DNA from: Ginglymostoma cirratum
Lineage: Eukaryota
Length of the DNA: 64,000 nt
Direction: 5' to 3'
NCBI GenBank assembly: GCA_024137785.1
Contig: JAHRHZ010000092.1
Coordinates: 4,639,200-4,703,199 of the forward strand
The position numbers were made by a program, and so were the translations under genes. Positions 1-64,000 of this stretch are shown in pieces; within the stretch, counting starts at the first letter, position 1; every line of letters begins with the position of its first letter. The notes under the pieces were generated by a model. It had not been told where the DNA came from and searched no databases. It worked only from the letters and a program-made list of their open reading frames with translations.

Positions 1-415
1 GGGGGAGTTGAAATGGTTCGCGACTGGGAGGTGCAGTTGTTTGTTGCGAACTGAGCGCAGGTGTTCTGCAAAGCGGTCCCCAAGCCTCCGCTTGGTTTCC
101 CCGATGTAGAGGAAGCCACAATGGGTACAGCGGATGCAGTATACCACATTGGCAGATGTTCAGGTGAACCTCTGCCTGATGTGGAATGTCTTCTTGGGGC
201 CTGGGATTGGGGTGAGGGAGGAGGTGTGGGGGCAGGTGTAGCACTTCCTGCGGTTACAAGGAAAAGTGCCGGGTGTGGTGGGGCTGGAGGGGAGTGTGGC
301 GCGGACAAGGGAGTCGCGGAGGGAGTGGTCCCTCCGGAAGGCAGATAAGGGTGGGGAGGGAAAGATGTCTTTGGTGGTGGGGTCTGACTGTAGATGGCGG
401 AAGTGTCGGAGGCAA
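1..415 (-). mobile_element. Penelope-like retroelement, GIY-YIG endonuclease region (young, one nonsense codon)
   Basis: Reads ...GTFPCNRRKCYTC...RQRFT*TSANVVYCIRCTHCGFLYIGETKRRLGDRFAEHLRSV; CpGs retained; runs off the window edge. Confidence 0.9.
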
Positions 416-1028
416 ACAGGGATATTTAGTTCTGGCAGTGTTGGGGGAAGGAGGTGGCAGAAAGAGACAGCCTGGAGACTTGTCACATGGCTTGTTAATT
501 TTAGTCATCTTAACCGGCTCCTACCCATTGTGGGTAGAGTAATAGCATTCCCCTAGGGTCCATATGGAGAATCAGGAACATTTAGCTGGAGAACAATTTG
601 TCTTATCCACAAGTGAGACAATTTATTAAAAGGGGCCAGTGAATTTAGCTTCAATGGATTCAAATTGTTTTACCGTAAGAAGTCACCCGTTTTGCTACAA
701 ACTTTGGAAAAATAATTTTGTACTAGTATAAATTGACTGCCTCTTAGGAATTGTGCACCACGGGCACCGTGCTGTGAATTGACTTAAGTTGATTTTATCT
801 TTAAGGGTCTGTTCCTAGTGGATCACTTCACATCAGGTTCAGAAGCAGCAAATTAATGCGAAGCTCAAAGCTCTTCAAATTCCACTAATACCACTAGGCT
901 GGATCTGCACTGTATACAGTTGTGGCAAGCGGCCACGGAATCAGGCGCTGTTTTGTTGGTTTTGACCTGCACAAAGATCACGTGAGAAAAGAAAAACAAG
1001 AAATAAACACCCCTAAACAATTATTTAC

Positions 1029-1046
1029 CACTTTCACGTTTGATGA
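1029..1046 (-). CDS. RYR1: RYR1 alternatively spliced microexon ASII (~exon 83), 18 nt
   Basis: ccacag|TCATCAAACGTGAAAGTG|gtaaat after a long pyrimidine tract; phase 1-1; IIKRES(G) versus mammalian VINRQN(G). Confidence 0.9.
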
Positions 1047-1435
1047 CTGTGGACCAGAGAAAAGTGAAAAAGAAAAAAAGGACGCAAAATGAGTAAAAAA
1101 TAGAAACAGAAACACAATTGCAATCATTCAATAAATACTAATTAAATAAAATCAACTGAACCAATTATAAACTAGAATAGACTGATTAACTGATCTACAA
1201 AGTTAGAGGGAAAAAACTAAACAAAACTCAATAAAGCAAGTGAAAAAATTAAAAATATTTTAAGATGTTGGGTGTAGGTCTCTAATGTGAATATTAGATG
1301 CTCCACTACAGTAATGCTTTTACAAATCTTCAATGAGAATGTTGTAATTATAGTTTCACAAACATTATCTTGTTACTTCCTGATTTCAAACTTGCTTTTA
1401 TTCAACTATTTGTTGTGAGCTGCAGCACAAAGCTA

Positions 1436-1570
<135 letters not shown>

Positions 1571-2559
1571 TTACATATCATTTCAACATATTGATGTTTA
1601 AAAGAATGGCGAAATAAAACTTGGAAGACTTCATTACATTGAAGTTTCTGCTCTTTGATCTCTGACGTTGCAGTATTTTTTATTGCAGTGTAAGTAAGCT
1701 GCATAAACCTTAATGCAGGGTAAGTAAGCTATATAAAAATAGTTAAAAATAAATTGCTGAAGCAGGGAAAGATACAGGGCTATGGTGAGAGACACCAGGG
1801 TAGTGGAGTTAAGTCTTTGAATGCAAAGAACTAATACAGAGGTAATGTTCCTTTTAAGCTTCACAGATGTGCTGTACTCAGTTCTCTCACAGGTCACACA
1901 CAAGTTGGCCTCTGAGTAACTGCACGTGCATAACAGAGAATAAATTTAAGGGGTCCTGTGCACTTCAATAAATCAGTTAGCACTCTCCAAAAGGAACTGA
2001 TGTTATGTGAATGGCATTCTGTGCTGTAAATGCCTTTGCTTTTGTAAAACTATAAATGCATTATGTCTAATTCCATACAAGTTCTTATTTTTTAACGCTA
2101 ACATTTCAAAAGCTAGTCTAGATGTTTTGATATATCTATGCACATTACACTGTGTATGTCGAGGTAAGCAGCAAATGTTAATGATGTTCACAATGTAGCA
2201 GCTGTCGCTGGAAATGTCAAAAGTCATTTGCACAAGGAGAAGTGAACAGATGCCCGTTACTGCTGAAGTCTGCAATCATCACGATGACGGATGACAGAAC
2301 TGCAAAGCTTATTATTTTTCCACTGCACCAACATAGCCAGCCTCTTATTGCTTAACAATAATAGCATTCATTAGCGGGGCTTCAAAATCACTGCTGGCAA
2401 ACTGCTCACTACCTAACACCACAGTTATAGAATGAGTGGGTGGAGTGCAGAGGAAGAGCAAAATCTAAATTTAGAGGATCTTGATTAAATTATTCTCTGC
2501 ATTTCACATGCAAGATTCTGCCTAGGAACACATACATTTTGACTATCTGCCTGGATTCT

Positions 2560-3110
2560 AGCAGGGGCTGGGCAACAAGGAGAAGAGAGGTGGCATGGTG
2601 ATAATAGGGTGCTCAAGAGGCTCAGACTAAAGCCCCGGGACACATGCGAGAGACAGAGAGCACAAGACACAGCGTGGGCCAGGGAAGGAGAAAAGCTGAT
2701 AATGGAGGCCATGAATAGGTGAAAATAGGTTGGCTGTGCTAAAAGCAGCCTGTGTCATGACAAGGCATAGGGCAAGTAAGTGACATGGAAAGAGGTGTTC
2801 AGGCCCTAAAATTATCGATATTGAGTCTTGAAGGCTGGAGGTCCTCAAACAGATAAGATGCTATTCTTCCACCTTGTGCTGAGCCTCACCGGATCAAGCT
2901 TGGCCAAGGAACATGGGTTGAAGCGGCAGACAACTGAATGTTCGGGGTCATTTTTTACAGATCGAACATAGGTGTTCCACAAAGCGGTCACTTGTCTGTG
3001 TTTCGTCTCCCCAGGGTAGGGAGGACCACACTGTGAGCAAGTACAATGTAGACTAGATTGAATGAAGTTCACACAGATCACTGCTTCACCTGGAAGATGT
3101 GTTACTGTTT
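2560..3110 (-). mobile_element. Degraded Penelope-like GIY-YIG fragment
   Basis: CTCSQCGPPYPGETKHR resembles the CIRC..CG.LYIGETKRR motif; boundaries approximate. Confidence 0.7.
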
Positions 3111-3164
3111 AGACAGTGAGGTGAATTGGGATGCTGGTCAGGTTCTCTCATCAGCAAAAATATC

Positions 3165-3285
3165 ACCTTTTCCCAGCTACTGTCAGTTCTGAAGAAAGGT
3201 CAGTGGAATTAAAATATTAACTCTGCTTTCTCACCATAGATGTTGCCAGACCTGCTGAGCTTCTCCAGCAACGTCTGTTTTTGTC
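3165..3285 (+). mobile_element. Penelope terminal-repeat fragment
   Basis: cagttctgaagaaaggtca...ttaactctgctttctc...agatgttgccagacctgctgagcttctccagca; similar copies near 6065-6200(-), 7220-7340(+), 27595-27730, 48465-48530, 51625-51785 and 52580-52650. Confidence 0.75.
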
Positions 3286-3829
3286 ACAGTTTTATAAAGC
3301 AATGCTAACTCTCCCTTAAACCTCTTTCTATTCCAATGGAAATAATCTCAATATCTCAAACCTCTCCTAATTAATTTCCATCTCTGGTACTGTACTGCTT
3401 CTAATATTTAATGGAGAGACATATCATCGCCTAAGCAGAAGTCTTATCGTTTGATGGTATAACTGTCAACCCTGTGTGAACCTAATGACACAGCATTAGT
3501 TTGACCATGATCTATACAAATCCTGGTTAACTGCGGGGATAGGTGCACGGACTTCCCACAGATAAGAAATGCAGATACTACTACCATGTAACTGCCCTAA
3601 CCAACTGGAAGGGCCAGACAATCAGACCAGACAAGTTGATAAGGAAACAAAAGTAGGGCCCGGGGCTGATGTTACAAGTCACTGTTGGCGAAACTACAGA
3701 TAATGAGGACTGGGTGCACTGGAAATGTAACCAAACTGACAACCTTGCTTACTGAATTTTATTGTAGCTGGGTTAAAAGTGTAAACTCACAACAATATAT
3801 CTTGCAATATCATAGTGAAAATCGCTTAC

Positions 3830-3906
3830 CTGCAGGTTTGCATGAGAACTTGTACGCTTTGGAAGAAACCAATGTCCTTTTTCTCTTTCAGGTAGTCTAG
3901 CATTTT
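3830..3906 (-). CDS. RYR1: RYR1 exon (~81), 77 nt
   Basis: gtctag|AAAATG...CTGCAG|gtaagc; [26 protein letters not shown]. Confidence 0.96.
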
Positions 3907-4840
3907 CTAGACAAAGAATATAATACTTCAACATTTTTACCCTGATTACTTAGCCTCTATATAAAATTTCTGATTCAAGTCATTCTGCATTTCAGCCTTT
4001 GGGCAGTGATGCATTTCTTGAACAAAATACCATTACTAACAATTCAGTGAACAATCATATATGGTTACGGTTACTTTTTGTAATTTAACAATTGTACAGC
4101 AGCAATTGGCAACTTTTTCTCATATCAATCACCTTCATAACTATTTCTCTCATACTGCAAAAATATAATGCATTATGATAATGCACAGATGACATTCAGT
4201 ATAAAAACACTGAATAAGACAATATTAGTGCACTGAACTGCTGAATACGGTGTTCCAGCAATGGCAGCAATGTGCACCAGCCCAAACACTCTTTGACCAA
4301 TTCACCTCCCCTTGCTCCTAGTCCTGGGCAATACTGCCCACATTCCTGTGTTAGGAGGATGAATAATATTCCAGCTACTGGCGAAGACCTACTCCAACCC
4401 AAGCCTGCCTTATTTAATAATTGCCTCAATTCACCAGCAGGTCACGTTCCTTCACCCCAATCATGCAATTAAACCCATAACACTGAGGAGTAACAGCTGA
4501 GGACCAGTGGCAGAAAGACTGGCAGGTGAAAACGCCATCTCATTGCAGATGGTAATGTTCATTCACCTGGTTTATACCACCTACAGTGACAGTGTTTTAA
4601 CCTGTGGCTGGACTTGCTAAGGCATATGTGCAGCCACCTAACATCAGTGGGATTGTCAAGACCATTCAGATTGCAGCAATGGATAGTCCAAACAATAACT
4701 CTCACTGTCACACACAGTCTACTGACTAAACAAAGTGACCTGAAAGACTTCATCCAACCATGGACAAGGCTACTTCCGCACTGTGTGTCAATGCGGATGC
4801 TAAATAAATAAAATTAAATTGGTATTCAGTATTTATTTAC

Positions 4841-4920
4841 CTGCTGAACCTCACAGTTACCGCCATTCAGAATGGAAATACCAAGTTTCAGGGTTGAGGA
4901 AACCATTACACCTGGCTCAC
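4841..4920 (-). CDS. RYR1: RYR1 exon (~80), 80 nt
   Basis: tttcag|GTGAGC...CAGCAG|gtaaat; [27 protein letters not shown]. Confidence 0.96.
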
Positions 4921-5094
4921 CTGAAAAATGAGAAAGAAGAAAAATTTGGCAAAACAGGCATCTGCTGAATTTTGAAGAATATCATTGAACTAAATCTAAC
5001 AAGATCGCTGTCTTACAAGGGTAGTATAACCCTGTTTGAAGTTTTACTAATACACTATTTGCCTTTTGGTAAAGTTACTACGGAGTTAAATAAT

Positions 5095-5436
5095 CAGTCA
5101 GAAGTCACATGACACCAGGTTACAGTTCAACAGGTTTATTTGAAATCACAAGCCTTTTGAGTACTGCTCCTTTGTCAGGTGAAGTGGAGGGAAGCATACA
5201 AATACAGAATATATAGGGGTAGAGATAACGGCAAGATAATTCCAGACACTCTTAATTACTTGGAATTACCTTACCATTATCTCTCCGCCTATATATTCCT
5301 GTGTGCTTCCCTCCACTTCATCTTATGAAGCAGCAGTGCTCCGAAAGCTTTTGTTTCAAATAAACCTGTCAGACTATAAACTGGTGTCATGTGACTTCTG
5401 ACTGTCCATCCAGTCCAACTCCGGCAGCTCCACATC
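5095..5436. mobile_element. Fold-back (inverted) Penelope-type terminal repeat
   Basis: Arms 5095-5244 and 5261-5404 are reverse complements and contain a degenerate CTGATGA..GAAA hammerhead core. Confidence 0.75.
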
Positions 5437-6064
5437 TTAAATAATTAGAGCAGTGCTTGCACTATCATACTATTTTGTTTCTTGGATTTGCATGGAGTGA
5501 AGAAGAAACAACTTAACAGACACTGCTTTAGAAATTGTTCAGTGCAGTCCCCTCCTAGTTTCTCAAAATGATAATGGGCCTACTGTGATGGTAAGCATCT
5601 CACTTTCCATATGTGACAAAGGAAAATGGAGGAGGTGCATTTTGATCTGCACTCTTAAACAGGTTAGATTCTTGTATATGCCCGCCCATAACGATTAAAC
5701 TTTTGTGAGGCAGCTAACACCATAGTTTGCTGTCCTTCGAGAAACTAACACATGATTTTCTGGAACAAAAAAAACAGCTCAGCTATGTAGCTCTGACTGT
5801 GAAACCGGGAAGAGGAAGAGTGCTTCTCCTGGCCCCACCTTAAAGCAGCTACTCAATCACTGCAATTCCTAGCTCACTGGGTCTGAATTCCTTCTACCTC
5901 TCATGAGGTAGAAATACAAAGACAGGATGAACAAGATGTAGTTTAAAGTTTGTACAGCATGTACTTCATGATACAAAAAAGTTCATTGCTAGGTTGGAGC
6001 GACACCGATACAAAGGAGATGGCACCTTATTCTGGGTCTTTGGCCACTGCTGCAGGTTAGATTA

Positions 6065-6745
6065 AAAAACCAAAGAACTTCAGATGCTAGAAATCAGAAA
6101 CAAAAACAAAGATAGAAACTGCTGGCAACCCAACCAGTTTAGCTGCATCCGCGTAGAGAAAGCAGAGTTAACATTTTGGGTCCAGTGACCCTTCCTCAGA
6201 ACAGATTGCAGCTAGGAAAAGGGTGGTATATACAAAGATAGGGTGGGTGGATGGAATAAATGATAGGTGGAGACGGATCTGAGAGACAGAGAGAACAACA
6301 TGTGTAGACAAAGGAATGGGTATAGGTCAGCCTGGGAGAATCAATAACTGGTAATGGGACCATCAGCAGCTGACAATGCATTGGTTGTGGTAGCAGCCCT
6401 TGGGATGACAAGGCCTGGTGTTGGGGTAAAGATATGGGAACAGGTGCTTAGGCGCTAAACTTGTTGAACTCGATAGAGTCCTGAAGGCTTCGGGAACCCA
6501 AAGCAGAAAATGAGATGCTACTCTTCCGGCTTGTGCAGAACTTTGCTGGAGCACTGCAGCAAGTCCGAGATAGGGATGCTGGTGAGGGAACACAGTTGTG
6601 TGTTGAAGTGGCAGGCAAAAGGAAGCTCAGGGTCATTTTTGCAGACATAATGTTGGTGTTCCACAAAGTGGTTGTCCAGTCTGTGTTTCATGTCCCCAGC
6701 GTAGAGGAGCAAGTATAGTAGACTACATCGAGTGAACTGTTACAG
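6065..6745 (-). mobile_element. Degraded Penelope-like element 3' part with terminal repeat
   Basis: LLYAGDMKHRLDNHFVEH...PELPFACHFN (GIY-YIG remnant) followed by the terminal repeat. Confidence 0.8.
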
Positions 6746-6787
6746 GTTAGAGGTTACATTAGTGAAACTGAAAAATTCATGTTTTTA

Positions 6788-6913
<126 letters not shown>

Positions 6914-7219
6914 CTAAGAGGATTGTACAATAGCATGAATTTTCTGAACTTAATAGTCACTCTTTTGCAGTTGGTTCATCTGCTTGGTTGACAAAACAAG
7001 TCAATGATGCAACTCTATTACCCACTGCAAGCATGGCTTAAAGTTTGTTACATTTCTTGGAGGTTCTGAAGTTTGGCTGCTACAGCCTCAGCGGAAGTCC
7101 GACAGAAGTCCTAGCCCTTAAATGAGATTTGTTTTGATCTGTTGAAATTACAACAGAAGATGGTGAGAGCTGCTGGGGATATTTCTGAACTCTTACTGCT
7201 TATGAACCATATAGACTGT

Positions 7220-7340
7220 CGTTTTCCCAGCCACCATCAGTTCTGAGGAGGGGTCACTGGACCTGAAACGCCAACTCTGTTTTTTCTTTCACAGATTCTA
7301 CCAGACCTGCTGAGCTTTTCCACCAACTTTGTTTTTGTTC
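7220..7340 (+). mobile_element. Penelope terminal repeat with hammerhead-ribozyme core
   Basis: agttCTGAGGAggggtcactggacctGAAACgccaact. Confidence 0.7.
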
Positions 7341-8154
7341 TTTGCTTTACACAATGACAGCTTGTACACACAGTGCAACTTGTACATGGTAAAATGTCCC
7401 AAGAAGCTTCACAGGAAAATCAAACAAGCTATAACACCAAGCCACATGAGGTGGTATTAGGGCAGGTGACCAAAAATTTGGCGTGAGATAAGTTTTAAAG
7501 ATTCTATATTAATAGACCAGAGTGTGTGTTAGAAAGACAGAGAAATTTAGGGAGGGAATTCCAGTAGATGGCAAGGCCATCCAGATCAGAGATTCACAAG
7601 AGGATGGCATTTGAGAACAAAGATCTTGGTAGGCTATAAGACTGCAGTAGGATTCAGAGATGAGGAAGGATTTGAAAACAAGAATCAGAATTTTAAAATC
7701 AATACTTTGCTAGACTGGAGCCAATGCAGGATGGCTAACATAGGAATGATGAATGAACATGACTTACCATTTTCAGAAATAAGATGAGAGAGAGATGCTT
7801 AATAAGCATTTTGCTATGGTTTTCAGAGAAGTACTTAAGAACACTGGAGGCCTACAGAATATGGAAGAGCTACTATTGGAGATATTCAAAAGAAGGCTTT
7901 ATGAAAGAAGTTAATGGAATTAGAAATAGAAAAATCAGTTAATCATGCATCATAAATAAAGGATGGCCAGTGTTATGCACACTAGTGATGCATGACATTT
8001 TATAGTGGAAATGCACCTACATGGCAGCTGCCTGGAATGTACAATTTTCAGTCAGAATTTATTTATTTGTCTGGTTACTTTCTTTGATGGGCAGGGACTG
8101 AATTTTAGAACTTAACACGGTCTTAAAATTTTAGATAGCTCGTCACTGACTTAC

Positions 8155-8220
8155 TTCAAAGGTTAGTTCTACAGCTTCTTCATCTTCTTCCTCACCGCCT
8201 TCCTCTTTAATATGACAACT
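8155..8220 (-). CDS. RYR1: RYR1 exon (~78), 66 nt
   Basis: tttcag|AGTTGT...TTTGAA|gtaagt; SCHIKEEGGEEEDEEAVELTFE. Confidence 0.95.
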
Positions 8221-10987
8221 CTGAAATAAAGAATAGGACTAGTAATGAGTAACTTCTTAATTTTACCATGAGAAGGAACAACAATAGGAATTGGGCTACC
8301 AAACTAACACAAAATATGCACGTTTGCTATAGTTCCATGTTTCACTTAAACCAATTCATATAGGTTCAAATCTTACGATCTATTGATAGGGTGTGAAACC
8401 CTATTTCTAACCCAGGTCGTACTAAAAGATATCTGCTTACCTGTGAAGGAGATTTCTGGCTGAACTTTTGGCTAGGAGTTGCACAGTCCAGGCATCCATA
8501 CAGGCAGCAATGGGATGGATTAATACTGAAACTGTTGGCAGTAGTAACTGCTGTATTATACAATTTCAAAACCCTAAACACGGACAGCTATTTACAGAAG
8601 GGTAAATTGGAAGGTATGTGGGGTGCCAGCTGGCTGAGGGACTTTTTTCACTGATGGGTGAGGGGGTAGGGTGCCAGACGGTGGAGTAGCAGCAGCATGA
8701 CGGATGGTTGGAGGATTAAAGTTGGCAAGTGTGTGGTGTTCAGAGTAACTGATGTATAGATAGAATACCAGCTGAGTGAGGGGACAGGGTGCCAGGTGAG
8801 TAGGGGTAGGGTGGCAGGTAAGTGAGTCAAGACTTAGCACGAATAGTGTGTGAAGCAGGGATAAGTTGGAGAATTGAGGCCATCAGGGTTGGTCTGGTCA
8901 GGATGAGGGGAAGGTTGTTGTAGAGACCGGGTTGGGGGGGTGCTGTCAATTTGCAGGAGCCTGGAATCGCAAGTTTGAGAGTACGTGTTTCAGATTGGAG
9001 GGAAGGGGGCTTATTTTGGGTGCCAGTGGTGAGTTAGATGGTTCAGTTTTATAATTAGCCAGGAGTTTGCGCGGGTCTCAATTCTTCTAACTTTCCCTGG
9101 TCATCTATTCAAGTCAGTCAGTCAGTTGGAATTCGTTGAAGTCTCTGACTCTAATTCAAGAGTTGGGGACATTTCCAGAATTTTCCACACATCAGGTAAT
9201 TATTCAGGGGAAGTATCAATTTCCATAGAGTCAACCACCTTGGGACTTCTACATAGTCCTGACACACAACTCCTGTCTACATTTCAGTACAACTATCTTC
9301 CCATTGGATGACCTGCGCCACGGTTTCATACCCGCAGTATGGAAGCACTTTGTTTCTTTTTGGAAGTTGCTACAGGAACTCAGCATTCTGATATGAACAC
9401 AATGAACAATGAAATTACAAGTGAGGATGAGCGCATTAACTTAAATACTTTTCTTTGTACAGCCACTCTTTAACTGTGACTTATGATTATGCAAAAACAT
9501 CCTTATGGCCATTATTTGTGTCAGAGCCTTGATGGCGCAAACAGCCATGCAAAAGCAGTCGAGGCCTATGCTATCCAGCAAAGGCACTGGGTAATGATCT
9601 GAAGGGCTGACTGATCAATTTTTCTCATGACAATGTAGACTAATGATAGTTACTTGATCAGTGTTGTGGTTGAGATTTGCCAACATTGCAGATTTGGAAT
9701 CAATCTTAAAACCTCCAGCTTTCTGTGCTTCAATGTGTACCTGAAATCCTCTGCTCTTCGCCAAAATAGCATCACAGGATCTTTAATCTTCTAAACAAGC
9801 ATATGTAGCCTTGCTTTAATAAAGAATAGCACCTTGGACATTCCCTCAATACTGTACTGTATCAATCTTGAGCCAAGCTAGTTGGTGACTCAGAAAACAA
9901 AGACACCTCTTTTTCGGATACAATTTACTGACTGTCTTACAGTTTCTTCCACCCTCAGTGTTACAGATTTTATGTTTGCACAGCATGGCCTGAACTCTCA
10001 AGGCCTCCTGGGTCAGAGGCAGAGACACTATGACTGCACCACATGAGCGCCTTTCCTCCGTTTTATATTTTCTCTTTTTATATCCCAAAGTGCTCTTATA
10101 CATAACTGAACAAACTGTTACGGATGTTCACAATTAATGACAACTGATTATTACCATCTATTTCTCCTTAACTTGATATAAAGATATGCACAACTTAATG
10201 TGATTACCCAAAAATCAAAACACATGGATGCCAGAGTAAACTTGTTTAAATCTCTTTGGACGAGGCGGATGAAGAGGCAGCAATGGCTAGATCTTCTGTA
10301 CTTATTATAGGAGGCACATTAAGGGAAATTCATACTTAAAGGAGAGCTAGCTTGTGTTTCTCCAACATCCTGGAACTTGTAAAGTAATCAATGCTAGGTG
10401 GAATTGATTATCTCACTGTAACTGTTTTATTATTACCACTGGAGCTGAACATCCCGGGCATCCACAACTTATTTGCATTTGAAAAAGGTCTCCAGGTTCC
10501 CCCAGTGCCCTGGCTGCACGTTGTGTTGCCGGATTGGGATGGGTGCAACCGGTGCAGATTACAGGCATGAATAACTCTTCACAAATATGCTACTGACTGC
10601 GACCTTCAAAATTTCAGAAGGAGTCAGTGATTAGAAATGGCTCGGGACACGGACTATAACTTTATTGAATGCAGAGCAGACACTGTAGGGATTTCAGACT
10701 GACTGAGTCATCAGGGAGTCACGAGCTTGAAATTTTAACTTCTGGATTCCCCAGGAATTTTCGTTTAGAGAAACAGTAGCAAAACAGAGTGTGATAAACA
10801 GCAACTGCTTAAAAATGAAAATTGGCTACCTTTGGATTTTCAAATGTAAAAAGTGAGTGATGTCAAGGTGTGCACAATGCAGCAGTTTTGGAAGTGTATT
10901 TCATGTTTAAAAAAAAAGACCATGTTATTATTGGTGTCTGTTGAAAGGACTGTAAATATCTATTAGAATAAATGACTTTGAACTGAC

Positions 10988-11039
10988 CTTTGCCATGATA
11001 TCAGCATATGACATGTAGAGATGGTCCATTTCTAGTTTG
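10988..11039 (-). CDS. RYR1: RYR1 exon (~77), 52 nt
   Basis: gtacag|CAAACT...GCAAAG|gtcagt; SKLEMDHLYMSYADIMAK. Confidence 0.95.
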
Positions 11040-11999
11040 CTGTACAATTCAAAAAAATTGTTTTTAACATACTGAAATCTGAACGAAAATGCAATTGAAA
11101 CCCGACATTCTAAAAGGCGTAATTTTATGAGTTAGCTCACTCATTGTCATGAATCTAAGCATACAGCGAAGGCTTATTTTCTTTATTTTGAAACAGCACA
11201 AAATATATACTCCACCTTCACAATACTATCACTCCCATAAAACAATGTTTGTTGTTTGATTATACAGCTTTATTTCAGAATACAGCAAACCGTGCCAAAT
11301 CACATTTAAGTTTTAATGCACTTTCAATTTTTTTTCATAATCTCTTGCTGCGCTGGAACTCTTTTTTTGCAATATTCCTTAAAAAAAGAATATGCTTCCT
11401 TCCCAGGTGACAGGAAATTTAGTTAAGTAAACCAACTAACGGCTGGATTTTTTGCAGAACTGCATGGGATCCAGAGCTTTTAAAAATAGCGGATGGAACC
11501 TGGATGATCTGACCCAATTATCCCCAGAAGGGATAAGGGGGATCATGTAAAAAGCATAGGCATGAACAGGAGATGGATGGGCCACTTAGTGCACAGACAA
11601 CAAATCCAATTTGTGCTTTAGAAAGATCTCAATTTACTATGCATGTTCCATGACATTATGGTGGAAACATAAATGCCTATGAACAATGGGTAACATATGT
11701 AGAACTTTCAAGCTATACAATTATTTAAATACCCTGCCCTTTCCTTTAAAAAAAACTTCTCAGCAAGAATGATAAAAATCTGCTCTATAAATTTCAATTG
11801 ATATTTGTTGGCATACTCTAAACGCTATCATTGTAGCATTATTGCTACTTGACCACTTCCACAATCTGTCATTATTGGTGGGGTTGTGCAAATTCACAGC
11901 TTAATTAACAGCTCCAAGACATTATTGAAGAATTAGGTATTTTAGATGTGGGGTTATCCGTGCAACTGTGTGTTTCTACAAGACACATAAATGTTATGT

Positions 12000-13470
12000 G
12001 GATTTCTGCATCTACCACCCTTACAGGCAGTAAGTTCCAGATACCCACCACCCTCTGGGTGAAAACCTTTTCCTTACATCTCCTCTAAATGTTCTGTCCC
12101 TTATTGGAAATATGTGCACCGCACCCCTCACCCCTCTTCCCACCACTGATGCCTGCCACCAAGGATAGAAGTTCCTTCTCGGCCAATGTATGTATACTCC
12201 TCATAACTTTATGCATCCCAATCATGTCCCCCTTCAGTTTGCTCTGTTCTAAGGAAAATACACAGAGTCTATCCAATCTCTTGAAATGACTAAAACTCTC
12301 CAGCCCAGGAAACATCCTGGTAAATCTCCTTTGCACCTTCTCTGATCCTGTAACGTGGATCCCAGAACCTCATACAATATGCTAGCTGTGGTCTAACCGA
12401 CTATTTATACAGTTCCAGCATAACATCCCTGCTCTTTAACTCCATTCCTCGGTTATTAAAGGCAAGTGTCCTCTACACCTCTTAACTCCTTTATCTACCT
12501 GTTCCACTACCTTAAGAGACTGGTGGACATGCACACCTAGGTCACTCTGATCCTGGGTGCCGCCCAGGGTCCTACAGTTCATCACGTATTCCCTTGCCTT
12601 GTTTATCCTGCCCTAGCGTATCAACTCACATTTATCTGGATTGAATTCCATTTGCAACTTCAGCCTAGGTGACCAGTCCACCTATACCTAGCTGTAATGT
12701 AAGGCTATCCTCATCACTATTTACCACCCCACCAATTTTCATTTCCACAAATTTACTAATCGACCTTCATACATTCAAGCCTAAATCATTTACATATATG
12801 ACAAAGAGCAAAGTACCCCACTGGGTACAGGTTTCAAGTCATAAAAACACCCCTCTATGATTATAGATAAAACGTTGTGGAGCTGGATGAACACAGCACT
12901 GCTGTGTTCATCCAGCTCCACAACGTTTTATCTCAGATTCTCCAGCATCGACAGTTCCTACTACCACTATGATTATACTCTGCTTCCTGCCACCCAGCCA
13001 ATTCTGGATTCAAATATCCAAATTTCCTGGGATCCCCTGGCTCTTACTTTTGCTACACTCAAAGCAACATTTTAACAAAAGCTGCAATTAAGTGGGATCT
13101 TATCAAAAGCTTTGCTAAAGTCCAAGTAGGCTACATAAAAAACATTGTGCTCTTGCACATACCTGGTCACCTCTTTGGAAAATTCAATCATGTTGGTCAG
13201 ACATGACCTCCCCTTAACAAAACTCATGTTAACCAATCTTGATAAATCCCTGCCTCCCAAATGCAGATTAATCCTGCCTCTCAGAACTGCTTCTAATCCC
13301 TCAGAATTTTTTCTGATAGTTTTCCCACTACTGAGGTTAGACTGATTGACCTGTAGTTTCCTGGTTTATCCTTTCCTCCCTGCTTGAATAATGGTACCAC
13401 ACTGGCTGTCATCCAGTCCTCTGTCATAGTTCCTGTGGCCACAGAGGAGTTGAAAACTCTTGTCAACACT
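12000..13470 (-). mobile_element. CR1-clade LINE fragment (reverse transcriptase)
   Basis: EDWMTASVVPLFKQGGKDKPGNYRSISLTSVVGK; GRSCLTNMIEFSKEVT...YLDFSKAFDK; QRRFTRMFPGLESFS. Confidence 0.92.
12866..12966. mobile_element. Minimal palindromic Penelope-type insertion inside the CR1
   Basis: 34-bp perfect inverted arms, flanked by the direct repeat CTATGATTATA (12855-12865 and 12967-12977). Confidence 0.8.
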
Positions 13471-14149
13471 CTTACTTTATGTGGACTGGTTGAAAATATT
13501 GAATTATAAGATATAATCTGACATGTAATAGTAACCATTTTCGGTTGCTAAATCATGGAAAAACTTCAACCTCACTATCGTTTTAAGAGAATTTTAATAT
13601 ATCTGACCATGTGAGCACTTTGAGACTGTAAGAATTAAGGATCCTTAATAAGTCGTAATTTTTCAGTATAGTACAGAACTTTAATGAATTAGCTGGCTCT
13701 GCACTGTAGTTTTTGCTCTCTATCTCTCACTCTCTGGACTAGTTCAAACAATTCTGAGTAGTCAGGGACCAGAATAAGGTAGGTTTAAAAGGTCATAATG
13801 ATTGATCACAATGATTACAAGCTGCTGCAATCACCATCACTCTGTGACAACACTCCGTTCATCCTCTGATATCAATGAACTGGTCTCAACTGTTAAAAGT
13901 TAATACTTTTTCTGTCTATTTAGCCAATGCTTTAAATCTGAACTGAGGCTTCTTAACAAACGATAATAAAATTACTTCTGAATGGCTAACTGCCAGTGTT
14001 CTTTAACTGTGGCTCATGAACTCAAAATCTCACAATACTATCAGGTAAGGGTGCTGTTTTTAAATTAGAAAAGATTGAGTAGATTATTTTCTCTTCCTTT
14101 CAGAAAAGAGAAACTTAACAGTAGATCTGGGAAAGACTGTGTCTTTATT

Positions 14150-14932
14150 TTTTGCGCTTTTCAAAGATATGACGAAGAATGGTTTTAAACCCAGGGATTT
14201 ACAAGGGTAGCTGCATGGTTTGAATGCAAGGAACTTGAAACCTATTGTGAACCCTTTTGGGTAGCTTTGGATTCTAGAAATATGCAGATGAACTGGAGCT
14301 GAAGGATCATTTACAAGTGAAACTGATTGATAATAGGTTCCTAATTCACAATTAATGAGAACAGCCCTCTGCCTGCCAACAAAGTGATTGATTGTAACGT
14401 AGCTGAATAGCTTAGACGATGAACAAGACAGAGAAAAGCCAGTCAGGCCAGAACAGAAACCCATATGTCTGTAGTAAGCCACTTTCCTTCAGCAGATGCT
14501 GAAAGTTATGATTTTGAATTGGATAGATCAGAGACCCTTCATAAGTGAAACAGCCACCCTGTGCCTCTTGCAAACCAGTGGAAGCTTTCAGGAAAAGGAA
14601 GGTTAAGGAGAACCCTTCAGGTCAGCAAAGACCAACCCAATAAATTCTATGGACAAAGACTGTGGAATTGTTTTCCCACTGTCCATTTGTTTTTTTCCAT
14701 GTTAATCTGAATTGTGTGTAAGGGGGAGTTTATATGGGTTTAGAATTTTACTTTGTACAGTTTACCTAATTTAATTTAAATGTTTACCTATGGCTAGAAT
14801 CTAATGGCCTGCAATAAGGAGTGACTCTTATTAAGTACAGGACTCTGGTTCTTGCTTTCAATCAACCTGAATCTGAAATAGGAATTAAGGGGATTTTGAG
14901 CAGTTCTTTTAAAAACTTTAACTTTTGTTACA
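14150..14932 (+). mobile_element. Possible solo LTR
   Basis: LTR-like layout with an AATAA signal near 14813 and an end at ...ttttgttaca; 5' boundary uncertain. Confidence 0.35.
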
Positions 14933-16019
14933 ACTCTAGGAATAGTGGGGCTTGATTTCCAGTGAACCACACCAACCAAAAATTGAATCTTTAAATTTAG
15001 CAATGGATCGGACAAGATAGATGTGGAGAGATCGTTTCCACCCGAAAAAGATTCCAAAGTTCTGACCAGAAATATATGATGTAGAACAGGAATACCTTCA
15101 AAGAGAAATATACAAAAATTCCTTTACTCAGGGAATCGTTCAGACAAATAGATGAGTTCAGAGAAAAATAGACTAGTATATGAGAACAAAGGAAATAGGA
15201 AGGTATTCTGAAAGGTTTACAATCAGTAGATGGAATGACAAGAAACTTATACGGAGTGATAACCCTCAGTATAGATTATTTAATTTGAATGACCTGTTTC
15301 TATGTTGCATATTTATGTAATTCAATATTGATAAAGTATAATGTTTCTCATATCGATAAAAAATCTGAGAATCTTCTGTACATCACCAACCTGCAATTCT
15401 AATTTTTGCATTCAAGATATTTTAGCAACTTATTCAGAGATGTTATTACACACCTCTGGAGCAGGTGGGACTTGCACCTGGGTCTCCTAGCTCAGAAGTA
15501 GGAAACTATAACTGTGTCACGTGAGCCCCTAAATTTTTGCATTTAAAACTATGCCAATTATTTTTGGGGTTACTACATTATCACAATGGTGATGGCAGTG
15601 TTTAAAAATGGACTCTGATTTCAAAAATGCCGCAAAAGCTCCAGATCAGTTAGAGGCCAAATAAATCTCCTGAAATACTAGCCCAATATCATGTCTTAAT
15701 ACAAATCCTGAATGCATCATTATGAGATTATGATATCCCTCCCCAAAAGTTCTCCTGCTTGTTTTGAGGGAGGCTGCAATTTTAAAGGCATAGCTTTGTT
15801 GTGGACCCACCCCCTAGAACGAGATAGCAATCAGATGTTTACCCATATAGGACTCTTAAATAAGACAGTGTTTTCCCTTTCTTTAGTCTTTCAACTTTGA
15901 AGTGAGAAGGCAGAGTATTAATTCATCCTCATTCATAAACATCCTCAATGTAACATTTTTACAAAAGCTGCAATTAAGTTTTAGTGCTAAATTGCACACA
16001 GTATTGTGTAAATCCCTAC

Positions 16020-16126
16020 CTTTTCTCAGTCAGAGCAGTACGGCTAAAGTGTAAAATCAACTGATGGAGTGGATCAGGTTTTGTCTCTTCTGTTTCTTCC
16101 TCCTCCTCTTCCTCTTCAGATGATTT
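16020..16126 (-). CDS. RYR1: RYR1 exon (~76), 107 nt
   Basis: gaatag|AAATCA...GAAAAG|gtaggg; [35 protein letters not shown]. Confidence 0.96.
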
Positions 16127-17269
16127 CTATTCATACATCAACCACAATGAACAGTGTAACTTTAATAAAGACCTGAACAAACTTTACTGGGCTCCAATGT
16201 GTTGCTACATGCACATTTATGTTTGCAACACTGTGCAAACCAATCTTGCATTAAAGCCCCACGCTTTAATAATACTTTTCACCACTTGTTTCATCAGTGT
16301 TTGAAGAACTTAATTTTTTAAAATCTCTATTTACTAACACAACTTGCATGTTCAATCTCACACAAATCACAACCATTTGCACAAGTAACAAACACTGATT
16401 TGTTTCTGTATAGGCCAACACATATCTTGCATTAGTGATTCTGTGCACATGCACCATGCAGCATGGTTAATGCATTATTTGTTTCATTTCATTATTAGTT
16501 TTAACAGTGTGAGACTCACATTGGAAAGCAACACCTTGCAGGGGATTTTATGAAATCTCCCCCAAGCACTTTGACTATTTAAAAACAAAATCAAGTCCCT
16601 CATTTTGAGCCTCTTTCATTTTCACCACATCACTGGTGTTCCACTCTTCTTCAGTGAAGCCTCACCTGTTGTATTTCTGGGTCCTTTTCTGCCAAAATTA
16701 TTTCCGTGGACAATATACAACAGGTAGGTCCCTGTTCCTGACCTATGTTATTTCATAAAGTCAAATGGGAAAAAGCAATGCCTATTGGTATCCTAAAATA
16801 TTGCCTGTTGATAAATAGTGAATAAGGTTGGAATTTGGTAAACCATTTCAGTGGATCTCTGATAATCATACAGACAATGGGATAGATTGTTACTTTCACT
16901 GCCAGGATGGAAATCAGCAAATCAACCATCATAGAGTCCATCTAATTTACAGTCCGCTGAAATAGTCAGAATGAAAAATCAGGTAGAATCTGCTATGGGT
17001 AAATGATGCACTCATTAGGTTACCAACCATGTGGGGAAGTGTAAAATTCACCTCAATCATTTTGAGGTCAGGTGTGTATAAATTGGGAGGAATGTTTAAC
17101 TTTCAACAGGTCAAGAAAATGGCATCTCAGCTTAAAGCCTAATTCAATCTACAACTTCGAGGTATGAGTATTTTTCAGCTGTTGCAGGATTTTTTTTGTC
17201 AGTAGCAACAACATAGGATTATTGCAAGTAATAACTGGACCTTTTCTTCAATGTTCCCTAATTTCTGAC

Positions 17270-17700
17270 ATCATTGAAGGCTGTTAAAAGCAGATGTGAT
17301 TCTTGGATTTACTTAGAGTAATAAAGTATAAAAGCAAACAGATTATGCCAAGCCTTCATAAATTACTTGTCAGACTTCACTGGACTTCTGTGCACCACAC
17401 TTTAGGAAGATTTCAATTGTTGGTCAGTTGCAGGAGAGACTTACTAAAACAGCACCAAGGATGGAAGATTTCTGTTATGATGAGAGACTAGAGAAGTAGA
17501 GATTGTTCTCCTCAGGGCTGAAAAGTTAGAAGATTTGACAGAGGTGTTCAACTCTGGAACAGGCTTGACAGAGTACATAAGGAGATTTTTTTTTTGTGTT
17601 GCCTGATGGCAGAAAGCTTAGTAGCAGGGTGGACAGATCTAAAATAAGTTGCAAAAGAACTAGAGGTCATGTGAGGAAACACATTATTGATCTGTTGTTA
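17270..17700 (+). mobile_element. Degraded CR1 3' fragment
   Basis: IKYKSKQIMPSLHKLLVRLH... resembles the CR1 ORF2 C-terminus. Confidence 0.7.
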
Positions 17701-18639
17701 TTCTCTGAAATTCCCATTTAACATTATGTCTTTTCTTACAGAAAATTCAGCTTTTGACTTTACAATGCATACTTCATTCCAAAATAATCTTCATGTACAA
17801 AATGAACTTGCTACAAATGTATGATCTACATTAACACTTCTGTATGTATTTCCCAGAACTACTTATATTTATTTTGGCTTATTTTGTTGATACCTAGCCA
17901 TACTGCATATCTTAGTCTACTTGGATTATGTTGGCTCAGTGCCTTTCTTTTGACACAAACCACCTTGTATGAGAACAACTCAATATTCTTTATCTGCATT
18001 AGTATCACTGTTGATAGATAGCAAGACAATAGTACAAAAACACCCCATTGCAGACTCTCTGGTATACAAGGAAAGCAACTATAAGGCAGCCTGAATAATC
18101 AAATTGGCTACAAAAGCATCAAATAGATTATTATTTCTCTTATCAGTTTTACAATAAGAAGACAAACAATGAAAATTAGAGAAATGATGAATTAATTTAA
18201 TTACAACAGAGTCTGACTGCACTGAAGCGAACAGGAAACACATACTAGGTCAACACCAGCACACAGATTGTGCACTCAAGCTTGCTTGTGCAGAGCTCCA
18301 GGCAATGTAATAATGAAGCAGTACTAGTTTGGTTATGTAACACAATTTGCATTGCTTCAAATGGATTGTTGCATGTTGGAATAAAATTCTAGGATGTTGA
18401 AATAGCACAGAATTTCTACAACTATTAGTTACTTTGCACCTACACAAAGATAAATCTCAACATTGTGTCTAATATTTAGGAAAGGTATCAAAACATTTTG
18501 ATCATGTACTGTATAATATCAACACCTGATCTTGTGTTGGCATAGACAAGTTATTACCCTCATTTATATTAAACTATGATATTAAAGATGTGAATCAGGA
18601 AGTAAATATGAAATGAGATTAATGGAAGACATGTAAGTA

Positions 18640-19690
18640 AGAAAGAAAGTGCAAAAAAGAGAGAGAGGAACATTAATGCGTATGGTTAAACTTTATGGCA
18701 GATACTAGGATTTGAGGTTTGAAGTCAGTGGGGTTTCCAAGGTTCAGTACTAGGCATTTTTTTTTTTTGAAAAATGACTTGGATATTAGAATATAAAGTT
18801 TCAAAATTTACTAGTTATACCAAACCTTGAGGTGTGGAAGACAACGGGAATGACAATGTTTGCAAGTGAACATTGTTAGGCTAATAGAATGGCTAGACAA
18901 GTGACAGATGGAAATTAATGTAGAGAGGTTTCACAATTGGTATTTTGGCAGAAGGGATAGAAAAAAAAACAAATGTATATTTACTGTCACAATTCCTAAG
19001 AGTATGCCAGGAAAGAAGGAATTGGAGGTTTGAGTATAGAGTTTTTAAGTTAACATGATATACTGACAGAGCAGTTACCTAAATATGTGGGATCTTGAAA
19101 TTCATAAATAGAGGTACTGAGTACAAAGGCAAGGAAGTTATACTGAATAAGTATAAAGCTGAGTAGGGTACAACTAGAGTACTGTGTACATCTCTGTTCA
19201 GCATTTGCTGGATGTGAAGCTCCATGAAAGGGTGGAGTGGAAATTTACCACAATGCTTTAAGGATAAGCAATTTCGGTTAGAAGGTTGGGTTGGAGACCC
19301 TGGGAGTGATCTCCGTGGAGCATATGGAGGATATGGGGAGATTTGATAGAAATATATATATGACAGGCTTAGATAAGATAGACATAGCTGGGCCCTTAAT
19401 TTGATGGTGCAACGACTGGGGTACACAGATTTAAAGTTTGGATAAGAGATGTAGGGAGGACTGTGAAGGATTTATGCACTAAGTAGTAATGACCTGGAAC
19501 TCATTGTCTTGTAGTATGCTGGAAGCAAAGATGAGCAATGATTTAATGGCAATCGGATAAACACGTGAAGGAAATAAAATTGCAGGGCTATGGGTGAAGT
19601 GTGGAGAACTGAGGCTGTTTAGAATGTGCTCGAGAGATAACATGGACTTGTTCGGTCAAGTGGTCTCCTTCTACGTCACAGACACTTTAT
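18640..19690 (+). mobile_element. Degraded CR1 RT/3' fragment
   Basis: gtggggtttccaaggttcagtactagg (GVPQGSVLG-like) and aaatagaggtactgagtacaaaggcaaggaagt motifs. Confidence 0.75.
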
Positions 19691-21207
19691 GGGTTGCATT
19701 TAATGGAGGTTATTGGTGGTGGGTCATTTTGGGGGGACTTGCCTGCTGGCTGGCTGTATTGGATACCAATTAGGAACTTAACTACACAGCAGCAAGCATT
19801 CCTCACATCAAAATACCAACAAATCGAGGCCACAGATCTATTGAACAGCAGTGCCTTCAGGATGGCAGTAGCTGTCCTTGGTACTACACTAACCCAAAGT
19901 CTGGGATCATTACTGATTCCAGGCCAGAGGCGAATGGTGGTGAGATAGAAACTGCAGGGGAAGTGTGGAAAGGAGGTGGTGGTAGCAGCAAGGGCAGGAT
20001 AATTGTTCTCAGTCCAAGGTTTGGCTGGATGGTTGGTGGTGGTGGTGGTGGGGATCTCTACCTGCTACCCTCCCACCTGATTAAACATCCCCAGAACCAA
20101 ACCTATCACAAGAGACAGCATTAAATTCTGTCCATTATCAAATCACACCTCTAGTCAACAGATGACTCTTTCAAATTTATGCCTACTACATAATAGCAAT
20201 GAGATGCCACTATTTTGCGATATGATTCAAGTAAAGATAAGCCAAATTAACAAGAAACCTACCTATTTTGTTTCCTTCTGGAAGTCAGGGAAATTTAGCA
20301 GCATTCTAAGTAGTGATTCTACCTCTGGCCCAGAGCCTCCATGTTCAACTTATAACTCAGTACTTCATGGCCACGGAAGGTGTGTCATAACATGGCCAAA
20401 CAGGTTTACTATCAATTTACAAATCCTCCTGATTTGGCAGGTGGTAAGAGTGAGAGAAATTCCTGGTAATCCAGAACTAAATGGTAGCAGCAGCATAACA
20501 GCTTTCCCATGTTAACAGTGTGAATACTCCGCCAATTGATACTTCCCATCCTGGTATTGCTGAGATGAAACAACACTTACTGGTATGGTATCATACGTTG
20601 TTTCCTCTGCTAAGTGTTCAAAGTTGTAAGGTGGAAGATGGTATAATTTAGGTGGTATAATTCAGTACACCAGCAGTTGTGTATGTACAATTTTTGAAGA
20701 CCTTAATTGTTCATTTGTTTGAACTTAGAACATTACAAAGGCATCATACAAATAAATGCTGTTACAGTTGTGCTCCAAACCAACTGTTTGATTCTGGATT
20801 TATTAGCAACTACAATCAATACTGCTGATGATTGTTATCAAGCAGGTGACCAGGGCTAGTCAAGTTCATTTGGAATAACAGGAAGTTGAAGGTCTGGAGG
20901 AGTAAAGAAAGATGCTTTCTCATACCAACTTCTCAGACATAGAGAAAAAGGGAACTAGCCAAAAATATGGAAAATGAAGCCCCATTTCCCTATGAGTAAA
21001 GAAATGGTATTTCTTTGTCAAAGGTTTTGTGTTGGCATAAGGCTGCTCTCATACACTATAACGTCAGCATTAGTGTAAGTAAAATGGAAATGATGGTGAA
21101 AATAGTCGACTAATGGCAGTAGCATAAAGCAGGCTCACACTGAATTGACAGCCAACTTCTTTTTCCATTAATTTTGAAAGTTTCACGAAAATCTTAATAT
21201 CTATCCA

Positions 21208-21525
21208 GGGGCGGACAGTGGCTCAGTGGCTAACAATACTGCCTCACAGCACCAGGGACCCGGGTTCAATTCCACACTTGGGTGACTGTCTGTGCGGAAT
21301 TTGCACATTTTCCCTGCGTCTGTGTGGGTTTCCTCTGGGTGCTCCAGTTTCCTCCCACAGTCTAAAGGTGCACAGGCTAGGTGGATTGGCCATGCTAAAT
21401 TGCCCATAGATTTCAGGATTAGGTGGGTTATAGAGGAATGGGTCTGGGTGGGATGCTCTGAGGGTCAGTGTGGACTTGTTCGGCCAAAGGGCCTGTTTCC
21501 ACACCGTAGGGATTCTATGATCTAA
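21208..21525 (+). mobile_element. HE1-type V-SINE (tRNA-derived)
   Basis: A box gtggctcagtgg, B box gggttcaattcc, V-domain gtgtgggtttcctctgggtgctccagtttcctcccacagtc, and a CR1-like tail ending gggattctatgatct. Confidence 0.9.
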
Positions 21526-22284
21526 AAGTGACAACTATCCTGTGAACTTCAGAGAGAACACCAGCTGTGGATTCATTACAAACCTGCCTTGCTTCTTTTA
21601 AACTCCATTTTCACTCCTTTTGACTCGGATTCGGGTGTAAAGTGGTGTTAGTCTTTCTCCTCAAAAATGTCCAAAGTCACTAGTGTCCAGTCGAGTTTCA
21701 GGCTACCCTTTACACAATAAGTGGCTTGTCACTGTGATGTGAAACCAACAGTACAGCTGCAGTTTAACTAAACACAGAGGTTCTATCTCACTGAAATTCA
21801 TACAAAAAAATCTGTACTTGAACTAATTTCTAAGTCACATCTACATTTCCACAAAATATGGCTTGCAGGAACTTATAACTAATAATAGCAGTTTCAAATG
21901 TGTCAGCTAGGCACCATGCCTTCTGCGGAGATAACTGGACATCCAACATTCAGTTGGAAATTAAACATTGCTTTTAGAACAAAAAGTATTTGAGAGACAG
22001 CAGGGAAGTGATTTGATATATGACCGTGGAAAGTGCAGTATACTTTCAAGGAACAAATGACATTGGGTTCATTGATTCCAAAACCTCCCCACAGTATGGG
22101 CTTCGTAAACATAAGGAAAAAGGATAGAAGAGGCATGTGCAGAATGTAAATCCTCCTCCTGGGTTGTAAATACTACATATTACTGTAAAATAATGTCTTG
22201 TTGGCTTGAAAAAGTCTTAGTTTGATAAGAGCATATATGGATCCCACCTCTGGAGCCAAACAGAATCCTGTGGCAGACCTGCGG

Positions 22285-22580
22285 CACTACTGGTAGTGGT
22301 CCTACCTCTGAGCCAGAAGCTCCTGTGCAAGTCCCATTCTAGGGTTTGATAGTTAAGAAATGTGCGTTCATAACACAGCCAAGTAGGTCAAGGTGTAAAT
22401 GCTTCCAACATATGTTAATAGCAGGTTGTGAGAAGAGGAGGAGACTTCTAGTCAGCCATCTGTGGAAGGTAACTGCAATACACTGCAGTACTTTGCCAGG
22501 CATTACCATGGACTAACAGAAATTCAGGGTCTCTAATGCCCTTTCAGAGTATGACACCTGGAAAGTGAGCGTTTCTTGAG
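22285..22580 (+). mobile_element. Old tRNA-like SINE family member
   Basis: gtggtcctacctctgagccagaagctcc... is shared with copies at ~20305-20470(+), ~32770-32840(+), ~9960-10050(-) and ~15430-15530(-). Confidence 0.5.
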
Positions 22581-24155
22581 GCATTTGGAAGACTTTCAAG
22601 TGCCTGGTGTACTGATCAAGGGTTCCAAAGGTACACTCTGGATTGTACCGGTGGTGTTATTCATCAAAAATACCGAGGACATAAACCAACAACATGGCAT
22701 TTATAAGTGGGATATGACACTGAAAATAGTCTAATATTTTGGCTTACATAATGTGGCAAATGGATTATGACGCAAAATGGTATTACAATACAGTGGACTA
22801 ATTATTAGGAGTTGATTCTCTGGGACATTGTTTGTGAACAATATGATTTGTATGTGTCTCTCTTTTTGTCTTGTTGCTCTTATGCTGCTATTTTGCAAGG
22901 GATAAGCAACTCTGGTTAAGAAGAGCAGACACGAAGAGCCCAGGACCTTAACATATGGTCTTGCTCATAAAAGAGGGAAGAGCTGGCTCACGTAAATCAG
23001 AGGTGCTGAACAAATCAAGTATGCAGCATGATGTGAAGTCTGACATTTTGGAGGAAAGAGTAAGGAATTGCATCACATAAGGCAGGGTACACATACTGGA
23101 ATGCATAATTACAGGGCAGCACATAGAAAACCCCTCTTAAAGCTAGCTGCTTATCTTCAAAAGATTGTTCTCAGTGTCAATCCAGGAATTTGAGACTCAG
23201 GACTTGGCCATATGTGTCAAAATATTATTGGACAGCAAACGCACCAAAAATAAACAGAAATTTAGCTAGCTACATTCAGAAGAGTCTAAAAACAACTGAA
23301 AAGAAATAAAAATGGTCACCTTGCAGAATTAATTTTGAGATGATTCAATGATTATCCTTTGGTCCATACAAGGTCATGTGGTTAGCATGAACCATTTAGC
23401 AAAGCTGAAGACAATACATAACTACAGAATTATGCAGAATTATATATTTAGACACAAAATGCTTAATTGTGCAGATACAAAAGCTACATAACGTTCCAAA
23501 ATGTGACTATTATCTAAGGAGAAATGAACATGTCTTCTGTAAATTAAAGATAACTTTGTTTAGGACGAATTAGGTCTACATTTAGAATCATAGAATGTGG
23601 AGCATATGCAGATTGAAAGACACCAACTGATTTACTATGTACCAATTACTGACTTGTGTAAACAAATATCCTTTGCAATTTATCCAAATCATTAGCCAAA
23701 TCATTGCTTCTATTCAGCTGGAATCAATCCATCATATTCAGTTCACACTAATTCGTTGATCTCTTTTGGTATTAACCCAGATTCACTGGATCTGGTGTAT
23801 ATCGTTCTAGTTCTGGTGTAACAGGTCTTTCAGATGTCATATAGACTCTGCTGGCAGAACACCAAGCATGAAAAGAAAAGCCAAGGAGATAAAATAATTA
23901 CTTATGGGCTTTGCTGTGAAAGAATTCCCAGCTGAAATGCAGTCTTTGTCAAAGCTCTTTCATATGAAAAACTTCATTCCATGGACTCAGCTATTTCCAG
24001 TTTCCAGTCATGCAACACAAGATTGACAGGAGACACGGCATAACTGTGCCATAGACTTGACGCAAAAATACAAGCGATAGCATATGGTACAGAAACAGGG
24101 TTGTACGTACTGGTACAGCACGGCTGCATGCCCGCTCACAGAAACCAGTACTTAC

Positions 24156-24252
24156 AGCCAGATCATCTATTAGTTTATCTTCAAACGAATGCTCCTCTGT
24201 GTCAATCCAGGTATTTCTATAACTTTCGATGAAGAGGTTAGATGCGCGGTGC
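24156..24252 (-). CDS. RYR1: RYR1 exon (~75), 97 nt
   Basis: tcctcag|GCACCG...CTGGCT|gtaagt; [32 protein letters not shown]. Confidence 0.96.
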
Positions 24253-26329
24253 CTGAGGAAGGGCAAGAGTGAAATTAGGAGGGTTTGGGAATAAAGAGAT
24301 GACTCTATTGGTTACACTATCTTATCACACAACTGTTAGAGATGCACTTGTACAATTTTGCTTACCTGATAGGTCAGAAAACATGGGAACTGGTAAATGA
24401 AGACCAAAATGTTATTATGGTAACCTACTTGTGTTTATATATCAGTGTTTATTCACAACAGATGACTATACCTGCTAGGAGGCACCAATTATATAAACAT
24501 TAAGTAGGTTATGCACACAATTTTAAAAGTCTGGTTTTGTTTTATTATTATGTGGGCAAATTGCCACATTTATAGAATTGACCTTGAAATTACACTATGT
24601 GAATATTACTATGCATTCAAATGAAGTTATTTTGATAAAGTGGCACTGAAGCTTGTCAATATTCAATGCACAATTTCAAGGCTGGAATATGTTACTATTG
24701 ATAAAAACATACTAATCTGACAACAGGATACAGATCTAAAGTTCACAGTAACTGATTCGATTCCTTTTAGAATTTTTTTTAGCTCTTTAGTTTTTTTTAA
24801 ATCACTACTTCCAAATTTAGCTAAACCTCCTTTTCCTGTTTGGTGAAACTTCACCCGATAAGCTTTGGTCAATCCTCCAAATTCCTCAAATGACCCAGTC
24901 ACTAATTCTGTCTCAATGGAATACGGATTAGCTTGCGTTTACTGTTTACGTTATAACTCAGAAACGATGGATAATTTCAGACCTCAACTTGTTGCTCTGA
25001 CCAATCGGGTACTGTTGAAATTGTACAACTATTTGTATTTGCTAACTCTAAGATTTAGTGTCAATGGTGGTCACGCAAAAATCAACGTTACCATCAGTAG
25101 GTACACTAGACTTGCAAAGTCCGATTTCTCACATGCTCTGCGAAGCCACAGTTTTCGATAGGCGTTCATGAAGTAATAGCTAATTTTGTGTCTGAGAGAA
25201 GAGGATAAATTTTCTACATTCAAATCTTTCTGAACATAATTGTTGTAAAAGTTGCCAAGACACCAACATACATCACAACCGGACATTAAGAGAAAAAGGT
25301 GCTTAGTTAATTATTTTAACTCTTTCTTTATACACTGACCAGACAAACAACAGAAGTTATGTAACTGACTTTTTTCTCCTTGTTTGTGCATTGTTCCTAA
25401 GCTCAAATTCCTGTAGCAAGGCTAACCTGAAGGTTGAAATATCTCATTTGTTGTAAGTTTACTATACATGCTTTTTGGCAAAAGAGCAAGTTCTCTGATC
25501 AGCATACAGTCAATGACTTACATAGCATTTTAAAGTTGTTAGCTGCTATTAAAAGTTGCTTTGTGCAGCTATGTATTTTACAAACTAGGTTGCAAAACTG
25601 TTTTATTCAGAAAATGATATAATTTTATCAGGCTGCTGAAAATATTGGCAAAAATATATACCTACTAACAGCTTTGTTAACCAGAAACCTCTGTTTCTTC
25701 ATGCTCAAGTATATAGACCACTACAAAATTGTGACCTGGAAATGGAGTCCTGCTGATTCCAACTTGCCAGCACAACAAAAGTGAATTGGAGACCCAATGT
25801 TTGGGCCTCTTCATTCAGCTGCAGAGAACAATCCTCCATTTTGGTGCGCATACTATGAACACACATCTGCAATGCAACATTTCTAACATTACATTTTCAT
25901 TTTCTTTTATAGCAGAGTGCGCAGTTGCTGAGGAGTTGGTAGGAAACAACCTTGAACATTAGGCACTCAAAAACAATCACTGCACTTTCTCTAAACTACC
26001 GAATTAAAATGTTAAAAAGTTCATCAACAAACAAAACTAAAAGAGATTAAACATATAACACTGTACGTTTCCTACTGCTAGCTAGGTGCCTTTAATTTTG
26101 GTTTTGTTTTGCTTTTTTGTCTTTTATGCCAATAGAGTGAATGTTCAAGCTACTCAAGTTTCTGCTTTCGATTATACTTAGAGCAATTTTTGTTTGTTAA
26201 ATCAGCTAGCAATGGGTTTCACTTGGCAAAATTTTGAAAGGTGGTTTCTCGTCAATATCTTTTAATTAGTCTGTGACAATCACAGAAAATCTTTTCTATT
26301 CCAATGTCTTCGCTAAGGCTCATTTAGCT

Positions 26330-26670
26330 GGGGAGGCGATCGCCTAGTGGTATTATCACTAGACTGTTAATCCAGAGACCCAGATAATGTTCCGGGGACC
26401 TGGGTTCAAATCCAGCCATGGCAGATGGTGGAATTTGAATATCTGGAATTAAGGGTCTAATGATGGCATAAATCCATTGCCAATTGTCGGGGGGAAAACC
26501 CATCTGGTTCACTAATGTCCTTTAGGGAAGGAAACTGCCATCCTTACCTGGTCTGGCCTACATGTGACTCCAGACCCACAGCAATGTGGCTGACTCTTAA
26601 CCTGGGCAATTAGGGATGGACAATAACTGCTGCCTGACCAGCGACACCCTCATCCCATGAATGAATAAAG
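26330..26670 (+). mobile_element. tRNA-derived SINE, full length
   Basis: gcctagtggtattatcactagactg (A box), gggttcaaatcc (B box), tail ...catcccatgaatgaataaa; same family at 33860-34180, 47715-48325 and 56948-57297. Confidence 0.85.
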
Positions 26671-28302
26671 AACAGGCATTGGAACTTAAAAGCAAAAACA
26701 AGCTAAAATGGGTTAAATATAATTTAAAGCAGCGCACGGATCAGCTGCAACTGCAAATGTAGTGATTACTGATCATGTGATAAATTCAAAGGGGCTGAAG
26801 TTCCATTCCCCTGCTTTGGCAAAGGTGAACTGCTAGCCAGAGAGGAGCAGTTTACGAAGGCGAAGGGGAGAAGGTGAAATTTCTTTGTGCCAGCTCTCAT
26901 CAAGCTAAAGCATTTAGGGAGCAACAGTAGTATGGTCTTAGTTTATTGATAATCTAGAGATCCAGGCTAAAACTGTGGGCACTCAAGTTCAAATCCTGTC
27001 ACAGCAGCTGACAGAATTTTCATTAATGCAGTATTAATTTTGACATCTCTACTCTAGGGGGCAGTGAAGGCTCAGTCATTGAGTATATTCAAGAAACGGA
27101 TTGATGGCTTTCTATATATTAAAGACATTGAGGGATATGGGGATAGTCTAGGAAAATAGCATTGAGATAGAAGATCAATCATGATCTGCTCGAATGGTAG
27201 AGCAGACTTGATAGCCCAAATGGCCTACTTCTGCTGCTATTTCCTACATTTAGGTCATTTTTAGGTTGTTCTGGAGTCACAAAAGACACTGTATAAATGT
27301 AACCACTTACTTTCATATTTTCTAATGAGTGGGAGTGTACATTTCAGGGTAGTCAGTACGCTTCTGTATCATCCAAATTGTCTCTAACACCTGGTAGTCA
27401 CTTGAAGCCCAAACATCTTAATAACACAGCATGAAATTGTCAATAAAATACTAGATGGTTCTGAATTATTTCAGACCACCTAAAATGTATTTTATACGAA
27501 ATACTTACGTCATCATAAAGAATGTGATTTTGATGCTGTGTTTATATTATGACCATTTGTAGCCTACAGTAATGACAAATATGAATAAGTATAAAAAGGA
27601 ATAGAAATTTCTGGAAGAGCTCAGACAGTCTGGCAGCACCTATGAAGAGAAAGTAGAATTAACATTTCGGTTCCAGTGACCCTTCTTTAGAACTGAGTTT
27701 TTCCAGCAATTTCTATCTTTGTTTTTTATTTCCAGGATCTATAGTTCTTTGGGATTTTTGTGAATAATTATAAATCAGGTAAAGGCACTCTTCTCTCGTA
27801 ATATCGCTAAAGAGCTGTTCACAATACAAATTTAATTTATAAATGCAATGTTCACTCAAATGAAAAATTGTTTAAAGAAAATATTAGCATATCTAGGTTT
27901 ATTCAACTGCTAAAATGAATTTTGGAAAAATATGTATGGTTAAATCATGGAGAGGAGAGCATTGTAAACTTGATAAGTTTCCAAATCTTCAGAGTATGTT
28001 GTTGTGTTTTGGTATCAATTTCTGCTCAGCTCAGTTGTATTACAAAAGTATCAGCGCCAAATAGATTATCAATCAATATTTATCATCATCTTCCATAACT
28101 TAACTTACTGATACTAGGAACACATTATACGTTGCCTGCTTGAAAGACTAAAAAGCCCAAAATATTTGGCTAGATTTAGCACACCTTCATTGTCAATGAG
28201 TAAAAGAAAATTTAATAGCAGCAATTTAAAACAGCATGGCATGATGCCTAGAGGGGAAAGTGCTGTTTTTTCTGATTTTGTACTGCCATGAATGATAGTT
28301 TA

Positions 28303-28416
<114 letters not shown>

Positions 28417-28627
28417 CTAACCAACATAAGAAATTCCAATATTCAGTGAAATGACAAATTATATAAAATACATATCCACTAGCTGAATGTGGTAGCCTTT
28501 TAATGCAGTTTCTACCACATTAGATGTAGAACCAGTGGGACTTAGTGGGCTACATTTGAAACCTACACATAATATTTCAATTAATTGATATTTAAGTTCT
28601 GTCTGAATATTCTTACTTTATAGACAG

Positions 28628-28709
28628 GATTCTAGCGAGATTAAATTGCTGAAGGAGCTCCTGGACTTAGAGAAAGAATTGGTGATGATAAGACTTTCAT
28701 CACTGGAAG
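28628..28709 (+). pseudogene. Inverted, diverged duplicate of a downstream RyR exon (~human RYR1 exon 88)
   Basis: ttactttatagacag|GATTCTAGC...CTGGAAG|gtaaat; 82 nt; [27 protein letters not shown](G) versus RyR [27 protein letters not shown](G). Confidence 0.85.
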
Positions 28710-30149
28710 GTAAATGCAATGGTGTAACGTACTGGAGAAGGTAACTTGTATTATATGAAGAAATACAACAAGCTAAATTTTTATTCAATTCAGTTCAACA
28801 AGCCCTTACTTCTACTACCTTCATGAATTAGCCACTCCCTTCATAAGATCTTATAAGTAAGCGAAGAACTGCCAGATAGAGTCAAAGATGTCTATAGCAT
28901 GGAAACAGGCCCTTCAGCCCAATTTGTCCATGCTACTCAGCTTTCACAAGTAAATTAGACAAGTTGTACCACTTGACCACCAAAACTAAAAAGAGAATCG
29001 GGAACATTGTCCTTTAGTTGTATAGGGCTTTATGTAAGACTGCACCTGGAATACTCTATGATTCTGATCTCCATAATTAAGGAAGCTTACATATCCATTG
29101 GAAACAGTGCAGTCAAGGTTCAGCAGATTGCTCCTAGGATGTGAGGGTTGTCCTTTGATGACAGGCTGAGTTAATTGGGTCTGTGTTCTCTGGAGTTATA
29201 AAGAATGAGATGTGATAGAATCAGAGGTCAATAGCACAGGAAAAGGCCTGTCAGCCCATCAGGTCTGCACCAATCAAAACAAGCGCTTAACTATTTTAAT
29301 TCCACTTTCCAGCACTTGGTCTAGAGCCTTATGTGCTCTTGGCATCATAAGCCGACTCCTAAATACTTAAATGATGAGGGTTTCTGTGGCAGTGCAGAAG
29401 TATACCATAAATAGACTTGAGTTGTGCTATGATGATGGCGCAGCGAGGCTTGCATGTCAGAAGCCACTATCCATGGATGAGGTGTGTGCGGCTGTTGTCC
29501 TGGACTGCGCTCTGGGAGATTGGTGCTGGGCATTCAAGATGGAACAAGCAGTGAGCTGGAGTCACCAGGTAACACTCTAACCTTTATGTTGATAATTCTC
29601 AGCATCTAGTTTCTATCCAGTGTCTGATGAGACTAGTTAGTAATAAGAATGATAATGAGCAACAATCTCCATTAATACAGCTCTAATCTCTCACTGGTGA
29701 CAAGCTTGCCTTAGAAAATCTGGTAAATACGACTCGTTCCTCATGAAGTTGAGAAATACCTCGCTCAATTTCTCAAAAGAAATTCCCAAATTTCTCACCA
29801 TAATCCACATTGTTTAGGTCATGTGAAGATTCTGCCTCATGCATTTGGATCAGTTCAGTGTAAAATGCAAAGGCACTGGCGGTTATCTTTCAATCATCCT
29901 GAGGATCCATAGATTCCTCTTCAAATCTAGCGACTATCAGGTTCTTTTGGGCTTGTCTGCCTTGTCGCAGAACTGTTTTGGTTTCTTCAGTATCATTATC
30001 AGAGGACTGGAGAATTGCAAGCATGGTGCCCCTTCCAAAAAAAATACTAAAAGGATAAGCCCAAGCCAGGAACTACAGTTTAACTTAAGTGGCAAGGAAA
30101 CTTCTGTAAATAGTTATGTGGGATAGAAATATGGGTCATATGGAAAAAA

Positions 30150-31310
30150 AACTGATTAATTAGGAACAGCCAGCATGAATTTCTTAAGGGAAAATCACAT
30201 TAACTAACTTGGGAATTTTTTGAAGAGGTAACAGAACGTTGCTGAGGGTAATGCTATCGGTGTGGAGTACACAGACCTTGAAAAAGTATTTCCTACAGTA
30301 CCTACACAACAGACTTGTGGGAAAAGTTACTGCTCATGAAATAAATGGGACAGTAACAACATGGATATAGAAACATTTCCTGATATATATACACATGATC
30401 TAGATCTTTATATGGAAAGTTTTCAGATGAAACAACATTAGCAAATAATGTGAACTGAGAGGACAGTGTAGAACTGCTAAAAGACTGTGTGAAAAGTTGG
30501 AATGGCTGATAGGTGACATATGAAGTTCAATGTGCAGAAATGAGAAGTGATATTTTCAACAGAAAGAACATGGAGAGGCAGTATAAAATAAATGCTGTTA
30601 GCCTAAAAGGTTTATAAGAGCATAGAGATCTGGATGCCTGTGTGCATAGATGCCAGGACAAATAGAACAAACAGTTAAAAATGCACATTGTTTCCTAGGT
30701 TTCATTAACAAGGACATTGTGTACACAGGCAAGGAGGTTATGCTGAATTCGTAGAAGATACTAGTCAGACCTCAGCTGGAGTATTGTATTATTCTGGATA
30801 GTAAACTTTGGAAACAATGTGAACACCATTAGAGAGATTGCAGAAAAAGGTGTATGAGAACAGTTTCAGGGATAAGAAACATCAGTTATGAGGCAGGATT
30901 GGAGAAGGTGGGACCGTTTCCCTCAGAGGTGAAGGCTAAGAACAGATTTGAGGAAAGTTTTCAAAATCAGGAGATGTCTATACAGAGTACACAGGGAAGT
31001 CTGCTTGTAAAAGGATCTAGAATGAGAGGGCACAGATATAAGGTAATTTGAAAAGAAGCAATGTGACACGAAAACAACTCATTGTGTGAAAGAAGTATAA
31101 TGGCTGGGACACATCTGGAATTGTGGCAGAGGCAGGTTCAACTCAGACATTGAAGAGGGCAGAAGATGACTATTTAAACAAAAATAATATTCAGGGTTAT
31201 GGGGCAAAAGTAGGACAATGGCACTGAGTCATAGTTCTTGTTCAGAGAGCTGATGCGGACAAAATGGGCCAAATAGCCTCCTTCCTTACTATAACAATTC
31301 TGTGATTGTG
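30150..31310 (+). mobile_element. Degraded CR1 LINE 3' portion
   Basis: RTVSGIRNISYEAGLEKVG...GSRMRGHRYKV and a typical CR1 3' UTR ending attctgtgatt. Confidence 0.85.
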
Positions 31311-32837
31311 TGGACAATCAGAAATCAGATAATGATCACTTCCTTTGTACCTCTAAAATGTTAAGATACTTTTTTGACAATAATTTGTAAGTTAATTTGT
31401 TCGTTTAGTTTTAATAACCTTTTGTCCTCCTTATAATGCTGATCTAAGGCTTCTGACCCCCTTCAAAGAAAAGGCTACTGAACTGGCAGAAGAACAAGAC
31501 ACGCCAGCTGTATGGGGCAGGCGTCATTGAGTATCTACAGTCTTCTAATATATGGTCTCCTAGTTCTGAAGAAAGGTCAGTGAGCTGATGGTTCACGGCC
31601 TAGTAAGAGTTGTAGCTCCTTTTACTTTATAAGTGTGAATGCTGGCAGATGTGCGAGAGGCAGTACCAATGTTTTACAAGTACTGTAATGTAGTGATACA
31701 TTGTTTGCACATGGCACTCAACTCACACTCATAGGAGCGTGCATCATTGAGTAGGCAGTGGTGTGGACCCTGGCAGATTGCAGTAGATTGTTCGTCTTCT
31801 TACAGCATTGGAGCCAGTTCCTTTTGGGCCACTCATGGGCACTGACCTCACAGTCACCTCCATCCAGTTTGCTTTCATTCATTGGGGTGGCCTCCTTTGC
31901 CAATCCTTGAGAAGAGAACTTCCCTTCTTTCCTGGGCAGCTTTCAAAAAATCTCTACAGAGACATCAGTGAAATGAGGCACCAATTTCTGCATGGTCTCT
32001 GACGTCATCAGGGATGGATAGGGGTGATGAGCAAAGGTTGAGTGATGCTCTTGGGTTGCAGAGTGTGAAGTGCTTTCAAAAATGGCATCTGGATGCTGGA
32101 GCCTGGAAGGTCCCCATGAGGGTAGGACTTTCATCCATTACATTTGGTGTTCTACTTGTGTATGCATACATAGTGAACTGAGAAGAATGTAATCCATGCA
32201 AGAAAACTTGACTCTGAGCAGAAGAACCTCTACCATTAGGAGGACCTCAGACTAAGTCTCAAAAAATCAAGATGCTGTCCAAAGGTACTGATGTTTACTC
32301 AAGTCCATCAAGAGAACAGGCTGGCAGAGGGGCTTGGACATTGGGAAGATCAGAGATTGCGGGTCTCATCTGAGGCTAGATCAGTACTGCCCTAAAACAA
32401 CTAGACCCTGGTTGGGAACTCAGGAGAATATAATCCGTACGTGTGTTATATCATTTTATGGAAGTGCTACAATATGATGAGTTTAATAATACATGTAAAA
32501 TTACACAAATTAGGATTCTTGCTGTTCTTTCATAGTATGTTATCTCAGATGTGATATTTCTGTTTTTACTTGACTCTTTCATTAAATTGCAGTCATTCAA
32601 AGAAAACTTAGGGGAATACAGTGGGCTAGTGGCAATGTTACTGGAGGCTATCCCACCACAGCAATTAAAAATCAAATGAATACAGAATATAAAGGTAGTT
32701 TCAGTAATGGTGACCATATTAATTATAATTTATTAATGTGAAAACTGCTCTGGTTCACTAATACTCTAAGGAGCCTTGTGGTACAGTGGTAATGTCCCCC
32801 TGGGATAGAAACTCCAGGACTTGATGGCCAAGGTAGG

Positions 32838-33070
32838 TGTAGTGACTGCAACAAGGTCAGCCAGCTGGACCACACAGAATACAAGTTCCCTGATTGGGCT
32901 GTTAATCTAGTTCAATCAGGGAGCCCTGGCTGACAGATAAAAAGGGGAGTTTTAGAGATACTGCCACGCTGAGAGCTAACGCTGGATGAGATAGTACTAA
33001 AGTCAAGGACTATTCATGAGTAAATAAAGGGTGACTTGTTGATGGGATACCTGCCTCTGGAGTGTCAATT
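32838..33070 (+). mobile_element. Probable solo LTR nested in an older SINE
   Basis: Starts TGTAGTG; internal fold-back gtcagccag..ttccctgattg/caatcagggag..ctggctgac; TATA-like gataaaaa and AATAAA at ~33023. Confidence 0.55.
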
Positions 33071-33080
33071 TGTAAATCTC

Positions 33081-33087
<7 letters not shown>

Positions 33088-33110
<23 letters not shown>
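33088..33110 (+). repeat. (CA)n microsatellite
   Basis: About 11 AC units. Confidence 0.95.
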
Positions 33111-33111
<1 letters not shown>

Positions 33112-33255
33112 CCCTACCTGCCCTCCCCCATCCCCACTGAAATGGCCTCGTAAGTTCCTCATTTCAAGGGCAATTAGAGATGAGCAACAAATTTCTGGCC
33201 TTACCTTGAAAGAAATAGAATGCATATTTGTACATAAAGTAACAGTTGTCTGTAC

Positions 33256-33393
33256 CTGCTCCAAGTGAAACAGGACAGCAGAGACTTCTTGCACTCTTTT
33301 CACAATCTTGTCAGGGTTATTGCTGTCTTCAGCCTTGCCAGCCATGTCCTTGTACAATGCCATCTGCCATCGCATAGCTGAAGAATTTTCACA
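33256..33393 (-). CDS. RYR1: RYR1 exon (~73), 138 nt
   Basis: tttatag|TGTGAA...GAGCAG|gtacag; [46 protein letters not shown]. Confidence 0.96.
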
Positions 33394-33859
33394 CTATAAA
33401 ACACATTCATAAAATGAATGTTATCAATTCAGTGCAATCGTTTTACAATTTGGCCTAGTATGAGGCCCTATTACTGTTCACTGCAAAATACTATAAAAAT
33501 GTGCAGTACAAGATCATATGAAGAAAACAACCTTGCATTTATATACAGCCTTTAATGTGGTAAAACATCTCGAAGTGCTTCACAGAATCTTAATCAGAGA
33601 ACCAATGAGACTGAGCTAAAGGAGACATCATGATAGGTGGAAAGGGGTGTATTTTCTCAGGAGGGTGCTGTTGATAGAACAGGAAAGTATGTTGGATGGT
33701 CATATGCTTGGTGGGAATCATGTTTCAGGAAAGGAAGTGGCAATCAGTGACAAGATAATCTTAAACAGTGCACGAGGGAGATCAGAGAGAAACCCAAAAG
33801 GGAGTTTGAATCCAAGGCAGGGGCTTAGCTTAGTGCGCTAAGGGAAGTGAGGGTGAGCC

Positions 33860-34180
33860 TCAACAGCATTTTGTCGCCTACCCTTAGTCACCTGTGAATT
33901 GAGTGTCTTGCAAGGCCATTTCAGAGGGCAATTACGGGTCACCCACAGCTATGGATCTGGAGTCACATGTAGGCCAGACAAGGCAAGGAAATCAGTGAAC
34001 CAGGTGAGTTTTTATGACAAATCAACAACAATATGTCAATGAGACTAGCTTTTAATCCCAGAATTATTCATTGAATCTAAATCCTACCAGTTACCATGGG
34101 TGGGATTTGAACCCACAGCTCCAGAACATTGCTTGGCTCTCTGGATTATGGGCCAGTGACACTATCACTATGCTATCACA
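33860..34180 (-). mobile_element. tRNA-derived SINE (same family as 26330)
   Basis: Reverse-complement motifs ggagtcacatgtaggccagac and ggatttgaaccc. Confidence 0.75.
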
Positions 34181-35289
34181 TCTGGCACAGGGCAGTAGAA
34201 CAGATCATCTCAAAATTATTGACAAACGTTTAAGGTTCAATTTTCAGGTTCACCCCCATCCCTCTTTTGACAATACCTTCTAAATCTGTGACCTTACAAC
34301 CTTGAAGGACAAGACTGTTGCTCTGGTCAAAATCCTGAAACTTCCTCAGTAACAACACTATGGGTGTCCCGACACCATAAGGATAGCAGCGGTCCATCAC
34401 TTTTGCCAAGGCAATTAGACATGGGAAATAACTGATGGCCCAGCAAGCAACACCCACATCCCTTGAACAAATGCAAGAAAAAAAGTTAGGAACAGAACCA
34501 TTGGATAGGACAGGGATGTGGAGATCTGAATATACTGGGGGTTTAACTGGGGAGTTAATTGGCACAATCAATTCCCAGCAATCTTTGGGAATCAAGCTTG
34601 GGACTCAGAAAGGTCACTCACCCTTATGAGGTGGGAAAGCAATTAAACTCATTAAGGGTTTTGTTAAATGCAGGTCTAGATGGCTAATTCGGATTTGCCA
34701 GTCAGCTTTGAGTTTCCCAATTTGACATGCATCATAAAGCAACTGACAATGGCAAGTAGGGGTAGCTGAGCTGCTAGCAAGCCAACAAGGCCCCCTCTGC
34801 TTTACTGGATGGAAGTATAGCTGAAGTCCACTCTAGGGAGATCCTGCATCCCACAACTTTCTCACACTGGTGGCCTAGTTGCCTTTACATTATTTTTAAA
34901 TAAAAGCCGTTAGAAAGTGGCCGAAAAGCCACCTTCACGTCGAGGCATCTTATCTCTGTTACATATCATGTGCTCTAGCCTGGTGCTTCTCTGAAGCGAG
35001 AAGGCCTCTGACAGGCTATCCAGCTTTGACAGCCTGTTTGCCCGCTGCTCGCAATTGTACAGAAAACCTGTCTCCATGCCAGTTAATAGCTTATACATCT
35101 GAAAACCTTTAGTTAGTTACCCACCCCCAACCAAGAAGCAGCTTTCTGACCCAAAATCCCAGCTCCTGGTTCCCGAGATGGGGTGGGAATTTAGACTGTG
35201 GTTTTGTGGTTCCTTCTGCTTTCAAACTGGGCCTTTCAAATAGTAATGATTGAAGCTAAAACATTCTTGCAAAGCATGTTCTAACACGA

Positions 35290-35745
35290 CATTGACAGTT
35301 ATCATTCACCTGATAGCATTCTCATCTCTGAATTAGAAGTTTGTGGGTTCAATTCGTACAGAATCCAGGCTGACATTCCAGTGCAGCACTTAGTGAGAGC
35401 TGCACTATCAGAGGTGCTTTCTTTTGGACTAGGCATCAAACAGAGATGCTATCTGCCCTTTCAGGACAACATAAGATCTTATGACACTATTTTGAAGAAG
35501 AACAGGGGAGTTATCCTCAGTGCCCTTGATAATATTTATCTCGGTCAATATTACAGAAACAGATTGTCTCTTCATCATCGCATACCTGTTCATAGGAACT
35601 TGGTGAGTAAAAACTAGCTGTCACATTTCCTATATTTCAACGGTCACCACACTCCAAATAGTGTAGTAATACTCCATTGGCTGTACAGCATTTTGGGACA
35701 TTTGGTGATCCTCAAATGCACTATATAAATGCAAATACTTTTCTT
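35290..35745 (+). mobile_element. Deu-SINE (SacSINE1/AmnSINE1-like)
   Basis: Deu-domain motifs ccagtgcagcact..gctgcactatcagaggtgc and cactattttgaagaagaacaggggagttatcc; L2-like tail ctatataaatgcaa. Confidence 0.8.
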
Positions 35746-35827
35746 TTATGTTAAGCAACATTTCTTGCCCATATACTAACCTTTACATTCCTTTCAAAAT
35801 GCCTCAGTTATAATAATGATGAGTTGC

Positions 35828-35931
35828 AACAGTGAACAATGGTAACAGTGAACAATGGTAACAGTGAACAATGGNNNNNNNNNNGGTAACAGTGAACAAT
35901 GGTAACAGTGAACAATGGTAACAGTGAACAA
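35828..35931 (+). repeat. 16-bp minisatellite (AACAGTGAACAATGGT)n spanning an assembly gap
   Basis: About 3 perfect units on each side of 10 Ns at 35875-35884. Confidence 0.95.
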
Positions 35932-37309
35932 GTGAAACTAACACAAACATGATGATTTGCAAATAATTAAAATAAGCAACATCAGTTTTTTTATAAATAA
36001 TATAATTCTCATTTCAGTTTATCCTAAACAATTGCTTGCTTTGTATTACTCAATGTAAAGGCAGGGTATCTCAAGCGAGCATTTTCCACACTCGCGTATA
36101 AATGAACCACTTTACGGACTAATGCAGGTATCAGTGAGGGCTCAGCAGCAGCCACACCAAAACTGCCCATTTCCAGCTCTACAATATGTCCAGCCTATGC
36201 CTTTATCTAAAATGTTTAATCACACCTTTGACACATCTAGACTCAAAGCTCAGGGTTGGGTAGGGGTGAGAGTCTACTGTCTAGAGGTCAGGAAACTCAG
36301 AAGAATGGATCCACTTCTGATCCCGTGCTTTAATGTTAGGTAGGTTGGCTCTTGGTACCAAGCATCATGAAGTCAAAAGGTTGGAGGGATCTGAAGCCTT
36401 GTTCTGTTTTCAAGAAGAGCAACCTTCCCTCTGTCAAAGCCATTTGCAGGCCAAGGTTTTGAAGTTGGATTTCTTTGGGGAATTAGGGGCCACTGGCAGC
36501 TGGAGAGAAAAGCAGAGCAAGTTGCAGGGAGGCTGGGGCACAATGGTGGTGGAGAAGAAGTTTGAGGGCAGTGCAGGTAGCGAAGTGGGGAAACTGGAAG
36601 AGTCGATGTTGAGGGAGAGTGTGAGGAAAGAGAGAGCTTGGAAACTTGTGGTAGTGCCAATGGCAGGGGCAGGTGGTGGGTAAACTGGACCCAGCCTGCA
36701 AGTGGAAAAGCACATCACCTGGACCCAGCGGTCCACACCTCTCCACAGGATCAAGACCTGGCAAACCTGGTTGGCCAGGGTTAATTGGAAAATGATTGTT
36801 AATTCAGAGGATCACAGGCTAATTATAGAACTTAAATGAAACCTGGCCTCTTGCAAGCTGTTTGGTTACCCATCCTGCATCCTAAGTACATGAATTGGAG
36901 TCAGGTTGGAGGTCTGGCTTTCGGGCATTACAATTCTACAAAATTATTCCAAAGTTTATCATGCTATTTTCCGGATATCAGAATGCAACTTGTCTGATCT
37001 TCACAACCGCATTCTATTTTGTACTACATATTGCTCCTCTATCCTCTCCCGCTTTCAGCGGCCCCAGATTCTCCAAAGAAATCCAACTTCTAAATCTTGG
37101 CCTGCAAATGGCTTTGACAGAGAGATGGTTCCTCTCTGAAAGAGGAACAATAGCTTCATATTCTTTCATTTTATTTTGTAACACAATGGAGCCAGTTATA
37201 AGGACTTGGTCATTAAATGCTCTCTCAAATTAACTAATGGGATAAGAAACTGGGTGCATTCTGTTGTAGCTGGCAATTGTCCACTCAATTTTGTCCAGCT
37301 TTATCTTGC

Positions 37310-37740
37310 TTTCAGCTTTATATTGTGAAGAAAGGTTGAACAGGTTCTGCTAATATCCATTGGAGCTTACAAGGAGAGATGATCTTATTGAAACTGATAA
37401 GATTCCAATGGGACTCGACTCATTGCGTCCTAGGAGGAAGTCTCTTCTTCTGCGCAAGTTGAAAGGACACAGATAAAGAATAAGAGGTTGCTTTTATGAT
37501 GGAGGGGAAGGGAATCTTTTTCTCTTCGAGGATTGCTAGTCAATCGAATTCACTTCCCCAGAAAGCAGTCGAAGCTAAGTTATTGAGTTTAGCATGGCTG
37601 AGTTAGCTAGATTTTTGATAGAGGAGTCAAGGGTTGTGGGGATCAGACAGGCAAGTTGACACCACAACCAGATCAGCAACATTCTTACAAATGGTGCAGC
37701 AGGCTTGCCCCTATATTTCTCTCTATGTGCCTATGAATGC
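37310..37740 (+). mobile_element. Degraded CR1 3' end
   Basis: gatcttattgaaac...cccagaaagcagtcgaagct...atggtgcagcaggctt. Confidence 0.7.
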
Positions 37741-37914
37741 GATGCAGTCCAACGGCCCCAGTACAATTACAAGAAATCTGTTCTCAGTGAGATGATATAA
37801 CCATTACAGCTATTACAACTATTTGAAGATTGTGAAAGTGAATTATGAAATAAATTAAAGATAGTGATAAAGGTGAATGATCATTTCTCTCATTTTGAAA
37901 TTATATTATTGTAC

Positions 37915-37974
37915 CTTTCCTTGCAAGTGGAGATTTCCCTGAAGAAACTCTCTTACTTCTTCATCTGTATCTTT
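37915..37974 (-). CDS. RYR1: RYR1 exon (~72), 60 nt
   Basis: tgacag|AAAGAT...GGAAAG|gtacaa; KDTDEEVREFLQGNLHLQGK. Confidence 0.96.
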
Positions 37975-39345
37975 CTGTCAGGATTGTAAGAAAGTAGACA
38001 GAGTAGATCAGTGCCACAGCAAAGCAGTAAACTTTTGATTGGCATAAAAACAATACTTCTGCTTGAAAAACCTATGAAAAAAGTAAGTTTCCTTTCTGAC
38101 TTCTTTCCAAGAAGCTGAATGTGTTTTGTATTGGATATTCACCCATATAAAGCTGTAGTTTTTAATCTGATCCCAATTTTAAAATCTAGAATTTTTCCCT
38201 CCATTTGAATTTTAAAATTCAATACAATATATATTAAGCACTTTAGCATTTGTTTTATAACATACAAAAAAAAAAAAAAATTTACAAATCTTGCTCACTC
38301 AGGGAATGTTGGCTAGTGGCAAGGTCACATCTCTGCAGTACCATAACTGACTTATTTAAATATGGCTCTGTAATTATGCGTGCTATTGATGAATTTATTA
38401 GAGAAAATACTTCCGAGGATTTATTGCCATCACTATTACTACCGTATCTGTTAGATGATGCAATAAACCTTTCAACACTTCCACTGAACAGACTAAATTG
38501 CCTCTCCTTCGAAGATACTGACTATGTTGTTCACAAGGTGAATGCTAGTACCTTCCTCCAGTAACCATTCTTCCAGGATGGTGATAAGTCAACTGCAGAA
38601 GGTATCATAACAGAGTCTGATCCATTCCTTTTCCCCTAACGTCCACATAACACAGCTTTCCTAGTGATTCCATTTGATACTTTAAATAGTTCAATATTTT
38701 TATCTCTTCATCTTAAAAAATCCTGTTGTTTAAGAAAAAGCTTGACATATTTAAGGAATTATTTTACAGTCTTGCTATAAATAGTGAACAGTTGAAAGAC
38801 AAAACTTGACATTGTCCATAGTGTTTTTGCTCAAACTTTTCTAATATTTCCTAAGTGCTCATGTTTAATTATATGTTTCAATGCATATATTTGTTTGTTT
38901 ATGGTACAATGACCAAAAGCAAGAAAATCTTTTCTGTATGCCCAACTTAGCGTATTGCATTAGCATTTGGTATCTTGTATTTTACAGTTCTACCTGTACA
39001 ATCTAGTAGTTAACTAACATTTAATTGATTCACAACACAGTCAGACCATTGAAAATGATGGATCGACAATTATTACTTAACTGAGAACAAAAGACATATT
39101 GTTAGATTTTTTAATCTTGCACTCATCAGAATAGGTGCAAGAACACCACATTTCAGAAGGGGCAACAATTTACACTACATGGAAATAAGGTGCAGTCAAG
39201 CTTCGGAAGCCTGATTCTTTTTGCAGCAATATATAGGTTCTACCCTACCAGCAACTATTTCATGACTTCTTTCTAAACAAAAGCAAATGGAAATATCATC
39301 AAGAATTTCATACATATAAATATATACTGAAAATTCTGCACTTAC

Positions 39346-39516
39346 CAGGGCATATCTTGTTTTGGCTATGTTAATCAACTCTTGATCAGCAGGTGAACAC
39401 ATGTTCAAGCCAATAGGAAGCATTTTTTTAAGGGTTGCTACAATCAGTGATGTCTGAACGGAGTAACGGTCCCCTCTTTTCTGCTTTTTTGTTCTTTCCT
39501 GGTCTGACCCTCCAGA
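39346..39516 (-). CDS. RYR1: RYR1 exon (~71), 171 nt
   Basis: cttcag|TCTGGA...GCCCTG|gtaagt; [57 protein letters not shown]. Confidence 0.97.
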
Positions 39517-41009
39517 CTGAAGTTAACAGTGAAAATGGTTTACAAAATCATATTCAAATCATATACAGCATCATTAATTGGCTAACAGATTAGGTACAAA
39601 TCCAAAGTTGCAGGTGCAAAAGTATGTTATCAAAAAGAACTGTCTGTGCACACAACTATATACTTATGAAACACCTCCCACAGGTGTTGCACTTGAAAAG
39701 AAATATACAGGACATTACACCAATGCTGGTTACCCTTTCATGAGTGTTGATATCCTTCAATATTTGAGCGTAACTGAAATTTAAGTATAATAAATAACCA
39801 TCATCTGGTAAGATAATCAATATATTTTATAGGCTTATTTGGAATTAAAAATGTTCTGGGAATCACAGCTATTGGTGATGCTTTCATCTGGGTGTAACAT
39901 TTTTATCTGAATAATTGGGAAATGTCCGTCATATACACTACAAATATAACAATAATGCCCATATAACAGATATTTATACAGGGCTTGAGATAAGAATTCA
40001 AATAACAAATAAATTCAGCTTTTGATCAACAATAAATTTGTCACTAGATTATTTACAAACCTGAAGAAAAATGGTAGGTTCCAAAACAGCCTGAAGTCAG
40101 CCGCAGTCTCCTATCTGAACCCCTGTTTATATACACAATATCACACATGCATTCACTCATGATTATGGGCATAACATAGACTTTAAACACCTGCAACTTT
40201 GGCCAGGAGAGGTGACAATGTTTTTCCTCTGTTGCTTTCCTCTTAATCTATTCAATGTATAGGTTATAGTGCCACATCCCCATAGGCACCAACTTCTCTC
40301 CATTCCTTCATCCAAGTGAATCTCTGAAATGAGTGTCAATGGGTTATTTAGCCATAGGTGTACAATACTTGAGCCTGAACCAGTTCTCATTTGACAAATA
40401 TACTCTCCAGTGGAGTTTAGTGAAAATTAATTGGAGCAACAACTCTTAATTCCTCAAGGCGTGAGCATCAAGACATAATTATTGAACCTGGGCTGAAATC
40501 GGCTAACTGAACAGAATTAGAAATAAATTTAGACACCAGTGGGGAACCTTCAATTCAGATCAGAAGAGAAGCAGCTGCAGAATGGCCCACAAGAGGTAAA
40601 TTTCCTTTCTGGGGCCACAACAAGCTGAGCTCCTTCAAGCTCCACAAGGAAAGATGAAGTCTCATTCCCTGCCCTTCCATTCCTGAACACAAGACCACTG
40701 TAACATGTCCTCTCAGCTTCAACCAATAGGTCAACATGTAGTTATGGCCTGACTGACTTTCCACTGGTAAGCAGTCGCCTCCCAGTGCTTATTTCCTGGT
40801 TACTTTAGTAAAGATAGCTCCTTGTGGGTCTAGGAGGAGTTTTACTTCTCCTGGTCCCAGAAAGGAAATTTACCTTTTGTGGTCTCCTGGAGATGATCTA
40901 CTTCTGCATGAGTGGAACTGTAGGAAAGGTGCTGCAGATTTCCCACTTGGGTATAATTTACTTCTAGATATGTTCAGCTAGCCAATCACAGTCCAGAGTT
41001 CAAAAACTT

Positions 41010-41565
41010 TAGAACACAGAAGTGTACAACACAGGAACGGGCCCTTCGATCTATGATGTTGCGCCGAACATGACGCCAAACAAAACTAATCCCTTCCGTC
41101 TGCCATTGGTCAATGTCCCTCCATTCCTTGCATATTCATGTGTTTATCTAAAAGTCCTTTAAATGCTCCCATTGTATTTGCCTCCACTACCAACCCTGGC
41201 AGTGCACTCCAGACTCCTATCACTCACCGTGTAAAAACTTGCCCCTCACGTCTCCTTTGAAATGTTCTCCTCTAATCTTAAAAGCATGCCCCCTAGTATT
41301 AGACATTTCAACTCTGGGAACAAGATTCTGATCGTTAACCTTATCTATGCATCTCATAAATTTTATAGTCTTCTATCATGTCTCCCCTCAGCCTGTACTG
41401 CTCAAGAGAAAACAACCAGAGTTTTTCTAGCCTCTCCTTATAGCTCATACCCTCTAATCTAGGCAGAATCCTGGTAAAACCTCTTCTGCACCCTCTCCAA
41501 AGCCTCCACATCCTTCCTGTAATGGAACTGAAAGCAATACTCTAAAAGCGGGCTAACCAAAGTCT
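41010..41565 (-). mobile_element. CR1 LINE 3' end
   Basis: LVSPLLEYCFQFHYRKDVEALERVQKRF; 3' UTR closely similar to 63490-63835. Confidence 0.88.
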
Positions 41566-44429
41566 TATGTTTTGATGCTGATAGCCTTAATGAATTCAAA
41601 TCGCCTAGGCGTAATTTCTGCAGATGTTTCCAACTCACCTTGCTACCCAAAAGGTGTGTGGGTTAGGGCTGAAGTTGATGTATAAAATCCAGAAGGAAAA
41701 AACCCCAATAAAGCTGCTGAATGACATGGACTGGTCTGACTCATCTTGTATACTTCAAAATGGAGGAGCAGTTAAAAAAAGTACAGTTATTTCAAAGTAC
41801 CATTTTTTTAAAAACTAGCTTTCCCTCTGCAGAAAATGATCTTATTGATCTACAATCCCACACTGTGCTGGTTCAGATCATTACTGCTTTTTAATTCTCA
41901 CATCAGTTGGGCTAATTTTATCTTGGAGCATAATACAGCACAAAGGGTACAAAATATGCCAGAAGTGTACAGGCATGTTGACAACTTTAGGTGCCTGGGC
42001 CTAATTGCTACTTTTCCAGGAGAGTTGCCTGCCTGGACCTGGTGGCATTGACCTGTTAGTGACAGGTCATTTAACCACGAAACGGGAAGACACCGAGAGG
42101 CAGGGCATGGGGTAAAGCTTTTTTTGTTGGGCATAGTGGAAACACTCCAGCCTCTCTCTGCCCTGCAAATAAACCAATTAAAATGTACCAGAGTTTATTT
42201 CGCTCAGCTTCAACCAGCCCTGAATTGTCTTGATACCAGGTTTCCCAGCTTGACTGTCCCTATATACAAATCTTGGAATTAAAATAATGGGGATCTGAAT
42301 AATGCTACCTGACCAAATGCACCCGTCCTGAGACCCAGGTTAAAATATTGGGTGGTTGCACTGCAGTACCACTAGGATGTTACATGTTCTACCCTCTATT
42401 ACAACTCCCCAAATGCTCTGTAATTATCATGTCATGGAAACACAAATGCTGGCAATATGAAGGTGAAACAGAAAACAAAGAAAATGGTCAGGTGGTGAGC
42501 TACCCAAATTCTCCTTTTGGATGCTAACGACTTGCATTTTTATCACTGTGTTTTATAGTATAATTGAACTGTGGTTTTATATTTCAAAAATATTTCTAAA
42601 TATTGACGCAATTAGGATAAAACAGTGGTTGCGCAACAATTACATAGTTATTGAAACTGTTGCTATGAAGATTCAGGTTTTGGCTAAATAAGAGTATGTC
42701 TGCACATCCATCAAAATTTGGAAAAGAACAATGATAGTATGAAAGTTGTTACGTGGTTTGAAAACCAAATATTTTGGTTGATGAACGATGGGGATGAATT
42801 AGTGTCTAATGGCAGTGCAGAACAGGAGATTAGAAATTGGCATCTTGTTTGAGACCCTGTTTTCAGACCCTTATCTTTTCAAGGGCACCTGCACTGCCCA
42901 TGGATTTGTCAGGCCACATGGCCTTTCTCTGTGCCATATATTTCATGTAACAGAAAAAAAGCAGGCTGCTGGTTCATTAGAGCTGTTGTGTTGCAACAGC
43001 CACACATCAATTTCACCCTTTGTACTTTAGAATTGCAATTGAAAGTAATTACATATAATACAGCTAAATTGAGAGCTGAAAGTTCAAGCATGTAATTCAG
43101 TTAAAGTTTGCTTAGTTCACGTTTTCTTGATAAATGTATCTGTAAAAATTGATAGTACTGAATTGATTAAGTTTGGTTTAGTGATCCACAAGTCTTTTGT
43201 GTGTTATATTGTAGATTTAAAGGTAGAGTAGTGCTGACTCTTTGAAAACGAACTTAACTGTAAAGGCCAGGTAGCACTCTTCAAATATCTTTATGTATAT
43301 GTTAGATCAAACTCTACAACATCTAAAACATTTACTCTAGCAACAGGCATAACTTTATTCAGTCAAACCACGGTAGCTAAACTGGGAGTCAACTGCATTA
43401 CTTCGTATTGTATACATAATTCCTGAAGCACCTTAGATGATTAAATGTGCAACTGTGACAATAATATTTAATTAATTTCTTTGGAAACAGAAATTAAACA
43501 AGCAGCAATCCCCAATGTCATGAAATTTTAAGAATTTGTCATTAAGGAGCAATGAACAGTTCAGGCTTGCACTCTTCAGTTGGAAAAAACCTTAACATTG
43601 TTTACATTATGTCCTGCATTTTGGTTTTAAACCAAATTGAGGACGTTACTGTTTATACAGAGAATTTGCAGTGTTTTATTCAAAAAAAAGTTAATACTCC
43701 AAGAAGGTATTAGAAAATCAAATAATTAATTACTTAAAGGACAAGTCAAGCTTGAATTGCTGTCAAATTCCTATTACTCATTTTGTGCGATCTAGGCACG
43801 TGAAGGCTGTTAACTGTATGATAACTACAGTAATAGGGATTTTTAAAATCTTGTTTTTTTCTCTGTAGTTAAATGCACTTAGTCCTACTTTGAGTACTAA
43901 TTATGGATTCCTAACTCAATATTTTTTGTGCCTTTTTACATCATTATTGCAGCCTACTGTTCTGACAAATGGCATTCAGAAAGTATGTTCATTGCCAGGA
44001 ATATCAATACAGCATGCTATGGTGTAATCCCTAATTTGTAAAATTTAATCACAAGGATTAAACATAATTTAAAATAGTAATATAGAAGCCAGTATATTCA
44101 ATTAACTTAGATCTTAAATAGATTTAAAAGTACTAAAAGTTTGGCCTTTTCATTGAGCTATTTCTCTCTTAAGTATACCTAATTTAGAGTCAAAGCATCC
44201 CACACAATAGTGGTCTGTAAATGCATTAATGTATTAAATTTCATATCTGGCATTTTCACAACATTCGCCCATTTATTTTACTTTGTAGGATATGAACAAT
44301 GTCATTGCAGTCTAATTGGCATGACTTACATGAAGTGTCAGACAGTAGTCTACCCAATTCTGCTTTTTGATAGGTCATTAATGGCTAGTAGCAAAGTTAT
44401 AAAATCCTGAAGCTAGTGTTGATCTTTTG

Positions 44430-44900
44430 ATATATTCATTCACGGGATGTGGATGTCACAAGCTGTGCCAGCATTTACCATGCTTCCTTAACTGCCCAGA
44501 AGAGGGCTGTGACGTGCCTTCTTGCAATCCTTGGGGTATAGGTCACCGCAGGGCTGCTACTAAGGGAGTTCCAGGATTTTGACCAGCAGCAGTCGAAGAA
44601 CAATGATATAGTTCCAACTCAAGATGGTACATGGCTTAAAGGAGAACTTGTAGGTGGTGTTTGCAAGCTTCTGCTGTCCTAGTCCTTTTAAGGCATTTAG
44701 ATCACAGATTTGGAAGGGGCTGTTGAAGGAGTCCTGGTGAACTTTGACTGTGTATCTTGTAAATTGTAAACACTGCTGCCACTGCATATTAGTACAGAAG
44801 TGAGCGAATACTAAAGGTGGTGGATTGGGTGCCAATCAAGAGGGCTGCTTTATCATGGATGCTGTCTCTTGAATGCTCTTGAAAATAATTCACTATCACC
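44430..44900 (-). mobile_element. LINE 3' fragment (tail shared with the 26330 SINE family)
   Basis: attcattcacgggatgtgg...agggagttccaggattttgacc; related to 55600-56900 and 34290-34470. Confidence 0.6.
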
Positions 44901-45454
44901 ATCCAATTTCTATAGTTAGAGAAATAAAACAGTCTACTTTCTACATGCACTACAATGAGCTTAGATGCAGTCCAAGCCTTCATACATTTGGAATTTTTAA
45001 AATCACATTCAAAAGACACTTCTACCAATGTGAAATCACAGGGTAAAAAAGGTCTTTGGGACCAGCGTGGGATTAAGATATTTGGTAGAGGATTGTGACA
45101 CTTAACCAACCAAATTGATGTATTTAGATCAAGCTAAAAGGAAATGATTAGCTTCACTGAGGAAAAACTAGAACAATGCCAGGTTAAAGAATAAATAATT
45201 GTGCCCTGTTGTACTGAGAAGCTTGCAACTGATTTTGTGGCTTAAGAATTCTGCTAGGGCTGAGCAAAGTGGATGCTGAATTTCTCCAAGCATTGCCTTT
45301 TTTATTCTTTGAGTGAAATTAGACTCTAAAGCAGAAAACCCATGCTGTTCATTGGAAGGAAAACACACTCAAGGGTTAATGATCCTTTTAATTTTCACAC
45401 TTGCTCATGTAACAACAGGCAGAATGCTACAACAGGCATTTACCATCAAGAATA

Positions 45455-45860
45455 AATGAATCACAAAAATTCAGTATATTAGTATGCAGGTGAAGCAGGT
45501 AATTAGGAAGGTAAATGGAACCATTGCAATTTTTTGCAAGTGGAATGGAGTATGCAAGTAGGGAAGTATTGTTACACTTGTGCAGGGACCTTGTGAACCC
45601 GTGTCTGGAATACGGCATACAGTTTTTGTCTCCTAACAGAAGGAAGGATATAACTGCATTTTAAGCTGTTTAGAGAAGGTTCACTCAACTGATTTCTGGA
45701 GTGAAAATTTTGCTTTATAAAGAGGAGTTGAATAGGCTTCAGTTCAGTGGAACAACAGGTGATCATACTGAACCATGAAAGATCTTGGATACTGAGAAGA
45801 TGTTTCCTCTTGTGAGGGAGTCCAGAACTAGCAGACACAGTTTATGAACTAGAGTTTCCT
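45455..45860 (+). mobile_element. Degraded CR1 fragment
   Basis: ggaatggagtatgcaagtagggaagt...ctggaatacggcatacagtttttgtctcc. Confidence 0.7.
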
Positions 45861-47717
45861 GAGGTATAGAACTCCAGTTGGTTAGTATTAAACTGACAAT
45901 GTGAGGCTCCTAGCCTCATTACAACATTTAAGTGAACTCCCCCACACCCTGGCATGGATTGACTGCCACCCTTTGATCCAAAACCCGTTAAACCCAAAAA
46001 TGGTTGGGTCAGGGTCAGGTTCGGGACTTGTATAATATTGTATATCTCACCCTACCCTAATCTACCTGCTTTTGGATGTTAAATTACTTTCAAAATGCTC
46101 ACGAGTGAGATCAGGAACAGAAGGCGGCCATTCAGGTCTTTGTGTCTGTTCCATCACTAGTCAATGAGGTTGTGACTGATCCATCTCTTAACTCGATCAG
46201 CCTGCTTTAGTCCCATAACCCCAATCTCCTCACCAGCAACTCAGACGGAGTAGGCAGCTGAGGCGAAAAGAACAATTATCAATTTTCAGAATTTCGTGGT
46301 GTCAAGTCAAGTCTACTCCTGAAAACAGGGCAATTTCCACTCCTTGGTGCCGTGAGTTGAAACAATGTATCTTTCCCACTTCCATTCTTCATACTACATA
46401 TATAAAGAACCTTGGGTTGTAAAGAACACTCTGATGCTATGTTCATACCTGTATAACGCAGTCTAAACTTAATGCAATATGCCTACTTTCCAGAAGACAA
46501 ATCCTTGTGCAACATATGGGGCAAAATCTGCTTACAAGAATCACTGTGAATGGAGTGACACACAATGGTCTGTATCAATCTGAAATGTCAACAAGCAGTT
46601 AAAGTCTCACATAATTTTTGGAGCAGGTTTTGAAAATGTCCTGAAAACATGATCAATGTGTTCAACATGCAAAGACAGCAACCATAGGCCTATTGGTTTT
46701 TAGGTGAAATGCAATGAATAGCTATACAATATGTTATTGATCATTAAAACCCACTTCGGGGGTGAAATTCTTTGTCAGTGGTGCTGTATGAATAACCGTA
46801 AATTAGCTGTCCCCCTGATAATCCAAGTTTATTTTCTTTACTGTTAAAGTTACCCTTATTTCATCAACATATTTGGTGTAACGTCAGGAAAACAAATGGC
46901 ATAAATATCTAAATATGAGGAGATGTTCATGCATTTTATAGTAATATAGAAGTTTATAAATTGATGCTTAACATCATATAAATAGCCTCTGATTCGTTGG
47001 TCTACATGCAGAAAAAAACTTACTATAGTGAGAGTTGGTTGTTAAAAAGCTTGATCATTGTTGGAACAGGTTTACAAAGAATTGGGCCACGCTTTTTTTA
47101 AAAAAAAAACATTTCTGCACCTCAATGTTCTTCTGCACATAGAAAGAGCTGCTGTTGAACTAACGTAGTTACTTGGAATTGCTTTGATGAGAGACCACCA
47201 CCTGAGCCACTCATCATCCTGACTTGGAAATATATTACCGATAATTCAGTGTTGCTGGATCAAATTCCTGGATCATCCTGCATGACTGCTGGTGTTCCTA
47301 TACCAAATTCAAGGTGGCAGCTCTACACGACCTTTCTAAATGCAATGATGGATAAACAGTAAATGTTGACCGAGCCAGCGAAACCCATATCTCACGGATG
47401 AGTAAAACAAAGAAATGGGAGTAGAAATATGAAGCTCAATGAAAAGTGCTGAATGCTGGTAGATCACAGAGTAATTTATGCCCATTCTGTAAGGACATCA
47501 TAATATGAGAGTTATACCTGCCTTTTTTTGACATTGACCAAATAGTGGCCTACATGACATAAACTGGGTGTTTAAGCAATTATTCTGGGTTAAAATATTA
47601 CTTGGCTTATTCAATAATGTGATTATGGGATTGGTCCTTGGGTTTGTAAAATAGTTCCCTGTCAGGAGCTTATACCTGAAATGATCCCGGAGTTTTATAA
47701 TGTCATTCTTTTTTGTT

Positions 47718-48065
47718 ATTTATTCAGGATGTGGGCATCGCTAGCTAGACCAGCATTTATTGCCCATCCCTATTTGCCCAGAGGACAGTTAAGAGTCAGC
47801 CACATTGCTGTGGGTCTGGAGTCATCTGTAGGCCAGACCAGGTAAGGATGGCAGTTTCCTTCCCTGAAGGACATTAGTGAACCAGATGGGTTTTTCTGAC
47901 AATCAACCATATATTCATGGTCATCATTAGACATTTAATTCCTGATTTTTATTGAATTTAAATTCCACTAACTGCCACACAGGACTCAATCTCAGCTCCC
48001 CAGAACATTACCTGGGTCTCTAGATTAATAGTTCAGTGATAAAACCATTAGGTCATCACCTTCCT
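47718..48065 (-). mobile_element. tRNA-derived SINE
   Basis: Reverse complement of the 26330 family, full length. Confidence 0.85.
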
Positions 48066-48077
48066 TTGGAGATTCTG

Positions 48078-48325
48078 GATTCAATTAAAAATGTGGAATT
48101 AAGGGTCTAATGATTACCATGAAACCAATGTCAATCATTGGAAAAAACCCATCTAGTTCACTAATGGCCATTAGGGCAGGATTGTGCTGTCCTTACCTGG
48201 TCTGGCCTACATGTGACTCTAGATCCACAGCAATGTGGCTGACTCTTAACTGTCCCTTGGGCAATTAGGGATGGGCAATTATTGTTGGCCTAGCCAGTGA
48301 CGCGCACGTCCCATGAATAAAACAA
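48078..48325 (+). mobile_element. 5'-truncated SINE of the same family, adjacent and opposite in orientation
   Basis: ggaattaagggtctaatga...ccttacctggtctggcctacatgtgactc...cccatgaataaa. Confidence 0.85.
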
Positions 48326-49258
48326 AATCAGCTATCCTTGTGTTACTCAGTCCAAATAAATTTCAAGTTTGCTTGTAAACATGTTAACAAACACTGCAAA
48401 TATATTGAACAGTTTACGTTGTTTAATTATCTATAAATTCAAAAGTTCTGTTGAAAGATAATGAAGTTGAAACATTAACTCCGTTTTTTCATAGATACTG
48501 CCTGGCTTCTGAGTATTTCCAGCATTTTTATTTTAAACTAAAAGTGAAACTTTTGGTTCTTGAGAGCACCCCTTCACTCCCTGGTTCTTTGATTACTGAA
48601 TGAGAGACTTTATATTTTGTTACTTGTATATTTACAAATAATTATTTTTGTTATTAATTTCTAACTCAGACATTATAAGGTGAACACATTTTAAAACAAA
48701 AACTGACATAAAACAATTCTAATTTTGCTAACGATTGAAAGCAACATGCTAGGGCTGACAACCAAAGCATTTATCAACACTTGCAGTGGCTTTCGCAGAT
48801 CATTACAGGTTTAATATCCCCTCCAATCGAGTAAATATATTGATGCTGAGGCCTGTTCAAGACTTAATAGAGCTGTTTTTAAATTTGCTTGCCAGTGGCT
48901 GATGGCTGTCTTAATTTAACAGCTAAGCCTAACATTGTATAGCAAGTCACACTTAGTCTATTCTGTCACCAGTCTGAAATTTGCTTAATTAGACAGTGGC
49001 TTCTGAACAACAATTTTTGGCTTCCCAGAGCAAATTTTACCAACAAATGCCAGCAGCCTTTGATCTGTCTAAATGTTACAAATATAATGATATATTATTT
49101 AAATCAATAAAACACTTTCCAATTCCATGAGCCTGGTGATAGAAACTAAAACAGCATGGCTAATCAGAGGGCCTTAGCAGGAAATCTGGGGGAATGCCAT
49201 CAGCAGTGCGAAGCTAGCTGCACAGCGGATGCATATTTATATCATCATGCCCTCTGAC

Positions 49259-49276
49259 CTGTCCATCCTCTCCAGC
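49259..49276 (-). CDS. RYR1: RYR1 alternatively spliced microexon ASI (~exon 70), 18 nt
   Basis: tgaatag|GCTGGAGAGGATGGACAG|gtcaga; phase 0-0; AGEDGQ versus mammalian AGDIQ; lies between the SKMSK and SGGSDQ exons. Confidence 0.8.
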
Positions 49277-51074
49277 CTATTCAGGCAGACACGACCGCAG
49301 ATATGAATATGCCAGAAAAAAGATACGAAATTAGCAGATTATTAGTGAATTTACTTGTTTCCAAACCACAGCATTGGTGTTGTAAAATACGGCAACATAT
49401 CAAACCTATATAGAATACATGAAATACACAACACAAATCTAACTAGCAGCTTCAGCTGGAAATTTAGAAAAACACCTTTGGCCTTGAGACCTTGTAAGAT
49501 ATACCAGTTTTTGAACTGAATTCCATAAATACCCAACACGTAAACAAAAATAATACCCCAGATTTCAAATTCAACACAAATTAATCTCTCATAATTGAGT
49601 TGCAGTTGAATTGTCAGATATTTAATTCTTCAGTAGGAAGTTACAGTACACTGTCCAAGGGTAAAAGAGTTCAGTAATCGATTTGAAGTGTTCCATTAAT
49701 ATAGCAATCCCAGTAAGATTCTGAACCTCACACTCGTGGATTATTTGCACAGCAGCGATGAGTGCATCATTGATGAATTTTGCATCATCTTAAAACAGCA
49801 GCATAATTTGGGGCAGATGCTATTAATCATAGCAGGAACCAAGGCTTAGGAGGAGAAAAGGGTAACATTTCCGAAAACTGTTGACATATTTCTCAAACTG
49901 CACTGATAATTGCATGACTGGGAGTGGAGAGAAGGGGTGCAGTGGTATTGTTGTTGGACTACGATTATCTGAAGAGAAAAAGCTTGTTGGAATAAGTGAA
50001 AAGGATGAGGGGTTTGGATTAGCTGAGTTGCTCTTGCAGAGAGTCTGTGTGGACATGTAGAGCTGAAATCTCCTGCTGTGCTGTGATTATTTGACTTCAT
50101 ACTTATCATTCATATTCTTCGACTCACATTAGACTTTCTCACGTCCCATGTTCAAAATTCAGCAAGATTTAGAATGTGATTATAATTGTTATTACTCCAG
50201 CACTACAAATATCCTTACCTGACTTGGAACTTCAGAATTCCTTTCTGTTTTGATACATAAAAATGAGTTCTATGGGACAATACAATTATGACTAAAATAA
50301 TTTGTCAAATAACTTAACTTGTTGAAATAAACAGTCCTCAAAACTGACTGTCGGCAAATTGTGAAAAAGGAAACTTGGTTTCTTCTCTAAAATGGGAAGT
50401 GGCGGCCAGGAGGATTTGGTAGCTGGTTAAATGTTTAGAATAGCTTATGGTTAAAAAAAATTCAAGGCTAAAACTAAAATAAAAGATGGAGCAATGAAAA
50501 ATGAGAGACTGGGAAGGAGAATTATATAAAAAAAATGCAGATTGTGTTTTGAATCTTTCACTTAGTTCAGTGTAGTTATTATTGCTACATATAAAAGCTA
50601 TGTTTGATATTTGAGAGCAGTCTTATGACTATAACATTGGTGTGCATTTCAACATCTCAGTTTGGAATTTCCATCAACTGCTACCATCTGAAAAGTTAAT
50701 TTTACTGCATTGAGCTTAACACCTAGAAAACAAAATTGAAGATTTTACAGGATGATGTGGTTTAGTGTACTGTACTGATCTGAATAAAAGATTGAATGCG
50801 ACCTTAAAGTAAATCATATTATTTTAACGCCTGCAAGAAAAAAGGTACAGTATAATCATTAGCCTCTAGGTGACTGACATTTCTCAACATCAAAAGTAAG
50901 TGGATGGATTTTATTTAAAAATTTATCAAATGAACACCTTTGCACTCAGCTACGCCTAGTCACTTGCATTAAACTGTACTGCACTTCAACATGGTGGTGA
51001 AATATAACAGATTAAACTGTATCTCCAAAGCATTTCTACAAATCACTGCTTCACTTGTTTAGCCGAAAATCCTA

Positions 51075-51206
<132 letters not shown>

Positions 51207-53588
51207 TCATTTAAGGAGCAGAAGCAGTTTACACAACTGACCTCCAACAGCTAGCAATTAGTTTCAGTTATCCAAGCTCTGATAATTTATAGGGGTTTCA
51301 TGCAAGGATTCTGCAATTACAACATACCAATAGTAGTACTAATTTGTTAGGAAACATAAATGTTCAGCTATAAAACTGCACTTCCATTTGGCTGATAAAA
51401 CGTATACAAATTCTGTCTAATTATCTGTCTCTGTCTTCCCAGCACACTGTGACTGCTCCAATCTAAAAGCTGCACCCAACCTTGCATACTCAGGAAAAAA
51501 AGAAGTGTTGTGACCATGGCCTCTAATTATCTCATCAGATCAACATGCTGTCTTAGTCTTCTATTTTTCGACCAGAAGTCAATTAAATTTATGTAGCTGA
51601 ATGAGAGTCAGTTTGCTCTTTAAAAAGTGAAAGAATTGTGGATGCTGTAAATCAGAGACAAAAACAGAAATTGCAGGATACTGGATTAAGAGGAAAGGTC
51701 ACAGACCTGAAACATTAACTCTGATTTCTCTTCACAGATGCTGTCAGACCTGCTGAGCTTTTCCAGCAATTTCTGTTTTTGTTTATTGTTTGCACTTTGC
51801 TCTGAAATACAGTAACTACTTTGAAAACCATAAAGAATCCAAATGCGATTGAAAATGAGGATGAACAGAAGATGGTAAATATTACTTTTTCTTGGAGGCT
51901 TTGTAATTCACAACATACTAATTGCAAACACAAATTGGATGCTTCGTGGTCTGGACAAACGAACACTTGGGAAAATCGTCTACTGGGCTATGCATTCAAA
52001 TTATCATACTGAAGTAGTGTGGTAGTAAAGCAGATTTTTTGTGTAGCTGTACAGAGTAACAATCTATAAGTTCTAAGGATAGGTGGATTGCGACCATAGT
52101 GCTGTACTATTTTGAGATAGCAATTTGTATATAGTGTTCACTCAAAGTTTCCATACAGAATAAAGGCAGTGGATGAAGCTGTATGAAGCAACAGCATTGT
52201 TTAATAAATGATCCATATTGTTTGTTTGTGCAGTGTTAAATCCTGGTGTGTCCCTAGTTATTTCTAAGTTCCAAGAATCCCTCAGTCAGTCAAAAATCAC
52301 ACAACAACCTGAAAACTTTGATGGAAAAACATCGATAAAGCATTGGTGGTCATGTCAAAGGCTTAATGAATAGGGATGGTTTCAACATTAAGAAACAGTT
52401 AAATGTGGCTCCCACATTCAAGATGGAAAACATCCAAACTTGTCAATTAGAGACTCATTAACCTGACCACAATAATCAGGAATCTATGACATTAATAATC
52501 TGAAGTCTTGAAAAAGTATTTAAATGGAAATAAACTGTAAAATGGCAGTCAGACAGCTCCAGAAAGGATAGGTTGCTATATCTCCATTCATGCTGCCTGA
52601 CCTGCTGTGATCTCCAGCATGTTTTGTTTTTAGCACAGATTTCAGCAACAATTTGCTCCTACATTGGCCTAACAGATCTATTTTAGAAATGTTACATCTT
52701 GGGACAGGAGCTCTGCACTGTTTATGTTATTGACGTAGGCCTGAATTTGAAGGTGCCCACTCTGTCCAGGAATTGGAAATTATCACTCATTTTGTCCATA
52801 GGTACTCTACTCCTTGAGATGAGAGCGGCAGTCTCAGCAATGCCATGTGGAGTGGGGAGCCAAAAGCACGTGTCTTTTTTAAAAAATCACTAGATGTAAA
52901 TTTTCTTGACAATATCTCTGTGAGGTGTACTGACTCGCTGAACAATCAGGGTGTAGTAGTTTGGGCCATCCCTAGATTACTGAAACAACTGGTAAACTGT
53001 GGCATCACGAGCAGTGACATCACAGGAAAGGCGTCTGTGAACGCGCTCCCTGCAGTAGTGTGTGCAACAAATCCAGCCTAATGGAAAATGCAATTAGTTG
53101 TCTTAGAAACCGCATTATTGGAAAATATAGTACACCAATTTCTATTTGTATTTCTCAACCTAGCTTCAAAATGTTTTCTGCTATTCCTTTTACTTCAGGT
53201 AACACCAGACACTGTTTATTTAAATGGAACTGCCAACAGCGACTCTTTCATGGTCTGCACAAATGAGTACTTGGGAAAACCATGTTCTGGGATATGCATA
53301 GAAATCATCATATTGAAGTACTGTGTTGGAATAACAGTTCGAAGAAGAGAAGCTGAAAATTACAAAAAGAGTTTGACAGTGGGCTTTAAGCACTTCATGC
53401 TGAGGATCTGGGATAATTTTGAAAATATTACTTTCTCAGAGACATTTCTTCACTGTACATGCTAAACACCATTTGTATTCCATAATTAAATTGTAAGTGA
53501 AAAACTGATAAAAGAGATAAGTTAATAAAGAAATCTAGCATTGGGTAGGGTCTCATAATTTTGATTTGATGAATATTACATAACCTAC

Positions 53589-53676
53589 ATGCGACTTTGA
53601 CCACAATATGAAGATGTCTCCCACCATTCTGAAGAGCTCTTCAGCTTCAGAGTTTGGTTCTGTTAACCACTGTGCC
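53589..53676 (-). CDS. RYR1: RYR1 exon (~68), 88 nt
   Basis: ttcacag|GGCACAG...TCGCAT|gtaggt; [29 protein letters not shown]. Confidence 0.96.
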
Positions 53677-55061
53677 CTGTGAATATATACAAAACCAAAA
53701 GTAACAATACAAAGGAGGTCAGATATTTTTCTGAAAAGGAAAAATGTGCTTTGCTAACATGACCCAAAAAATTACAGTAAACTAGATGTAATGAAAGTTC
53801 TTATCAAACTGAGCTGGAAAGCATATTAAATAATATTAACGCACTGTTTCAAAACCAATTAACACAAATGCTCTCTGCAATAACCTGCAAAATGAACTAA
53901 TTTCTAAGTAACGAACTGTAAGTTATGACTAGGTAAATATGAATTAGTTTGAACCTGATGACCAATGATTATCAAGCAACTTCTTTGCAGCCAATTTCAT
54001 TAAAAATACTTTTCTGCTTTAGCTTTGATTTTCAATGCTCTGATATTCAGCGATTTAAACATGCTTAATAAAAATGTGGTTCTTTTTCATACAATAATAT
54101 TGCATCTCTCGATCTGGTCATAGCATTAAGCAGGATTCAGTGTTGTCTCTATAATGCTTGCTAATGCTGCAAACAGATGCACGCCACAGTGGTTTGCCAT
54201 AGGATGGGTGACTGCGGTCATGTTCTTCAAACATAATAGTTTTGAAGAGGTTATAGTGGAGTATAGGTCTTTTAGAGTCCATTATTTATGTATGGTGTGT
54301 GAAGTACAGATTTCCCAAACGGCCCCTCAAATACAAAGGTAGGACCTCTGTTAAGTGTTTTGATGATGTTTTCCAGCTGTCTGTCAGCCAACCAGATCGA
54401 GAGGCTGACTGGCTGTCACATGTGCAGGCTTTCTGCAAGAGGCCATCGGTGGAGACAAAAAAAGGGTGGATCAAGGATGAACTCATACTCAGGGGAAGGG
54501 GGACAGCAGTGAAGATATAAATGGATCAATAGCAGAGAGGTGCTTTAACAAAAATATGGGGCAGCAAAAGACATTGGATAGCTGTGATTACATACCGGTG
54601 ATGTGGTGGGGCAGCTGGGCATTAGCCAAAAAGTGGAAGAGGAAGGACAGGATAAGACCTCGTGGGCAAAAGATTATGAATAATTGGGAGTGCCTGATTG
54701 TTGAAAAAGATGCAGTTAAAGTTGGTGGGCCAGTGAGGAGCAGCAGTGTTCCTGCTAACTTATAAAAGATATTGTCAAGGAAATTCCCTGATGGATCAAA
54801 CTTTCTCGTCTTCCTTCAATTCCTGGGTTTCTTGAAGTCTAGGGAATCCAGCTAACAGATATGAACATTCTAAATAAAATTTAAGGTAAAAGGATACATT
54901 AAAATTGGATTGTTTCAGGGAAGCAAGTTAGTTGCATGAGCAACTCATTTGTTTAAACAGTCACTGAATGGTCTCTGGACTTTACAATCTTTACTCCCTC
55001 CCACCCTTCCTGTGGGGGTTAAATTTAATCCAACATGTTTGAAATGAAACAATAAATTCAC

Positions 55062-55302
55062 CTATTATTGTCCACATAGCGAATCAGCAGAGGATACAAT
55101 GCATATAAATCTCGACAGAGGACAGAAAATTCATCTCGAATTAGTAATTCGCTCTCCACAATGTCACCCTTGCCCTCCATACGCAGTTGATCCTCTTCAG
55201 CTACCACCTTTGATGATCTCTTCTTTAACTTTTCCATCGTTGGGATAAAATGGGATTTCAGCAACTCTGGTTTGGCTTTGCTGATAATTGGTTGTGCAAA
55301 GA
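55062..55302 (-). CDS. RYR1: RYR1 exon (~67), 241 nt
   Basis: catccag|TCTTTGC...AATAG|gtgaat; [22 protein letters not shown]...[26 protein letters not shown]. Confidence 0.97.
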
Positions 55303-55599
55303 CTGGATGGAGTGAAACAAAATATGAAGAAAGGAATCAGTTTATAGTATGTTAAATGGCGTAAACTTTAAAATTTGCTCTTCAGGCTTTTTTCCATACA
55401 AATTCATTTCAAAAATTTAATATACACATACATACGTATAATTGTTGAATAAAGATGCAGCAAAAATCCACATTAATACAGTTTCAGGCTTACTTGACAT
55501 ATTGACCTTGTGGATTTTGAACCATTTAAGTTTGGTGCAAAACAGGGGAAATTATTTAGATAGAAAAATACGAAGTAATGGAATGAACAATTCCTTTTT

Positions 55600-56900
55600 T
55601 TCTTAAAAGAAAGTGGACGTTGGCATCATCAGCAAGACCAGTAATTATTGCCCATCCTTAATTTCCCGTGAGGTGGTGAGGGTGAACTGCTGCAGTCCAT
55701 GTGGTATTGGTACACCCAAAGTGTCAGGAAGTGAGTTCAAAGGTTTTGACCCAGGACAGTGAAGGAACAATGAACTTGGTTCTACGGCAGGATGGTGCGT
55801 ACCTTGGCAGGGACTTGCAGGTGATGACGCTCTCTCACTTCTGCTGCCCCTTAACCTTCCAGCTAATAAAGGTTGCAATTTTAAAACAAAGGAGGCTTGG
55901 CAAGTTGCAGCAATGCATCTTGTAAATGATTACACACTATTGCCACTGTGAATCGGTGGTTGGTGGGGGGGAGCAAATGTTTAAAATGATGTCTGAGTGC
56001 GTTGTCCAGGGTAGTATCAAGCTTTGAGTACTCTCAGGTTGCAGTTATCCAGGTAAGTGGAGTGTTTCCCATCACATTTCCAATTGGCGGATAGGTTTTG
56101 GGAAGCCTGGAAGTGCTCATACAAAATTCTCACTTTCTGACCTGCTTTTACAGCCACAAAATTGATATAGTTGTTCCTGCTATGCTTCTAGACAATAGTA
56201 TCCGTCATGATGTTGATGGATGATTCAAATGTAGTATTGCTATTGACTGTCAAAGGGCAATGGTTAGATTCTCAATTATTAGAGATGGCTTTTGCTTGCC
56301 ATCTGTGTACTTGGTACTGGTCAATCCAACCCGAACCTTGCCTAATTTTGTTGCAGAGGGAGGTCTGAGGATTTGCAAATGGTACTGACAACTGTAAAAT
56401 TAGAGAACTTCCTCACATTTGACCTTTTCATGGAAAATCCATGAAAATCCATGAAAAGGTACTGAAGATCGATGGGAAAATACCCAAAGGAATTCCTACA
56501 GCAATATCCTGGAAATGGGATGGTTGACGTCCAACCACTACAACCTTCTTCCTTTGTGCTAGATATCAGTCTAGCCATAAGGTTTTTCTCATTTCCAGTG
56601 ACTTCAATTTTGTTAAGTCTCCTTGATGCCACACTTAATCAAATGCTGCCTTGACAATAAGGTCACCTCACCTCGAGTCTAGATTTTTGTCCACACTGTA
56701 TCAATTCTTAAATGAAGTCAGGGGCTGAGTGGCTCTGGAGAAACTGAAACTGCGCATCACTGAACCAGTTAATGTAGTGTAAGTTATGTTTGAAAATGCT
56801 ATTGATGACATTTTCGATCACTTTACTGATGATCAAGAGTGAATGGAGTAGTAATTGACCAGACTGAATCTTCTTGACTGTCAGCAGGACATACTCGGGC
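55600..56900 (-). mobile_element. Degraded non-LTR retrotransposon (RT region and 3' tail)
   Basis: LLIISKVIENVINSIFKHNL...SDAQFQFLQSHSAPD resembles the LINE RT motif L..SK..E......QFGFR..HS. Confidence 0.75.
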
Positions 56901-56947
56901 AGTTTTGATTTGAAATTATGGAAAATCATTAGAAATTAACTGAACTA

Positions 56948-57297
56948 TGATGGGCTAGTGGTATCATCACAGAACTGTTAATCTGGAGACCCAAGTAATG
57001 TGCTAGGGATCCAGGTTTGAATCCCATCATGGCGGAATTTGAATCCACTTAAAAAGAAGTCTGGAATTAAAGGTCTAATGATGACCATGAATCCATTGTT
57101 GGTTGTCAGGAAAAGCCCATCTGGTTCACTAATGTCCTTTAGGGAAGGAAGCAGCCATCCTTACCTCGTCTAGCCTTCATGTGACTCCAGACCCACAGCA
57201 ATGTGGTTGACTCCTATCTGCCCTCTAGTCAATTAAGGATGTGTAAAAACATATTGGCCTAGCCAGTGATGCCCAAATCCCATGAATGAATAATAAA
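56948..57297 (+). mobile_element. tRNA-derived SINE, full length
   Basis: Same family as 26330; A/B boxes and catgaatgaataa tail. Confidence 0.85.
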
Positions 57298-57388
57298 TAT
57301 ACACAATTTCTGCAAACTGCAGTAAGTTAAATATATGAATCCTTCTAAATATATAGCATGCTTTCCCAGTTATTGGTTTAACATGTAC

Positions 57389-57709
57389 CTGCAAGTCTTT
57401 TCATCCAGGATGCTTCATCAATGCCCAAGTTGTTAACTATGATTTTCAGAATATTTCCCAGAAGGGCATTAAGGTGCTCAGAGGTCACACTAGTGCAGCA
57501 TACTGTGTCCTCATCGGTAATATTCTCACATCCATGTTCCCACCACCGTGGCAGGTAGTTACACAGCATAGGAAGTGTAATTTCAATAACATGTGGCATC
57601 TCAGTGTAACGAGCACCAGATTCTGCGAGATCATTAATTTCTTTCATGAGATAGTCCAAGTCAGGAATATCGGAACACATTTCATGAACACTGCTTGGCA
57701 AACCCAAAA
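57389..57709 (-). CDS. RYR1: RYR1 exon (~66), 321 nt
   Basis: gcaacag|TTTTGGG...CTTGCAG|gtacat; [16 protein letters not shown]...[29 protein letters not shown]...[15 protein letters not shown]. Confidence 0.97.
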
Positions 57710-58599
57710 CTGTTGCAAGAAAACAAAACCAAATTAAATTATTTCCAACCAGTTCTCTGAACATAACAGTACACATTTGTTCTTTTACAGTGTTTAAATG
57801 CAACAACTGTACAGTAACAAGAGACAAATTATCTCTCTTCCAAATGACTGAATATTTCAAGGATAGCTAGCCAAATAGAAGGGTACAGGTTTATCTGTTC
57901 TGGGTTAACTGATGTCACCAGGTAGTGATCAAGGTGCTAGAATGGACACACTTGAGTTAAAGGAAGGGAAAAATCCAAAGTTTGCACTACAGTTGTTATC
58001 CAGTGATGTTGGTCAAAACTGTAATGTGTAAATGGAGAACCAAGCTTGGTTGCAAATACCCTGTGAAGTCAATTATTTCTGATATTTTCTATCACATTTC
58101 AGCAACAGTCATTTGGGTGAGATAGCGATGGCCACCAAGGAGTCTGTGTCACAGTAATAGTGAAAATTAGGCAAGGGGATAATGAAAGGTATATCACAGT
58201 AAACATCAGAAAGGGAAAGTGATGCATTTTTTCATGAATTCATTAAAATAAGACATTTTTCAAAAGAATTGCGGAAAATGTACTGTAAAGGTTGCATTCT
58301 ACATTCAGAGTTACCTTAGACATTCAGTGAAGTTATGTTTTGTATATTCTGTTGGTTCTAAGCTTTGAAGTTAGATCATCAAATTTTTATCATGGATTGC
58401 AAAAGATAGGTAGTTCAGGATGAGGGGGCATCAAAGAAAAGACAATGCACCAGGGAGTGCATGGAAGCTCCTGCTATATTCCATTCTGAAGTATTAATAT
58501 GGGCAAAAAGCAGTCAAGCTCCCTGATTTACCAGTAGTTCTGAGGTCTCTTTGAACCTATCCACTTAGCAACTTCACAGCATAATATAATATCTTTAAT

Positions 58600-59350
58600 G
58601 GAGAAATAGTCCGTTAAGTTCAAATGATCTGTCAATTTGCTACATCCAAGTATTATCACGTCCTTATATTCCTTTCCCTTTCATGTACTATCTAGCTTCC
58701 CGTTAGATGCACCTATGCCTTTGGTCTCAAATATTCTATGCATAAGTAAGTTCAACATTCTAAGTACATTTTGTATAAAAACAATTCTCATGAATTCCTT
58801 CCTGGGTTTACTGACTATTGGATGTTAACATTTAGATTTAGACTTTCCAACAAGTAGAAACGCTTTCTATATATCTATCTTTTCAAACCCCCTTCCTAAT
58901 TTTGTAGACCTCTATAAGGTCAGCCCTCAGTCTTCTCCTCTTACGGAAAAGTACAGGCAGGCTCAGATTGCTGTGAGAAGTTATACTCTTGTATTTAATT
59001 TTTGCAAGTCTATTTTGCATCTTTTCTGCTCATTGTTCTTGCAATATAGAGATCAAAATCAGGCACGGTATTCTAAATGCAATCTAAACAAGTTTAACAT
59101 TACTGGTCTCCAATTTTCTTCTTCCATGAATAGACTTATGTTTTACTTGCAATTTTATAGCTATATTAACCTGCGTTGTTACTTCTAATGATTTGCAAAT
59201 CAGAATCTTGGGATCACTAGCCTATTTAGACTCCTGTTTTCCAAGGAGCATGTCGCCTCTTCATTTCTTCTTTAAAAATGTACGATTCACACCTATGTTT
59301 GCTGGAATTAATTTGCCACTTACTTGCCCATTCTACTAGTTTATTAATAT
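58600..59350 (-). mobile_element. Highly degraded CR1 fragment
   Basis: INKLVEWASKWQIN..KHRCE matches the CR1 L..WA..WQM.FN..KC motif. Confidence 0.7.
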
Positions 59351-60448
59351 AATTTACTCTGCTGCTTTCTTCCCCAAAAATAATAACCACCTCGAAATTG
59401 TAATTCCCCAATCAGGACCGCTTATTTCTCAATAGAAAATGACTTATACTGTAGGTATTGGTAGCTACTGCAATCATACCTCTTAAGAGACAAGATCCTA
59501 GAATTTAGGGCAATTTAAACAGTTCAGAAGGAGATATCATTTAATAGACAATAACTTTGCTTTGTTGTAAAAAATGAACTTCTGTATCAGCTATGTAGCT
59601 AATGTAATAACATAGTCAATAGTTATAATTATACTTTGGATTATAATAGTCCCTGAAAATTCACAACAAAGTTATAATTATGAAGAAAAACAGTATTTTA
59701 ACTACCTGATCTGATGTTTTGGTTCTGTTTGAACACATCGGTACAAATATATTAAATTTCCAGGAAATTTTATAACAGAGGACATGAATTAATGAAACAC
59801 AATCTATACTAATACTTATTTTGAGAGGTATCTATGCAAATTCACAATTAAAGAAAATATGCAAGGTACTTGATATTTCTGCATGAATCAGTTTTTAGGA
59901 ACCTCGGGTGAATCTGTTAAATGAATGTTTTTGTATATTCAAAATTCAGGTGGATTTTAACGTACATACTGATGTAAAATTTGGAAAAAATTGACTTCTT
60001 TGCAATTCAGGTGCCCAAGTGACAATAATAAACACCAAAAGACCAGCAGTGGCATTGCTAAACGTGAAGTATAATTCCCTCCATTCCAGTTCAAGGATGT
60101 TTTCCTGCCTTAATGTCAGGTGGGCACCCAAGATCACATTATCAACACACCAGTCTTCCAAGGACTCAAGTGAGATTGCTGAACTGTGCAGAATTAGCAA
60201 CAGCTTTATACTGTGAATCCTTGTCCATTGCAAACAATGCTGAGATTGCCTAAATTCTTTCCATGTCGAATGCTTCAAGGCAAAAATATAGGGACATCTA
60301 TTCATCAGTTTGAGTCAAGTTTGGAACAAGATCACAGACACACTTTATTTGTTTATATTTAATCCTCCATTAACAGCTTTCATCAAACAAATCCAATGAG
60401 CTGTATCATTTACTAGGTACAACTCTGCTTAGTTCCTTGTGTACTTAC

Positions 60449-60579
60449 TGGCTCTCTCCCGTGCTGTCTTAGTATTGTAAACTGAGTATACATTATGATC
60501 ATTTAGATGATGCTCAAGGAAGGCCACTGGCATAGCAGCTGCAAGTCGGGCAAGGCATTCGCCCAGGGAGGGACGCTGT
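60449..60579 (-). CDS. RYR1: RYR1 exon (~human exon 65), 131 nt
   Basis: cccacag|ACAGCGT...GAGCCA|gtaagt; [43 protein letters not shown]. Confidence 0.96.
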
Positions 60580-60982
60580 CTGTGGGGGATAAAAAAGAAC
60601 ACAGGACAATTTAAATAAAAGTCAAACAAAAACATCTGAAAGTTTTTACTGAATGCAAAATACAGTTTTAAAGGTTGTCTTTACACTACAGACAAAAATA
60701 ATGAGAGAGAACATCAGACTGCTAAGTAATGTTCTGTTGATAGTGTAACTGCTAGATATGCTGGATACACGATTGCAACGCCTCGCAGATATCAAACATC
60801 TCAATAATTGCAAACCATCATAATTCAGACTAATCAGTGGGAAAATCCACTTGTTTGGTGGCAATGCACAAGAGGTAATGCACCTACAATTTTCTGCTTT
60901 GTGTAGCCAAAAGATAAGGCTCCCCCCCAAAAAAAAAGCATGAATTGTAAAACTGCCCTACATGTATTTGCATCCAAATTAG

Positions 60983-61620
60983 AAACACAGAAACATGAAG
61001 CAGGAGCAGGCCATTCGCACCTTTGAGCCTGGTCTGCCATTCAACATGATTATGGCTGATCCTCTATCTCAATGCCATATTCCTGCTTTCTCGACATACC
61101 TCGTCGTGCCTTAAAATCTGAAAAAACCTATCTCTTCCTTAAACGTTTTCAGTGACTTGGCCTCTACAGCCTTCCATGATAGAGAATTCCATAGGTTCAC
61201 TATCTTTTGAGGAAAGAAATCTTTGGTCAGCTCAGTCCTAAATGGTCTATCCTGTATCCTAAGACTGTAATCCCTGATTCTAGACTCCCCAGCCAGGGAA
61301 ACATCCACCCATCATCTGGTATGTCCAGCCCTATAGGAATTTTACATGTTTCAATCAGATCCCTTCAATTCCTCCTTAACTCATGAATACAGTCAAGTCA
61401 AACCAATTTCTCCTCAAGAACAGTCCTGCCATCCCCGATATTAGCCTAGGGAATCTTCACTATGCTCCCTCTATGGCAAGTAAATCCTTTCTTTATTGCA
61501 GGTATGGTCTCAACAAGGCCCCATAAAACTGAAGTAAGACATTTGATTTCAAATCCCCTTGCAACGAGGGTCATTGAACCATTTGCCTTCCTAAATACTT
61601 GCTACACCTGGCTGCCTACT
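60983..61620 (-). mobile_element. CR1 LINE 3' end
   Basis: GESRIRDYSLRIQDRPFRTELTKDFFPQKIVNLWNSL...AVEAKSLKTFKEEI. Confidence 0.88.
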
Positions 61621-63487
61621 GTCTGAAGTTCCAAGAAGAGATCAAGGAAGTTAGACAACTAAATTCCAAATTTTCAATACTGCTAAGGAAACTGCTAAAC
61701 ATTGTTTGGGGCAAATTATTCCTGATGGAGAAAGGTTAAAAGTTCTTACTGAGGCAAATTAAAATTTAAAAGTCTAAGAATGAGTTAGTGAAACCAAGTT
61801 ATTTTTCATTCACAAGAAAATAACGTTTGTATGTGTAGCCAAAGGAGATTAATAAAGTGGACATCTTACAAATCTACCAGTGTAGTCGGAGGAAAAGGAA
61901 TTGAGAAACTAGAGAAACTAGGCATTGGTTGTTCTCTTAAAAATAGCTAGCTGACTTGACCTAACTGCTCTTCTCTGTTCCTTCCTGATAAAGTAAGTCA
62001 GATTTGATATATCAATTTGAATACCTTTCCACATATGTGTTCTTTGTAGTTCCAAGGGAATAAATACTAGACAAGATTCGGTAGCAAGAGACTTGAACGT
62101 CATCCACTGAAAAATAAGACAGATTATTGGAAAACATTAGGACAAAACTTTTATTGGGGCATAAGCATAAATAGCTCAGATATACAATGAATTCAGTTCA
62201 CTTATTTCTTTAAAACATACCAGTGAGACAACGATTCATACCACTGAGACAATGAAAGTGGCTGCTTTACAGCAAACCATCAGCCTAACTTAAATAACAA
62301 GTGAGAGATTTTCATTTTCATCATCTAGATGGTAAACTGATGGAGCAAAATGAATTCAGTCTTCTGAATTCATTTGAAGAAATAGTGAGCAGGCTGTACA
62401 AAGAACAGGCCATCTGCATTACTGGATCATTACACCTATGGTTAAGTTATATGTAAATCTATCTCTAAATCTCTATAGCACTGGCTGTTGCATTTATTTT
62501 AGCTTCATCATTGTCATACAAACAATATACGTATCAGTGGAAATTTTGAGTTGGGAATATAAAGACAGTGCAACAAACAATTATGATTTGAATTGATGGT
62601 ATTACTGGACAAGTCAGATCCCAGAATGAAATCTGGCCTGACAAATCATGGGCATATATTAAATGTGAATTAGCCAACTGGCTGTTCATTGAAATAGTCA
62701 CACAAGGCTAAATAGTTTCTTTAACAGGAGAACAGAAACTTATACCAACATGAAAATAAAAAAGAAAAACCAAACCAAACCATTTAGATATAAAATGCAG
62801 TTTGAAAACGTTTTAGAACACCCAGATATCCTCCAAATATTTCTAACAACTTTTAATTTCTGGATTTCTCAAATGGAAAGTCAATCCTTGATTATTATAA
62901 ATCGAAAACAAGCTAATTGTCTTCAATACTTATTCCACCTGTTGTAAACCACCCCATTAACACTCTGGAGGTTCTTATTCTCTGACACATACGATTAGGT
63001 CAGGAAGGACAATCTGACTAGCTTTCTTTTTAAAAAAATCTCTTTCAGAAAAGTAAACAACGTTGGTATGCCACAACTTAAAAATCCATACTGGATATTA
63101 ATCCAAAAATGACATTCCTATATATAAATCTCACTCCTCATCACACCATCCTCTAGTAACTTCTCCCTCCCACTGCCCCTCACCGGCACATTCATGTTTC
63201 CATTTTCCCTTTGCTGCCTAGTTCAGCCTATGTACCGTCACTTCAGTTTGTTTAGTTTGTTGATCAGCATTCCAACAAGAATTCAGAAGATGAGCTAGTC
63301 AAGTCTCTGAGGAACAAATGAAAATACTCTTATTAGAGCTTCACTATTGTTAATAATGATAGACAATTAGAGGGCACAGACTGGCAGAATGGGAAAACAC
63401 TTTGCAGATGAAATTTACTGCAAAATTTTGGTGGAAAGAATGAGAGTGAGGAGCGGTGGTATAACATATTGGCTCCAGGAACGGAGA

Positions 63488-63840
63488 AACATAGAAAATA
63501 GAACATAGAATTGTACAGCACAGGAAAAGGCCCTTTGGCCCACAATGTTGTGCTGAACATGACGCCAAATTAAACTAATCCTTTCTGTCTGCCCTTGGTC
63601 CATATCCCTCCATTCCTTGCATATTCGTGCGCTTATCTAAAAGTTATATGACTTTATTGTATCTGCCCCCACCATCACCCCTGGCAGTGTGTTCCAGACT
63701 TCTACCACTCTTAAAAAAAAAACTTGCCCCTCACATCTCCTTTGAATTGTCCCCTTCTAACCTTAAATGCATGCCCCTAGCATTAGTTATTTTAACTCAG
63801 GGTTGACAGCCAGAATTTTATTCCCAATCTATGCACCTCA
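63488..63840 (-). mobile_element. CR1 LINE 3' UTR
   Basis: catagaaaatagaacatagaa microsatellite tail and similarity to 41010-41330. Confidence 0.85.
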
Positions 63841-64000
63841 TAATTGGTTGGTTTCTGAAATTTGCTACTTGATTGGACGGTGAAGAAAATTCAATTTCAA
63901 AGGCTAATAGATAAACGTTTAGAAAAAATATCTGCAGGGTTACGGAGAAAGCAAGTGATTCAGACCAGGTGAGTTGCTGTTTCATGGAGCCATCGTTGAC

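Follow-up and report, generated by a model that had tools for sequence, protein, structure and literature searches.

An intron of the ryanodine receptor gene RYR1 of Ginglymostoma cirratum contains an old, inverted duplicate of an unspliced exon-and-intron stretch located further downstream in the same gene. With a probability of about 0.86, we regard this duplicate as the product of what was likely a single template-switching or break-repair accident, and as likely functionless since then; it is likely an ordinary relic and not a splicing switch. The window, i.e., the whole stretch of 64,000 nt analyzed here, lies on a contig abbreviated as C92, whose own coordinates are used for positions outside the window. 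An earlier sequence-only reading had noted an exon-like block on the strand opposite to the host gene and proposed that it is a decaying, inverted copy of a downstream exon. It had further suggested that the copy pairs with the real exon and loops out exons 74 to 87, favoring circular RNA formation, exon skipping or ADAR editing, or that the block is an exon of an antisense transcript. The exon numbers 73, 74, 87, and 88 are presumed human-equivalent labels, with the source of the copy taken to be "exon 88".

The host was identified as a minus-strand ryanodine receptor gene by tblastn with RyR proteins. RYR1-labelled proteins mostly matched it best (eight named database proteins, up to five exons), and an RYR1-like protein agreed with the host in 35/37 and 52/58 residues, compared to 31/38 and 39/61 for RYR2. 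The real exon next to the copy, which served as an internal control, presumably encodes the calmodulin-binding segment. The features of the region are as follows:

28304-28416, minus strand: real host exon of 113 nt, found by tblastn with RyR proteins, boundaries checked
28417-33255, minus strand: host intron of about 4.8 kb holding the copy, which lies 174 nt from the intron's acceptor
28590-29385, plus strand: whole inverted duplicate of the 678-bp unspliced source C92:4606056-4606733 (minus strand)
28590-28627, plus strand: copied terminal part of the intron preceding the source exon, including pyrimidine tract and AG (6 mismatches in 38 aligned nt)
28628-28709, plus strand: 82-nt antisense copy of the RYR1 exon, source exon C92:4606612-4606693
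28710-28846, plus strand: copied non-repetitive start of the downstream intron, GT donor kept (20 mismatches in 130 aligned nt, 4 indels)
28855-28947, no strand assigned: 93-bp high-copy repeat insertion, later than the duplication, with a 6-nt target-site duplication and many genome-wide copies
28981-29215, plus strand: copied LINE-like fragment, recognized by translation and present in the source intron beforehand (36 mismatches in 221 nt)
29216-29385, minus strand: copied 3' end of a second LINE-like element in opposite orientation, within which the copy stops

The exon-like block itself was found as originally described: it occupies 28628-28709 on the plus strand, is preceded by a pyrimidine tract and AG, is followed by GT, and its frame is open as read. 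Its distance to the host exon's acceptor (minus strand, 28416), estimated earlier as about 210 bp, is 212 nt. Comparison with the true exon of the same genome revealed 69 of 82 identical nucleotides (13 differences) and 18 of 27 identical residues, which reproduces the residue count given before, and eight of the nine amino-acid changes need one base, in line with what had been said of most of them. The acceptor of the copy carries a second AG 4 nt upstream of the first (28622-28623), which the source does not have. The copy peptide matches RyR chains in the PDB (E about 0.003-0.006), and a peptide search of the genome led to four places among four candidates, namely the copy, its source partner, and the two paralogous exons. 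Chance likeness to a RyR exon is ruled out by the DNA match within the genome, described below.

Of the 40 matches scored in the DNA search of the genome, one was a non-repeat partner, C92:4606463-4606733 on the minus strand (78% identity, E 4.6e-53). This RYR1 stretch comprises the true exon and flanking intron, on the opposite strand of the same contig, as the proposed inverted duplication predicts. Two collinear, inverted blastn blocks were obtained, 28590-28852 (78%, 278 columns) and 28981-29385 (76%, 414 columns), and the duplicate, whose left edge may extend to about 28578, is thus far larger than the exon noted first. In its 678-bp source, the exon is flanked by about 40 nt of upstream and about 555 nt of downstream intron. 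The inner ends of copy and source are 61,056 nt apart, with the copy located in an intron upstream of the source. The first LINE-like fragment carries what we take to be a CR1-like motif, and the second LINE-like element continues for about 750 bp at the source; a related repeat elsewhere in the window gave a weak RVT_1 match (E 0.002, below the curated cut-off). An exon-like stretch to the right of the copy (29392 onward) was rejected as another old repeat. The 93-bp insertion is absent from the related organisms D and E, in which 28854 is joined directly to 28948 (X11 and X14). This repeat entered the copy in the lineage of the window's species only, and it is usable as a presence/absence marker.

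Several origins of the duplicate could be rejected. Derivation from RYR2 or RYR3 does not agree with the numbers of identical nucleotides, i.e., 69/82 for the exon of the same gene but 58 and 56 for the paralogous exons, and long intron flanks are common to the copy and the same-gene source only. A processed (spliced) retrocopy was rejected on account of the introns present in the copy. An assembly artefact was likewise dismissed, as the host exon and the copy are contained together in individual contigs of organisms D and E, and the divergence from the source amounts to 18-24%. The template must have been unspliced because the copy retains the intron flanks and two repeat fragments in collinear order. 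The duplication appears to have arisen at the DNA level, likely by one template-switching or templated break-repair accident involving two sites on one chromosome, although the junctions are too old to reveal the mechanism; their eroded edges showed no clear microhomology, target-site duplication, or tail. As the piece was inserted backwards, its AG and GT would lie on the strand that is not read in the RYR1 pre-mRNA, and the insertion would have come at no cost and been left to drift. The class of inverted templated insertions is already known. MMBIR-type templated insertions, as described by Osia et al. 2021 (PMC8421209), resemble the RYR1 copy in being short, inverted, and templated from the same chromosome, and the RYR1 copy would correspond to a germline-fixed insert of this kind without gene disruption. 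The signature reported there for yeast MMBIR, however, includes a template within about 100 bp and junction microhomology, whereas the template of the RYR1 copy is 61 kb away and its junctions are too old to score. It is unlikely, though conceivable, that the piece instead moved through RNA, either by LINE 3' transduction or as unspliced antisense RNA copied by a LINE enzyme; this would concern the origin only and still imply no function. On the minus strand, the layout indeed corresponds to the 3' end of a 5'-cut LINE followed by its 3' flank, and the source LINE-like element is 73-83% identical to its family and 79% identical to the copy. The same layout could nevertheless be a coincidence in a repeat-rich intron, and the source element today measures only about 750 bp in a 2.4-kb intron and is not full-length. 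Moreover, a clear poly(A) was not detected at the copy, nor was a target-site duplication beyond a chance 5-mer, features that 18% divergence could have erased, and a landing site 61 kb away on the same chromosome would fit a local DNA event better.

The exon copy and its source differ with pN 0.152 and pS 0.192, whereas the source exon and its two paralogues show pN 0.06-0.07 and pS 0.69-0.82. The exon part is also as diverged as the intronic part (13/82 vs. 97/554 aligned sites), and the intronic parts contain 16 indels. In neutral simulations, AG, GT, and a frame free of stops and indels were all kept in 7-14% of runs; the intact look of the exon copy in the window's species is mild luck. 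The copy is also present in both related organisms, D and E. In organism D, a 1-bp deletion at 28681 was found in both of two samples (X11 and X12), with a stop two codons later, while the frame is open in organism E. The real host exon (28304-28416) has no listed change in either organism. In organism E, the copy has 5 listed changes over 82 nt and the real exon 0 over 113 nt (Fisher p 0.012), with 5 of the 22 differences of E having no listed place and probably lying near the ends of the compared stretch. Pooled over D and E, the copy changes at a rate similar to that of its flanks (5/82 vs. 13/356, p 0.35). In summary, the exon copy looks like a neutrally decaying pseudo-exon, and the earlier proposal of an inverted duplication followed by neutral decay is largely borne out by the copied flanks, by pN being near pS, and by the frameshift in organism D. 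By divergence ratio, and with small counts, the duplication is about 6 times as old as the split from E and about 18 times as old as the split from D. The mutation rate reported for the epaulette shark is 7e-10 per generation (PMC10587355). An absolute date based on this rate, about 140 million generations, is not credible, and only relative ages are used here.

RNA-like contigs also had to be considered as possible evidence for transcription of the copy. Those of X9, X10, and X1 cover only about 28624-28689 of its non-repeat part, and X13 contributed none; such gaps in coverage carry no information on expression. No X10 contig covers the host exon. The X10 contig over the copy has loose ends matching the source exon and the end of the real exon preceding it, and it differs from the copy at four positions, the number expected from cross-mapping. 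This contig is the normal spliced mRNA of the window's species or a very close one, and it shows that the source exon is included in the main mRNA form. In this contig the source exon is spliced to its upstream neighbor with visible letters unchanged compared to the genome, bearing in mind that contigs drop rare variants and that this one is silent on rare circles, skips, or edits. An apparent joint between opposite strands in X1 (organism A, 28303 to 28624) was rejected as a junction involving the copy and is read as one linear mRNA containing both real exons. For read mapping, the exon copy is a trap: reads of the real exon also map here, on the opposite strand, and can mimic antisense transcription or a strand-switch junction.

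In terms of predicted energy, the two arms could pair. For the first 263-nt block, a duplex of -301 kcal/mol with 226 pairs was predicted (mean of 20 shuffles -71), and for the whole copy a duplex of -759 kcal/mol; identity is hence high enough for a stable predicted duplex. The two blocks sum to about 490 bits; of the 111 single inverted matches over the 195 kb examined, 3 score higher. On the other hand, RYR1 contains 15 inverted matches whose scores equal or exceed that of the exon-bearing block and whose arms are nearer to each other, six of them within 10 kb. Since selection for pairing should favor transitions that leave a G.U pair, we compared these to transitions leaving an A.C mismatch and obtained 37:29 (p 0.39; 53% in 36 control repeat pairs). 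Pair-breaking transversions account for 44 of the 110 differences and are not in shortage in the exon part (6/13 vs. 38/97 elsewhere, p 0.76). Pair-preserving evolution or conservation of the arms was not seen in these ratios, in the flank-equal rate, or in the tolerated indels, with evolution in the relatives being assessed on the copy arm and the source arm taken from the window's species. Within the exon copy, we noticed post hoc that all eight copy-side transitions (five in the window's species and three in the relatives) are G.U-compatible, i.e., G>A or T>C (p about 0.01). Two further changes were attributed to the source and excluded, since both paralogues have the same letter as the copy. 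The G.U-only pattern is absent over the whole duplicate, and it is a lead only, because the sub-region was picked after seeing the data and transversions are not depleted.

Reverse complementary matches are known to promote back-splicing and exon skipping, as reported for C. elegans zip-2 (PMC8330042), and an AluY/AluSx1 pair with 228/297 identical positions causes exon skipping in TBXT (PMC10901737). The RYR1 copy is like both systems in that opposite arms occur in one pre-mRNA with one arm near a splice site, and its first block (217/278) is comparable to the TBXT pair in length and identity. However, the arms in zip-2 and TBXT are both intronic and their action was shown by deletion (PMC8330042, PMC10901737), while one RYR1 arm consists of the exon and its splice sites, the arms are separated by 61 kb, and a back-spliced or skipped product is hypothetical. 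Pairing over tens of kilobases can affect splicing, as documented by the functional 30-kb pre-mRNA pairing of ATE1 R2-R5 (Kalinina et al., PMC7797038); yet the ATE1 elements are conserved over this distance, whereas the RYR1 copy changes at the flank rate in three species. Distance also matters in TBXT: of two pairs, with spacings of 1.4 and 4.2 kb, the closer one prevails (PMC10901737). In a search that left most subscription journals outside, we found no paper describing the RYR1 copy locus. Intronic elements of the GRIA2 type act as editing-complementary sequences for ADAR, and an exon with an antisense copy in an intron could, in principle, likewise become an ADAR substrate. The RYR1 copy differs from such ADAR pairs: it is located 61 kb upstream of the exon, and its intron is likely removed first. 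The editability of Alu elements declines with distance, with a decay scale of about 800 bp, and editing of inverted repeats is weaker across exon/intron segments (PMC4066801), compared to a partner that is 61 kb off in RYR1.

Against this background, we weighed the functional explanations. That the copy acts as a long-range reverse-complementary arm, masking the source exon and looping out exons to yield circular RNA, non-productive splicing, or ADAR editing, appears very improbable to us. Several observations argue for such a role and accordingly count against a mere relic, including the stable predicted duplex and its score rank, the position 174 nt from the acceptor, the persistence in three species, and the eight G.U-compatible transitions, picked post hoc; the source exon measures 82 nt, and skipping it would cause a frameshift. 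Precedents exist in the three systems mentioned above (PMC8330042, PMC10901737, PMC7797038). Nonetheless, the gap of 61 kb exceeds the TBXT spans (1,448 and 4,188 bp; PMC10901737) 15- to 40-fold and is double that of ATE1, and 9.6 kb separate the downstream arm from the donor needed for circle closure. The arms show neither an overall G.U excess nor a transversion shortage in the exon part, they have tolerated 16 indel events and the 93-bp insertion, and 15 equal or better inverted matches lie at closer range within RYR1. The X10 contig shows the source exon spliced in normally, as far as contigs, which drop rare variants, can tell. Furthermore, the 4.8-kb host intron would need to stay unspliced over 61 kb more of transcription. 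The copy would more probably be removed with this intron, usually long before its partner is transcribed, and the duplex predicted on paper would therefore rarely form. The pairing function put forward initially (loop-out, circular RNA, skipping, editing) thus finds no support, given the 61-kb gap, the missing G.U excess, and the tolerated indels and repeat insertion. A more elaborate version is about as improbable: an accidental backwards copy of a constitutive exon would have been kept as an antisense arm that pairs across 61 kb with the exon and both its splice sites, diverting a fraction of transcripts into frameshifted or circular forms and thereby tuning the dose of the muscle calcium-release channel. 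The G.U-only transitions inside the exon copy would then be its footprint.

Least probable of all is that the block represents a spliced exon of a plus-strand antisense transcript, either coding or non-coding. The frame and both splice dinucleotides are intact in the window's species, which also stands against decay as a relic, and the frame is open in organism E; such intactness, however, arises by chance at the simulated frequency given above. The copy has changed 9 of 27 residues in an otherwise near-invariant segment, its acceptor carries the extra upstream AG, and the frameshift and stop in both samples of organism D argue against the coding version of the antisense transcript proposed earlier. 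Nor did copies of further RYR1 exons able to form a partner exon appear when 59 exon blocks were screened against 464 kb, about 30 kb of which are N, with the 5' end of the gene incompletely mapped. These 59 blocks were each matched by at least two proteins, and 15 single-match blocks of 74 were left out. A plus-strand tblastn screen missed the known copy; it was too insensitive and was excluded from the count.

As a relic, the duplicate matters little beyond being a clean, dated-by-ratio, exon-bearing inverted insertion tolerated by a very large gene, and it is a possible shared marker for the clade that carries it. Should the pairing act after all, it would span twice the 30 kb of ATE1 (PMC7797038) and offer a natural test of the reach of co-transcriptional pairing.

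Some further observations were made along the host gene. Between the host acceptor and the copy, a perfect inverted repeat of 10 bp (28489-28521) was spotted by eye; it is probably due to chance. The exon after the source exon is one unbroken coding block of ~1.3 kb with 440 open codons (C92 about 4602900-4604240), where human RYR1 presumably has three exons. In another RYR1 intron, opposite copies of one repeat at 47711-48327 (122 nt apart, 81% over 251 nt) likely form a local hairpin. Finally, an inverted repeat pair of ~700 bp, 84% identical and 805 nt apart, is located in an RYR1 intron left of the window (C92 about 4617500-4619700). As a putative ADAR substrate, this pair is far more promising than the exon copy.
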